From the NCBI GenBank assembly GCA_026023565.1, contig JAPETS010000037.1:1-64000 (forward strand): 64,000 nucleotides of DNA, given 5' to 3'. The DNA is from Cirrosporium novae-zelandiae (taxonomy: Eukaryota). The notes under the pieces were generated by a model that worked only from the letters and a program-made list of their open reading frames with translations, had not been told where the DNA came from and did not search any database. This document shows positions 1 to 64,000 of the stretch, in pieces; positions within the stretch are counted from its first letter, which is position 1; each line of letters opens with the position of its first letter. A program made the position numbers and the translations under genes.

Positions 1-401
1 TGATGTAAAAAAGGACGATGGGAAAAGAAGAGGGTGAGGGTCGCGCGAGAGGTCACGTGCACTATCCAACTCACCCTGCTAGGGCGGCAGTGTCTGGGTG
101 AGGGCTTCGCAGATATATGTTCCGTTTTGTTACCTACCTATGAGACTATGAATTGATATGATAAGCTTGCCCTAGATGACTAGGGTACCCTACCATGATT
201 TCGATCCACATGCTATGATTATATTTCTTTGATCCAGTGTCTTATTAATAGGTTCTCCGTACTGGCTGTAACCATTGACCATTGATATTACAACGCGATA
301 AGCTAGCTAACTGAAAGGAAATGAAAAAACGAGCCGTGGTCGTGCTATAAGCTCTACAATATCAATCCTCACCAGCAGTCTATGCAAAAACCCCACAGCC
401 C

Positions 402-2136
402 TCACTCCGCCTCCCTAAAACTAATAACCTTCCCAAACGTATCTGCCATACCCCAAATCCCACTCCTCAAGCAACTCAACTGGACAATCTGACTATGATC
501 GACAAACAAATTAACATCGACGCCAAACTCCCTAACATAGTAATTAAACACCTTCGGATCCGCCGCCTCGAACATGACCTTCTCCCTCGGCAAGCCCTCC
601 ATGATACTCTGAATGACATCCGTGCGCCAAGCACTAACATTCTCGGTAATGCCCTCGGATTCAATCATAATGCGCTCAACGCCCGCAGCGACGAACTTCT
701 CACCCAGCTGCAGCACCTTGGTCGGGGAGGACGTGCCCGTGGATTCCAGAGCCGTGGTGTCCGTGTCGCCGCCGGCACCGAATTGGATCCCGAGCTCCGG
801 CTTGGCTTGGAGGTTGTGGGAGTGGACCCTGTCGACTAGGCGGAGCCAGTCTGAGGGGGGGAGGAAGAGAAAGCCCGAGGAGAGCTCGACTACGTCGAAT
901 CTGCGTATTGGGAGGGGGTTTTGTTTACTGTTAGTATGATTGATTGTACATGGTATGTGCTATGCGTTGTTGTGCGTGAAGTGAGGGAGGGGCCACGGAA
1001 ATGACGGAGATAATTTTTTTCTTAGGTAGGTAAATTTCAAACGGGCCCGATGCGATTTTGCTAAGTTGGCTTGCCTTGCCCAACTATCTATCGCTTCGGG
1101 GGAAAAAATTTCAATGAAATTAAGTGGTTTCTTTTTATGTTTGCGGTCCTAAAATCTCGGGTAATACCCTCGGGGGACTGATGAAAAGAAAATGATATGG
1201 ATAGGTACTAACCCTACATCTTTACACTTCTGTAGGTATTTATCTGCGACGGTATTGATGTCTGGATGGGTAAGGAGGTGCTCCATAAACCCGCCCTATG
1301 GTTTTAGAGAGAGACTGGTTAGCAAAGGTAAAAAGAAATCGAGATCATCCAACTCGAAATTGATATGGAAGAAATGCGAATGACAGCGTAGTGTTCAACA
1401 TGCAAGACCAATATCAGGAATGGCTTTTGGGAAAAGCCACCAAGCACGATATCTAAACCGCGTCATATTTTTTTGCGAATTCGGGTTGTTCCATCGATTT
1501 TGTACAGCACACTAGGTGGTGATGTATATACCGTGGAAACATAGACATTGTGACTATGCGCCAATTCAATCAATTCTCTGAGCTCATTCTCGGGAAAGAG
1601 TGTAAAAGAACCCCCTGCAAATTTCAGGCCGTCGATGTGATAGCCCATCCTAGTCGCACACGGTTAGCTAATTATGGGATGGGAACTCGATCGAGCGAGC
1701 GACTAAGCTAAAAAAGCAAGGTTTCCCAATGAACGAATCCACACATCAACCTTTTGCACCGTGTGCTGCTGCCGAACACCAGTATGATATACTCACGTAC
1801 GTTTCTAGAATATCAGAGAGATATCGCTTTCCCATAACCTATAAAATCAATGCGTGATGCATATCGCTTAGCGATCCGTGGTATACAAAATTAGTTTTTT
1901 ACAACAGAGAATTTCCATCCTGAGTAATAAGGACCTCGAATTTCCGTGACGCCATTCCTTCTAGGCTTTGGGGGCCTGGGATTTGACCTAACGAACCCGA
2001 AGCCATTTTCCTTATCTTGGAGCAGAATTTTGGGCCCTGCAGCTGCGAGGGAGCGGGTGGTGGTAGAGAGATGACGGGTTATCAGAGGACGGGAGAGGAG
2101 GGATGGGGCTGGTTTAAAAGCGCGCAAAAAGGACAT
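402..2136 (-). CDS. Phosphosulfolactate synthase (ComA)/HSA32-like TIM-barrel protein with mitochondrial-type presequence; 5 exons (2136-1921, 1838-1801, 1649-1532, 1295-1213, 900-402)
   Basis: Spliced product has ComA-family motifs KPRRNGVTEIRGPYY, IDGLKFAGGSF, VSTGGFMEH, FDVVELSSGF, IMIESEGITE, VMFEAADP, VNLFVD, LSCLRSGIWG; N-terminus is Arg/Ser/Thr/Leu-rich with no acidic residues. First donor is uncertain (see findings). Confidence 0.85.
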
Positions 2137-2795
2137 TTCTGGGGAAACTCTTATGCTCTTTGGCAGAATTATTCACAGGTTGGTTCTATGCTAGGAACTT
2201 TTGAATTACAAGAAGAAAAGAGATGAAAGTGTGATTCGAAGACCACAACTATTTTTTTAATGAGAAGCCTTGGAATAATTGTGATGTTGAGGTGCTCGGA
2301 AACATCAGTCTGACATCACAATGATGATCACCTCTCTATATCAAGTTCTCATCGACGATGATGATGTTAAAGAGGTCCAGTGAATTTCGATGGTGGACAT
2401 TTAGTCAGGGTACATCGCTGTTATCTTTTAGAATGGGGGAAATGCTATCGAAGTACGACGACAATGATATGTCTATGCATCCGAAAGTTGAATGTTGACA
2501 TGGAAAGTCAATGTTTTGATGGGTTCGGGCGGAAAGAAAATGCCGAGATGCGGGTAGCCCTACAAAACTATAAAAAGGTCCCCCCCAAAGAAGTGCCAGG
2601 GGGCCTAGGACCTAGGAGCACCAGGATTCTGGCGTCATTTATTTTGTTTTGAATCGACATTCAATAAAAATAGAATCGAGATATATTAAATCCACATGTC
2701 AGTTCTTGACATATCTGGAAGAAGGTTGGTGGTTTTCATATGTTTGCATGTTTGCGTGTTTGCTGTTTCAAGTGTTTCTAGCTTTTCTCTATCTG

Positions 2796-2838
2796 TGTTG
2801 TGTGTGTGTGTGTGAGTGTGTGTGTGAATGTGTGTGTG
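2796..2838. repeat. (TG)n microsatellite, imperfect
   Basis: gttgtgtgtgtgtgtgtgagtgtgtgtgtgaatgtgtgtgtg. Confidence 0.9.
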
Positions 2839-3859
2839 GGTTGTACTGGGATTCTCCTGGATGTGGTATGCAGGTACCTGGAAGAAACAAGTCTCGGCGA
2901 ACTTGATGAAGCAACCGTCCGTGCTATGTTACTGTGTAGAAATGAATCAATACACAAAGAATGGGAGACGGCATGGCTATCCGCTGTCAAATGTCCAAAA
3001 CCGGGACCCGACAAGTCCGAAAAGAAATGACAATTCCCTTCTGGGTTCCCTTCTGGCGGTACCCGGTTGTTGAATGCCAAGCCGCCTTCATGTACGGGAC
3101 TTCTTTCTCCTTCTCCTTCATCTGATAAAGGATTACTTTGGTATACTTAGGTAATCGAGGTAGTTGCTGCGATTGTCGGAAATATACAACACACATAAGT
3201 AAGTAATGCCCTTTAATAACTAGGAAGGGGCTCCTAAGTTACCTAGGTAGTTTTTGTTCGTATTTTTGAATGGATTTAACTCAAGTATGAAGAGCTGAAA
3301 ATTTCAGCTTCCTTTCAGTTTAATTAGTCCAAGTTCCCCTGAATCCGATAAAGTAAAGCCGAGTCCGGGATCTTCAAGATACTTGGTAGATTAGCTGGGG
3401 GGAGGGGAGGGATGAAGGATGGTGGTGATAATTAGGGGGGGGGGATTAAGATGGTGGCGCCTCGATTTTAGCCAATGGCCATTCACGACTTGTCGGAAAT
3501 AGGCGAATGAGTTTCTGAATTTCATCTTGAAATTTCATTGTTTGGATGGTAGAAAATAAGAGAACTCAAGGATCATGCATCCATACCTTAAGTTATTATC
3601 ATATCGAATCAGAGGAAAATTGACATGGCAACACGGAAGAAAAATGACTACCTTGCTATGTGGTTGATTCCTTTTGGACAACACAGTCAAGTTAGCATTA
3701 GTCTTATTATACTTAGACTAGTTTGTCACAAGAGAAAAGCCGAATGTGGATAGAATCAAAAAGAAGACTAAAAACTAAAAACTAAAAGAATAAACAAAAA
3801 TAAACAGCTCAAACAATGGTGTATACTCCAATAAGAATTCAGAGTCTGTTCTCATGGAG

Positions 3860-4345
3860 CCTCATGCTTCTTTCACAGGAACCCGCATGAGTGCATGGGC
3901 GTATCCAACCTAATGAGTCCATTGTAACGACCTCCAATACCTTTTCATCCTTTGACTTTCAACCCCAGCCTTTCTGTAACAAGAACCACAACCCACAACC
4001 AAGCACCAACAGTGGCCGCTTGTTTACTTTATTGACTCCGTGGTACTTTTCATCATTTGCTGATCCCCACAACACATCACTAACAGGCTCTAATCAGCCA
4101 GCCAGCCTCTGTTCCTCATGCGGCATTAGATATGGTATCATGGTATTATTCCATGGGCCCAATGGCCCATGACACTTTCCCCTCCTCCTGCAAGCATCTC
4201 CTACAAGTATGATGAATATCTATCTATCATTGCCACTGCCACTCTCTCTGCCACTTTTACTGTCACTGCCACTTCCTTCTATGCACTTCCCCTCCTTCAT
4301 GTGCAATGTTGAACAGCAGTCCTTACCATCTCTAATTACTTTCTG
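3860..4345. pseudogene. CpG-depleted decayed coding or transposon-like relic
   Basis: Very few CpG and many TG/CA; a minus-strand frame is interrupted mainly by TGA codons (possible CGA>TGA); ccactgcca runs resemble deaminated CCG repeats. Identity unknown. Confidence 0.3.
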
Positions 4346-4805
4346 CTATCCTACTTTTTTCTGACATCTGGGATGTCTCTGCCATAAGTCCGCGCCTCGA
4401 ATAACCGCCGGTATCAGGTCCAAATCCAATTTCCCAGTGCTAACTGCAGGTTGATTCCTTTGCGGCGCTACCATCCAGTCAGCTCCCTTGAATTCTATCA
4501 CGAAGCACCAATAATAAGTTGACGCCAGGAGAAATTGGTCTCCGAGCCTCATCAGATTTGCGTCTTTACTCCTACGTCAGAACAGCCGCACAGACGCATT
4601 TTTATGCGCTGGAGAGCTGTACTCCAATCGTAACCTGTTTTATCCACCACAATATCACCTCGACGAAACTGCCGCTGGCTGTGAAGACTGTGCCTGGGGA
4701 GCGCGTTTGGTGGGACACCGCATTGAACATCTGGTTTATGTACAACTGTTTCAGATATACGCGCAAACAACATCTTTATAATCATAATTCCAACCTTTGA
4801 TAAAT

Positions 4806-6759
4806 ATGACGTTCTCTACGACTTTAATGACTTTCTATCTGTCAGTTTTACCTTGTTTTTAGTCTCATATTTGCTCCGGCTGATATCAATTCAGAGAAAC
4901 CCCGCCCGACGTGAGCTTGGTGCAATTATTTGGATCGTGGGATAACTTTTCTCAACCTTACAATATGGAGAAGGATTCTCGGATTGCTCGTGGGCAGTGG
5001 AAGGGATGTCATAATTTCCGGAACATTATCTGCGACGGGAAAGCCATGACACCAGGTATGAAAAGGGAAGGAGGCTTGAAAATGGGAGGGAAATATTGGT
5101 ATTATGTGAGTAGTCAAGCATCTCGACATATCTTATGTTCAATTGGAAGAGATCTAGGTTGACATGGTTTAGTATCGGCTCGACGATGATACCGATTCGT
5201 TCAATCCTAATTTGCCAACCACCACTACCTGCCCATTCCTGCCTGGTCAGGTCGTAAACATACTGGATGTTCCTATCCATATTGGCTGCGACGAAATTCA
5301 AGATGACGATAGTTATGTCCTAGCTCCTTGGACGATGAACCCCCAGGACAAATATCTGAATCCTCGACCGCCTCCAGAAAAACCAAGGGTCCTCCGGTTA
5401 GCTACCTCTGCTCTGCCATTGAGACCTCCAAGTGCTAGTACACATGGAAGCCGAAGTAGCTCTCGTTCAGACTCTCGGTCACAGGATGCCACCGTTAGGA
5501 GTGATCGTCATCTTCTTTCTGCTCATCAACGGCCAGACCATAGAAAAGGTAGATCACTCTCTCCAAGGCCTTTTGAAAAGTTCCGTACAGCAGTCGCTTC
5601 CCACAGGAAGACACGGTCTGTTGGTTCGGATTCAACCAATGCTCCATGCCATCAGAATTGTCCTAGGGACGTTCCATTACTCAAGATAGGCGAGCCAGTA
5701 TTGATTAGCCGGACCGATAATGGCCGACATTGCCTTCCAATTTCAGCTCCCAATACTTCTCCATCCCCTAGGAACTCCATTCCTACGGAATTGTCTAGTA
5801 CCGAAAAGCCTTGGGTCGCCCTCTCAACCGAAGCGAGAAGTTCAGTAACGAGAAATGTACGAACTTCGGAAGTCACAACAATTTGTACTGACATCCAAGA
5901 TTTTGCTGTGTCTCCGAGTTTGCGCAGCACGGTTGGAAGCGAACCAAGCGAAAATGATCAATTTGGTGTATCCACACAATTTTCGAGAACATTTCAAACG
6001 GATAAGAAACTACCTTCACTCCCCAGCAGTCCTTCATCTGTAGTAGAAGGGTCCCCTGCCTTTTACGATTACCCTAAGGTACGACCAGAACTTCGAAGTC
6101 ATTTTTCTGATTGGACGGTTACGACGGCTGCAGGTTCGGAATCTACGTGTCCTGTCTCACCCTGTGAAAGCGTACCTTCTTTTTCCGGTGTGCCTCCGTT
6201 TCGGCCTCTAACATTAACCACAAATTTTGACAACGAAATTGCCTCTCTAAGCTCTCTTGCTGCACAGCCAGAAAGCCCTGAATTCAGCGAACTAAGTGAT
6301 ATCATGTCTGACGATCAGTGCTCCTCTGCTGCACTATCACGACCCGCTTCTAGTGACTGGGGATCTTCCTCTTATCAGTCAGAGCGGCTGGAGCTGGAGC
6401 TGGAGGTTGCCATACACGGACTGAGGATTGATAATGCAGCCGCCGTGTCACCTGATGATAAAAGCGAAACAAAACAAGAATCACAATTATATTCTTTGCC
6501 TGCTGACCAGTATGATTCACAACTAACTGTAAGACGGCAATCAAGAATAAGTGTCAACAGTGGATTCCAAGTCTATTCTCTCCCAGAAAGCGAACATACC
6601 TCCCAACTGACATTGAGAAAATCGAGTCTTGGAAATGGGCTACCAACCTTGCCCCCTTTGCCAGGGCTAGGAGGCCACGTCGAGGATGACGATAATAGAG
6701 CCAGCCTAGTACAACAAATTTTCGATGAACTTGGATACTTGGGCGATGCAATTGCATGA
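4806..6759 (+). CDS. Hypothetical protein with N-terminal CBM48/AMPK-beta-like Ig domain and long Ser/Pro-rich tail; exons 4806-4840, 4895-5105, 5173-6759
   Basis: VQLFGSWDNF...GGLKMGGKYWYYYRLDD motif after splicing at GTCAGT..CAG and GTGAGT..TAG; continues in frame into the 515-aa ORF. Confidence 0.75.
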
Positions 6760-7904
6760 TGGGGGAGATGGAAATAAAGCTGCTGGGCAACGAAGATACA
6801 CATTTACTTCATTCTGACCTGAACGCTCTACTTTGCCTATGGTTTATTAACCGGGCTTGTTTGAGCTTTATTATATTTATACCACTATGTCCTTTTATTT
6901 ACACGAGCAAAGGACTTTTTTTTTTCTTTGCCTCTTGCATATATACGATATTATGCTCGTTCCTTTTGATCTGGTGGATTGATGCTGATTGAAGACGCTT
7001 ATTGAAGTGATATTGGAGGAAATTAAAGAAGGGAGAAATATACACGAAAGCCAAGGGTATGCTTTTGCAGGCTTGGAATCGAACTAAGCTTAAGGATATA
7101 CCTATATAGCTTGAAGCTTAGGAGATTTGTGAGTTTCAGAGGTAGAATTTGGTGGCTTTGCGTGGACAATACTTTGTACTTATATTCTGTATAAATAGAA
7201 CATATAAAATATGAAAAACCTTTGAGAGGATAATTTCTTGTAGCTATGGAGTCTCATTTGTTAATGTGATGAGTCGTTAGTTGGTTGTACCAATGTACAG
7301 CAACAATAGTGCCGTGCTTGACGGACCGAGGGACCCCCCAATGCAAGTCCATAAAGCCGCCCTCAGGCCGCCCTCCCACCGCACCTACATGGAATGCCTA
7401 GATTTTTGTTTTTCCACATCGTGACGACGGGAATGGTCAAGTCATTCTTGGTTAGCATGGTTAACAGCATGCATTTGATTTCCTGCCATGGAACATCAAC
7501 GGACTAGCCTAGTTCTCCTAGCATACGAATATACATACACATTAGTCTTCTACCCTTTGAAAACATTACTCACGCAACCATATTTCATCGGGTGGTGGGA
7601 ACGAAGCCACTTGAAATCCAAAGTGATCTTATTGAGTTATCTGGCAAACATGGCACAGATATAGTTGCAGTGCATTGAAGTTATGACTCATGGAATCAAA
7701 TGTGTTCTGAACTACCTGGGTAGGTGATCTAGGCCCTACGCGCCCTACTGTATATATATATTTGAAGTAACCAGACATCTACAATCCAAATAATTATTTC
7801 CACCTCAACCTTATCCCTCATTAAATAAATATAGAGAGCAAAGTGTGTTGACCGACAGCCTATGCACACAGTAGCAATACTACACAAGAACACGATTTAC
7901 AGCC

Positions 7905-8754
7905 ATGCACATCCGTCCGGCCAAACCCTCCGATTTTTCTACGGTTGCTGATTTCGGGGCTAAGGGATTTTGGAACGATGTTGTTTTCGAATGGCTACAT
8001 CCCCGCAAGGAAGAATACCCTGAGCATTTTCGCAATTCCATATTACAAAGACGTCTAGCTCAATATTATTCTGGCTACCAGCTGTTCGTGATCGAGCTTG
8101 ACCCAGACGACGAGGGATACGATGGGGAGGGTAGGGTCGTAGGCATTTCGATATGGCACCGGGTTGGGAAAAGTGCTGTAGCTCGGAAATGGCAGTATAC
8201 CCCTCTTACATATAGTTGAGTGGAGCAGTTATTCTAAGCATTATGGGAGAAGGGAAACTTATCTCGTGAACCGCGTAGAAATCGAATCGTTCCTCCGTAC
8301 CGTTCAGTTCAAATACTGGGACATTATTACAGCCGACAAATCGGTTAATTATGCGCGCACTCGCAGCTTCAACGCATCGCCCTCAAAATTCGACAACATT
8401 GATGAACATTGGCATCTGCACTACCTCAGCGTCGATCCAGGATTCCAGTGCCGAGGCATCGGTGGCCGGTTGCTGCAGTGGGGGTTGGAGCAAGCGCAGA
8501 AGGAAGGTGTACCTGTCACTTTGCATGCGAGTCCCATAGGAGCCTGTTTATACAGGAGGAGAGGGTTTCGGTTGTATGGTAACGAACCTCCGATTGATGG
8601 GGTTTATTTTGAAGGATATTGTTTCATATGGGAGCCAAAGGGAATGGAAGGGCGGTGGGGTTATTGCGACAATATATCAAGTATCCAGGAGGAGGAGGCC
8701 TTGAAAGAGCTTGAGAAAGCATTAGATGAGAAGATTAGCTCCTTTAAGTCTTGA
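7905..8754 (+). CDS. GNAT family N-acetyltransferase; intron 8215-8278
   Basis: MHIRPAKPSD start, WHLHYLSVDPGFQCRGIG (acetyl-CoA motif A), LHASPIGACLYRRRGF (motif B); the two ORFs join in frame via GTTGAG..TAG. Confidence 0.85.
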
Positions 8755-9029
8755 AGTGAGGTTTAAACATCTTTAGGTTGAAGTTCTTTGCCAACAGTTT
8801 CTGTAAATATCTAGAGTAGGAATCAACTACCAGATGTGTAGAAATGTATTGCATTGCATATACGAGAAAATGAACACCTACTGAAGCTGTGTCATAGGCC
8901 AACCTTTACTATCTACTTGACTGACTACCAGTACATGAACATGTAGCCTTCAAGACAACCTCACATTGACAGCAAACTGCTAGATCTCTTCTTCAATTTC
9001 TCACGTAAAGCGAAAATAATGATGAAAAG

Positions 9030-9179
9030 AATAATCCCCTAAAGGATAAGCCATCAAAAATTACGAGTCCGAGGAGCCCGAAGACTACTCGAGGGGCATC
9101 ACCGCCGCGCTGTGCAATGCAGGGTTCTGCCCTTGAAGAACCGCCTTTTTGATCGCGGTTTTCGACTCAAGGTAAGTAT
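9030..9179 (-). ncRNA. U1: U1 spliceosomal snRNA
   Basis: Reverse complement starts ATACTTACCTT; closing stem GAGTC/GACTC; SL1 AACCGC-GATCAAAAAG-GCGGTT (U1-70K loop); SL2 with CATTGCAC (U1A loop); SL3 with UUCG loop; Sm site AATTTTTG followed by terminal hairpin. 3' end approximate. Confidence 0.93.
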
Positions 9180-9514
9180 GAAGAAGAAAAGAAAAAAGAA
9201 GAGGAAAGGAAGGGAAATGAGAAGAAATTTATAGGTAAAGGGAAGGTCTGTGCGGACTCTAGGCAGCAGTTTGCTCTGTTTGATGAATACGGTACCCCAC
9301 CATCATTGATCGGTGCCAAACTCCTCCGATTCGCCGTGGGTATTCTCTCAGCAAGAGGGAAAAAAATGAATGTCTGCATGTAATTACAACTAACTCAGCC
9401 TTCCAATGCTAGCGAACTGACTTTGAAATTGACCATTTTCCTTCAATTGGTAGCTCAGAGATACCTGAAGTGAATACTGTATTTATTTAGGTATAGTAAT
9501 TTACATAAGTAAAC

Positions 9515-12047
9515 ATGGATTCCGAGGATTTGCCACGAAAACGTCAGAAGCTCTCCAACGAGCATACCTTGGAGAGCACAACAGAGTCAGCTTCAGCAGA
9601 TGTGAGCATGGAAGACGCTTCTCATGTTCAAGCACCTCTAGAGGAGGCCAATACCCAGAACATTATGGATGAGCAACGGGACAAGGAGGCTGAAGCTGGT
9701 ATTACTGAGTATATCAAGCCTGACATTCCTGGGTTCGCTGGTATATTGAAGAAGAGGTACGACCGCAATTCCTCTCCATAAGTTTTCCTCTTCATAAGTT
9801 TGAGTATGAGTGATGCGGCTCTGTATAAATTTCCTCCTGACATATATCTAGATACGCGGACTTTCTTGTAAATGAGATATCTTCCTCCGGTGAAGTTTTA
9901 CATTTGCGCGATCTCAAAGCCCCCAAGAAGGCCAAAAGCGATGACCAGACCCAGTCAACTTCTACTTCAAGTGCTCCTTTGGATGTGGATGATGATAAGC
10001 CCGTAACACCAAAATCCCAAGAGGCGACATCAGAACAAGCTACCAACAGTACAGTTGAAACCTCCGCAATCACTGCAAAGGAACCCTCTAAATCTGACGA
10101 CCGTGATGCTGCGAAGAGCTCAACTTTCGAAGTAAGTTCTTATTGTACGGTCTTTTTGTTTGATACTGATTGGTAATGCAGGTGTCAGCGGACGATAGTG
10201 CACTCTTACACTCATTCTTCGACGACAAGATAGTTAAATCTATTATTGCTCTCCATGAGGACATTCTTGCAAACCCCAAGAAAAAATCTCGTGATCACAA
10301 GACTATCGTAGCCTCTGCTATTACTGATAAAGAGCTTCGAACCAAGATTCATCAGAATATGCGACGCATCTTTGCATCTAAGCTTGAAACATCTACAGAT
10401 GGTGAGGGTGTCATGACAATTTCTGCTTCCTCTCAAGGTCGTTCAGGCGGTGGCAGGAGTAACAACCGAAATTCTAATTTCAAAGGTAGGGTGAGTTGGC
10501 TAGAACTCGGAGGCGAATATCTCCATTTCACAATCTTCAAGGAGAATAAAGATACTATGGAGGTCATGGCATATCTAGCTCGCCAGCTGAGGTTGCCTCC
10601 CAAAAACTTTCAGTTCGCTGGAACCAAAGATCGGAGAGCTATCACTGTCCAGCGAGCGAGCGTTTACAGAGTCTTCGCTGACCGTATTGCGGGTTTGAAC
10701 AAGACACTACGCAATGCTGCGGTTGGAGATTTCGAGTACTGTCCCCAAGGACTAGAACTTGGAGACCTTACGGGAAATGAATTTCTGATCACTCTTAGAG
10801 ACTGCCATTTTCCCGGGGAGGAGAATATGACACCACCAGCACGCCTAGACCTAGCAAAGAAGATCGTCTCTTCTTCTGTTTCCGAGTTTCAGAATAGAGG
10901 ATTCATCAACTACTATGGCCTGCAGCGCTTTGGCACCTTTAGTTCTAGTACAGACAGCGTTGGTGTGAAGATGCTTCAAGAAGACTTCAAGGGTGCATGT
11001 AATGCAATTCTGTCTTTCAAACAAGAGACTTTAAATGCCGCAAAAGATCCTCTTTCGACGGGCAACGATCGTATTTCTAGGGACGACAAGGCGCGAGCAT
11101 ATGCGATTGATCTGTTCCAGCAGTCAGGAAAAGTCACTGCGGCGCTTGATGCTTTACCCCGGAAGTTTTCTGCAGAATCCTGTATTATCCGTCATCTTGG
11201 TCGACGTGAATGCGCCAAGGATTTTCAAGGAGCACTCCGAGATATTCCAAGGAATTTACGGCTAATGTATGTTCATTCATATCAGTCCCTTGTATGGAAT
11301 GTTGCTTCTAGTGAACGTTGGAAGCGTTATGGAGATAAAGTGGTAGAGGGAGACTTGGTTCTTGTCAATGAGCACAAAGACAAGGTTACAAGCGAACAAG
11401 AGGACACCGTTGATGCAGAAGGAGAGGTTGTAATTCATCCTAGTGGTGAAGACCGAGCGATGGATGCAGACGATCGGTTCGAGCGCGCTCGTGCCTTGAC
11501 AGCCGAGGAAGCATCATCTAGTTTCTACACCATTTTTGACATTGTCCTCCCACTTCCAGGATTCGATGTCCTCTATCCATCCAACATGGTCGAATTCTAT
11601 AAATCATTCATGTCAAGCGAGCGCGGCGGCGGTCTGGATCCCTTCAACATGCGTCGCGGTTGGAAGGACATTAGTCTCAGCGGTGGATATCGAAAACTTC
11701 TCGGAAGACCCGGCCCGAACCCTTCATTCGAAGCACACCTCTACAAGAAAGACGACGAGCAGTTTGTGGAAACAGATCTGGAAGTGATTAGGAAGAGCGG
11801 AGGAAAGGTCAGCAATTCTTGTCTAGCTACTCCACTCGTCGATGATGCTGGCGAGGGTGGCAATGCTAAGAGGGATGAACCAAAGGAAGAAAAAGACAAA
11901 GTGGAGGAAGAAGAAGAAGAAGAGAAAATTGCCGTGGTTCTGAAGTTCCAGCTTGGTTCGAGTCAATATGCCACAATGGCTCTGAGAGAGCTGGCCAAGT
12001 CAGGAGGAATCCGAACATACAAACCTGATTTTGGCGGAGGGAGGTGA
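9515..12047 (+). CDS. PUS7: Multisubstrate pseudouridine synthase 7 (TruD family); introns 9757-9851, 10132-10181
   Basis: GILKKRYADFLVNEI, FAGTKDRRAITVQ (catalytic Asp), GNEFLITLR, GFINYYGLQRFG, YVHSYQSLVWN, SSQYATMALREL. Confidence 0.95.
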
Positions 12048-12339
12048 AAAAGCCCTGACCAACCGCCTCAATGACCTACCTACCCAGGTACCTTACTACT
12101 AGATGGATGGTAAATGACCATGAATAAATAGGCCTCCTCTCCCTAGCTTAGGTTAAGGTTTGCTCATCACCTTTTTATTGACAGATAGAATCATAAAACG
12201 ATGATGTCCAACCAAAAGGAAATAGAAAAAAAAATATAATTGCAAAAAAAACTTTGTGAAAAGTAAACGTGCTTTGGGCTTTGGGGACCCTCACCTCAAA
12301 TATCAGTGTTCATAAATGAAATAGCTAGATCCTAGATCC

Positions 12340-14440
12340 CTATCTCTCAATCCCCGTGAACACCCTCCCCCCTCTTCCCTGCCCCCCTTCCTCTCATCCT
12401 GCTCCTCCTCCCCCATACAAACCCCACAATATACCCCCCAAACCCCCAAACCCCCAAACCCCTCCTTCATTTCTCATCCGCACACCCTCTAAATAAAACC
12501 ATCTTCCATTAAAAATAAAAATGGATAGAAAGGGAAAGGGAAAGGGAAAGGGAAAGGGAAAGGGAAAAGGGGGGGGGAGTGGATAGGAGGGGATGTGTAT
12601 TGTGTGTACTAGGTGTGTGCGTGTGTGTGTATGTAGGAGTATGTAAAGAGGGCTGGAGTGTTAGAGTGTTCGTTGGCTGAGTATCTAGATAGGTATTTAT
12701 ATTATTTATTTATTTGAATTATTCTCCTAGAAAAAAGAGAAGCCGGAAATCTCACTCTCTTTCTCTCTTCTTCCCTTTCTCTTTTACTCTCTCCCTTTTC
12801 CCCCTCCCTTGGAATTTCTAGAAAGTACAACTCACAAGTCATCCACCAACCCGCTCGCTCATTCACTCGTGCATTTAAGTCATGAAATTTACGTCATGGA
12901 AAAAAAAGGGAGGTGGGATGGGGGGATATGTGTATGTGTATAATATTTAGGTATAGAATTCATAAGGAAAGGAAAGGAAGGGTTTAGACTTTCTTTTCCT
13001 GGGATTTTAGGATATTAGGATATTAGGACTTTAGTTCGATTTCAAGATGCATATATCTTTCTTTTTACCCCTACCTCTACCATTCCCCTCTCTACCATGC
13101 ATCTACCCCCGTTCTTCACTAACCCACAAAACCAAACCAACCCTACAAACTACACAAATCCCAAACCTATTAATACCCTAACCACTTAACCCGCATTCTC
13201 GATTATAAAACCGTGTATCCCACCGTCCTAGGTTTTCAAATTCCCAAGTTTCATCCTTTGTTTCATGTTTCATGTTTTAGCGCCCTGTACTACCCGAGGT
13301 ACTCCCTCCTCCCTTGTCCCTTGCTCCTTGCCCCTCCCCTTGCTTATAGCCGCGGTGGATGGACAGAGCGGGATTCTTGACTCTAGGACTCTGGGGATCT
13401 GGGGCTTCTGGGGGATTTGCATTTGGTGTTGATAATAGAGTATATGCAGGAGGGAGTTTGAGGGGTTTGAGGAATAGGAGTGAGGGTGAGGGTGAGGGTG
13501 CAGAGGTTTGATTTGATTTGATTTGGTTATTTGTGTCTTACCGCTACCACCACTGTCACCACTACCGCCACTGCCATAGCTACTGCAGCAAATAAGTCAG
13601 CAGGCCGGTAATTAGAGACCTGAAATCTGAGAAACAAAGAAAGAAACAAAGAAAGGGACAAAGGACAACCGATGGATTGGATATAAACAAACGTGGAGGT
13701 AAAATGAGGTTTTAGAATTCCTTGGTTACACTACACTCACTACACTACACGCATGCAAGTAAGTTGGTAAATGGACGTATGATTCACCCACGGGAAAGTC
13801 TTAGGGATAATGAAATTTGCTTTTTCAGGGGGGAATATATATTTCCTTTCTTGATGATAATTATTTTGTGTCTTGTTAGTATGATTTTTTTTTTTTTGAG
13901 GATTTTGATATTCAGGTGAGGTGTGTGGTTCGGGAATCAACATCAACAACACCAAGGTTGGCAAAATAGAAAAAAAAATAAGGGCATCACACTTTTATTT
14001 AAAGGAAAAAAAAAATGAGTGGTGTGTTGATTGATTAACTGAGATTGATGCCCTTACATTTCCCTAAGAAAAAGGACTCGGGGAGAATAATATTTTTATT
14101 TTTTTTATTATATCAACATCCTCATATCCTCACTTCTCACTTCTCACTTCAATCTTTCAATTCACTACCATCACCAACCAACCAAACAACCAACAATCCC
14201 CCCCCCTCTCTCTTTCATCAATATCCCCGAAACCAAAGTCGCTCCTTTCTTTCTAGAAACAGAAGAAGCAGAAGAAGCAGATAGGTAGATCAAAATATCT
14301 TAGCTGCGCGAAGACAACAAAGAAAGAGTAAGAGGGCACTGGAGCTTGTTCGGTCTTTTCTCGCACACACACGCTCTTTTACAAATTTTTAATCTTGGGG
14401 TTGGGTTTTGGTTTTGGTTTTGGTTTTGGTCTTGGATTTC
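12340..14440. repeat. Low-complexity intergenic tract with (AAAGGG)n at ~12528-12565, C-rich and G-rich runs, (TG)n and (TTTTGG)n at ~14395-14430
   Basis: Visible simple repeats and homopolymers; no credible ORF. Confidence 0.8.
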
Positions 14441-14527
14441 CTTGTTTTAGATCTCCAAAGGGGAATACCTAGGCTTTGCCTTTACTTGACCTTGGCCTTG
14501 ACTATCACTACCGTCATCACTATCATC

Positions 14528-15718
14528 ATGCATTCCCTCATTACCAATACCACCTTCCTTCTTGTTCTTTATCTTCCTCTTCTTCTTCTCAACCCATCCA
14601 CCGCGCTGGCGCACATGCAACTCCACTTCCCCCCAGCCCTCAAAGCCTCCAACAACCCCCACACGATCGGACACCCAAAAGTACCTCTCTACTTCCCCTT
14701 CGACTGCTGCGGCAAGAAAACCGTGTATCCATGTGGAGGACATTTGGACCTGCTTGGGACGTCAGAGGGGAAAAGCGTGATTAGCTGGGAGGCTGGTAGC
14801 ATTGCGAATTTTAGGTATGTTGGTTTTTTTGTGTATGTATGTGTGGGGGATTTCTTCTTCCCTTGAAGCGTTTAAAAGTGTTTAAGATGGGTGGTCGAAG
14901 GTTGCTGATATGGTTTTATGCTTCGGGTTTATTAGTCTGATTGGTGGGACCGGTAATCATTGGGGTGGTTCATGTCAGGTCGGGTTTTCGATAGACAATG
15001 GAACTACGTTTCGTGTCGCTACTTCGTATGAAGGCAACTGTCCTCATCGCAATGGTGGATGGACGAACCCGGAGGCACAGACATTCAATTTCACTATTCC
15101 GGCCGACTTGCCTGAAGGTAATGCTATTTTCGCTTGGTAGGTGGTCATTTTCTTTTATCGCCGTGGATACCCCCATTATGATTTTTTCTCTAGGCTTTGC
15201 GGGATTTGTTGACCGAAATGCAATTTCCTTCCCCCTCCTTCATTCAAGTTCAGGACGATTGCAATAGATACTCATGATAAAGTCCTGATAGGAATTGGTT
15301 TAACCGCGAGCAAGAATTCAATATGAACTGTGCTGTGGTTTCCATCAAATCACCGACTTCTGAACCGCTTAGCTACCCCTCTCTGTCACTGTCACTGTCG
15401 TCGCCATCTCCTCCTTCTTACCATTACCGTCGTGGCTGGCGCCGCCACAACCACACCTCCTCCCTCCATCTAGAGGCACCATGTTCTCGCAGTGCAGCTG
15501 CCGACCCTTCGCCTACATATTCTTCTCCAAGTACTATGGCATGGAAAGATAGGCCAGAGATGCTAGTCGCAGATATTGGAAATGGTTGTCTGACGCCACA
15601 CACAACAGCAGAAGTCAAGTATCCAAATCCTGGGCCAGATGTCGTTCCTGGAGATGGGGTATATCCACTCGTATTACCAACACCGGCGCAGGCTTGTGGA
15701 TACGTCGCGGGCTACTAG
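14528..15718 (+). CDS. Secreted AA11-like lytic polysaccharide monooxygenase-fold protein; exons 14528-14814, 14936-15136, 15292-15718
   Basis: Signal peptide ending STALA followed by His1 (HMQLHFPP); NHWGGSCQ (second His), SYEGNCP, FTIPADLPEG, FAWNWFNREQEFNMNCA, C-terminal P-MLVADIGNGC...VKYPNPG. Confidence 0.8.
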
Positions 15719-16538
15719 AGTTTGGGAACATACGATATCGAGGCTGGATAACTCTAAAGGTTCCTGTGACCTTTGTTGAGATATGATGGATTAATGAATC
15801 GATGATAGGATGATAACCGGAAATATGGGTTAAGGAGATCCGAGATCTTCTATGACATGTGGAGCATTCCTACGCTGGAAGTAGGACAGATACCCGTGTG
15901 CACTGAGTAGTTAATCATTAGTATTTTCTGCTTTAATGAATAGTCTAGTTCAATTGGTTTGTTCCGATAAAAAGGCAATTGGTAGGTTTGAATGTACTGT
16001 ACCTTTGTAGGGTGGTTGATAACGCTGTGGAGAAAACTAAGTCGCCAAGAGATGTCAGTAGCACGGCAGGCACTTTTCTTCTACTGAATGGGCTGGTTCG
16101 CTCGGGATTCATGTAGCATTAGACATACATGTCACATAACTTTCCATGGCCAAGGAACATTATTCTCAACTGGCAACGGCCGGATTTCATGTAAGCTCAA
16201 TATTTATTTGTCTTATCAAGAAAACAACATAATTAGTAAATTAATTGATGTCGATCCTGCTATATCTACCTGTTATCGGAGGTTTGCGCGCAAGCATATT
16301 TCCGATCAACGGACCGATCAAAATGATGTGATAGCTAATGAACTTCTGATGGTTCCTGTGATGCAGATTTGTAATTGCAGCTACAGTACCGCAGTAGGTA
16401 GCACGAAGCGGTCAACAGGCGCCTTGCGTACCTATATTTATCATCTACGGTACCTAGCAGCCATGGCCCTGATTGACTTGATTTGCCAGGCACCTACAAC
16501 CTGCCAAGGGCTTCATACCGTCGTCGTCTCCCTCTACC

Positions 16539-18206
16539 ATGGCCATTTTTCTACGCCTGCGAGCTCTCGGTGCCGTCGCTCTGGTGGGTTTGCTTGCTAC
16601 CTGTGTGGCTGCGGAAGACCCTGTCGTCACAGTCCTTAATGGTACTTACGAGGGTCTCTACCTACCACATTTTGACCAGGATATCTTCCTTGGGATTCCA
16701 TACGCGCAAGATACGGGTGGTTCTAATAGGTTTCGTGTGCCGCAGGCGCTGAATACCACCTGGAGCGGGGTGCGCGAAGTGAAGAGTTATGGTGATGCGT
16801 GTCCTGATATCAGTGAGGATGATATGGTATACGGCATGAGCGAAAACTGTCTCAGTATTAATATTATTCGGCCTGCCGGGTTGGATGCTTCGGCGAAGCT
16901 GCCGGTTCTCCTGTGGATTCATGGCGGAAGCTATCAGGTTGGCACATCGGGCCTGACGAACTACAACTTGACTTTCATTGTTGAGAAGTCCGTCGAGATC
17001 GGTAAGCCCATCATCGGGGCCAGCATCAATTATCGAAAGGGCGGTTGGGGAAATATGTATTCTCGTGAGATTCAGGGGACGGGGAATACGAATCTCGCGC
17101 TGAGGGATATGAGACAGGGGCTTGCTTGGATTTCGGAAAATATTGGTCCTTTTGGTGGAGATACAGATAAGGTTACTATTTGGGGGGAGTCGGCGGGTTC
17201 GTTTGCTGTGGGTCAGCTGCTGATGACTTATGGTGGCTGTACAGATGGGTTGTTCCATCGGTCTATTCAGGAAAGCGGAAGTGCGGCGACGGCTTGGTAT
17301 AATGGATCGGATTGGTATCAACCGAAGTATGATAGCCTTGTTGAGGGCGTCAACTGTTCAGATGCGATTGATACTCTGGAATGCCTCCGAACTGTCTCTT
17401 ATGAGGATATCTACCCATATCTTAATTCTTCTGTGGCAGGAGTTTTCTATCCCACTGTCGACGGTGACATAATGCCGGATTTTCCAACACAGCTACTTTC
17501 CCAAGGCCGCTTCGCTCACATTCCTCATCTCTACGGAACCAATTCGGATGAAGGAACTGCCAATGCGCCCGAGGGTATTGATACCGACGAGGAGCTTCTC
17601 GACTATGTTCTGAATCAGACAGGCTGGGGCTTCCCAGAGTGGGCAGCAACAGAAATCATGGAATTGTACCCTGATAACCCAGCGCTTGGAATCCCCTTGA
17701 ACACAGGCTCAGAACGATTCGCTTCCCATGGATGGCAGTACAAGCGCGCAGCAGCAATTACGGGTGATGTGTTTTATCACGGCCCTAGAATGGATGATGC
17801 TCGCCATTACTCCTCGTATGACCCAACATATATCTATCGCTTCAACACCCGACCATTCGAAAATTCAACGAACGCGACCTATACCGATTATGTTGGTTCT
17901 CTAAATGCTGATTATGAGGGAGTCGCACACTTCAGCGAAGTCGCCTTTGTCATGAACAACTGGGGTGATGTAGGCCCGTGGCCCGCCTATGAAGCATTGA
18001 GCGACCAAATGAGCAGCCAATGGATCAACTTTGTGGTTTCAGGCAACCCGAACGCGGATGGCCTGCCGACGTGGCCGAAGTACAGCGAAGGACCGAATGG
18101 ACTCAATCTGGTGTTGCAGGTCAATGGTAGCTATGTTGAAGAGGATACATATAGGTTAGAGGGGAGAAATTTCTTGAGTAAAATCGCGAGAAGGAGACAT
18201 GTGTAA
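16539..18206 (+). CDS. Secreted type-B carboxylesterase/lipase, intronless
   Basis: Signal peptide; FLGIPYA, SENCLSINI, WIHGGS, GESAG nucleophile, GTNSDEG acid, GVAHFSEV His. Confidence 0.95.
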   Translation: MAIFLRLRALGAVALVGLLATCVAAEDPVVTVLNGTYEGLYLPHFDQDIFLGIPYAQDTGGSNRFRVPQALNTTWSGVREVKSYGDACPDISEDDMVYGMSENCLSINIIRPAGLDASAKLPVLLWIHGGSYQVGTSGLTNYNLTFIVEKSVEIGKPIIGASINYRKGGWGNMYSREIQGTGNTNLALRDMRQGLAWISENIGPFGGDTDKVTIWGESAGSFAVGQLLMTYGGCTDGLFHRSIQESGSAATAWYNGSDWYQPKYDSLVEGVNCSDAIDTLECLRTVSYEDIYPYLNSSVAGVFYPTVDGDIMPDFPTQLLSQGRFAHIPHLYGTNSDEGTANAPEGIDTDEELLDYVLNQTGWGFPEWAATEIMELYPDNPALGIPLNTGSERFASHGWQYKRAAAITGDVFYHGPRMDDARHYSSYDPTYIYRFNTRPFENSTNATYTDYVGSLNADYEGVAHFSEVAFVMNNWGDVGPWPAYEALSDQMSSQWINFVVSGNPNADGLPTWPKYSEGPNGLNLVLQVNGSYVEEDTYRLEGRNFLSKIARRRHV

Positions 18207-19440
18207 TGAATTATTGGAATATCATCATTCAGCTTCTTCTTCTATAATGAAAACAAGGCTTGAATTAGTTGAAACTATGTATCAATTGAACGTATTGACC
18301 TCTTTCCTTCCCTAGCGAGATGTAATAATGTGGTCCAATTCCACCTGTGTTGAAATCTAGACACGATAGACTATGGGTTCATTAGGGAGCTCGCGAGTGT
18401 ATGTATGTAATGAATCAACAATTTATTTATATGATGCTAGTTCAATTGACTGAAATGTTATTAAATCTAAGCTTAGGCCATACCAACCCCCCGGCCCTTA
18501 ACACCAATACCAACGACCAACGAACAAAGGTCCCCAAGAGGCCCACGATCTACCACCAAAGTGCACCAAACACCACCTAAACCAAAACCAAAACCCTCCT
18601 ACCTACCCCCAGTATCCAAACCACTTAACCAGCTAATCACAACTCACCCATGCCCCCTATTCTCAAAAAATAAAGAAATAGAAAATGGTAAGGGATTTAA
18701 AGTACTATATAATTTCGTTTTTGATGGTTATATGGTTATTATAGGGTTAGTTTTGTTTGTTCGGGGGATATGGATGGATATGGATGTTTAGGGTGAGGGG
18801 GGGGGATTGGTTATTTATTTTTTGGGAGCATGTGGTTTGTTAGCCCCTGAGTGAAGAGGGCCTTTGGGGCGAACTGGGAACTGGGAATTAGGGGTTAAGT
18901 AACTTATATACTAATTAATTAATCTACCTACCCATTCTTATCTATCTTATATAAAGAAGGTGTTCGGTTCTCTCATCTCGACTTGTCAATAGAAAGATGA
19001 AAAAAAGTCAGCAAGCCATGTTAGCTAATTATTGGTATTTATTGCATTCCTGAATTAAATATATAGACTATATTTCCAAGAGGTAATGAAGTTGCCAGTA
19101 GAACCAAACAACGAGTGAGTCTGGTCTGTCTGCAGGTATGTATTCTCGCTATCTATTATTTAGAGAGAGAGAGAGAGTCATAGTAGATAAGATAAGATGG
19201 GTTTTTTAAAGAAATCTTTTGTAGTAGGAGCTGGTTTGTAAGGGAGGGGCTCCTCCTGGGCTAACTAACAACCCGTTACTTGATAGCTTTTCTGAAAGCC
19301 AAATAGCTAGCCAATGTTTGTGTGTCTGTGTGTGTGACAGTGACCAATCAATCTCTCCTGAACTCTTTTCCAACAAATCCCCATAAAAACTTAACCTAAG
19401 CTACCTACCTCACTTTGGTGGCAGTGGTGGTGCTTACAAG

Positions 19441-21738
19441 TTACAACATAGCTTGAAGTGATCCAGGCATACATGTCAACCTTGCCCGTTTCATATACGG
19501 GTTTATTTCCTTTCGACCATCCTTTCGAAACTGGCCTCGTCTGGGAACCAGAAACTCGTACGATAGGACTTGGCCGTCTAGGAGAATACGGAATTCGTAG
19601 TTAATCATGTAGTTTTCTTCGCCTGTGGTGGGGTTTGTGATGATAGTTAGTTTTGAGCGGTCGATGTCGGATATGTCGAGTTCTATGGAGCCCATTTTGG
19701 TGATGTCTAGCTCCGTTTAATTGTTAGTATAGTAAGGGGTCGGGGAGAGGCTGAAGAGTGATGCTCTCTCTCTTGTACGGTACGTACCTTGCGATTCATG
19801 GGATACAGAATCTCGATTTTCTGTGGATGAGCTGAACAATATCTCTTCACACACGATTTTTGTTTGATCCTTGCCGATAGGACGCCAACCACCTCGATGG
19901 ACAACCTCTTCATGGTTTCTCACCTTGTCACCGCATTTGAACAGCCAGTGCATGACACCAAGAGCCCATAACCCGCCAACCCATGGACTTTCTTTGGGTT
20001 TTATGTTGAGTGGTCCATGGATAGACTGGTCGTATGGTACGTCCCAGCAAACACCAAAGCTTGAACGGAGAATCCGGGTTTCGATTTCGTCGTTTTTCAC
20101 GAGCCGCAATATGGCGCCTGAAGAAATGATGGTCTGAGCGAGTTCGTCTGGGACGACGAGATCAATGTCATATCCTGCGATTGAGTCTGGGCTTGCGGTT
20201 GTCCGTAGGCCCTCCCTTATGGCGTGCTTGATGTGGGGATTGGCACTAAGTCCACCTACAAGGACTACTCTGCGAATATATCTGCTTTTGTCGTCCGTGT
20301 TTCGTGCATCAAAGAGGTTGATTTGCTGTTGGATCAATTCCAATATTTCTGCTACTACCTTGTCAAAACATTTCCTCACTATCGACCTAGAATAACAATT
20401 AGATGCGTTTTTCTATATTGAGCCTTGATTGCATACCGGTTGATTTCCACATAGCCATTTTTTATATAGGCATCCGCATTAAGACCCCTGGTTTTCCGCC
20501 TAAGTGGCTTCGACTTGATTCCATCAATAATGATCTTCAGGAATTCATCCTGGAGACTGTTCGCAGGACCATCCTCTGATGTTTCTGATCCTACAAATCC
20601 AAAGAATGTCTTCTTATCCTTGTCGAATTCTGCCGTGGCTTTATCAAGAATCTCGTTCCAAGTAGTCCCGGTGTCTGTCTCCAACTCCTTGGAGTGAGGG
20701 CTGAATATTTTCTGGAACGTCTGACGGAAGCATTCCGTGATAAACTCTGAACCGCAGAATCCACCTAAACAACATCAGTATAGTTTTGTCACATTTTCGC
20801 ATGGCTCGTTACCATTTCCTTGAACCTCTTCTAACATTCTTAGAGGCCGTAAACTACTCGCAACGAACGTGATCAAATCCTGTAGATTCCATTTCAGTGG
20901 GTTGTACTGCCAAGTTTAGGCATGAAGATACTCACGGCTGTACCTCCACCAAGATCAACGATGATGAATGGTTCATTGACCTGGAGTAGGTGTTAATCGT
21001 TTCCAATGGTTCCTGAAATTCCATACATACCTTCATTGCATGACCACTTCGTCGACCTTCCATTTCTTCCTGTATAGTTAGAACCGCAGCTGCTTCTGGT
21101 TCAGAAACGATACGAATGATAGGCTCGTTATCTGCAAGAAGATCAGGAATACTTTGTATGCCGGCATCGATCGCAGCCCGTTTGATGCCGTCAATCATCG
21201 ATGGTGACCACAATGCCGGTACGGTTATTGCAGTCTCAATTTCCCAATTGGGCGATGAGAATGCATTCTTCGACTCTTCCCACGTTTCTTGAATCTTTGG
21301 AACAGTATAGTCCCAGAGCTTCTTTAGGTAGATTCTGATTAGATCATTGACCGAATATGCTGGTATGGCTGGATCCCGAAGCTGTTTAAGAAGCGGCTGT
21401 CGCATTGGTTTAGTGTAAGGTGAATTATCAAGTCCAAGTTTGATAAACCTCATTCTCGACTCAGGGGAGACCATCCTTTTACGAATTGCACGCTTCACCT
21501 CATCACCCCATAGCCAGCGCTTCTTGTTAGCATCCCAAACTAGTTCTGTAGCGACATGGTTAGTTTTCTCAAACTTGATGCTCCGGATCTGCTTGAGACC
21601 AAAATTTTGTCTCATCTCTTGCGTCTCTTCTTCGGACCCAGAGACTTCACACCTTGCATAGGACACTGAAGAAAATGTAGTGCCTAAATCGATGGCGATG
21701 AAAAGCTTCCATTTCACCTTACGGCTAGAATGAGCCAT
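19441..21738 (-). CDS. Atypical Hsp70-like (HSPA12-type) actin-fold ATPase; 6 exons (21738-21031, 20980-20936, 20879-20813, 20764-20437, 20386-19788, 19706-19441)
   Basis: IAIDLGTTFSSVSY, ITVPALWS, VSEPEAAA, IVDLGGGTAD, GGFCGSEFI, VVLVGGLSANP; all five GT-AG introns restore the frame; no canonical substrate-binding lid or EEVD. Confidence 0.88.
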
Positions 21739-22491
21739 TGTGAGACTGGAGAGATTGTGCTATAAGGTTGATAGAATGAACCAGAGGAACTGGGACAGAG
21801 AACGGTTGTAGATGAATGAGCTACCTTTTAAGTATGTTTAAAGGATAGAGGAAAGTGAGAGAGAATATGAGGATGAGGAAGGGTGTGAGACGTTATTGAT
21901 TAGAGTCGGGTGAGTGATAGTGAGAGTGAAAGTGAGAATGAGAGTAAAAGTAATGAGGGATAGGCTGATTTGGATTCTTATTAAGGCATATATGGAATCT
22001 GGAGGAGTCTGGAATCCGGAGGAATATGTGCTAGGACTTTTGCTTTGATGAATTTATAAGTGAATAGATGAGATATAGCTCCGGGATAAAGAGATATGTT
22101 TGAATGAAGTATTAGGAAATTGAAGATTTGTATAAGGGGTTTAGAGTCGTCTACTTTAGTAGTTAGAACCTCCTTTTATGAAAGAAAAGAAGCTTTGAGA
22201 AAGTGTGCTGAGAAGGTGTACTGAGATGGGAGTATGCAATAGTTAAGAACTCATAGTAAGGTAAAGTGAATGTGCATTTGGCCTAGAGGTAAACAATGAT
22301 ATGAAAAAGGCCCAAAGATAAACTGGCAAGAAGACATTTCTTATCTGATTCTTTATAAGTCGCCTTTCATTTATTTTTCTCATAAACCCAGCTCACAATC
22401 CCCGACTCGAAGATTTCATCAAAGCTATCTCTTCTCAGTTTCAAGTCTTCTTCAAAAGTTCCTCATATATTAAGACTCAATTATCCTTGAG

Positions 22492-24156
22492 ATGTCATCC
22501 ATCGTGGGCATCAAGAAAAGGAAGTGGATGGGAAGCCATAATGATGAGATACTTGACTATATAGAAGAACGTAAAGGAATCAACAGTCCTTTTCTCGATA
22601 AAGATTCTACAGCCTGGAATGATATGGTTCAGCATTTCGCATCCAGATGGCCAGACATGAATATCGATCTCCCTATACTGAAATCGCGTCTTTCGACTAT
22701 GAAAAGAACTCGGAGATACGCTTCTGGCACGACTCAAGTGGGATTCCGGGACTTGTGGATTCGAGGAAGGGCCTTCTTTTCGGAACCGGCTAGTTCAGAA
22801 ATACCTACAGAACATCACCCGACACAAGGATTGGACACTTCTGTAGATATAGACAAAAATAGAAGAGAAAATCACTCATCACCTCAGCGCCGAAGGCTGA
22901 GTTCGGAGTCATCATATACTCCAACAGAGCCCGAGCTATCAGAAGTCAAGCTAGAAGGTATAATTCCAAAGCAATCTAGAACAGGTTATAAATTTCTGAA
23001 GTTTCTGAACAGGGAAAGGGCCAAATGTGCCAGATGTTTCTGTAAAAGAAACGATTGAGGCACCAAGACCGAAAATCAAATTAACTATCAAAAACCATCG
23101 ATCAGATTCTCAGCAATCCTCGAGTTTGAGCTCGCTTGGTGACCAAGAGATCCGAGAGCAGACCCGAGAGCAGACCCGAGAGCAGACCCAACAACCAGAC
23201 AGTAGCCTTGCTCCCAACGATAAAGGAAATCCATCTACTCAGCTTCATAACCGTATCGTCCAGTTGCTTGAAGGCGATCCGGACCGTTATTCGTTGATAA
23301 CAAGTGCTCTAAGAATGCGTTTGGTTGAATTACATAAAGATATCAAGAGTCTAATCCTAGAATTTCTTGACGGTATCTCTATGGAACCGACAAAAATCAT
23401 CCAGTTTCATCAGCATCTAGAAAATCCTAATTTTCTTGAGATTTGCCAGCAAACGTATGACATTATTAACCCTCAAGAGTTAGCAAGCAAAGCCCTTGAG
23501 TTGGAGCATTTATCGCCATTGAATATATGTGATTTCCTGAGAGCTTTGCTCGGTTCATGTATCACTAAATGGGTCTTCAAGTCTCTCGACGTCAATAAGT
23601 TAGAGAAAGAAAGTCTAAGAGAGCAGATACATTACCGTAAGCTCAAAGAAGGTACGCAGGAAATGTTCACAGCTTAAAGGATATCACTGACTGTGATTTA
23701 GTATCCCCTGAGCTATTTCATCTCTTGGACAAAGAGGTGAGCTATGAGTATATGGAGGCATTGCTTCAAAAACAGTCGCTTGACCTGGGACTCGCATTAA
23801 GGTTTATTGACGCAGTCGCTCCATTGACTACCATGTTATGCAGACAAGGTAGAACACGTTCACAATCACCCCAAGATGTTAGAGAGACCTTGACAAAATG
23901 GCGGACGTCATTGCAAACGGTATTCAGAAGGAGCATTAAGTTTCTCATGGATATCGATCGTGATACTCAAGAGTACGAATTCGTATGGGTCGAGGCAGAT
24001 TCAGAATTTGAGAGTGGGTCTATGAAAATGGTGATATCAAAGAAACTAGCATTCAAGGATCCAAATATGAGAGTTCATGTGGCGTGTTTTCCGGGTCTCA
24101 AAAAAAGAGGTGAAGCCAGTGGATTTGTATCGCCAGCTATTGTTTTTTGCCTGTGA
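22492..24156 (+). CDS. Hypothetical protein: N-terminal Myb/SANT-like domain, disordered linker, helical region, C-terminal GrpE-like beta motif; exons 22492-22957, 23013-23651, 23702-24156
   Basis: Three ORFs join in frame via GTATAA..CAG and GTACGC..TAG; N-term W..SHNDEILDYI...AWNDMVQHF...LKSRLSTMKR; C-term YEFVW...SEFESGSM...VHVACFPGLKKRG...VSPAIVFCL. Domain calls by eye. Confidence 0.7.
23152..23189 (+). repeat. 12-bp coding tandem repeat (CCGAGAGCAGAC)x3 encoding REQT
   Basis: ccgagagcagacccgagagcagacccgagagcagaccc. Confidence 0.9.
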
Positions 24157-24367
24157 AACAAGATGGTATGAAGATTCTTAGTCGTTCTAATGTTTATGAG
24201 AATCTTGAAATACCTTTTTGAAAAAATATTTGACTCGAATGACCAAAGTAATAGCGAAGTGCTTTTAGATTGTATCATTGTATGCTGGAACTCCTGGTAA
24301 TCGAAGTAAATTAAAGTTATAACTTATTAATGACTGACTAATGAATATTAGTATATCCACGTGCTTT

Positions 24368-24377
24368 CGCGTCGCGT
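24368..24377. promoter_or_regulatory. Tandem MCB-like elements (CGCGTCGCGT), next to a CACGTG E-box, upstream of RDH54
   Basis: Two ACGCG cores on the reverse strand about 80 bp upstream of the ATG of a DNA-repair gene. Confidence 0.55.
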
Positions 24378-24457
24378 TTTCCAGACACGACTTCTTGTCT
24401 TCGTTAATCAGTACTCATTGATCTCAGAGCTTGTGTTCTGAACCTACTCAGCTTGGG

Positions 24458-27335
24458 ATGAAGCCTTTCCAGCCATCATGGATTAAGAAAATTACTCCTA
24501 CATCAGCCGAGTCGTCTTCCGCCATTGATGGAACCCTTCGCCCTTCCAAGAGGCGTCATGTTGATGATGATGAAACCTCTCACCAGCCAGCCTCGAAAGT
24601 CCGGCGAATTGAAACTCGCAGTCCATTATTAGCCGTCGATAATACGGTTACCGATTCCAAAGTAAAGGCGTCTGAGGATGACCATAGAAGCTACTACACT
24701 GTTCTCTGGTATCTGATATCAATCTATCGATATGACAAGAGCACCGCTAACTATAAGTTTGTATAGGCGCAAATTCACGATGAAGAAGCATAAGACTTGG
24801 GATGGGGATGGTGTTCTCTCTGTATCTGGAGGCTATGCCACACTGCAGAATATCGATGGCCGAAATATGGGTAAAACACTTTGTGACCGGCCACTCCTTC
24901 CTGGCTCTACACTTTCAGTTGGTGGAAAAGATGTCGAGGTAGACTCTATAATCTCTAAAGCGGACTTTTTGGCAGGAAAGCCGTTCGTAAGAGATAAGGA
25001 TGCCGCACAAGACCTTGAATCAAAACCGAATGTCTCTGAAAAAGTCACTCAACCGCCCATTAAACCACGGGTAAAACTCGAGAAGAGCGCGAGAAATGCC
25101 ACTGTGCCTACACCGCTACCCAAGACAGTAAATGCTGCAAGTCGTTTTAAAAACCCTTATCGTGGAAGTACGGTTTTACCCAAGAAAAATGGGCAGGAGC
25201 CTACGCCTCGCCACGACCCCAAACAATCTGGTGCATTGGTGATGAAAAGGCCAAATAATGTACCAGAGGGTAAACAAATAGTTGATGTGGTTGTGGATCC
25301 CATCCTTCAAAAACACCTCCGAGAACATCAAAGAGAAGGTGTTAAATTTCTCTATGAATGTGTAATGGGAATGCGGCCTTTCGATGGCCAAGGGGCTATC
25401 TTGGCTGACGAGATGGGACTGGGAAAGACACTTCAGACCATCGCTTTGCTTTGGACACTACTCAAACAAAATCCAATACATGGAGACCCACCAGTGATAA
25501 AAAAAGCCTTGATTGTTTGTCCAGTTACTTTAATCAATAACTGGAGAAATGAGTTCAAGAAGTGGCTAGGGAATGAACGGATTGGCGTTTTCGTGGTAGA
25601 TGGAACCAAGTCTCGGCTCTCCCAATTTACTCATGGCAAGGTATACAGCGTCATGATTATCGGATATGAAAGACTCAGGACTGTTCAAGAAGAGCTTAGG
25701 AAAGGGGCTGGTATTGATATTGTTATTGCTGATGAGGGTCATCGCTTGAAGACCGTTCAAAACAAAAGCTCTCAAGCTATCCAAGCTCTCAATACTGACA
25801 AAAGAGTCATCCTCTCAGGAACGCCTATGCAAAATGACCTGAGTGAGTTCTTTGCTATGGTAGATTTTGTCAACCCAGGGCTTCTGGGAACCTTCAAGTC
25901 ATTCACCAAGGAATTTGAAGTGCCCATTGTCAAAAGCAGACAGCCCAACGCGACCGAGAAGGAGAAAGAAAAGGGTGAATCTCAGAGCGAAGAGCTGTCC
26001 TCCCTAACTAAACCATTCATCTTGCGCCGAACCGCGGAGATATTATCCAAATATCTTCCCCCAAAGACGGAGTACGTCCTCTTCTGTCGTCCAACAGCGG
26101 CTCAAGCGACTGTATACCGCCATGTACTTGCCTCACCTCTCTTCCAATCCGCACTGGGCAGCCCAGAAACATCCCTCCAACTGATAACCATCCTCAAGAA
26201 ACTTTGCAATGGCCCCTCGCTCCTCAAGCCGAAGCCGAATCAAGAACCCTCGTCAGCCGATACTCCATCTTCAGCAATCGCAGAGATTCTATCCGAGCTC
26301 CCAAAACGCCTCCTGCACCCAGCCGCAAGCATCAAAATCCGTATCCTCGACTCCTTCCTCCACACCCTCTTCACCACCACCTCAGAAAAAATCGTTCTCG
26401 TCTCCCACTACACCAAAACCCTCGACTTGCTAGGAACCCTCCTTGCATCACTCGACCTCCCCTTCCTCCGTCTCGACGGCTCCACCCCATCATCCAAACG
26501 CTCTGCTCTTGTCGAATCCTTCAACTCTCAACCTCCCAGCACCTCCTTCGCATTCCTTCTCTCCGCTAAATCCGGTGGCGCCGGCCTCAACCTCATCGGC
26601 GCCTCTCGCCTTGTCCTTTTCGACTGCGACTGGAACCCCGCCGCAGACATGCAAGCGATGGCACGAATCCACCGAGACGGGCAAAAAAATCATTGCCGAA
26701 TCTACCGTTTCCTACTCATGGGCGCCATTGACGAACGCATATTCATGCGACAGGTCAGCAAGCTAGGTCTAGCCGATAGCGTCGTAGATGGCAAAAAAGG
26801 TGGCAGCGAAACATTCACGATGGAGGAACTTCGTGACCTATTCAAGCTGGATGAATCGGGTGTTTGCAAGACCCACGAGTTTCTAGGATGTCCGTGTGAG
26901 GGAAGAGGCGAACATGTTTCCTCTTCCGATGAGGAAAACGGTCCCCATGCCGAAGGAGAAGACAGTAACGATGATGACGACGACGACTCCTCGCTCTCCG
27001 ACATCCCAACACTAATCCAAGCATCCAAAGTTAACATGGAGACGCAGGAACGTAAAATCGAACAACGCACACTAGCGCACCGAAACAAAAACAAGAAAGT
27101 AGAAATGCAATCCCTGATGCAGTATCTCCACATCGATACCTCCAAGCTACTGAAACCAGACACCGATGGCAGTGGAGATGAGGAGGAAAGTGGTGGTGGT
27201 GGAGATAACGATGATGATGATGACACATCAAAACCCATCCCAAACTCCATCATCGACGACGACGTGCTAAGGAAACTCTTGCAAGAAAAGGGGAGTAGTG
27301 GTATCGGCTACGTGTTTTCGAAAACGAGTTCGTGA
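24458..27335 (+). CDS. RDH54: SNF2-family DNA translocase RDH54/RAD54B; intron 24709-24766
   Basis: N-terminal [21 protein letters not shown] motif; LADEMGLGKT, DEGHRLK, LSGTPMQNDL, LLSAKSGGAGLNLIGASRL, DWNPAADMQAMARIHRDGQ. Confidence 0.9.
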
Positions 27336-27616
27336 AATTTTTTTCGGAGAGAGGTGGCTGGCTGGCTACGTTATGTACATATACTGTACATGGTGTTTAC
27401 GTTTGGGAGAGAGGGAGGAATGGAGGGAAGAGGGACCTATGGCATGACATGACATGGCATTTTCATTGCTCACGCTAGAAATATAGAATTACAGTATAGA
27501 AATAGAAATAGAAATAGACCATAAAAGAGCTCTTTCTTCTAGCACGAAAAAAAGTGGGGAAAAAAAAAGAAAAAGGGAAAAACCCCCATCGGGCTAGATT
27601 AATATAGTTAGGATGT

Positions 27617-27869
27617 ATATGTATGTATGTATGTATGTATGCTTATCCGAATAAAATCTAGAAGCTAAACGTTAAAAAAACATAAATATAAATATTCCAC
27701 TACGAAAAAAAAGAGGGGAAAGGGGGGGAAAGAGGGAGGAGGCTTCGGATATTATTCATGTAAATACCAGTTAGTAGCAGAGGAAGAGGAGTAGGAGGAA
27801 GGGTTACCCATATCCCCCCCCCTCCCCTCCTTTCTCGAATGCAAATAATATATATATATAAAACACCTA

Positions 27870-27910
<41 letters not shown>
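27617..27910. repeat. Two (TATG)n microsatellites (~27617-27641 and ~27872-27910) in a low-complexity convergent intergenic region
   Basis: tatgtatgtatg arrays. Confidence 0.9.
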
Positions 27911-27911
<1 letters not shown>

Positions 27912-28515
27912 TTGTAATAATTGTGTTCTTTCTCACCCTACCCTTAAATCCCACCTTCGCTATGCAAATATATCGATAAGTAATTCAAGCCAAGCAAAGC
28001 CTAAATCCAAGTTCTCCTCCCCTCCTTTCCTCTCTGTACCGCACTTCGCCCACACCCACTCACTCTCTGTACTCGTACGTACTACATGCTATAAGCATAA
28101 TTAAACTAGCCAGCCAGACTATGCAAAGTTGGAAATTCCTTAGTTTCGCCAATGCTCCTTTCCCCTTCCCTTCGCCCTTCCCTATCTGTCCTTTCACAAC
28201 ACCATTTCCCGATCTAGCATTTGCAAGAAAAAAATATGTAGAAACATTATTGTATCTTTCTCTCTCTCGATGCTATCTCCCTTTCTTTCTTTCAAAAAAA
28301 CAAAAGAAATTCGTTTTATGTGAAAAAGAAAAGAAAAGAAATTATGCATAAGTAACATCAGCCCCGTGTGTAATGCATGAATCATCTCTTGCATTTTCAC
28401 TTTATCAAACAATCAATATTTGTTCCTTTCATAATTTTGTTAAGATGTTTCAAAAGTCGTTGATACTGTCGGTGGTGGTATCGAACATATCATTCAATTA
28501 AAGCACGTTAAGTTC

Positions 28516-31500
28516 TTAGTATCGCAACTTCCCTACCAGCGAGAATGTATATGCAGTTTCGGCTTCGGATTTCATCTGCCAAATAAATTAGCATTCTCAT
28601 ATATCCCGGAAAAATGGGAAAGAAAATAAAGCATACCTGAATCATATAAATTTTAGCTGTCGCTGGTGATACTCCTCCAATTGCCTTCATCATTCCTCCT
28701 TCACCACTTTCCTCCCATACACTGACAGCAATACCTGTTCTTGCGACACGCTCGAAACATGATTCTCCAAGACAAACATCTAGGAGAACTTCGCCTTTAG
28801 TTTTGCCGTTGATTAGGATGCGCTTCTCTTGACCAGTAGGCCTGTGCGACCCAGGACCGTGAGAAGGTGGGTGTGCCCCGTTGACCGGCTGCATAATGGT
28901 TAGACGCGCCGAGCCCATATCACGCCACTTTGATGCAGTCTCTCGCTGATATAGTCGGATTTTGGCGTTGCTGAGGCCGATGGGTGAACCCTTATTAGGA
29001 TCCCCTGTCTCCGGGGTCACGGTCCCTGAGCCATCGGAGGAGGAGTAAATGCTGTTTGAATGACTATTACCTCCATGGCGGGAACCGATAGTGGATCGTG
29101 AGATATTGAAAAGTCTGCTGCCGCTGAAACGGCGCAGTGCAGAGAAAGCGGAAGACATGGTGCCAACACTACTTTCCGAAAATTGGAGACTAGGTGTGGG
29201 TGCACTAGAAGCACGATAGCTGGATCGGGAAGATCCCCACCCGAACCAACTACTTCGGCTTCCTTTGACACTGGGTTGGCGAGATGGTCCTTGGTAGGAA
29301 TCAAAGGGGCCACGAGCATTTTGAAGTGCAATGTAGGTTGGGTTGTTTATACGCGCGTAGTTTATCATAGCATAAAGTGTTTCGCACTCCTCAGGATTTC
29401 GAGACCGAAACATGATATTGGAACTTGTTTTAATCTTGGATCGAGGTGTGGGAGGTGAGCGGATGCTAATATCTAGTGCCGTCCCTCGACGTAGCGGTAC
29501 TAGTGGCGTCAATTCTAGAGCGACCAGAGGCTTTTCACCATTATCAGATGAAGACACGGATTCCCCAGACGATGTATGGGGTCGAGAATGGTTAGCAGTC
29601 AACTCAAAGGCCTCTATGAGACCAGGCGAAATAACTATACTGCATTCATCTGGATGAAGACTCTCCCAAATCCCCTTGTCAGACCAAGAGAAAATAGACC
29701 CAATAGCCTTTTGCGCTTTTGATGGTTGGGAAGGAACTGTTTGGTATGGGGCTTGAGAAGCGGAGTTGGAGGGAGCTAATGTAGACTTGGCCAAAGACGG
29801 AAGTGAGGAGGGAGGGGAAACCTTAGAGAACTTTGGAAGAGCATCGTTTGGCAATAGTGGTGTGGGTACATCTCCACCTTCTAGGTCTTCTTCATCGGAA
29901 TATTCGGAATCGGAGATTTCATAATGCTCGACAGTCGAGGCTTCGGATTCCGAACCTGATTCAGAAGCCGTCGATGGCTCATATTCATGTTTCAATGGAG
30001 ACGAAGATCGTCTTTTCACATTGCGCACGCCAGAAGGAGAAAGAACTGGTGTCTGTGCAGATTTTAGTCGGACCGGACTAGGCGTTCGATGAGCCGGAGG
30101 TGCTGGAACATCATCACTGTATATAGCCGACTCATCCTTCGGATCTGAAGAACTACGTTTGTGCGATTCGTCTGGAGATTTCACTGGAGTAGTGGGCATA
30201 GACGATGGCCGTTCCTTCTTCTCAGAAGTAGCAGAGAGAGTACTTGATGAACTATTCTTTCTAATTTTGGGGATGTGTGGGAGGTCCAAAGAGGGCACTG
30301 AGGAAGGTGCCCGATGATAGCGAGATCTGCGCCCTTTTTCTCTGGGTGGGCTTGCTGTATCACTTGGAGGACTTCCCGGTGGGCTGTTTTCAATAGGTTC
30401 TGGGGATCTTGTCCTCTCTTTGGGTGAGCCGCGTATGCGACTATCCATTGAAGATGGAAACGAGTGCTCATCGGGTTCAGAATCCGGACTGTGCATGTCA
30501 TCTGGGTGCCGAGACCGCCTCTTCGCCCCTGATCTACGCAACCCGGAGCTCGAAGGACTTGTTGGTTGACTTCTTGGAGATCTAGCAGATTCTGGGGAAG
30601 GATGATCCCGCTTTTCAGGCGACCCCATTAAGAATCGTGAAAATAGTCCTATTGGTGTAGCTGGGGGAGAAGGCTCAACTTCTCTCCGCCGGGCTTCTGG
30701 CTCACGGGGAGTGGTGGGTGGGGACTTGTTACCATCGAGCTTTTCGGTGCTAGGTGTCCATCGTTTAGATAGGGAGGTACCCTGCTCTCCGATTGGCACA
30801 TCTACCTCTGTTGGACTTGGCGTCCTGCTCTTTCCTGTAGGCAAGACGGGTGCAGGAGATAATGCGGATGACGCTGGTGAAATATTTGCCGGTGCCTGCT
30901 TCTTCCTCTTCTCAAGGAAGCTTAGGGATTTTGTAATTTTTGGTGGCACTGGACTCAATCCAAGCATCTGAACCCATTCGAAACCAGCTTGCTCATCGTC
31001 TGTAGCCAAGACCATCAATTCCTGCCACTCACCACCGTGGTTGGTAATACCGCGAATCATAACTACGATCTCACCCCGGCTATCACCATTACGAGCTGAT
31101 ACCCTCCCAAGAGTTACAGGAGGGAATAGTAGACAACGACCTGCTCCATCAACCTCACAAATAAGTAGATCGCCACTGTTTCCTCTCTCTGGAGGATCGT
31201 CTCGTAGAAGAAGCTCGGCACGGCAATCCACCAATTGACCACTTGTGTGCTGTATCCTCAAATCAAACAAATCACGAGCTCGTACCCGTCTATTTTGATC
31301 AATACTGACATTGGATAGAGGAGCCAGAGTACACGGGTCTCGAGCTCTAGTAGGATCGATAGCAGCTGCAGTTTCATCTTCCAATCTGGCCCTTTCTTCA
31401 TTCAGGCGTTGCCTTGCCTTGGTAACCAAACTTTGATATTCCATGGCCATCTTTTCAGCAGTCGGGGAAGGCTTCAAGATATTAATTCCCTTGAAGGTTT

Positions 31501-33805
31501 TTGCAAGGTATTTCAGCCGAACTAACGGCCTCTTTAGAAGAAATGCAACATCAACCCGTTCACCCGCATTGTTAACAACATCCCCATCCGCATTTCGGGG
31601 CAACCCTTCATCAATTTTACCCGGATCGGCGCCCTTTGCTTTGTCCTCCTCAGATGGAGCAAGGTTTACCACAACGTCCTGAAAACCAAGACGCCATGAT
31701 TTCAGATAATCGGAGTAGGCCTTTTGTGCGCCTTGAGCCCACCTAAGTAGACGTTCTGGGTCATGTTCTGGTATTCTTTTGTGCAGTGTCTTCATCCTCT
31801 CAAGAGCAATTCCCATGTCAATTATAGGCCGTGTAAAGTTTGGGTCATCTACAGCTACTCCTGGGGCATGAAAGAGGCCAGCTGCTAGAGCAGAATCGGC
31901 TTTGGAGAGGACACAGGTTAGAAGAACAGGTATAACACCCTCTACCAAAGTCCATAGTTCTGGCATATATTTCTTCTCGTCTGCCACGAGTTCCTGCATG
32001 AGGTCATCGACCGTAGCGGTAGCAAGACGACTTCGGTTCGTTCGTATACTCCGTGCTGAGCGAATGCTCCTACCGCTTGAGTGGGGCACGGATAGTACGG
32101 ATATCAAGTCTGAATGTTTTGTGAGACGGCGCTTCAGGCTAGTCTTCTTCCCTGGTAAAGAGTACGGGTCGAAGGCATCTCTCAACTCTGATTGCTCATC
32201 TTCTGTAATAGTAATTTCAGTCGCAGTAGGATCGATATTACTATCCAAGGTTTCCACCGATGCGATGGTAGATAATTTATACCTCCCAGTTCTTGGAGCA
32301 GCCCTCTTTATATTAAGTCCTGGAGGGCGTAGCGACTCGATAATATCCCGCTCCTCACTGGGTAGTTCTGGCGATTTTTCAGGTAAACTGTCCCTACCTG
32401 GCTCTTCATCTATAGTATCAGCTTGTATTGCCGATGACTCCCGCCTCCCCCTGGTCCTAGGTGAAGTACGCTCTCGTCGTGTCCCACCATTGCGCCTCAA
32501 TGAGGGACTAGAGTCGGCTGTCTTGGATTCATTGTTAACCTGATTTTTTGAATCATAGCTCGATGTTGAGTTTCTGCGTTCAGTCGATGTCAGATCAGGG
32601 TTTAATGGTGCAATGTCTGAGATGTCACTGGTAGAACGTCTTTGTGATCTCCGTTCTTGCCGTCTTTCTCTACGTTTTTCGCTAGACGGCTCGTCTAGGT
32701 GTTCCTTTTTATCCTCGTGATCAACACTAGACTCCTTTTCAATAATTTTATCATCTTGTTTTTTCCGTTTCGAAGTCCTTAGTGGCGCAGGTATCTCGAC
32801 CGGTGGTTCATCATCATCGCCTTCAAGAAATGGATCAGGTGTCTTTTCAAGCCATGCTTCAATCCTTGAGCCTTTTGGTATCTGGGGCGGAACAGGGTCA
32901 GGTTTAGCAAACGCTTTCTTCGATTCTTCAAAAACCTGCTTGAGTATCCCTGGTTTGTGAGACCGGCTGTTAGCCCGGCCCTCCGGAAAAGCACCTTGGT
33001 TTGCTTTCGGGGAGCCACCTGAGGCTTTGGACTTGCGACGACTATGCTTTCTGTCATTGGCATGTGTCGCTGCTGATGCACCAAAGGCAAGCTCTGACTC
33101 GGATTCGACATCTTGTGTTTGAAGTTCTGAGGATTTCTTATGGCTTGGTGAAGGGGTATTATGAGAATGTAGTCTTTCGTCCCCAGATTTATTGCCGCTC
33201 TTGCTGCCAGAATCCTCGCCGGGGGGCGGCTTTAAGTGTTCTGTCCGACTTCGCGAAGCCTTAGGGGTGCTGTATATTCGTTTCCCATCCGCATCATGGG
33301 TTTTTTTCTCCTTATCATCCTTTTTTGATTTAACAAGAGAGATTTGACTCGATGATCCGCAAAGACTTTCATCTGGTTTTGTCGGGCTTTTGTCTTTCTT
33401 ATCTTTGCGCCAATGCTCGTCGCTGACAATTCTCTTTTTTGGCGAGGTCGCACGCTTGAGTTTTTCTCTTTCACTTAGATAGGTTTCTCTTTCGGTCCTA
33501 TCCTTCTTGGCCGACTTTCGACTCGTAGCTGTAGATGTGTTTGAAATTGCAGATGCCGTCTCCTTCAGTTTTGACTTGGGCGTTTTCGGTTTTTCGGGCT
33601 CAGGCTCCTCATCGCCGGGACCAATATCTTCTTGCACAATAACTCCTCCGCCATGCTCTTGCCATGCCCTAATTTTATCGCGTACGCCGGGGTTGGGCGC
33701 GGGCGGGAAAAGTGGATTAGGAGCCGTTGCAGACTTGGAAGTTGGCGGGGTATTATTATTACTGCGGCGATTTGAGGAGCGTTGAGGGGTGGAAGGAGAG
33801 GGCAT
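28516..33805 (-). CDS. Large fungal protein with DH (RhoGEF)-like and PH-like domains in Ser/Pro-rich disordered sequence; terminal intron 28636-28576
   Basis: 1765-aa ORF; LMQELVADEKKYMPELWTLVEGVIP and LLKRPLVRLKYL resemble DH helices; KWRDMGSARL is PH-like; splicing gives C-terminus MKSEAETAYTFSLVGKLRY*. Confidence 0.75.
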
Positions 33806-35006
33806 TGAGATCTAGTATAGACTGTGTTAGTCGACCTTATACACATAGACATGTTTCATTATGGTTACTGATAGTCGAACTAAGGCTCAACCGCTCAAGT
33901 CGGATATGAGACAACTGTCACCGTTTACGTACCTTTGATAGGCTTCATGAGCGCGCTTCTCCTCGAGGAGAGAGGTGTAGGTGGCAGGTATGCCCAAAGC
34001 CTCCTGGGCTTGGTTCAGGTTTCTCAGGTTCGCCTTGTATGCTGTCGGGGCTGCTTAATTGGGAATCTTGACAACAACGCGCAAAGTCATGGATCTCCAA
34101 GATTTTGACCATTCACGCCGTCGTTATCGTCGCTTGATCTGCGGTAACCATCAACTAATCCAGATTTGGCAGCATGTATCGATAGCGCCTCATCCTAATT
34201 CACCAACTTCAATTATTCTTAATTAGCCATTTCAATAAAAATAAGTCCATCCGATCAAAAAAATTGCATGAGGCTGCTTTGCCTACAGTGCCTCAGGGCT
34301 GACTTTGTTTATGCTGTTCCTTTTTGTTTATGTGCACCTACCAAGAACCCGTAAGCGGCTTCCCTGCAATGTGCCCAACCATTGAATCCACAGCGGAGTT
34401 TGTGGCGGGAGTGGCTACGCGGAACAGTTTTACTGGCAGGACCCCCTTATCGATGCCCAACCGAGAGTCTCATAAAGTCTCATAAAGTATTTACAATCAG
34501 TTTTCGGGATAATTGGGGGCGATCGAATTTGATGGTGGTAATCCGGAACCCCAGAGTGGAATAGTAAGAGGTAGTTTTTAGTGATTTAGTGCATGTGAAA
34601 TTGCATTTTCACAACCTAAACTTAACATGGTGGGAAAGACCTCATAATCTTTCTATGCATAGTCTATCCGTCGATTGAATTTCCATCAGAGTTCACTGGA
34701 TCAATAAGGTACACAAGATAATCAAGACGGATGGATGATAGGAAACGATTCATCCAGGTACCAACATTATTCTATTTGGCCACAAACCCCTTTGGCCGTT
34801 CTATTGTAATAAGCTACTACGTAACCTGCCTCTAAGTCTATTTATTCTTCCCGATCCCGTTATCTATACAGTTTTCCATGAAAAGCATAAACAGAGCTTA
34901 TCCGGCTCTTCCAATCATCCTAACCTCCAGAGACGACACCCTCCCCATCTAAATACGCAATAAACGCTATGGAAACCTTTAATATCCATGGTGTAGGGCG
35001 GGCTTT

Positions 35007-35963
35007 CTAGTTAGCTTTGAGATGACTACTTTTCAAAGGACTTCCTAATGCTTCTTGGAGGAACGCAAAGGCTTTCGTGCAAGCTTGAAAGCTTTGGTAG
35101 AGTAAGGCTATTATGGTCCGTTAGTGCTGGATGTAACAAACAGGTATAAATATGTGATAACTACTTACACGAAGGAATAATGATCCAGATGATGTTCATG
35201 AAGAAGTAGTAGCCCCAGAAATAGTAGGCCTCTGGACGGGAGTAGCTCAGACCTTTGTAGTAGTCGTCGAATATATTTGTCGCATAGTATAGCACGTCTC
35301 CATATATCTGGCCCAGAGATACGATCAATTGTAGTGGGTGACGCATTGGATGTTGGATCGTGATGAAGTAGGCTACGAGTAGGGAGAGAGGACCCCAGCA
35401 GAGCTATTCGAAAGGGCTATATTAGTATATATTACCATAGGATGCACTTGTAGGATATATTTACCGCGGTGATGGATTCCATGCATAAGACAAACGGATC
35501 AGATGTAAGATAACGAGAGTCTGAGAGCGCATATTCCTTCCATAGCTGCCCGAAAAGATCTTGTTGACCTCCCATATGAGTGTGGTTCAAACAGAAATAT
35601 CCTAAGCAGAATTAGCATTGAACTACCTGGTTGTCAAGCCGAGATCTCACCTTCAAAGAAGAAATGAATGCAACCACCTATATTACTATCAATTACTGCA
35701 GCTCTGGAAAGAGGGAGGAGCCCGCACATACTCAAAACAAACCAGAGGATGATGCTCCTCTCTCGACGACTAAGATTTGGCTTATTCCATGAAACCCATG
35801 CAAGGGTAGAGCCCAGCACCCCTCCGCATGTTCCAGCAAAGATAGCAAGGAGCGTAGAGACAGACCATTCATTGGCTAGATAGCCAACGATTTCGGTCCC
35901 GATAGGATAGTAGGGGTTATGGGAAGGGGAAAGGTTAGTGGTATTCATCATTACAGTTTCCAT
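35007..35963 (-). CDS. Emopamil-binding protein (sterol delta8-delta7 isomerase family); exons 35963-35732, 35677-35651, 35601-35465, 35403-35169, 35107-35007
   Basis: WFVLSGCIHFFFEGYF, QLWKEYALSDSRYL, MESITA, GQIYGDVLYY, YFFMNIIWIIIP. Confidence 0.92.
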
Positions 35964-36418
35964 ATTGAAAGAGGGAGTGGAGAGACTTCAAGATTAATGA
36001 GCTTGAGAAAGTGGTTATTGAATTTTTTTTTTTCAATTGGAATGGAAAAAAGAAAGGAAATGTCTTCACTTCTCAAAATTACTTCCCCAGCCCAGGATTC
36101 GTACGCCAACTACCAGGAAAGGCACCAGTCGGATGGGCTAAACCCCCGGCGTGGGGTGGGATGACACCACCGGGGTTCAATAGCATCCGAGAAGCCAAAG
36201 TCAACGTTCATTTCGAAACTCCAGATATCTGAATATCTGAATTATATACAGAGTTATCTTCCCTAGCAATGAGATAATGATGATGATGATGATGCCCTAT
36301 AAGCTTCTTCAATCCTACGGACTAATAGCAGCCGTAGGGCGGACCGGCCCTTCTTCCTAAGCACCTAGCTACTTTGCCTGCTGTTTGCTATATGATACCA
36401 AACAAAATAGGATCCTGC

Positions 36419-36489
36419 AGCGAAGTAGCCAATACTACAACATTCAAACAGAAATTTGGTCGTGGTGCTCTGCATCACCTTCGCTTTTT
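36419..36489 (+). ncRNA. Candidate tRNA-like Pol III small RNA, copy 1
   Basis: Closing stem GCGAAG/CTTCGC, A-box-like TAGCCAA, 7-bp 3' hairpin GTGGTGC-TCT-GCATCAC, T5 run, TATA-like element ~30 nt upstream, GTTCAATAC B-box at 36501. Confidence 0.4.
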
Positions 36490-36690
36490 GTAGCTTTCAA
36501 GTTCAATACCGACTAGATTCTTTCTTTCTTTCTTTCTATTTTTTTACTTCGTTACATAGAATTGTTTTCACCATTCAGGTTTCAGACCCCTGCAAAACCT
36601 ACCACTCAGATCATCTCTATTACAAAATCCTAGTTTACTGTGGTAGGCAGGAGCAGTGTCGTTATAATCCAGTTTGTGAAGTATCTCCCC

Positions 36691-36768
36691 AGCGAAGTTA
36701 GCCAATAACTCTAACACTTTGTTGGACTAAAAAGTTCTGGTGGCTTCATGTCGCCAGCTTCGCTTTTT
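36691..36768 (+). ncRNA. Candidate tRNA-like Pol III small RNA, copy 2
   Basis: Closing stem GCGAAGT/GCTTCGC, TAGCCAA, internal hairpin TCTAACA-CTT-TGTTGGA, 7-bp 3' hairpin TGGTGGC-TTCAT-GTCGCCA, T5 run, TTATAA ~30 nt upstream, GGTTCGATCTC B-box-like at 36798. Confidence 0.45.
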
Positions 36769-37365
36769 GTTTTACTTGGCTGCAGTCTTGTCGTGCAGGT
36801 TCGATCTCTACCATCTGCCCAGGGCCTGCATTTTCTTTTTATTGCTTTTTAATACCTTGATTACTTTGTATTCCTTTAAGAGATTGAAAAACTTCAATCA
36901 TCTGCCTCCCGAAGCTCTCTAGAAGCTGTCGAAGGCTCGAGCATCTGCACCTGAGTTCATTTTCTAAAAGAATCATAATGATCATCTCAATCTTCTTTCG
37001 GTTCTATAGAATACTCAGCAGCATGTGCATATGAAATCGAACGAGCACATATTCATCCTTGAGACATCCATGTGGTTAGTGTTGGCTGTTTTCAAAGGTC
37101 ACATCTTGGTAGACTATAAAGAATACATGTCATAAATGAACCCCAACCAACGTTGACGATCATGATTCCATCAAGATTCCTTTTTTTTGGTTTCCATTCA
37201 TTCCAACTGAAGAGACAAAAATTACGTAGTTCCCACTAACCCGACCACTCCTTACTTCCTCTACACAGCTTTCACTAGCAAAACTGCAATTAAGATCTTT
37301 CTACCCGCCTCCAAAACCAGCGAGACCCCCCTAGACTCTCTCAATTCCATAAACAAGGTCTCCCA

Positions 37366-37773
37366 ATGTCAGATCTATTAATTTCCCCTCCAGCACCTCT
37401 TCCTCTCCCTCCTCGCGGCGGTCCCGTCCAAACAGCTGTCTTCGGTCTCCACACTTGCGTGCAGTCCTCATGCAGCCAGGGCAGCTGCAACAAGACAGGG
37501 ATGACGCTTCAGTGCGTCGACGAGATGGACGCCGGCCGCGACATGGTGTACCAAGGAACATATATGGAGTGTGATGGCGACAAGCAGAGCAATTGGACAT
37601 ATTTCTCTTGCAAGTGTGTTATGGATAAGAGGATCTGCCATTCTGCTATCCCAACGCCCACTGCAACGAGTGGTGCTCCTCCTTCGATATACTATGGAAG
37701 GTCGATGGAGCCATTGGTGATGATTGGATTTGCCTTTTTCGTGATGAGAGTATTCAAGGTCTGGCTTTTTTAA
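37366..37773 (+). CDS. Small 8-Cys protein with Thr/Pro linker and hydrophobic C-terminal tail (GPI- or TM-like); 5' end uncertain
   Basis: 135-aa ORF with 8 Cys in about 60 aa, PTPTATSGA linker, PLVMIGFAFFVMRVFKVWLF tail. Confidence 0.55.
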   Translation: MSDLLISPPAPLPLPPRGGPVQTAVFGLHTCVQSSCSQGSCNKTGMTLQCVDEMDAGRDMVYQGTYMECDGDKQSNWTYFSCKCVMDKRICHSAIPTPTATSGAPPSIYYGRSMEPLVMIGFAFFVMRVFKVWLF

Positions 37774-38034
37774 GAGTCTTATGAGTATGTTATCTACATA
37801 TTACAACATTTTCTGATTTAGTATCAATATGATATATTCTTATGATAAATAGAAAAACAAAACAGGAATTGAAATCATATAATGTATAAACTTTTTAGTT
37901 CTAGGATGATTATATCCTAAAGCTTTCCACCTTATCCCTGGACCTTATAATCCGTCAATATTTATTCCATAACGCCGTTCATATTTCTTCGTTACAGCCC
38001 CGTCAACTCATAATTCGTCATAGAAGTGATCCGC

Positions 38035-40827
38035 TCAAGAATCGTAAAGGTCTAAGTCATTGTCCCCCGGTTCCTCAATCTCCGCAACTGCATCGTCCTC
38101 ATCAATCATCTCAGCATCTTCCAAATCACTATCTTCATGGTTTGCCAGGACCTCAACCCTTCCCTCATTCATCACAACTCTCGCAACCTCTCCTTCTTTG
38201 ATGCTTCCCCTCAGTATCAAGACAGCCAGCCTATTTAGGACTTCCTTCTCTATTAGCCGTGCCAGAGGTCGTGCTCCATAAGCAGGCGAATATCCAGCAG
38301 AGCCAAGATAATCTTTGACATCCTTGGTACAGTATATCTTGACATCGCGACCATTCGTACTCAACCGTTTCTGCACTTCGTCGAGACGGATATCCACAAT
38401 TTTGCGGATCTCGCGCCTTGTAAGCCGGTTGAAGATGACAATGCTATTAATACGGTTGAGGAATTCGGGAAGGAAGTAATTCCGAAGAGCATTCATGACC
38501 ATCTCTTTTGTTGTCGGATCAATGCGGCCGTCTGGTGCGTTCTGACGAGCAAGGTATTCGGCACCAAGGTTGGATGTCATGACGACAATGCAGTTCTTAG
38601 CATCCACGATCCTGCCTTGGCCGTCGGTGATACGACCATCATCCATAAGCTGGAGAAGAACCGTGAGAACCTCCTTGGCGGCCTTTTCGACTTCATCGAA
38701 AAGTAGAATGGAGAATGGACGACGCCGAAGCGCTTCGGTCAACTGCCCACCAGCATCATGGCCTACGTATCCTGGTGGAGCACCAATCATGCGGCTCAAC
38801 GAATGGCGTTCTTGGTACTCTGACATATCGAATCGGATCATAGCACGAGGATCGTCAAAGAGAAACTCGGCAAGAGCTTTAGTGAGCAAAGTCTTACCGG
38901 TACCAGATGGACCACAGAAGAGAAAGCTTGGTGGTTGATTTGGATTGCTGAGCCCAGACCGCTGCAACCTGATGGAGTTCGAGACAGACTGCACGGCTTC
39001 TTTCTGACCAACAACAATCTTACCCAGATGTCTTTCCATGTGGAGGAGTTTGTCTTTCTCGGTAGTTCTAAGTCTGGTGACTGGAATGCCTGTCCACCGT
39101 GCAACAATTTCATTGATTTGTTCGGGACCAACAGCATCCGATAGGAGTGCCTCTCCGCCCTCTTCGTTGCCCCCAGCGTATAGAGCCTGGTTGGCTGCTT
39201 CTTTCGCCCTCTCGAGCTCTTGAATCCGATTTTGGGTTTCAGGGATGGCATAATAGGTAAGATCTGATGCTGTGGCAAGATCTCTTGAACGCTCAGCTTC
39301 CTCCTTCTTTACCTTTAGCTGGTCTAGCTTTATCTTCAGCTCTTGGATATCTTGACTTCTCTTCTTCTCACTCTCCCATTTCTCCCGCAATGGCTTTAAC
39401 TCTTCTTCCACATTTGCAGCTTCTTGCTTGGCAGTCGCAAGACGCTCGCGGGATGCACCATCCTTTTCACGGTCAAGAGCGTGAATTTCAATTTGCAATT
39501 GTCTCAATCTCCGTTCCATATTATCTAAAGCCTCGGGTTGAGATTCACGAGCCACGCGGACAGCAGCGGCAGCTTCATCGATGAGATCGACCGCAGAGTC
39601 AGGAAGTCGTCGAGCTGTGAGATATCTTGCAGCAAGAGTTGCGGCCGCAACAATTGCGCCATCGAGAATAGTGACACCGTGGTGAACCTCGTATTTTTCC
39701 TTCAATCCTCGGAGAATGGAGATCGTTTCAGGAATAGTGGGTTCCTTCACAAGTACTTGCTGGAAACGACGCTCAAAGGCCTGATCCTTTTCGATGTATT
39801 TTCGGTACTCCCCGAGAGTGGTTGCACCAATGCAGTGAAGTTGTCCTCTTGCAAGCATTGGCTTGAGTAAGTTTGCAGCGTCCATGCCACCCTCTCCACT
39901 TGCTCCAGCGCCCATGAGCAAATGAATCTCATCAACGAAGAGCACAATCGTCTCCTTCGAGTCTTCAATTTCTTTCAAAACCCCCTTCATTCGCTCCTCA
40001 AACTCTCCACGATATTTGCTTCCAGCAACGAGAGAGCCAACATCGAGGGATAGCAACCTACAGGCTGCCAAGTTTGCTGGGACATCCGCATTGACGATTC
40101 TTGAAGCCAACCCTTCCACAACTGTGGTTTTACCGACACCTGGCTCACCAATGAGGACAGGGTTGTTCTTGGTTCGCCTCGATAGGATGCGAATGACTCT
40201 TCGGATTTCCTCTTCTCGACCGATGACTGGATCTATCTTACCCTCTCTTGCCATTGATGTCATATCAATCGTAAACTTCTTGAGGTTTTCATTTTCCGCC
40301 TCCGCATCTGCAGTTTTTGAGTCTACCCTTCTTGTACCTCGTATTTGTTGGATGGCTGAATCGATCAGCTTTGTATTTGGAATGTTGGCATCGGCAAGCG
40401 CTCTCTGTATAGTTGGATCCTGGGCGAGCGATGTAATTAGATGGTCAACTGCAACGTAGCTATCTTTCTGTGTCTTGGAGAGCTCGTTGGCAGCCCGAAG
40501 AACCTTTGAGAATGCTGGCGCTACTGATATATTCTCCGGTGGGGGATCTTGGCTTGGCAATCGGACTAAAGCCTTGTTTAACGCTCGACTGAAGAGTTGG
40601 GCGTCGCCATGTGCTCGCTCGACGACCTGTCTGAAGAGTGGTGATGAAGCAGAATCATGCGAAGCGTGCGTTTGTTGTTGCTGATCTTTGGATTCATCTG
40701 GAGGAGGTTCGAGCAAGGAGACTGCGAGGTGGACGGGGAGGATCTGAGCATGAGCATACTGTTCAGCCAGCGCAGCAGAATCTGCGATGGCTTTTTGGGC
40801 CCGATCTGTAAATTGCATTCCGTTCAT
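38035..40827 (-). CDS. HSP104: Heat shock protein 104 (ClpB-type AAA+ disaggregase), intronless
   Basis: Clp N domain, IDPVIGR, GEPGVGKT, LFVDEIH, middle coiled coil, GPSGTGKT, RMIGAPPGYVG, LLFDEVEKA, YGARPL, acidic tail. Confidence 0.97.
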   Translation of the reverse strand: MNGMQFTDRAQKAIADSAALAEQYAHAQILPVHLAVSLLEPPPDESKDQQQQTHASHDSASSPLFRQVVERAHGDAQLFSRALNKALVRLPSQDPPPENISVAPAFSKVLRAANELSKTQKDSYVAVDHLITSLAQDPTIQRALADANIPNTKLIDSAIQQIRGTRRVDSKTADAEAENENLKKFTIDMTSMAREGKIDPVIGREEEIRRVIRILSRRTKNNPVLIGEPGVGKTTVVEGLASRIVNADVPANLAACRLLSLDVGSLVAGSKYRGEFEERMKGVLKEIEDSKETIVLFVDEIHLLMGAGASGEGGMDAANLLKPMLARGQLHCIGATTLGEYRKYIEKDQAFERRFQQVLVKEPTIPETISILRGLKEKYEVHHGVTILDGAIVAAATLAARYLTARRLPDSAVDLIDEAAAAVRVARESQPEALDNMERRLRQLQIEIHALDREKDGASRERLATAKQEAANVEEELKPLREKWESEKKRSQDIQELKIKLDQLKVKKEEAERSRDLATASDLTYYAIPETQNRIQELERAKEAANQALYAGGNEEGGEALLSDAVGPEQINEIVARWTGIPVTRLRTTEKDKLLHMERHLGKIVVGQKEAVQSVSNSIRLQRSGLSNPNQPPSFLFCGPSGTGKTLLTKALAEFLFDDPRAMIRFDMSEYQERHSLSRMIGAPPGYVGHDAGGQLTEALRRRPFSILLFDEVEKAAKEVLTVLLQLMDDGRITDGQGRIVDAKNCIVVMTSNLGAEYLARQNAPDGRIDPTTKEMVMNALRNYFLPEFLNRINSIVIFNRLTRREIRKIVDIRLDEVQKRLSTNGRDVKIYCTKDVKDYLGSAGYSPAYGARPLARLIEKEVLNRLAVLILRGSIKEGEVARVVMNEGRVEVLANHEDSDLEDAEMIDEDDAVAEIEEPGDNDLDLYDS

Positions 40828-40980
40828 GATGACGTTTTGTAATGGTTAAGAAAAGCAAATGTTAATGTACTGTACAAAGGCTTCTGCAAGCCAGGGTATC
40901 TGAATTGAAATAGAGTATATATGTTTGTTGTGTGTACTTAAGTCTGAAGTAGGAAGAGTAGGAAATTTGATCGAGGTCAC

Positions 40981-41052
40981 TTATATACATGAATGCCCAA
41001 GTCCTATCAGGTTTTCTAGACGGCTCACCTTGGGCCGCGAATGTTCCGGAAG
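40981..41052 (-). promoter_or_regulatory. HSP104 promoter: perfect heat-shock element (41038-41052) and TATA box (40981-40987)
   Basis: cGAAtgTTCcgGAAg matches nGAAnnTTCnnGAAn; TATATAA on minus strand; extra TTCtaGAc at ~41014. Confidence 0.85.
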
Positions 41053-41553
41053 GTACTAACGTCATTTTAAAGCCCAAACCATCTGATTCGGGCGCACGTG
41101 TGGCGGCGGTACGCGCTTATTAACCTTATCAGCTTCACTCTCCCACTACCCCTCCACCAACTTGCAGGTTGACGTGCCGGAGTTCACCTAACAACAAATC
41201 ATAATAAATATTTTATTCAACAAAAACCACCCAACTTGAATTTCAGAACGCCCCTCAGGTTTCCATCGCCCAGATACTGTGGTGCTAAGCAGATGGCTAA
41301 TGATGAATTATATCTACAGGGATAATTCATAGCATAACGCGCTTATTATTACATAATACAGCGCGTGATGTTGAGCATAAGATTGATCCATGATCACCGA
41401 CCACTCCAATTCGTTCTGTTTAATACACAGTACAGACCAACTAATTAATTACATTGCATAAGCTGACATGTAGATACGAAAAATCAAGCGTCCATCCAAC
41501 TCTCTTCTTGAAGCCCTTTCTTTTTGAATAATGAGTTGTCCATAGCATTCCCC

Positions 41554-42361
41554 TCAAATAACACCGGGCATTCCCCTCTTGACTCCTGGCTCTCCCAAAC
41601 CCGGCACGATCAATGGCGCCCTCGATTCCGTCGACGTCCTAAAGATGGGGAAGAATTTCGCAACCTTACTCTTCGGCCCATATGCCTCCTCGACCAGATA
41701 AACCGTGACCCTCCACCATGCCAACGCGGCCGAGATAATCCAGAAATATGCAGCGGCTTTGACACCTGCACGGATACTGTCGGCTCCAGAGGCATACAAG
41801 CAGCAGGCAATGGTTGTGCCTATAGCAAGACTGAAAAGAAGTAAGGCAAGGACAAGATCACGGGCTGTAGCAGCAATGGCACAGGACCAGGTGGTCATGG
41901 CGAGAACAACCATCCAGGATGCAAGCTCTGGGAAGTGTTGGTAGATGTTGTGTGCCGGGAGAGCACCGGTTGCCTATAATATGCGTTGGACTGCACATTT
42001 CTTCGTACGAGCTGGAAATTATACCCACCACCAATAAATACACCAATCCAACGCTCATCCAAAAGCTTCCCCACATTGTATTAAGAACCGTCACCAGCAC
42101 ATCTCTTGCTTTGAACCCCTGCAGGCCCGCAATAAACTGTGCTAGCCCTCCCCAGAACGCTACAAACGGAAAGAAGATAGTAGGGGAATCAGGATTGCCC
42201 CACCACCTCGCAATCCAGGTTGCTGTGATCCATGTAGAGCCGGCGAAACCAGCCAAGCCGAGGGCACCCGGAGGAGCTATGGGCTGGAGGAAGATAGTGA
42301 CGTTGGGCTCACGCTCGATTATTTTGGCGAGCTTTTCGTCCTCTTTTTGGGAGAGAGACAT
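41554..42361 (-). CDS. Gpr1/Fun34/YaaH (ATO/SatP) family acetate/ammonia transporter; intron 42028-41974
   Basis: IAPPGALGLAGF (variant of NPAPLGL), FWGGLAQFIAG, WGSFWMS, six hydrophobic segments. Confidence 0.85.
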
Positions 42362-44131
42362 GACGTTTCGATGGTATGATACAGTAAGGTGGGTCACTGA
42401 GAAAACAGAGCCACTTGGACCGAAATGTTCAATCAAGGATATATATATACTTAAGGCGAGCACGGCTATCACCCAACAAGAAAATACAAAGGATCCATAA
42501 GGACCAGGATATGAAACCTCTTAAACACTCTTCTCATCCTCCTCACCGACCCCACAATCTAATCACCCCACAGGGTATCCAACCCTCCCAAGTCATGAAA
42601 TCATCTCGAGGTCAGCAGGACAAGCTCAATAATCACCTCGATCCTTATAAAAAATACCTAACACGACTAATAAGCAAAGAACGTTGGATGTCATTGGAAT
42701 CCTAATCCAACAAGATGTCGGGATGAGCTCATGGTTCCCTTGGCTAAGAAGGTAGATCCAACGAAAAGAACAGATACCACGAAATTGTCTTCCGTAGTCC
42801 CAAACATAATTGTCTATGAGAACCCCATGAGGAATCTCCAGAACATGGTCGATGGGGAAATGAAACACAGAGACCAGCAGAAAAATACGTGAAAGGATGG
42901 ATGCAGTTGCCGATAAATGGGATTTTGGAGGAATGGTGGTGTCGATCCTCTGGCTTCTCCGCTCCATCCCACACCAGAAAATAAACACAGAATATACAAT
43001 AATACACTATGTTTTTCACGTGTGATTACGCAGCAGAGACGGTTGATGAATAATTAGACTCGAAGAAAAAGAGTTTCTAGGCTAGGGAAAATTCAGGAAG
43101 CGCAGGAAAGCAATGCCGCTGCTTGAAACCTTTTATCTCTTATACATTTCGCTACCAAGAAAGTGGAGGATAGTTGCGGTGTCCACAACCTAACTCGCAG
43201 GATAAACAAATCTACAGGTTGTGTACTCGAGTACTACGCATGAATTGGAACCCATTGACTTCCCTCGATCGTTCTAGAGCGGTGAAACCCCCCACGTGCC
43301 CCCCTCTTCTCCAGACATCCATCTTAGTCAAAGCTAATGAATTGCCGACAACACCACGTTCCCGTCCCGGCACTATTCTAAGTTCATCGCATTTGCCTTC
43401 CTCCCTTCGGCACCCCATTCCACTCAGCTGACTTCGTATTGCTTGCGGATTACAGCAACCAACATGAAATAGACTACCAAAGCAGCTCGCATTAGCCCCT
43501 TTAGCTATTCAGATGGAGAGTTCGAAAGTACCCCCGCCATAATACCAAGTAGGTTTTTGCTCCATTGCTGTTCTCGGTTAGTTTCAACGAAGGCCCGCCT
43601 TCTGCACCGGTAAGATGGGGACCCCGAATAACCGTGTCCAACCGAGCTCGGAATCCGAAATTCGTATCTGGAGGCACCCTTCACCTTTTTGCCGAATTCG
43701 GTGAAATTCAACTTCGGAAAGTATATTTGAACCGGGATCCAAAACTCAAAAAAAAAACGCCCCAGATACGCAAATACGAAATACGCAATCTCGGTTTAGA
43801 ATGGGCCCTAAATGCTTTTATGGAGGTAGGGTAGGTGGGGAGTTGTGATGTTCTGACTAAAGGGTAGGGAGGCGGAGATGGGACCGCTGTGCTGGTGCTG
43901 GTGCTGGTGAATTCGATGCTGATGTTTCTGCTGCCCGAGGGAGGAGGAAGAAGAGGAAGAGGAAAAAGAGGAGGGGAGTGGTCAAACTAAACGAGATCGG
44001 ATATCTACCAAGTAGTAGTAGTGTGCATGGTTATCACCGCTGATTAGATATAATACCGCTAGGGGATAGATATTATTTATCTAGAGGAGTAGTAGTGTGT
44101 TTGGAAAGAAAGTGCACAATTACTGTTGGTT

Positions 44132-44285
44132 GGCCTGATATCTAACCATCCATCATAGATAGATATCACTTAAAAAAACAATCAATCTCAGGATCTCCGG
44201 CCTGATATCTAATCATCCATTATAGATAAATAGACGACTTATAGATACTTGGAGATGTCACTTAAAAAACAATCAATCTCAGGAT
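44132..44285. repeat. Imperfect tandem direct duplication (~63 bp and ~88 bp units)
   Basis: GGCCTGATATCTAA..CATCCAT..TAGATA....TCACTTAAAAAA(A)CAATCAATCTCAGGAT occurs twice; second copy has a ~25-bp insertion. Confidence 0.85.
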
Positions 44286-44316
44286 GCATATCTACAACAA
44301 GTAACAGAAGATCTTT

Positions 44317-44342
44317 TTCTCTCTCTCTCTCTCTCTCTCTCT
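44317..44342. repeat. (TC)n microsatellite
   Basis: tctctctctc array. Confidence 0.9.
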
Positions 44343-45475
44343 AGACTAATAAAAAACTTCGATATTTACCCATCCTATCCTATCCTATTACTATTAGTTA
44401 TAGATATCCAACATTCCCATACCTAGGTACACACAAATCTCCCCCTTACTAACTTGCCCTAGTAGAGCGAGTCAATCAAATCCCCATCACAAATAAATTA
44501 ATCTAATCTATACCCTAATAACAATTTATTTTTATTTTTATTTTTATTTTTATGCAGAAGAGAAAAAACAAGGGGGAGAGGAGAAGAGAAGAGGAAGAAG
44601 AATACAGATACTAGGACCTAAGACTCAAGAGAGAGAGAGGTTTTTTTGTTGTTGGGGGTGAGGGTTTTTGGGTTTGTGTTTGCGGTACTTGGTAGGTAGG
44701 GATGTATGTATGTAGGATGGAAGGTGAGTTACTATATTTTCCCTTGCGATTGGGGAGAGAGGGGAGGTTAGGAAAATATCTTGAGCAGAGAAGGTGTCTA
44801 GGGAAGATGAGTGATGGATATTCATGACGTTCGGAGGGGAGAGGAGGGGAGTGAGTTCTGATATATGTTTTGAGGATCTTGTAAGGGCTTGTATAGTACC
44901 CACACCAAAATGCTTCCACAAATATTCGCAACGCATGTAATTTTTTTTTTTTTTTTTTTTTTTGGGATTAAGTACATTTTTAGGGGTCGGGTATGTTAAA
45001 GCACGCACGCACAAAAACGAAAATAACCTGTCATGTACTTAACCAACCGCATATTGAATGGGCCCACTCATTCACTATTCCTTGACTTGACTTACCCAGG
45101 GGGGTTAGGTACAGATGGATGACCGACCTTTAAAGCTTTTTGGTGCGTGTGGTGTACACATAGTGTTAGTGGATGGAGTACATTTTGTGAACAAAGGTGA
45201 AAAGAAGCGCGCAAAAGAGTGAAGAAAAAAGAAAGAAACGAACTCAAAAAGATGCCCGTCGCATAACTGGATCCTGAATCAAACCAACAAGTTATTCGGC
45301 GGCGTATTTCCAGGCGTGGAATAGCATAGCCAAGCTATTCTGATATCCTGAAGGACATGAATTCGGTACCCCAAGTGAAATACACGGTAATGAAAATATG
45401 GACTTCACAAGTACACCCGAATGCCTCTCTCAATGATATGGATCGTTGTTGTTTTTGGGTTCTGTCTTCAGTTGA

Positions 45476-47069
45476 TCAAACACCACTTTGGCGATATTGG
45501 GATGCGTTTTTGACGGGAGGGGCGTCCCAGATTGGGGCAACCAGGAAAAAGATTGTGATTGTGAATGAGAAAGAGCAAGCGATGAGGAAGCTCCTGAAGA
45601 TTTTGATATAGTGGAGGCGACGCATTTCCGCATCTTCCAATCTCAATTTTTTGTCAAAGATAAGCACCTTCCTGAACCAGCATCGCGTGTTATGGTCTCT
45701 TGGCCTCCAAGCGTCGTTGGGGTTTTCATATAGATATTCCCATGGAAGTACTTGGCGGTTTGGGAGCATCAATAGGAGATAGGTGTGTCCTGATAGTCCC
45801 AAGGCCAGAGAGAAAACCCCAAGAAAGAGAAAAGGCAAGGGGGAGAAACCCATCCAACGACCGAAATGTTGATGGCATGAAGATAGAAGTCCCATCAAAA
45901 CGATACCGCCAAATATCAGACTTATCCCCGCGACAGTTGCAAGGCAGATATAATCGGTCGACCCATGTTGCATTGCGAGCTTGATGAAATGTGGGTGATA
46001 CACCTTGAGTAGTCTTGTGTAGGAGTGCTCCTTGATGGCCTCTAGATTACTGGGGCAAGAAGATTTGGTAATGTCTTCGAGGGCTTGCTCTCGCATTGAG
46101 TCGGGAATATTGAGCTTTCGCGAGGCTCCTGACCTCAGAAAGGCATCAGCGGTGCGGTCAAGTTCCTTAAGATGATGTTTATCTTTCAATTGTAAATTTT
46201 TGGGGGCTATGAAAGCAGTGGTTGAGTTTTCGTCATTAGAATCTCCGGCAGCTCGTACTATTTTCCCAGCTCTTATTGCACAAACTGCACAATCTTTATG
46301 TGCATGGTTGTGAACAGCCCTTTTTATGAATTTGTCGAAGTCTGTCTCTGACTTTGTCTTCTTCTTCCTAAGGGCAGCTGGTAAGTCGTTCGCTACAGGA
46401 CCAATTGACAATTTATCTATTTTAAGAATATCAGTAGTTGTTTGAAATATCAGGGCAATCACAACATACACCATGTAGAACCAAGAGTAGACTTTTCACC
46501 CCTGCTGCGCACTGGAGGAAATGGCCAATCTTTATTTTTTTTCAATTTGACATCTCTAGTCCACTCTCTGCTCATGTCGTATACCATACCGGAGTACAGG
46601 GTTTGAGGGATCTCTACATGGCTAGGACTATGACTCCATGTGTTGTATGCACTATATGGCAGGTTGTTAGCCTTGAGCCAGCGCCTTTCATAGTCCTTAT
46701 ACCTAAAGTGAAGGCGTAGTTAGCATCTATAAACTATGATATATAAGATATAAGCAGCTTACCACATCCAAAATTCGAGGTCCTGAGGTGCTTCGGCGAT
46801 AAACTTTAGGTACATGTAGAAGTCATAGAGGGAAATTGGACTACCTGTATTAATAGCTGAATTAGTGATACCACTTTGAATGGTTAGTGAGGTGAGCTGG
46901 AGAACATACAGGTTTGGCCCGAAAGAATACGATCAAGATGAAGTCTGGGTGGAATTTGGTCTGAATCTTCTGTCACTGGTAGCGTAGAGTTGGCTTTATT
47001 GCCCGTTGCGAAGCGGAGAAGCTTTGACGGGAGCTCCCAAAGAAACAAGACGATCATGAGGAGTTCCAT
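45476..47069 (-). CDS. RGS-domain protein with C-terminal transmembrane helices (Rax1-like); exons 47069-46910, 46844-46762, 46702-46470, 46416-45476
   Basis: PPRLHLDRILSGQTCSPISLYDFYMYLKFIAEAPQDLEFWMWYKDY after splicing; FLRSGASRKLNI; three hydrophobic segments; RQVLPWE motif. Confidence 0.78.
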
Positions 47070-48213
47070 TGTTGTTAGCGAATGAAGTTGCAATCCATTA
47101 ACGGAAGCAGAGTTCAATGGAGATGTTACAAGACGGGTGCCAGTCTAGAAGGACGGGTCGCCGTGAAATAAGCCGCGCGTTGAGTTGGATTAGATGTGGG
47201 GGAAGAAAGAGGTGTGGTGTTGAAAAGAAAACATTTCGTGACGGAGAACCAAGCTCGAAGATTAAGCCCACAGGGTGTAGAGAAACAAGATGCTGATTTA
47301 TGATTCTACCAATCTTCTACCCATACAGATGCAAAGGTATCGGCTCACCCGATTTAGAGGCCTTCTACTACCATAAAGCAGAAAGCAATCAAATCAAGAA
47401 GTACAGGTTATTTTCGAACCACTGTTCGACTGGGACCCTCCCAAAAGTAAAGGAAAATATTGAAAGGACATTGTGTCAATCTCGCCTGACCTACTAAATT
47501 GCCTTGGAGAGTGAGAGGAGAGTGAGTATGGGCACCAACGGAACCTAACATGGGCAGCAAGGTCTTTTAAGGATCGCATTACAATCATGACATTAACCCC
47601 AAGAAGAGGATTAACGCTTAGGTAGCAAGTCCAAAGTATCTAAGGTACTCAGAAAGGATATAATTATCAAAACTTGAGATTGTAGCTATGATGTTAAGCA
47701 ACGAAGACTAACGCAATTTGGCATAGCTACTGAGATGATTTGTGGAGCATTGTCTGTGGCGGTGCACATATTTAGGGTTTCTGAACTGTGGTTCGTTGCA
47801 GATACGCGTCACTGTCTCTTTCACATTCTCTTTCTCGCTTCAAGCGCGCGCTAAGGAGAACTAAACCAATTAACCAAATGTTTATTTTGACAACGTCAAA
47901 TTCTGGCTATCAAAGTACTTTCTAATGTGAATACTTCCCTTCAATTGAGTTAGGAATGTTCATTTACGCTCATAATATTTTTTATTTGATAGTACAGTAC
48001 AACTGAAGAGCATCTCCTGTAGGGTTTTTTTTTATTAATCAACTGATGCAAATGTGGATATTCAATATGACGTTAAAGAATCCAAGTGATACTTTTCTCC
48101 TCCTATCGTAATCGTCCGATACCAATATACATTTTCCCATCAACGCAGCCCTACAAATATTAGCTGCTGAAACTATCAACATACACGGCATATTCACATC
48201 TGTCTCAATCTCC

Positions 48214-50568
48214 TCATAGCTTTGCCATAGCTGCCTTTTCCTTCTCCCGTTGAAAATCTTTGGATAAATTCCTACTAATCCAGTCACAGATACCCATGTT
48301 GGTGATCATTGGATTTACACCGCTAGCGTTTGGGAAAACACTGGCATCAGCCACATAGAGGTTTTGCGTGCCCCAAACTTTTCCATTCTGATCCACGACA
48401 CTATTCGCCGGATTGCTTCCCATTCGACATGTCCCCATTTGGTGAGCACTAGTGAAAGTAGTTTCTGGTGAAGGGAGACCATGTTTTCTCAATTCCTCGA
48501 GCCAGGCTTGGAATGAAGGATCGTTGATACCATCGCTTAAGGGATTTGCATCTAGGGTATGGGATGTCCGGATGAATCTTGGTATGCCAAGAGATGCAAC
48601 AAATATCTCCTTTGCTCCTGCTACGTACATAATCTTTGCAAGACCAACGAGACCTTCGAGGATGTGTTTACGATCATCAGAAGTGGGACTATAATCAATT
48701 CGACAACGGCCATTGCCAGGATCAGCGTAGACACGGCCGCTGCCTTTATCTCGTGCAATGCAGATGTAGCCTGTCATATTTTTGTGCTTAGCACAAAATA
48801 ATTTCCAGTCGAGCCCTCCGAGCCATGGATGGAAAGCAAGCCAAGACCCAGGATGCATTGCTGTCGCCTCCAGTTTGACTCCGTAACCTTTATGATCGAG
48901 ATTTTCGAAATCACTGCAGATGCTAGTGAGAATACCACCTTCCCAAGGGCGGCTTTCCTCATCCCATATAGCTCCTAGAAATGATACTAGAAATTTTGTC
49001 AGTCTAACACACACACAAGGCTGAGTAATAAAGCTAACCTGGATGAAGGTGCAAATTTCGTCCTAGTTGGGGGTTGCTGAGACTACTTCTCCGAAGTAGC
49101 AGGGGACTTTGAAGAGTACCACACGATACTATGACACGTTCCGCTTTGATGATAACGTCCCTCCCTGTCCTGTTACTCTCTCTCCCAAAATGTTGATTTC
49201 TTGAAGTCCATATGCCACGTACGCCTATAGCCTTCCTTTCCTTCTGACCTTCAAAAAGAATAGTCTTCACATCAAACCCCTCTATGAAACGGGCACCAGC
49301 ATTAGCAGCATCTGGTAAGAAGGAAACAGTAGGTCCCTGTTTTCCTCCTGATCCACACCCATAGGAGCAATAACCGCAGTAATGCGTGCTACCACCTGTA
49401 TTTTGGGGGACAGCTTTTGCAGAATAGCCAAGTTGTCTTGCGCCTTCCAATAGCATACGGTTTCCAAAGTTTTGCTTGATATGGTCTGCAGATACGCCCA
49501 TGCGATTTGAGACACGGTCCATGCATTTTTGGAACTCGGATGAAGTAAAAAATGGGAGTCCAGTATTTGCCCATTCTTGTCGAACTATTTCTTGTAACTG
49601 TAACGACGCACTCCAGTTGATTGTCCCTCCTCCACCGAATACTTCCCCGGCAACAACAGTAGTACTAGAGTCATCGGAAATAGCTAGCCCGCCATCTTGA
49701 AGAAAATGCATTTGTCCCTCAAGCTCGTTCATAGGAAGATATTCTGGACCGAAATGATAACCTTTGTCGACTACGATAACACGAAATCCAGATTCTGCAA
49801 TATTCTTTGCACATACTGCGGCACCACATCCACTTCCAACTATTATAACGTCGGTGTCAATGATTTCAGGCTCCGATCCGGGCAAGAACTGTAGAAATTC
49901 GTAATCGAATCCTTTTCCAGGTGTTCCATGTACTGGAGTATGAGGGAGATTGAGCAAGGGGCGTAAAGTGGGACTGGCCTTGAGCCATGTCTGCTTCAAC
50001 AACAATGTCAGGGACTTATAGCCAGTTCGCAGTACTGAGATATATGATTTTGACCAGTTGAATAGTATCTGCTCACGAACATGGACTGGCTGAAGGTGGA
50101 ACAAGACAGGGGACTGGGTGAGGACAAAACATCCGGCTCGGGTGCTGGTATGGACTTAGCTACTTCTGCCTGGAAGGAGAGGCTTGTGCAATCCTACTTT
50201 AAAGCACTTAGTAGGAATGACATACCCTTTCGAGCATCACTGTTCACATTTTCATTAACAGATCGCCTTAATAGGGCTTTAAATGCTGGAATTGAGCTCG
50301 CATTTTCCTTCAAGTATTGCTTAGGAAGTTTTTGATCTATACTTGGATTAGCTCTAGCCTGGAGTAGGTCAACTGTAGTCTTGTATCCTTGACCGGGCAG
50401 AACCAGGGCCTTCAAAGGATTTGATGGAGAGCTCTCAATGGCAGGAATCACAGTATCCGCAAGAGCTAGTAAGGTTGTCCATTGCGCGGATGTCAAGACT
50501 TCTCCCGGTGCAGGACAAGGAAGTGCGACAGTCAAAGGGGATATGGTTTGGAGTTCTGAGGTAGTCAT
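48214..50568 (-). CDS. FAO1: Long-chain fatty alcohol oxidase/dehydrogenase (GMC oxidoreductase) with peroxisomal PTS1; exons 50568-50198, 50144-49039, 48986-48214
   Basis: DVIIVGSGCG, GGGGTINWS, CGYCSYGC, GRNLHLHP, SAHQMGTCRMG, ASGVNPM; ends in -AKL. Confidence 0.92.
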
Positions 50569-51928
50569 TTCCAGATGTCAAAGTTCGATGCAGGAACACA
50601 GCAGAAGTGAACTGCATAGTCTATGAAATAAGACAGAGACCTTTGTGTACAGTTGAAAGGCGGGGAAAGCTCAGATCTACCGAGTACAACTCCCAGCTGA
50701 CCGAGGCTAATAGGAACAGTGAAGAACAGTGGACGCTCCAACAGTCCAAGCAGGTTTCCATTGAATCCAATGAATGGTGTCAGATACAAAACTACAAATA
50801 TCAAGAAAGTGACAGATTAAGCACCGGGAATGGTGAACTGAATTAATTAATAACATGCAGTCAGCAGCCATCTCCAGTTCCTAGGATGAGGGGGAAGTAG
50901 TAAACGAGCAACAGTCACAAGTTTGCGGAAAGTTGCAGGATTACAAGTAGTTGTTGGGAAACTTGTGGCAGTTGACACTTGGAATATTTTATTGGATAAC
51001 TGAACTTGTGGTCTCGGATGAGAGGCTCTTAACAAGAAAAAAAAAGAATAGCAAAATTGCCATAAATTGAAGAATCCTCGGATCAAAGAAAGCACTGGAA
51101 CGTATGATGGCGAGGGTGTATAGTCGAAAAAATCCCTTGCCCTCGGATCTCGGTAGTGTGTAGAGCGAAGGGGGACCGTTGCGAATGTGGAGAGAGGGAG
51201 AGAGAAAAAGGTGGATCAAGTAAGTACTTTGGAATTAATTAGCATGTGTTTATCATCATCTTGCATTTTTCGCATTTTCCTGAAGTTGCCTTTTTTTCCC
51301 TCTCGCTTTGGTGCCCTTGCTCCTAAATAAAGTAATCACTAAATGTCTAGTTGCAACGGATTTTAGACTGCCAGACTATCCAGTACGACGTAACCAAGAA
51401 CTCATTACCAATTTATACATTTATTAGGGTCAGCGAGGAAGCTTAATAATATCAAGTCCAAGTCGTTGTTAACCTGTTTGTACTTCATAGTGGTGCTCAT
51501 TGTCTGGCCCGTGTACTTTTTTTTCCAACATACTTGGGATCCAGGAAAGCCGCTAAGGCCAAGGGGAGGGAGACGCTCAAGAGATGGTCACGGGTGTCAC
51601 GATGCGGCAATTCTGGTATGAATGAGGACTAGACTTATTATTCAAAGTACAGTTAAGTACAGTTGAACCAATAACTGTGTTCTGATAAGAGATTCCTCAA
51701 ATAGGTCTTAGTCAATGCCGAACTAATGCAACCTCTGCAGTCAAGATTTGGCCAGGGATGAGCCTTGGACTCTTGGCATGTCGCATATCTCTCTTTGCCA
51801 GACTTGTGTATTAATTCCAAGCAAAAGAAGAACTGTTGATTACTATTTTCCAACAAAAGGAGAGCACATTGAAAAAGGACACCTATCGAGTTGATCAATT
51901 TTTTGACACTAATTCATTAATCCACAAG

Positions 51929-51930
<2 letters not shown>

Positions 51931-51970
<40 letters not shown>
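51931..51970. repeat. (CAAT)n microsatellite
   Basis: ten caat units. Confidence 0.9.
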
Positions 51971-51975
<5 letters not shown>

Positions 51976-52254
51976 CATCAGAGCTAAATCACAAATCACA
52001 CGAGAAGTTGCCTCTTTCAAGTCGTTTTTAGTTTTCGCTTCTTATTGATTTTTGTGGAAGATGGCCCTAGGACGAATTGGACCAAATTGGACCAAAGTTA
52101 CGGGGTGGACCCTCAACGACCCTCATTAACTTCAAGTACATGGGCTCTTTTGTGATGACGGACATTGATGGAATTGTCGAATGATTGGTCGATCAAATAT
52201 GAGAAAATCTGAGTTACTAGGCTATCTCTCAACCCCCCCCCCCAGTGGGTCCAA

Positions 52255-52257
<3 letters not shown>

Positions 52258-52287
<30 letters not shown>
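52258..52287. repeat. (GA)n microsatellite flanked by poly-C runs
   Basis: gagagaga array. Confidence 0.9.
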
Positions 52288-52295
<8 letters not shown>

Positions 52296-53097
52296 TGCGT
52301 TCAAGATGCCTCTCATGCCTCCCTGTGTCCTGATGGCCCCCCCCCCCCCCTCCCTCCCCAAATATCAACCAAAAAAAAAAACATCCAATTAACATCTCCA
52401 TTTTCTTTCCCTTCGTCCTCCCCTCCCTAATTAATTTGTATCCCACTACACACAGTACTAGAAAATAACTAGAAGTACTAAAGTACTAAAATACTAAAAT
52501 ACTATCCGTTCTAAACTTCTCATCATTAGTTCCTTGCGCCAAATATTGACCTTTAGTCTACTGCTGCGAAGCCTTGCCAAAAACCTTTCTACGAATAATC
52601 TTCCTCCTCCTCCCCCATTGTTGACTTCTTCTCCCCTCCCACCGCTATCCAACGCCCGATAATCGATATCCTCCTATCGTTATACTTCGCGACAACGTCA
52701 GACTCTGGAGACCTAGTCGCCAAAGAGCTGCATATCAACAACGATCCATTCGTCTAAGAGGCCTATCCTTACACCGCAGCCCTACATCACCGTAGCTACA
52801 AAAAACCTTGAGAGATCTTGAGGTCGATCGGTCCCCATAAATCACCATCTCCAGAAAAGTACACCAGTACCCTTCCAAAGATCTAAAAGAAGAATCGGCC
52901 CTCCCGGACTGAACGTTACACACCACCAACCCCTCTTATATAGACCGCCCTGGAGTCTGACCCAAAACCATTTGCACCTGATTCCACTCATCTACCACAC
53001 CAACACACCATCGTGATCAATTGACTTTGCTTCCAAGCTGTCCATCTTACTTCCACTCCCCTCTTCAATCTCATCTCCTCACTTCAGACCGACCAAC

Positions 53098-53985
53098 ATG
53101 GCAACCAAGGCACTCACGTACACTTCCACCCCTCCAACCATGCATTACACCCTCTATGGGGCCCACCAACCTTCCCCCGCCAACTCCTCTGGCTCCTCCA
53201 ACAATATCTCGCCGACTTCTCCAAGAACCATGAACCCCTTCATGCCGCCACAGATGCCTCCACGGCAACTTCGCCCGATGAAGGTGCCTCTTTATGTTCC
53301 AGCTGTTCTCAGACCTACCGAAAGACCTCCACGGCAGACCCCATTGACTCCGCCACGGAGCCTTCATGGCAGTATGGACAGTATCGTAAGTTTAGATGGC
53401 GGGAAAGTGGGACCAAGGCGGGCAACTGGAGACCAGATCGATCATAGCAAGTTAGTCGAGGAGGAATGGGATGGCGATGAGTATCTTGGTCAGGTAACAG
53501 GACCACCCACTCGTGAGCATTGGAAGGCACGTATATTCTCACTCCAAACTTTCTCAACCATTTCACTAACATTTTCCATTGAACAGTCTGATTCCTCCTC
53601 ACCCACGTGTGATTCCCCCAACTGCGACTGTTCCTTCACCCTCTTCGTCCGTCGCCACCATTGTCGCCACTGCGGCCGCATATACTGCAGCCAACACAGT
53701 CTCTTCACCGTGCGTCTCGACCAAAATGCGCGCTTCCACTACGATGGCACTCACTCTCGCGCCTGTGACGAGTGCTGGGACGCGTATAAACGGTGGGAGA
53801 CATCACGGTGCGCACGGAAACGAGGGGCAAGTCTTGATGCCGGAATAGCATCTCTGGCACCAAGCCCCGTCGTGGGGATGAACGTAAAGGGCTTTTACAA
53901 CATCAACAATAATAGTAATGGAGGAAAGCCCAAAGCAGCAGCCGCAGCCAGCGTGCCCAAAGATTGGAATTGGAGTACCTTCTAA
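53098..53985 (+). CDS. FYVE zinc-finger protein; GC-AG intron 53527-53586
   Basis: HWKSD after splicing, CDSPNC, RRHHCRHCG, CSQHS, RACDEC; PLYVPAVLRPTE N-term and DWNWSTF C-term. Confidence 0.9.
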   Translation: MATKALTYTSTPPTMHYTLYGAHQPSPANSSGSSNNISPTSPRTMNPFMPPQMPPRQLRPMKVPLYVPAVLRPTERPPRQTPLTPPRSLHGSMDSIVSLDGGKVGPRRATGDQIDHSKLVEEEWDGDEYLGQVTGPPTREHWKARIFSLQTFSTISLTFSIEQSDSSSPTCDSPNCDCSFTLFVRRHHCRHCGRIYCSQHSLFTVRLDQNARFHYDGTHSRACDECWDAYKRWETSRCARKRGASLDAGIASLAPSPVVGMNVKGFYNINNNSNGGKPKAAAAASVPKDWNWSTF

Positions 53986-55073
53986 GATCCTTTCTCTCTC
54001 CACACCCTCTCCCTCTTCCTCAGGACACGCGACACAAGACCAAACTACCTACCTACATCAACCACCTCAATTACCACACTAAGATGACCTCATCACCTTC
54101 TACCATCTTTCAGAAATATGTTATTCAACGGCCTCATCTACTTCTCGAAATAAAGCAAAAAAAGCACTGCTGATTAGCGAGTCGAATTCACAGCCATCCT
54201 TCCTCTCGTGCTGCACCTATTAGCGTCTCGCGTTTCGCGTATGCTTCAACGCTTCGCTCCCTCTTTCCACCTTTTTTCCTTTTTCATTTCGTACAAGAGA
54301 TACACACATATTATAGACTCAGCGGTTCCTTCTTCCTAGTCTTTTGGATACCCGATCGAATTGATTAATTGTTGCGCATCTGATTTATTTTATATCCTTT
54401 TTTTATCATTGCATGTATACCTTATTATTATTTGGAAGATTTTTTTCTTTCATATTTCCAGGGGATGGTTTGTTGTTGTTGTTGTTGTTGTTACTGTTGT
54501 TGGCATGTATCGGATGCAAATGCAAATGCAAATGTCGTGTTTTGATGTATTAGGAAGGAAATGAGACCCGGATGTCAGATATCTGCAGGTCGGTCGGGTT
54601 TTTTATTGATTTGCTGTTATCCAAGATTGGGAAAGGGTTTGGCGTTTTTCTTCTTATTCTGGGTTTTGGAAGGATAGGTAGAGTCGCCCTTAAAAGGCAG
54701 ACGTAGTGAAAGGCGTTGGGGTTTTTTTGACTTTAGCATATGGGCGGGTAGGTTAGGTAATAGGTGTGTCTGTACCTATAGCTGGCTTTAATCAGCAAGT
54801 TTGAATTACGAATCAGATTGATTGTTTTTTTGTCCATGACTTTAAAATTTCATTGCAGTCTAGTCCATAATCGTAATCTAGTTGATGATTGTTGTAACTT
54901 GTATCATTCAGTTCTAAGCCTGGCTACGTAGCAATGTACAGACCAACTCAAGGCAGCCAAACACCCTCCTAGGCCGACTTCAAATCAAACCGAAGCCCTC
55001 TCCCACGAACTATTGATATAGGCCAATATCCATTCTATATTCTCTGTCTTCACCCTCATGATACCTCAACCGT

Positions 55074-56815
55074 CTAAAACCACTCTCCACCAATCCACCG
55101 ATTCAACATATCAATACTAGCCTCGGGCTGATCATATGGGACCATATGTCCAGCATCCTTGATAGCGATGAATGTGAAATTGCCGCTGCTCTTAACCTGG
55201 CCAACTTCTTCGCCATTGGTCTTGAAGGGCTTAAGTTCAACGGCATTGAAGGCCTTTTTGCCTGACCATGGGAGAGCTTCTGTCCAGGCGTGGTTGCCGA
55301 GCCAGTTGCAAATGAAGTCGGCAGTACCCTAATAATTCAGCTTATGTTAGCGAGCAGTTTCACTTTTTGGGTCGTAGTGAGCGGAGCTAGGTAAGCACTT
55401 ACAGCGTAGATAAGAACCGGAATCTCCTCAAGAATGTTGGGAACCAAACGGTGGAATGGCTGCATCCAATCACCCTGGAAGAGGAAGTTGCGGTTGATGT
55501 CAAAGTTGCAGCTATCGTAACCATCAACCTCAGCACCGAGGCTCTTCATGACCTCAGGTTTGTTCAAGAATTTCGAGATCCAGTCAAGCTCATCGTAACA
55601 GAGATCACTACCCTTGCATTTAACGCGAACATCGTATGGGTTCTGTCCAGTGCGTTGGTAGGGGCCAATGATGGCATTGTTGCAGTAGATCGAAGCTGGG
55701 ACACAAGACCAGACGCTACCGCTCTCATAGCAGTTCTGAATGAGGGACAGGCAGCGAGGAAGAGCATTATCCATAGACTGGCAAGTGCCTTCATCAACAA
55801 CAGCAGGGTAACCGCCCTTGCCGCAAGCCATGGGTCGGTAGTATTCGTATTGGGTCAAGCCGTCAGTAAGACCGTTGCCAATAAGGACAGAGCGAAGGTT
55901 AATGTTGCGTTTCTTGTGGGAGAGAATCTCCGATGTGAACACAGGAATATAGTGACCCGCATATGATTCTCCAGCAATGTGGAATGGTTGCTCAGCATAT
56001 TCAGGGAATTGCTTGAAGAACAGAGTGAGAAGAGCGTAGACATCCTTGCCAGCAGCAACTGTGTTGCTAACAGAGCTTCCACTGTAGGAATATCCGACGT
56101 TAACGGGTTGATCTAAGAAGATGACGGAAGCGTTGGAGTTCCATGAGGATGGATTGTATTGAACCTTGACATCCTTGTCAATAGAAGAAGGTCCAAGCTC
56201 CATAAACAAACCGGTGAGCGATGAGCATCCAGGGCCACCGTTCAACCACAACACGACAGGGTCATTCTTAGGGTCATTACGGGATTCAAAGAACCCTGTT
56301 TGTGAAAATTAGAATCCCAATTGCCCGCTGACGACTTCAAATGTAAACTTACAATAGAACAAATGTTTATCGTTTTCCTCATCATCGAGGTAACCACTAT
56401 ACTGCTTGACTTTATCGACACCGAGAGAGGCTGGATCAACCTTCTTAGTTCGAAGATTGTATGCCTCCAGCTTGCCATCCACATCTCTTTCCTTCTCACC
56501 ATTTGCATTCTCAACCCAAACACTCTGAACATCGGAACCTCGGATGACATGATCCCATTCAGAATCAGGCTTGCGGGAGTGCTTCTTTGGTGGGGAGAAG
56601 AAATTGGCAGCATCCATTGCATCAGGGAACATCATAGTAACCTCATCCCAGAGTGCTCGAGCTTCAGAAGTCAAAGTCTTCAGCTCGTCACCGAGATTAT
56701 GAAGCTGCTTGCCCCATGACTCGGCAGCTTGTTCTGGTAACTGAAACACTTGCTGCTGAGGAGATGCAACTGCATAAGCACCTCCAACAAGGAGAGCGGT
56801 GGTAGCAAACTTCAT
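55074..56815 (-). CDS. cpyA: Carboxypeptidase Y (serine carboxypeptidase S10); introns 56352-56296, 55402-55329
   Basis: Signal and propeptide, [43 protein letters not shown]. Confidence 0.96.
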
Positions 56816-57469
56816 TGTTGATTGAATTGCTGATGGATTGGTAATGGGTAGCTTCGATGTTGATTCAACGCTTCTGGCACTCCACTTGATGATATGGAGG
56901 CCTACACAGAGAGAATCCTCTGACCAGCTAGAAGGATATAAAGGAGGCCAAGATGGACCTGATGAATAGATGATGATGAGAAAAGATGAAGAAGAGACAG
57001 ATGGACTGATGGATGAAGCAGTCCGGCGTGATGAAAGAAGAAGAAGTCAGAGCTGCAGCTGTAGTCGAAGTAAATGGGGCAGGCAGCCAAGGAAGCTTGT
57101 CGTCAGAGATAGCGCCATTTCGTGGGCAAATCAGGACCTTCGTTGTCGATAAGAATCACGAGACCACTCGTGACCACCAAGATTTGATAAGGACGGTCAA
57201 GATTCAGGTACCAACCGGATGCGGACAGGAGTCATGTGATTACCCTAAGCCCAAAGTGTTTAGTGTTTAGGTAAAGTACCTGGGAGACATTCTCCGAGCA
57301 AATTAGGAACCTAGAAAATCAGTCACCCTGGTGACAACAACGGCAGGACTTTGATTATACTGCCATTTTACTGATTCTAATTATGACGTTCATAAGTCTT
57401 GTTTCTGAAGATGTGAATCTTACCCACATGATTGATGGCTCCACTCAAGCATCAGCCCTTCTATGATTA

Positions 57470-57950
57470 GCTTTCGTAACATTCACATTCCCCAATCTTC
57501 CTCCATCAGCAATTTCAGTACACGAAAGTACTACATTACGACTAATTACGACCCATTGTTCAAGACATTAGGGATCTGATGGACTAATCTCACCAGCCCC
57601 ATGAATTCTTCTGAGATTCGAAGTAAAACCTACTACTTCCAAGGCTATCCACCAACGGAGGATATTACTCCAGGCCTGTTCAAAATTGAAAAGTCGCATG
57701 TGGTAAAGCTCCCTTGCACAGAATGCCGAACCACGGCTTTTGCTCTCTTTGGAATTTAAACTGAAGTTCCTCTACCATTCTACAATACTTGTACATTGCT
57801 GATGTTGTCCATGACGTGAAAACATATTTTAGCCATGTTACGGATGAAAATTTTGCCGAGTAACATCTTGAGAGCCATCTTACTTTCTATCTGTAGAAAT
57901 GAATACGACCAGACCCAAAGTGCAACCGAGAAGTGGCCATCAGGAGGTCT
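57470..57950 (+). pseudogene. Possible decayed BTB/POZ-domain gene
   Basis: Collinear fragments in different frames: FVTFT..SVHES, SKTYYF, LFKIEKSHVVKLP, ILQYLYIAD, HLTFYL*, EYD...ATEK; stops and frameshifts present. Confidence 0.35.
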
Positions 57951-59422
57951 TTAAACAAAATCAGCTTTCAATAAGAGTTGATTTGAATTATAACCTGATT
58001 TTACCTGAAGGCTCCCCTTCATGGTCAGTTTTTGGTTCTACCTTTGGGGCTGGCTGCTTTTCATTCTGCCCTTCAAAAGTAGCACTAAGGATGCTATAGC
58101 TAACGACCACATATAAAGCGCTATGCCTCTGCCAAACCATTTGAATGCAACCCAGTCTTACCGGAAAGATGTCCGGAATCTAGAGTGACGAACGTCTATT
58201 TGGGACATTGATTCTATTTTTAATGAAGAATCTGGGGGCTCTATCCTGAAGAATATCGGCGAATGCCTGATCGGTATCGGAAGCTGCTAGAGCTTTAGGT
58301 TCACAAATTGCGCCTCAAATGTTCTACTATTGGATATTCTCCAGATGTTGACCGGTTCGTTCAACGCTGCACATGGCTGTTCGTTGGGATCTAACTTAGT
58401 AATCCTATAAGGAAGTAGGATCCGACCATAAAATGGCAGTGAACGGGATTTAAGCCACTGCGATTATACCTATGTTCAAATTGTCGGGGACATTATTGGC
58501 ATTGCAAATATAGAAATGAATTTTCACGGACTCCATACTTAAAGGCAGATAATAGAGCGATTCAAAGTGAATATAGCAAGATAGGCATGCGGATATTCGA
58601 GTGCATTAATAAGTCAATGTATTTATCAACACAATGACCTATTTGACAAAGTCCATTTCCACCTGGACTGTAGAAAATAGGTAATTGCTTAGGCAGATTG
58701 AAACTTTCCCTAAGCTTGATGGTGGATATTTTACATGTGCTAAGCAAAAGGTTAATCGGCTCGGGCCGCCGGAAAAGATGGGCCGGTGAAACAATCTTGC
58801 GATTTCATTGAGATTCCTGGGAGTTGACATGAGAAATAAGGGCGAAAAAGGATAGAGAGAAATTTAGATGCCAGAAAGAGTTGAGTTTAACTGCCGAAAT
58901 AGGCTTCCCCGGATATATTTTTAATCATAGGTCATCTGCAGTTTTCTGCAGCATTTGCAGGAATCCATCCACACAAGTCGACTTAAAAATGGTACCTCAT
59001 GGGGGCCCTGCTACAGGATGGAAGCGAAAAACGACGGTACAATTATTCTTCACAGACGTTATACCAATCTTTATGTACTGCTGCGGCACGTTCGGTCCCA
59101 CCCTTTCACCCCCCACTAACCGCTCACGGCCCAGTAAGAACGGAGTTTCCACCAAGCTGAGTGATGAGATGTTGATAACGCCGTCATATATTGTCCATAC
59201 AGAGTAGGTAGTATCGGTTGCAACATAAAATCGGGGGTCAGCTAGTGACAGTAAAATATGTCTTTCCTATTGGACTTCTTCCATCCTCGAAGGCTTCCTC
59301 GATAAATAATACTCCCTTTCCACCGAAAATATTTAGATTCGTCCAAATCCCATAGCACAGCAATTATATAACGGCAAATATCGAAAAGAAGATCGATCCG
59401 CAACGGCTATGTCCATTGCATA

Positions 59423-60514
59423 ATGGCTACGAGTTCTGACGATGTTGAAAATCTCGAGCATGAAGAAGTAGATTCCGCCATTGACGACCTTGATTCGTAT
59501 ACGGAGTGGTCTGAAACGGGAACACTGGAAAGCAGTGCAATGGATTACAGAATTGTTAATGGAAGGAGTTATCATGCATACAGAGCTGGGAGGTATGACT
59601 TACCGAACGACAAAGCCGAACAAGAGCGTTTGAATCTTCAACATCTACTATGGGTCGAGACGTTAGGTGGCAAACTTCACGCTGCTCCTATTCCAGATGA
59701 TGTACAAGATGTCCTGGATATTGCGACAGGCACAGGTATATCTGCTCAAGTCCTAGTAACTATGGTATATTTTTCTCTAACCTACGGCCTACAGGGAAAT
59801 GGGCAATTGATTTTGCAGATATTCACCCTTCTGCACGGGTTATCGGCGTGGATCTGAGGTATCGCCCACTGTCTTCAATTCTACACTTCTGTTAATGCCA
59901 CCAGCCCAATCCAGCCAGTTTGGGTCCCTCCAAACTGTATGTTCGAAGTTGATGACGCCGAAGCCGATTGGATGTACCACCACAATTTCGATTTTATCCA
60001 TGGCCGTACGTTAACAATAGGCTGGCGGGACTGGACCCGCCTCTCTGAGCAAGCTTTTGACTATCTAAACCCCGGTGGCTGGGTCGAGTACGAAGAGTTT
60101 ACCTTCCCTACAACTTGTGACTGTCCACCAAACACCCATCCATTGGCACCAGTTACCGAATACCTCCAATATGTCGTCGACGCTTCCAGTAAAAAAGGGG
60201 TCGTGATGCAAACTCCTGCCACTCTCTCCGCGAGACTATCCCAAGCCGGTTTTATCAATATCCACAGTAAAGAGTATAGGTGGTACATATCGAATCCAAA
60301 GTTCAAAGCGGATCTGCTGCATGGGATAGAGGCTGTTGCTTTCAAAATGCTCACGGAGCAGTTAGGGTGGAGTACCGAAGAGGTGCTGGTATACTGTGCG
60401 GGTGTGAGGAGGTGGGTTGCAGAGCAGACAGAGGAACATGATTATCTGCCTATTTGGGTAGTTTATGGACAGAAACCTCTTAATACTGGTATAAAAGAAG
60501 ACTTCGAGAACTAA
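59423..60514 (+). CDS. LaeA-like class I SAM-dependent methyltransferase; exons 59423-59736, 59794-59858, 59905-60514
   Basis: NGRSYHAY, LPNDKAEQERL, VLDIATGTGKWAIDFA, GVDLSPIQP, PPNCMFEVDD, LNPGGWVE, VYGQKP. Confidence 0.9.
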
Positions 60515-62055
60515 AAAGCCTTGGCAGATGGCTTAATTAATTTGTTTAGCAAACGCTCTGGGATATCCTTTGAATGAGTTGAGGGCAGGATTTTGGCATT
60601 GTGCCGTCTGTTTTTCATGAATGCCATCATCCTGTGTCCGAGCCACGAAATGTCTCAAGAGCTCAAAGAAATATTAGGATACCAAGACACCAAGCCGTTC
60701 TGACATTGAACCATACCAGGTAAGAAGGACTGGCACGGGGATGACACCTAAAATCGAACACGCATTCTAAATGGTTCACCCACTCCGGAGAAGCCCAATC
60801 GATTGGCATAAAAATTAAATGATATCACTAAGCCTTTCATCATCCTAGCAAGAGGTGTGCAGGAAACATAAACAAGAACAACAATGCCTGATATCAAATG
60901 AGTAGCGTCCATTTGGCAGCGTGGTCCGCAGGTCTGCAGCCTTATTGATAGGCTAAGCCGAGGGAGGCTATAGTGAGATGGTTTAAGGTGAGATGTATGC
61001 ATCTCATATCTAGCCTGTTCTACTTGTGCTTATAATTAAAAAATCTTCTTAGCCTGATTCTATCGTGCCCTACGACATATTTCTTTATGGGCCATGGCCT
61101 TAGAAGATTGATTCTCTGATTAGGAATTCAGACGCTATTTTGAAACGAATAGACGGGAAAAGGAAGCTCGCAGTCGGGCTAGGAGAATTGATTGACGAGA
61201 CTTTTGACAGTTGAGCTTGGGGACCTCCATCGAGGCAATGTCGCGACGAGTGATCAGGTAGAGGACTTCTATCATTTAGATTGGAATATAGGCACCCATG
61301 AGCCTAGCCAGAGCTGTATAGGAGACATGCCTTTATCAAAATGATCTCGGTCACCCCAGCCTCGGCAATATTCTACCGCGCTACCATAGCATCTCGATTC
61401 ATACTTCTTGAATGAGGTAGACAACAGCTGCAAGACACCATGTAATTCCATCAGTAATAATCACGAAATCGAATAGCCGTGAGATAGCCTCACCAATGAG
61501 TCGACGCATATTAAGAAACTTGGAGATGACCTCAGGACACAACCGTGAAAGCTAAAGGCTTGCGCGCACAAAGAGATAGGACACAACATCAATTAAAGGG
61601 GTGAATATTAGATAATGATACAGAGAGATTGGAAAAGTGGAGCTTCCGGTATGATAGATGGGAAAACGAACGCCAATAAAGGACTGGATATTGAATTTGC
61701 AGAAGCACTGTCGAAGGGAGGGCAGCTCTGATGAGAGTGAGAGTTGAGACATTAAAAAGAAGGGTTATCAAATGATAAGCGTAGAGCTAACCCAACTGGA
61801 AGACCTCCATGAGCGTTGAGGTTCCAGATTGTTGGCACGGAGTAACACTTCTCAATCACTTCGGCTAGCTGCTACAGAGCTGAGTATTAAGAACTGGTCG
61901 GTGGAAACAAACAAGGAGCTCAAGGCGGACAAGGTAGTGAGACATGATAAAAAAGGAGTGAAGAATAATATGGGTTCGGTTGAATTTGATGAAGATGGGC
62001 GGGCTAGGTATATAAATGTCCCTATCTGGGATAACGGGAATAACGGGAATTGCAT

Positions 62056-62092
62056 AGAATTATGCAGAATTATGCAGAATTATGCAGAATTA
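62056..62092. repeat. 10-bp tandem repeat (AGAATTATGC)x3
   Basis: agaattatgcagaattatgcagaattatgcagaatta. Confidence 0.9.
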
Positions 62093-62617
62093 CCGGTGCT
62101 AATTAATGATAACCGAGGCATTTTGGATTCGAGTCTGAAACGTCAAAAACAGGTTGCAAAGATCTTTGGGTACTTAGGTAATTACCACAAGGCAGGTTTC
62201 GGTGGGTTCGGATGTACGAGTGTACAACTAAGCCTATTTTGGTAGACTCGCCTATGACACGTTTACCCAACCCTTGTACTCACTCCTTGGAAATTTTGAG
62301 CATGTTGAGATAATTGTTGAGCCCAGGCAGATGCTTATCACATGTAGGAACTTCATGTCTACCTACCAAAGAGCATCTCCATTTACTGATGCCTTGTGAA
62401 TTAGAACTAAAATAAGGCCATCTGCAGGCAAGTTGATAACGCAGAGATTGCCACGGCAGAAAAACCACGCCAAGAGGAAAGCGTTGAGAAATTCCTCCAG
62501 GAAAGACTTGAAGGCCGACTTGATGATATACAGTTGTCTTTCTATAAGTACACAGTATACATGATCCGGAAACTGGAATTACTGTCGTATTGTCCTATGG
62601 ACAGAATTTAGTTAGGC

Positions 62618-64000
62618 ATGATTGGGACATCTACCTGGGACCTTGTTTTTATCAGATCATGTATATTCCTCCTTCGGTGCATTGCACCACTTGGTATTCT
62701 GTATTGCTTGATTGCTTTTCTTGTTCCTCCGCCTCGTTTCCTTATTTTCAAGGTGCTCGAAGTCTGGTGCGTCAGTGAGGCAGCCTTTTATTTACTTCTT
62801 TACCTCCCGCGCAAATTCTATCTTCAGGCGCCAGCCACACATCCTACACTTATACCCCGTGAACGCCGTCGGGATCTATTCCATCGCTGCCATGAAAATG
62901 TCTCTGATCCGGAGAGCTATCTATCAAAATGGTTTAGAGATGCCGAGCGCTCAGAGATCAAAAAGGAGAACGTCAAAGATTTTCTCCGCTGGGCGTTTCT
63001 GAATAAAGGAGAATTTGATCCAGCAGACGACGAGGAGCTTGATGAATACATCGTGGGTATAGAGTCGATGTTAGGGAGGAAGCTGAAAGATGGAAGAGGA
63101 AAGGCAAAGTGCCTGAGATTGACTGTTGACAAGGTGGATATGTTACATCGGAGCTTGACGTGGTATTTGGTAAGCACTGAAGAAAATATGAACAGAATTA
63201 TCACTCTAGCCTACAGCCTTATCTTACTGATCTGACCCTAATCACTTAGTGTGTTTTTGTCGTCGACACAATAACATATGTTTCCATGTGCTACCACTCC
63301 TTCCGCCCCTATGGCACATCTCTCCGCCGATTCCCCACAGTCTTCCCCTTTCGCCCGCTCACTCTCCTCAGCCCTTATCGCTCACCCGCGAAAACGCTTA
63401 GCTACTGGTACCGTCCACACACCTCCAAAACCAGACTTCCAATCCTCTTCATCCATGGCATTGGCATCGGACTTTACCCATATGTGAATTTCTTGGCAGA
63501 TTTGAACGCCAAAAGCAATGTGTACGAATCGGATGGGGAAGTAGGAATCATAGCATTGGAGATCATGCCCGTGAGTTTCAGGATCACGGGTGGGGCATTA
63601 CCTAAGGAAGAGATGTGCAATGAAATCTTAAGCATACTAAACAAGCATGGATGGGAGAAGGTCGTCTTGTTGTCACACTCGTAAGCTTTTCCTCCCCGCT
63701 TTCCCCAATCACATAACTAACACTACCGAACCCCAAAAAGGTACGGAAGCGTAATATCCACCCACCTTCTCCACACCCCCCAGCTAGCCGAAAGGATTGG
63801 CCCGATCTTATACGTCGACCCCGTCTCCTTCCTCCTCCACCTCCCAGACGTAGCCTACAACTTCGTAAGTCCCCTCCCAACCCAACCCAACCCCCCTTTT
63901 CTTTTCTTTTCTTTTATCCACCTCTCCCTCCCTCTCCCTCTCTCTCTCCCACCACCCCCTCTAACCCCTCCCATTTAGACCTACCGCAAACCCAAACGCG
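62618..64000 (+). CDS. Membrane-anchored alpha/beta-hydrolase family protein, truncated by window end; exons 62618-63169, 63250-63680, 63741-63864, 63979->
   Basis: N-terminal hydrophobic segments, PILFIHGIGIGLYPY, SHSYGS nucleophile elbow after splicing, VDPVSFLLHLPDVAYNF. Confidence 0.85.

Follow-up and report, generated by a model that had tools for sequence, protein, structure and literature searches.

Two divergent genes in Cirrosporium novae-zelandiae encode an HSPA12-like Hsp70-superfamily ATPase and a protein with a conserved tail: a candidate Hsp70/GrpE-like module

The window analyzed here is a 64,000-nt stretch of DNA from a Cirrosporium novae-zelandiae MAG. It contains two intact multi-exon genes arranged head-to-head and separated by a 753-bp intergenic region, as the sequence-only reading had described. 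The two genes lie between a carboxylesterase gene (PF00135, E 3e-81) and a gene for a Rad54/Rdh54-type SNF2 helicase (PF00176, E 1.5e-76), and the flanks are thus also those proposed earlier, including an AT-rich left flank (18200-19400) that has a GC content of 37-40% and contains microsatellites. The features of the locus are as follows.

19441..21738, minus strand: left gene, a splice model with a six-exon CDS including the stop codon; the product is an Hsp70-superfamily (HSPA12-like) ATPase of 670 aa
21738-21031, 20980-20936, 20879-20813, 20764-20437, 20386-19788, 19706-19441, minus strand: the left-gene exons in the splice model
21739..22491, no strand: shared intergenic region, 753 bp between the divergent ATGs, purine-rich, with short GAGTGA-type repeats
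22492..22957, plus strand: right-gene exon 1, residues 1-155, with a KKRK patch at 8-11, a hydrophobic-rich head of ~100 aa, and the beginning of a polar linker
23013..23651, plus strand: right-gene exon 2, residues 156-369, with the remaining polar, probably disordered linker containing REQT repeats and then a helical region
23148..23189, plus strand: 12-nt tandem repeat of 3.5 copies, coding for the REQT repeats of the right-protein linker
23702..24156, plus strand: right-gene exon 3, about 150 residues and the stop codon, a conserved tail domain of helices followed by ~5 strands
23968..24153, plus strand: tail signature in the last 62 residues, F-x-W..AD..F..G ... V-x-VA-x-FP-x-L..R-G ... 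V-x-PA-x-V, given by the invariant columns of alignment A1, which are shared with the homologue P0003

Codon usage agrees with both gene models. All seven scored exon pieces (7/7, with two short left-gene exons left out of the test) score above zero in the proposed frame and below zero in both alternative frames, and the intergenic and flanking DNA scores negative in all three frames. The left gene has five GT..AG introns of 48-81 nt, and the right gene has two, of 55 and 50 nt. Elsewhere within the 64-kb window, neither gene has a paralogue. The 753-bp region contains no perfect heat-shock element and one site with a single mismatch; across the whole window, the scan for this element gave 25 matches, with 25.5 expected.

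The product of the left gene is letter-for-letter identical to KAI9730195.1 (P0001), to which the database assigns PF27033. Against the Pfam HSP70 family (PF00012), the left protein scores 24.2 bits with a cut-off of 20.6 (E 1.2e-5), and the match covers residues 368-443 only. A profile search of the PDB (profile A2, E<=1) retrieves 45 sequences; 44 of them are named as Hsp70-type chaperones, and the remaining one is unnamed. In a 17-sequence alignment (A4), the residues D17, G19, T20, K100, E213, P214, A216, A217, D245, G247-G249, T250, D252, G427, G428, G473, and A474 are either invariant or reach 90% conservation or more, and the phosphate 1, connect 1, phosphate 2, adenosine, and connect 2 motifs are all present together with the catalytic Lys. 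The structural model of the left protein has a pLDDT of 61.6 overall and of 70-88 across much of the nucleotide-binding domain (NBD). The best Foldseek matches of this model, whose underlying alignment took in bacterial Hsp70s, are DnaK, BiP, and mortalin (E 3e-18 to 1e-15); NBD-only chains match it with a target-normalised TM of 0.68-0.75 and an rmsd of 4.8-6.3. The protein lacks the helical lid and the EEVD motif, and its C-terminus reads ...SLQAML. The alignment columns, Pfam, and Foldseek therefore agree with the earlier description of a gene that keeps all Hsp70 nucleotide-binding motifs without a canonical lid or EEVD, and they support its assignment as a divergent Hsp70-superfamily ATPase without the canonical C-terminus.

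The label "HSPA12-like" is given on architecture only (no lid, no EEVD). The animal proteins HSPA12A and HSPA12B are ~670 aa long, a length similar to that of the left protein, and they share with it, as do the fungal proteins named "actin-like ATPase domain-containing", the NBD motifs, the missing helical lid and EEVD, and a weak PF00012 score. The difference lies in divergence: the nearest library relative (P0002, with the UniRef name "Actin-like AT...") is only 30% identical to the left protein. The left protein is a cytosolic-looking ATPase of the Hsp70 superfamily, in which, as in HSPA12-like proteins, a strand-rich, non-canonical C-terminal third stands in place of the lid and EEVD. Because it retains all nucleotide-binding motifs and the position of the catalytic lysine, ATP binding and hydrolysis by this protein are expected.

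The right gene comprises three exons on the plus strand and encodes 519 aa. The right protein has no match in Pfam or the PDB, and none of its exons matches PF01025 at E<=1. Pfam hits to HamA, Lin-8, DUF7542, WxLIP_HBD, and eIF3m_C_helix fall far below the cut-offs and are taken as chance. Among 1.84 billion (1.84e9) representatives, the tail has one homologue at E<=0.001, P0003, with an identity of 28% by BLASTP and 31% in the MAFFT alignment of the two (A1). The similarity to P0003 already starts 16 residues before the first in-frame Met of exon 3; hence, splicing must join this exon to one that lies upstream. No library protein contains exon 3, a C-terminal exon, probably unannotated so far, of an unnamed Ascomycota family.

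The tail motif noticed earlier is present in the right protein and is largely conserved in P0003, its sole homologue; the letters of the motif stand as first given, whereas the spacer from SEFESGSM to VHVACFPGLKKRG is 16 residues rather than 13. That the protein ends in a helical region and a conserved tail is borne out by the conservation in P0003 and by a low-confidence model of helices followed by ~5 strands, which has a pLDDT of 46, too low for the fold to be judged. Wider searches for the tail added no further relative: in a homologue search with the "longer" setting, 0 of 223 candidates received a score, the search with A1 at the "near" setting gave nothing beyond P0003, and the A1 pattern scan gave 137 pattern matches in metagenome contigs and 54 in prokaryote genomes with no confirmed relative in either. 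When the A1 profile was run against 176 bacterial genomes, the single match (E 0.006) contained two internal stops and is at chance level. The right protein is modular, with a short helical head carrying the basic KKRK patch, a polar and probably disordered linker of ~130 residues, a helical region, and a small α+β tail. This tail is the conserved unit of an unnamed and apparently Ascomycota-wide family, whose extent is suggested by language-model neighbors.

The sequence-only reading had gone further and taken the right protein as a GrpE-like partner of the ATPase. In such a dedicated pair, the right protein would bind the HSPA12-like ATPase via its α+β tail and tune the nucleotide cycle; it would do so as an exchange factor of the GrpE type or by means of a MIEAP/GIL1-like tail with a similar role, and the locus would represent, in a fungus, an older ATPase-partner module. 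We regard this as unlikely, and the evidence divides as follows. The head-to-head arrangement around a shared 753-bp region counts in favor of such a pair, and the gross order of helices and then about five strands in the low-confidence tail model resembles that of GrpE (PF01025), which serves DnaK and mitochondrial Hsp70 as nucleotide-exchange factor and in which helices precede a small strand-rich C-terminal domain. The tail also carries a short PA-x-V near its end and a G-[YL]-x3-G-like turn, as GrpE does. However, GrpE homology of the tail is not supported by profile HMM, profile-profile, and PDB searches, all of which are at chance level. At E<=10, PF01025 matches neither the tail nor its last 78 aa, and P0003 does not match it either. 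An HMM of 31 GrpE sequences (hmmsearch --max) scores the tail at -2.2 bits, a value that 386 of 1000 shuffles equal or exceed. By hhalign, A1 reaches a probability of 0.11 (local) or 0.03 (global) against the 31 GrpE sequences and of 0.1 against three atypical GrpE-like proteins, and no GrpE chain appears when the A1 profile is run against the PDB at E<=10.

One measurement gives a different picture from these profile searches. In a semi-global comparison with a GrpE β-domain PSSM, the last 75 residues beat 298 of 300 shuffles (z 2.84), which favors the dedicated pair. The same PSSM applied to unrelated natural segments shows that 9 of 419 score as high as the tail (the tail beats 410/419), and the tail scores -0.4 against 49-142 for true GrpE sequences. 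Moreover, the signal is missing from P0003 (z 1.23, 34/300), and of the GrpE signature FDP..H.A, KGY, and RPA.V, only PA.V is common to both tail homologues. The right protein differs from GrpE in being 519 aa long, in carrying an additional head at the N-terminus and a long polar linker, and in lacking the profile match, FDP..H.A, and KGY. At the level of sequence, the resemblance of the tail to GrpE is weak, but it is not zero; it is most likely a short-motif coincidence of the sort that is typical of small strand-rich domains.

The language-model search points in another direction. The 30 clusters nearest to the tail are unnamed Ascomycota clusters, with scores up to 0.96, and these suggest that the family has hundreds of members. 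The nearest named clusters are GIL1_IRKI_C (0.84) and MIEAP (0.81) for the whole tail, and GIL1_IRKI_C/MIEAP clusters at 0.83, 0.82, and 0.80 for tail residues 55-150; all of these named scores are below the 0.9 line of the tool. The likeness to the GIL1/IRKI C-terminal domain (PF24994) and the MIEAP domain (PF16026) thus consists of neighbor scores of 0.80-0.84 (GIL1_IRKI_C 0.83-0.84, MIEAP 0.81-0.82), which would suit a dedicated cofactor with such a tail; the sequence-only reading had likewise remarked on the GIL1/IRKI pattern. Set against this, the named families agree in only 5 of the 10 best named hits for the whole tail and in 3 of 10 for residues 55-150, so the heuristic calls them probably wrong. 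Hmmscan finds no match of the tail to PF24994 or PF16026 at E<=10, in a search where the HMMER filters drop most hits above ~0.1. The MIEAP profile exceeds the cut-off in 0/5, 0/4, and 0/401 bacterial genomes (0/410), which counts against the dedicated pair as a weak negative, the control genomes being below the cut-off as well. Distant kinship of the tail with the GIL1/IRKI and MIEAP tails is accordingly a lead only, suggested by sequence embedding. In the literature, judged at the level of search listings, we found no link of Hsp70 to the GIL1/IRKI (PF24994) or MIEAP (PF16026) domains and no dedicated partner (nucleotide exchange factor) of HSPA12A; a search for HSPA12 together with Mieap, or for two of GIL1, IRKI, and GrpE together, likewise returned nothing.

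Related loci bear on the same question. Only one other locus with a related ATPase (L001) was recovered; its neighbor is also divergently oriented, but it is dissimilar to the right protein by BLASTP, phmmer, and Smith-Waterman (z -1.4, with 975 of 1000 shuffles scoring as high or higher), which argues against a dedicated pair. In 13 bacterial loci that encode relatives of the ATPase, a PF01025 GrpE gene lies nearby in three cases, and a J-domain gene scores above the cut-off in three. It is thus a genuine theme that atypical Hsp70s have private cofactors encoded next to them, and the three loci with a private GrpE gene count in favor of the pair. In the bacterial operons L006, L009, L011, L012, and L013, an atypical Hsp70-type ATPase, detectably related to the left protein (23-26% identity), lies beside its own cofactor gene, and this is the likeness to the present locus. 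The partners in these operons are recognisable members of PF01025 or PF00226, whereas the neighbor in Cirrosporium belongs to neither family, and the two genes here are divergent eukaryotic genes with introns. The niche for such a factor is vacant: according to a review (PMC13580251), eukaryotes have no known cytosolic factor of the GrpE type, and HSPA12-type Hsp70s have neither a known function nor a known cofactor. In the stronger form of the proposal, the tail would be a module of GrpE-wing/MIEAP/GIL1 type that has diverged very far, the right protein would be a dedicated cofactor of the HSPA12-like ATPase, and the locus would be the fungal case of an ancient pairing, "orphan Hsp70 plus private partner"; this seems to us distinctly improbable.

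The arrangement has also been likened to a sensor/executor pair of fungal immunity or allorecognition, in which two fast-evolving genes are kept together and one guards or triggers the other. The genes are head-to-head and their identities to the nearest relatives are low (left 30%, P0002; right 28-31%, P0003), whereas the neighboring genes match Pfam strongly. However, thin sampling of Xylobotryomycetes can by itself explain the low identities. No HET, HeLo, NACHT, NB-ARC, TIR, patatin, or other death/immune domain was found in either protein by Pfam, the 64-kb window contains no paralogues or repeats, and the surrounding genes are housekeeping genes. We consider this explanation very improbable.

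Divergent gene arrangement is common in compact fungal genomes. The account that we find slightly the more probable is that the locus holds two genuine, intact, fast-diverging fungal genes around a 753-bp divergent region, which are most likely ordinary neighbors, and that the GrpE likeness is coincidental; the two genes would perhaps be co-expressed from the shared intergenic region. Both genes are real, and the Hsp70/GrpE-like module is an unproven candidate.

The locus adds a strongly diverged Hsp70-like gene in Xylobotryomycetes, a fungal class for which sampling is thin; a C-terminal exon, probably still unannotated, that belongs to an unnamed Ascomycota family; and a lead on Hsp70-like/partner pairing that is cheaply testable in fungal genome collections. 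If the right protein were a dedicated cofactor, a cytosolic eukaryotic Hsp70 relative would gain a GrpE-like factor, and HSPA12-type proteins would have their first cofactor. A proven private partner would make the question of HSPA12 function and its cofactor experimentally tractable.

The two genes considered here read away from each other, with 753 bp between their start codons, and their splice models were derived from the raw sequence:

19441..21738 (-), left gene, Hsp70-superfamily ATPase
22492-22957, 23013-23651 and 23702-24156 (+), right gene, candidate partner

The left gene consists of six exons separated by five GT..AG introns of 48-81 nt, and its spliced product is identical, letter for letter, to KAI9730195.1 (670 aa, NCBI), a record retrieved in a protein search at 100% identity to the first exon and titled 'MAG: hypothetical protein M1834_005959 [Cirrosporium novae-zelandiae]'; this fungus belongs to the class Xylobotryomycetes of the Pezizomycotina. 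The right gene encodes 519 aa, and its two introns, 55 and 50 nt long, are both of the GT..AG type. A codon-usage score trained on 7 other genes of the window was positive for the proposed frame and negative for the other two in 7/7 exon pieces tested, and in the intergenic and flanking DNA every frame scored negative. The splice models and this score bear out two intact, divergent multi-exon genes, as described in the sequence-only reading, which was also correct on the setting: a carboxylesterase gene and a Rad54/Rdh54-type SNF2 helicase gene (RDH54) flank the pair, and the AT-rich, low-complexity left flank is a stretch of 37-40% GC with microsatellites. No second copy of either gene was found within the 64-kb window. 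About 14 kb from the pair lies a ClpB/Hsp104-type double AAA+ disaggregase gene (AAA_2, ClpB_D2-small and Clp_N; 38038-40845 (-)), whose proximity is probably a coincidence. The neighbourhood is of a housekeeping kind, with a RhoGEF (DH/PH domains) and a Pus7/TruD pseudouridine synthase (28511-33811 (-) and 10170-12044 (+)), and a GMC oxidoreductase, a FYVE protein and a serine carboxypeptidase are encoded farther out.

Single exons of the left gene gave almost no Pfam matches, and phmmer returned no solved structure for the left protein at E<=0.01. The whole protein passes PF00012 weakly, scoring 24.2 bits where the cut-off is 20.6 (residues 368-443). When a two-sequence profile of the left protein and its Lophiostoma relative P0002 (30% identity) was searched against the PDB, 45 sequences appeared at E<=1, of which 44 are named Hsp70-type chaperones and one is unnamed; the top match is DnaK (1.7e-5). 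A 17-sequence alignment that includes bacterial relatives shows full or almost full conservation of the phosphate-1, connect-1, phosphate-2, adenosine and connect-2 positions and of a lysine at the site of the catalytic lysine. The AlphaFold model built from this alignment has a pLDDT of 61.6 overall and of 70-88 across much of the ATPase domain, and matches DnaK, BiP and mortalin with E values of 3e-18 to 1e-15, the target-normalised TM being 0.68-0.75 for chains that contain only the NBD. In the model, the final third is rich in strands, though at low confidence, and the protein ends in ...SLQAML, without EEVD. On account of the PF00012, profile, motif and model results, the left protein is a very divergent Hsp70-superfamily ATPase, HSPA12-like by architecture, and the earlier description of an Hsp70-like ATPase with nucleotide-binding motifs and no EEVD is upheld.

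No meaningful Pfam match, and no PDB match, was obtained for any exon of the right gene. By composition, the right protein comprises four parts:

head, ~100 residues, with a KKRK patch
linker, ~130 residues, 80% polar, with REQT repeats from a 12-nt tandem repeat
third part, helical and more hydrophobic
tail, 151 residues, last exon, 23702-24156 (+)

A search of 1.84 billion cluster representatives gave exactly one homologue of the tail at E<=0.001, namely P0003, a 160-aa protein encoded on a 966-bp Logan contig (pairwise BLASTP E 5e-14, 28% identity). Their alignment keeps F-x-W, AD, F..G, V-x-VA-x-FP-x-L..R-G and V-x-PA-x-V, so that the tail motif noticed in the sequence-only reading is largely conserved in the homologue; the motif is present as quoted except for one spacer, which has 16 residues, not 13. 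The similarity begins at residue 2 of the tail exon, 16 residues ahead of the first in-frame Met, and therefore this exon must be joined to upstream coding sequence by splicing. Library searches returned no protein containing the last exon, with no self-match among the 1.84e9 representatives or in word-indexed searches, though the left neighbour is annotated (KAI9730195.1); the public annotation probably misses the 23702-24156 (+) exon or the whole right gene.

The sequence-only reading had taken the tail for a GrpE-like nucleotide exchange factor. As a reference we used 31 GrpE sequences, 3 of them atypical ones adjoining atypical Hsp70 genes and 28 canonical ones drawn from 30 loci (two loci with the gene at a contig edge were left out). 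With hhalign, the tail pair (tail and P0003) reached a probability of 0.11 (local) or 0.03 (global) against all 31, and 0.1 against the 3 atypical sequences. In hmmsearch with all filters off, GrpE scored -2.2 bits on the tail, a value equalled or beaten by 386/1000 shuffles, and P0003 was unreported. The tail profile retrieved no GrpE chain from the PDB at E<=10, and PF01025, PF24994 and PF16026 were all absent from the Pfam matches of the tail at E<=10. At the motif level, a semi-global alignment of the last 75 residues of the tail with a 61-column PSSM for the strand domain of GrpE scored -0.4, the average of the shuffles being -16.9 (z 2.84; reached by 2/300 shuffles); P0003 gave a z of 1.23 (34/300), and true GrpE sequences scored 49-142. 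Nine of 419 natural 75-residue segments from ten unrelated window proteins scored at least as high as the tail (maximum 9.4); thus, judged by sequence, the resemblance lies within the top 2% of unrelated sequence and is no evidence of homology. The only GrpE signature kept in both tail homologues is PA-x-V. The GrpE-like reading of the right protein failed every sequence test run and is not supported at this level.

In a protein-language-model atlas, the 30 clusters nearest to the tail are unnamed and Ascomycota-dominated, with top scores of 0.96, 0.96 and 0.95 and 941 members in the top cluster. Among named clusters, GIL1_IRKI_C (0.84) and MIEAP (0.81) come closest, and for residues 55-150 the three best are GIL1_IRKI_C (0.83), a Mucoromycota MIEAP (0.82) and GIL1_IRKI_C (0.80), all under the atlas's 0.9 line. 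Its agreement heuristic for named families gave 5/10 for the whole tail and 3/10 for residues 55-150, which marks the family as probably wrong. The suggested likeness to GIL1/IRKI is echoed by these neighbours but not by PF24994, and a GIL1/IRKI or MIEAP relation is a lead rather than a result. None of 410 bacterial genomes had a MIEAP-profile match over the cut-off, a weak negative given that the control genomes stayed under it too.

Private cofactors beside atypical Hsp70s are real in bacteria, as follows from the genes near relatives of the left ATPase. Prokaryote genomes contain 13 such loci (23-26% identity), a fourteenth with a 26-residue match being set apart, and neighbour genes were scanned at 10 of the 13. 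PF01025 GrpE genes lie nearby in three (L009, L011 and L012), J-domain genes are above the cut-off in L006, L013 and L009 and just under it in L010, and three ATPases are fused to vWA. The loci with GrpE, and the only locus that the ATPase alignment retrieved from metagenomes (L001, 2090 bp), are as follows:

L011, 2567-5837, Hsp70-vWA fusion and divergent PF01025 GrpE
L012, 1915-8103, Hsp70-vWA fusion and divergent PF01025 GrpE, with a second Hsp70 and a TPR/zinc-ribbon gene
L009, 2485-5806, Hsp70, then a J-TPR protein and GrpE
L001, 106-1029 (-) and 1375-2089 (+), Hsp70-like gene and divergent 307-codon ORF

The bacterial cofactors are recognisable family members, whereas the fungal right protein is not. 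L001, with an ATPase N-terminus of 25% identity, resembles the window in arrangement, but the neighbour of its ATPase gene is unrelated by sequence: the upstream ORF, which has a coiled-coil-like stretch and a C-terminus cut by the contig end, has no Pfam match and compares with the right protein at a best BLASTP E of 11, -1.5 bits in phmmer and a Smith-Waterman z of -1.4. That the right protein would serve the neighbouring ATPase as a dedicated cofactor is a possible though not a likely reading, and its GrpE-type subset, against which all the sequence tests of GrpE likeness speak, is less probable still. Three Clostridium contigs (L002, L003 and L005) carry tandem same-strand ORFs of ~430-610 codons; all five Pfam-scanned ORFs of L002 (2) and L005 (3) are Hsp70-like, one with a vWA_2 match, and a sixth (L002:3650-4936) has no Pfam match.

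A 2026 review (PMC13580251) states that GrpE has no known cytosolic isoform and that the function of HspA12 is unknown. In the literature searched, no paper connects HSPA12 with Mieap or GIL1/IRKI with GrpE, and none names an HSPA12-specific exchange factor.

The intergenic region shared by the two genes, which the sequence-only reading took for a co-regulated private pair, contains no perfect heat-shock element, and near-matches across the window are as numerous as expected. Positions 21800-22250 show a strong purine and G skew on the plus strand (GC skew up to 0.64) and GAGTGA-type repeats of 6 and 18 nt. An immunity-type pair, in the manner of a sensor and its executor, is unlikely. Both genes and the tail motif are real, the left gene being a new, very divergent member of the Hsp70 superfamily and the right gene belonging to an unnamed fungal family. 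The most likely reading, by a little over an even chance, is that the genes would be two ordinary neighbours with a common divergent promoter region.

Follow-up and report, generated by a model that had tools for sequence, protein, structure and literature searches.

The Saccharomyces cerevisiae SNR6 gene carries a TATA box upstream, an A box inside and a B box behind its terminator (PMC5855946, PMC5356446; statements taken from these and the other cited papers refer to the portions of them available). Yeast also possesses orphan RNA polymerase III (Pol III) loci, namely ZOD1, YGR033C, RNA170 and the ETC sites, which display Pol III signals without a cloverleaf and a function of an obscure kind; tRNA ancestry is described for ZOD1 (from tRNA-Ile) and YGR033C (from tRNA-Arg) (PMC5356446). 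The Class I RNAs of Dictyostelium comprise short, multi-copy transcripts of 42-65 nt that are driven by a DUSE promoter and combine a stem joining both ends with a conserved motif by the 5' strand and a variable interior, and one of them binds an RRM protein (PMC7919456). In Neurospora, Pol III transcribes milR-1 to milR-4 from intergenic loci that carry TATA-like elements and T runs; milR-4 is tRNA-linked, and the RNAs are made as hairpin precursors, of which pri-milR-1, about 170 nt long, has no A or B box (PMC3547838).

The whole stretch of DNA analysed here (the window, 64,000 nt) is the beginning of contig C60 in the 31.4-Mb assembly of Cirrosporium novae-zelandiae, a member of the Xylobotryomycetes (Pezizomycotina). 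A DH/PH-domain protein encoded in the window is 100% identical, across the 381 residues compared, to one assigned to this species at NCBI, and the next matches reach 73%. Between a minus-strand gene of the EBP family (start near 35963) and an ORF at 37369, it contains two units of about 70 nt with common 5' and 3' ends, which had been proposed in a sequence-only reading and can be read directly. Their starts (36419 and 36691) are 272 bp apart, as claimed there, and their lengths to the stem end, 67 and 74 nt (71 and 78 nt with the U tail), come close to the 65-72 nt given. The spacer DNA had been called unalignable, and indeed shuffled sequences score as well in 232/300 trials for the spacer and in 194/300 for the downstream DNA. 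A third member, L034, was recovered on contig C62, and the predicted RNA lengths across the three members are 71-82 nt. Both loci are intergenic and lie upstream of housekeeping genes, namely the EBP-family gene in the window and, next to L034, a gene that, judging by its sequence, we take to be Sec61-alpha-like. The orphan ORF at 37369 is followed by Hsp104/ClpB. The orphan ORF (37369-37773, plus strand) has 134 codons, is Cys-rich with a hydrophobic C-terminus and may lack upstream exons; no homologue was found among 31 candidates and no convincing match in the Atlas. The features of the family are as follows.

36419-36485, plus strand: unit 1 to the stem end, intergenic
36389..36396, plus strand: TATA-like box of unit 1, at -30 from the predicted start
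36419..36489, plus strand: predicted RNA of unit 1, 67 nt plus U tail
36419-36425 with 36479-36485, plus strand: closing stem of unit 1, 7 bp, from the fold
36426..36432, plus strand: A-box-like TAGCCAA of unit 1, at +8
36428-36432, plus strand: D-stem-like helix of unit 1, can pair with 36456-36460 and closes a 23-nt A/C-rich loop
36462..36478, plus strand: 3' hairpin of unit 1, flush on the closing stem, without T-loop motif; its 17 nt equal a T arm in length
36485..36489, plus strand: T5 run of unit 1, Pol III terminator predicted from sequence
36500..36510, plus strand: B box of unit 1, outside the transcript, flanks pairing 1/5 as T stem
36691-36764, plus strand: unit 2 to the stem end, intergenic
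36663..36670, plus strand: TATA-like box of unit 2, at -28
36691..36768, plus strand: predicted RNA of unit 2, 74 nt plus U tail
36691-36697 with 36758-36764, plus strand: closing stem of unit 2, from the fold
36698..36730, plus strand: middle arm of unit 2, an 11-bp helix whose 10-nt loop carries TCTAACAC
36699-36705, plus strand: A-box-like TAGCCAA of unit 2, at +9, paired into the middle-arm helix
36737..36757, plus strand: 3' hairpin of unit 2, 8 bp, flush on the closing stem
36764..36768, plus strand: T5 run of unit 2, predicted terminator
36798..36808, plus strand: B box of unit 2, outside the transcript, T for C at tRNA position 61
C62:228794-228869: third member, L034, from the pattern screen

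All three members carry a TATA element at about -30, the A-box motif at +8 to +11 and a T5-T7 run with a B box 10-30 nt behind it, and this order (TATA, internal A box, T run, downstream B box) is of the SNR6 type in 3/3 members, as had been proposed for the two units. Among the 16 distinct places in the genome where TATA, TAGCCAA and T5 follow one another, members included, a B box stands within 70 nt after the terminator in 3/3 members and in 0/13 look-alikes; in the window, a B-like motif 5-35 nt behind T5 accompanies 4 of 226 T5 runs, two of which belong to the units. The TATA-like elements, the T5 runs and the B-box-like motifs past them were confirmed where the sequence-only reading had placed them, the B box of unit 2 being off consensus at one position; the TAGCCAA motif is also present, but at +8 and +9 rather than +7/+8. 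In contrast to SNR6, the RNA of the family is not U6, two genes for which are found elsewhere in the genome, and the distance from A to B box is about 75-100 bp instead of about 200. The 5' geometry is SCR1-like, with the TATA and A-box spacing of this genome's own SRP gene, in which the TATA distance is -29/-30 and an A-box-like motif is found at about +9. Since the distance from TATA to the first A of the closing stem (-30 in unit 1, -28 in unit 2 and about -29 in L034) equals that in the SRP and U6 genes (-28 in the latter), transcription most likely starts at this A, with no leader. The outside B boxes have 1/5, 4/5 and 2/5 T-stem pairs around them in the three members respectively; as the flanks form no T stem in 2/3 members, the box would work as a DNA element, and with these pair counts the reading of the units as the 5' part of a tRNA with a T arm at the downstream box was rejected.

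The U6 genes (L037 and L038; C63:774556-775075, minus strand) form a tandem, 419 bp apart. In the first, TATA stands at -28 and a B-box match, inverted, is found 65 nt upstream of the gene, with none inside; the second diverges in its 5' portion before the ACAGAGA box, shows no clear TATA and is preceded by a B-like motif that is likewise inverted but weaker. The location of the U6 B-box match outside the gene makes outside B boxes plausible in this genome.

Units 1 and 2 are predicted to fold into a three-way junction of a closing stem, a middle helix and a 3' hairpin. The closing stem of 7 bp joins both ends and is paired in 21/21 cells across the three members; its fourth pair changes from G-C in units 1 and 2 to C-G in L034, a compensatory swap that 177/500 shuffles reach and that, with three rows, is not significant. 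The middle helix, absent from the sequence-only reading, begins with the GCCAA of the A box, whose pairing partner is a TTGG in the interior. The 3' hairpins are flush on the closing stem, as claimed, but that of unit 2 has 8 bp and not 7, and the arms described as different share TGGTG, which is common to the 5' arms of units 1 and 2 in register. The flush hairpins otherwise differ in sequence, with three different bottom pairs, and 10, 6 and 1 of 300 shuffled interiors are as stable as those of unit 1, unit 2 and L034, respectively. The z-scores of the whole-unit folds are -2.19 for unit 1 (7/200 shuffles), -3.75 for unit 2 (0/200) and -1.76 for L034, the folds of unit 1 and L034 being modest (29/300 shuffles each); the lowest-energy fold of L034 differs from the shared fold, which is 0.4 kcal/mol higher. 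Interiors and spacers of the members are not alignable, while both strands of the closing stem are kept. Two intron readings of the units were rejected: a minus-strand intron with a branch motif and AG at the 5' ends, since L034 does not keep it and the plus strand carries every Pol III signal, and internal GT-AG introns of 27-38 nt, which are too short and non-canonical. Two nearby stretches, 36125-36205 and 36305-36385, also form hairpins, but without significance (z -1.64 to -0.01); a long GC-rich hairpin at 36130-36200, upstream of the EBP gene, contains a B-box-like motif (z -1.18 and -1.64).

No hammerhead motif, C/D box or H/ACA box was seen by eye in the units. Y RNAs and vault RNAs are Pol III RNAs of about 80-110 nt with a terminal stem and a U tail; the family differs from them in having no Ro-type bulged helix and in the location of the B box outside the transcript, and this reading fits poorly. 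A search of the genome for TROVE (PF05731; Ro60/TEP1) yielded 0 candidates, with 2/14 controls detected and with intron-rich genes or gaps that could hide one, and a search for the vault protein, whose controls also went undetected, is uninformative. Even at E values as high as 10, no Rfam 15 family, with Class I RNA, snoRNAs and ribozymes included, matches the units; none reaches the gathering score anywhere in the window, and L034 has no Rfam match. The Dictyostelium Class I RNAs have the same architecture as the family; this is a likeness of architecture across kingdoms without homology, and their promoter, their smaller length and their many more genes set them apart (PMC7919456).

The search for further copies, which the sequence-only reading had called for, led to L034. 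A strict end pattern run over the 31.4-Mb genome, with the reversed pattern as a control, gave 2 matches, units 1 and 2, against 0 in the control. The pattern of TAGCCAA, T5 and B box gave 8 matches against 3 in the control; the 8 include both units and L034, which was recovered by a pattern requiring neither TATA nor stem, yet carries both, and was recovered again by patterns without the B-box requirement. Its TATA lies between -27 and -31, its terminator run is a T7 and its B box fits the consensus; the loop motif TCTAACAC recurs in unit 2 (4/300 shuffles as good), and the DNA from TATA to start is common to L034 and unit 1 (0/300 shuffles as good). BLAST of either locus against the genome finds only the query itself. 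After six further pattern screens the family stays at three, plus one doubtful case, L142, and patterns with A-box variants gave no further member in the genome. L142 is the one case yielded by the T5-plus-B places (46/50 examined, with 3 members and 1 duplicate excluded) and the TATA-AGC-GCT rows (38/44 examined, with 5 member rows and 1 likely mitochondrial-contig row excluded) taken together. Among 15 loose matches, L005, inside a coding frame, and L043, at an intron end, were rejected as members. The doubtful fourth member (L142, the same as L253; C43:162432-162502, plus strand; 67 nt) has a perfect 7-bp closing stem with three pairs unlike those of the family, a TATA at about -33, a T5 run and, 30 nt on, a B-like motif, which falls on the antisense strand of the final codons of a long ORF running convergently; it has neither TAGCCAA nor the 3' hairpin, its fold z is -0.68 and it gives no covariance-model match. 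The model was run on selected loci, and members with other ends may escape. In metagenomes, the exact end pattern occurs in 10 stretches, which all lack the layout of TATA and B box and were taken as chance; their best model score is 27 bits, compared with 100-113 for the training members. Viral contigs gave 0 matches.

The earlier claim of an uncatalogued family is supported, with neither a tRNA nor an Rfam call and now with a third copy and one compensatory pair, and the three loci are a genuine, small, uncatalogued family of putative genes. No description of a family-like RNA was found in the literature searched, which consisted mostly of non-subscription papers without their supplements, and RNA lists for A. 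fumigatus or Neurospora in such supplements could contain a relative. In the available part of PMC8216456, which tabulates 17 fungal RNAs, none is described like the family, on a comparison of descriptions and not of sequences.

Several observations connect the family with tRNA genes. ARAGORN reports 0 tRNA genes in the window and RF00005 does not match the units with E values up to 10, as had been expected. The folds of the units have no anticodon arm and no T-loop, in agreement with the earlier statement that neither contains a TTCRA loop, and the units have no discriminator and no CCA. Of 43 tRNA genes compared, the one for tRNA-Arg(UCU) (L075) comes first for the 5' end of unit 1 and for that of unit 2, with five acceptor positions in common; 15/100 shuffles match as well for unit 1 (not significant) and 0/100 for unit 2. 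The same gene ranks 1/43 against the B-box region of L034. The hairpin of unit 1 agrees with the tRNA-Arg(UCU) T stem at 7/10 positions (6/1000 shuffles), tied with three other tRNAs, and the last 25 nt of unit 2 are identical to its 3' end at 15/25 positions (rank 1/36; 2/1000 shuffles). The 3' hairpin of unit 2, in which TTC of the T-loop is kept and the remaining loop changed, looks like a decayed T arm. The 3' hairpin of L034 has no T-arm signal, tRNA-Arg(UCU) ranking 23-30 of 36, and whole-unit alignments to tRNAs are not significant (35, 78 and 45 of 100 shuffles as good). All these tests were chosen post hoc, after the likeness had been seen, and the tRNA set is incomplete. The family probably descends from a tRNA gene, with the donor uncertain. 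The likeness to the tRNA acceptor and T arm, which had been proposed as mimicry, looks more like tRNA-gene ancestry. The T-loop, discriminator and CCA are missing, the stacked helix has 14-15 bp instead of the 12 of tRNA, and L034 is without the T-arm signal.

Other RNA genes of this genome deserve mention. Two initiator-type tRNA-Met genes (L079 and L086) begin with AGC and close with GCT, which are the first three closing-stem pairs of the family; this may be chance. Two tRNA-Trp(CCA) genes (L127, C39:34570-34707, minus strand; L128, C39:42056-42190, plus strand) have variable loops split by inserts of about 63-66 nt resembling mRNA-type introns, with a GTAAAT start, a GCTAA branch motif and a TAG end; no further clear case was found among 31 examined of 68 pattern matches. 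A dispersed repeat of about 60-80 nt (L221-L224; contigs C71, C78 and, twice, C53), present at 4 loci, one with two copies, contains a good B box and a tRNA-like 3' half and may be a SINE-like family of tRNA origin. The genome has five full U2 snRNA genes, and the RNase MRP RNA match spans 485 nt compared with a 266-position model; RNase P RNA had no match in the genome, the controls being equally undetected. Contigs C35 and C47 give identical matches in many searches, at equal or nearly equal coordinates, so the assembly seems to contain that region twice.

Taken together, the family is probably a variant of the tRNA-derived orphan Pol III gene type, with transcription predicted from sequence. 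It resembles ZOD1, YGR033C, RNA170 and the ETC sites in its Pol III signals outside a cloverleaf, its probable tRNA ancestry and its obscure function, and differs from them in consisting of three paralogues with a shared fold and a compensatory change; no sequence relationship is implied. There is about an even chance that the three are paralogous stand-alone Pol III genes, derived from a tRNA gene, that make stable protein-binding RNAs of 71-82 nt. TFIIIC would bind the A box within the transcript together with the B box beyond it, TFIIIB would sit on the TATA box, and Pol III would start at the closing-stem A and stop in the T run. The resulting RNA would finish in a 3' oligo-U stretch to which La can bind, and it should need no RNase P or Z step. 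The ancestral tRNA gene would have kept its acceptor stem, the start of its D arm and its T stem and lost the anticodon arm and the T-loop, that is, the internal B box, this loss being rescued by a B box behind the terminator. The RNAs, presumably neither charged nor decoding, may serve as protein-binding decoys or scaffolds that offer a constant surface, made up of the closing stem and the adjacent conserved motif, and leave the interior free to vary after the manner of the Dictyostelium Class I RNAs; the partner would most likely be a protein reading tRNA acceptor ends or Pol III transcript ends. More tentatively, the family may represent an undescribed class of Pol III RNAs of filamentous ascomycetes, in which tRNA genes exchanged the internal B box for a post-terminator one, freeing the RNA for a new fold. 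Such RNAs might serve as acceptor-stem decoys that cannot be charged, their first three pairs being those of this genome's initiator tRNA, or, less likely, as helpers that pair with the branch sites of mRNA-type introns in Pol III transcripts.

A different role for the same ancestry is a possibility of some standing, though a doubtful one, namely that the loci are old tRNA-gene relics kept as DNA, serving as TFIIIC/Pol III boundary or nucleosome-positioning sites of the ETC or ZOD1 type in divergent promoter regions, with any RNA being a weak by-product. In favor of such sites are the preservation of the TATA, A and B boxes above all other features, the tRNA-ancestry signals, the position of both loci upstream of housekeeping genes and the precedent in the available part of PMC5356446. 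The closing stem and the flush hairpin, however, are not promoter elements and are kept with changed sequence, and the stem strands stay while interiors and spacers have diverged beyond alignment.

It is unlikely that Pol III makes the units as precursors of microRNA-like RNAs, from which Dicer or Argonaute would release the 3' arm before the T run as a guide. The Neurospora parallel drawn in the sequence-only reading has in its favor that the T runs of milR-1 to milR-4 directly follow the small RNA and that milR-1 requires TATA-like elements (PMC3547838), and 4 Piwi-domain matches are present in this genome. Owing to the branching of the fold, the parallel is a poor one: the shared fold of 71-82 nt is a three-way junction with helices of 5-11 bp, a duplex with secondary stems fails the hairpin criteria in the available part of PMC9757828, and even L034 offers at best about 15 interrupted pairs in place of an unbranched hairpin. 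Moreover, the would-be guides differ among the paralogues while the closing stem is constant, and all begin with A, not U.

There is very little to be expected from a role as antisense guides or decoys in splicing, with the 5' motif pairing with branch sites or a loop pairing with U2 snRNA. The 5' segment of unit 2 does pair over 13 bp with the branch region of the L127 tRNA-Trp intron (-17.0 kcal/mol, 0/100 shuffles as good), 8 nt in the loop of unit 1 are complementary to the part of U2 snRNA that binds the branch site, and CTAAC occurs in the loop of unit 2 and L034. Against this, 5/6 segment pairing tests are no better than shuffles, the A box is nearly palindromic and therefore antisense to branch-like sequence by itself, the pairing segment is partly locked in the closing stem, the register varies among members, and no Sm site was seen. 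Least probable, and largely refuted, is a low-copy SINE or MITE family, for which the tRNA-related Pol III promoter, the dispersed copies, the 7-bp inverted repeat formed by the ends and the low copy number of Aspergillus SINEs (PMC5063351, available part) could be cited, since there are 3 copies only with unalignable interiors and no common target-site duplication (none in unit 1, scattered 6-mers in unit 2 and L034), retrotransposition would leave behind the B box, which is not part of the transcript, and the TATA and upstream DNA common to unit 1 and L034 point to DNA duplication.

If expressed, the three genes would constitute a paralogous RNA family overlooked by Rfam and tRNA scanners and would provide a concrete route from a tRNA gene to a new RNA gene, the constraint of the T-loop being removed once the B box had moved outside. 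The set of Pol III transcripts of filamentous fungi is poorly charted, and the layout of TATA, A box, T run and B box is a simple search rule for similar genes.
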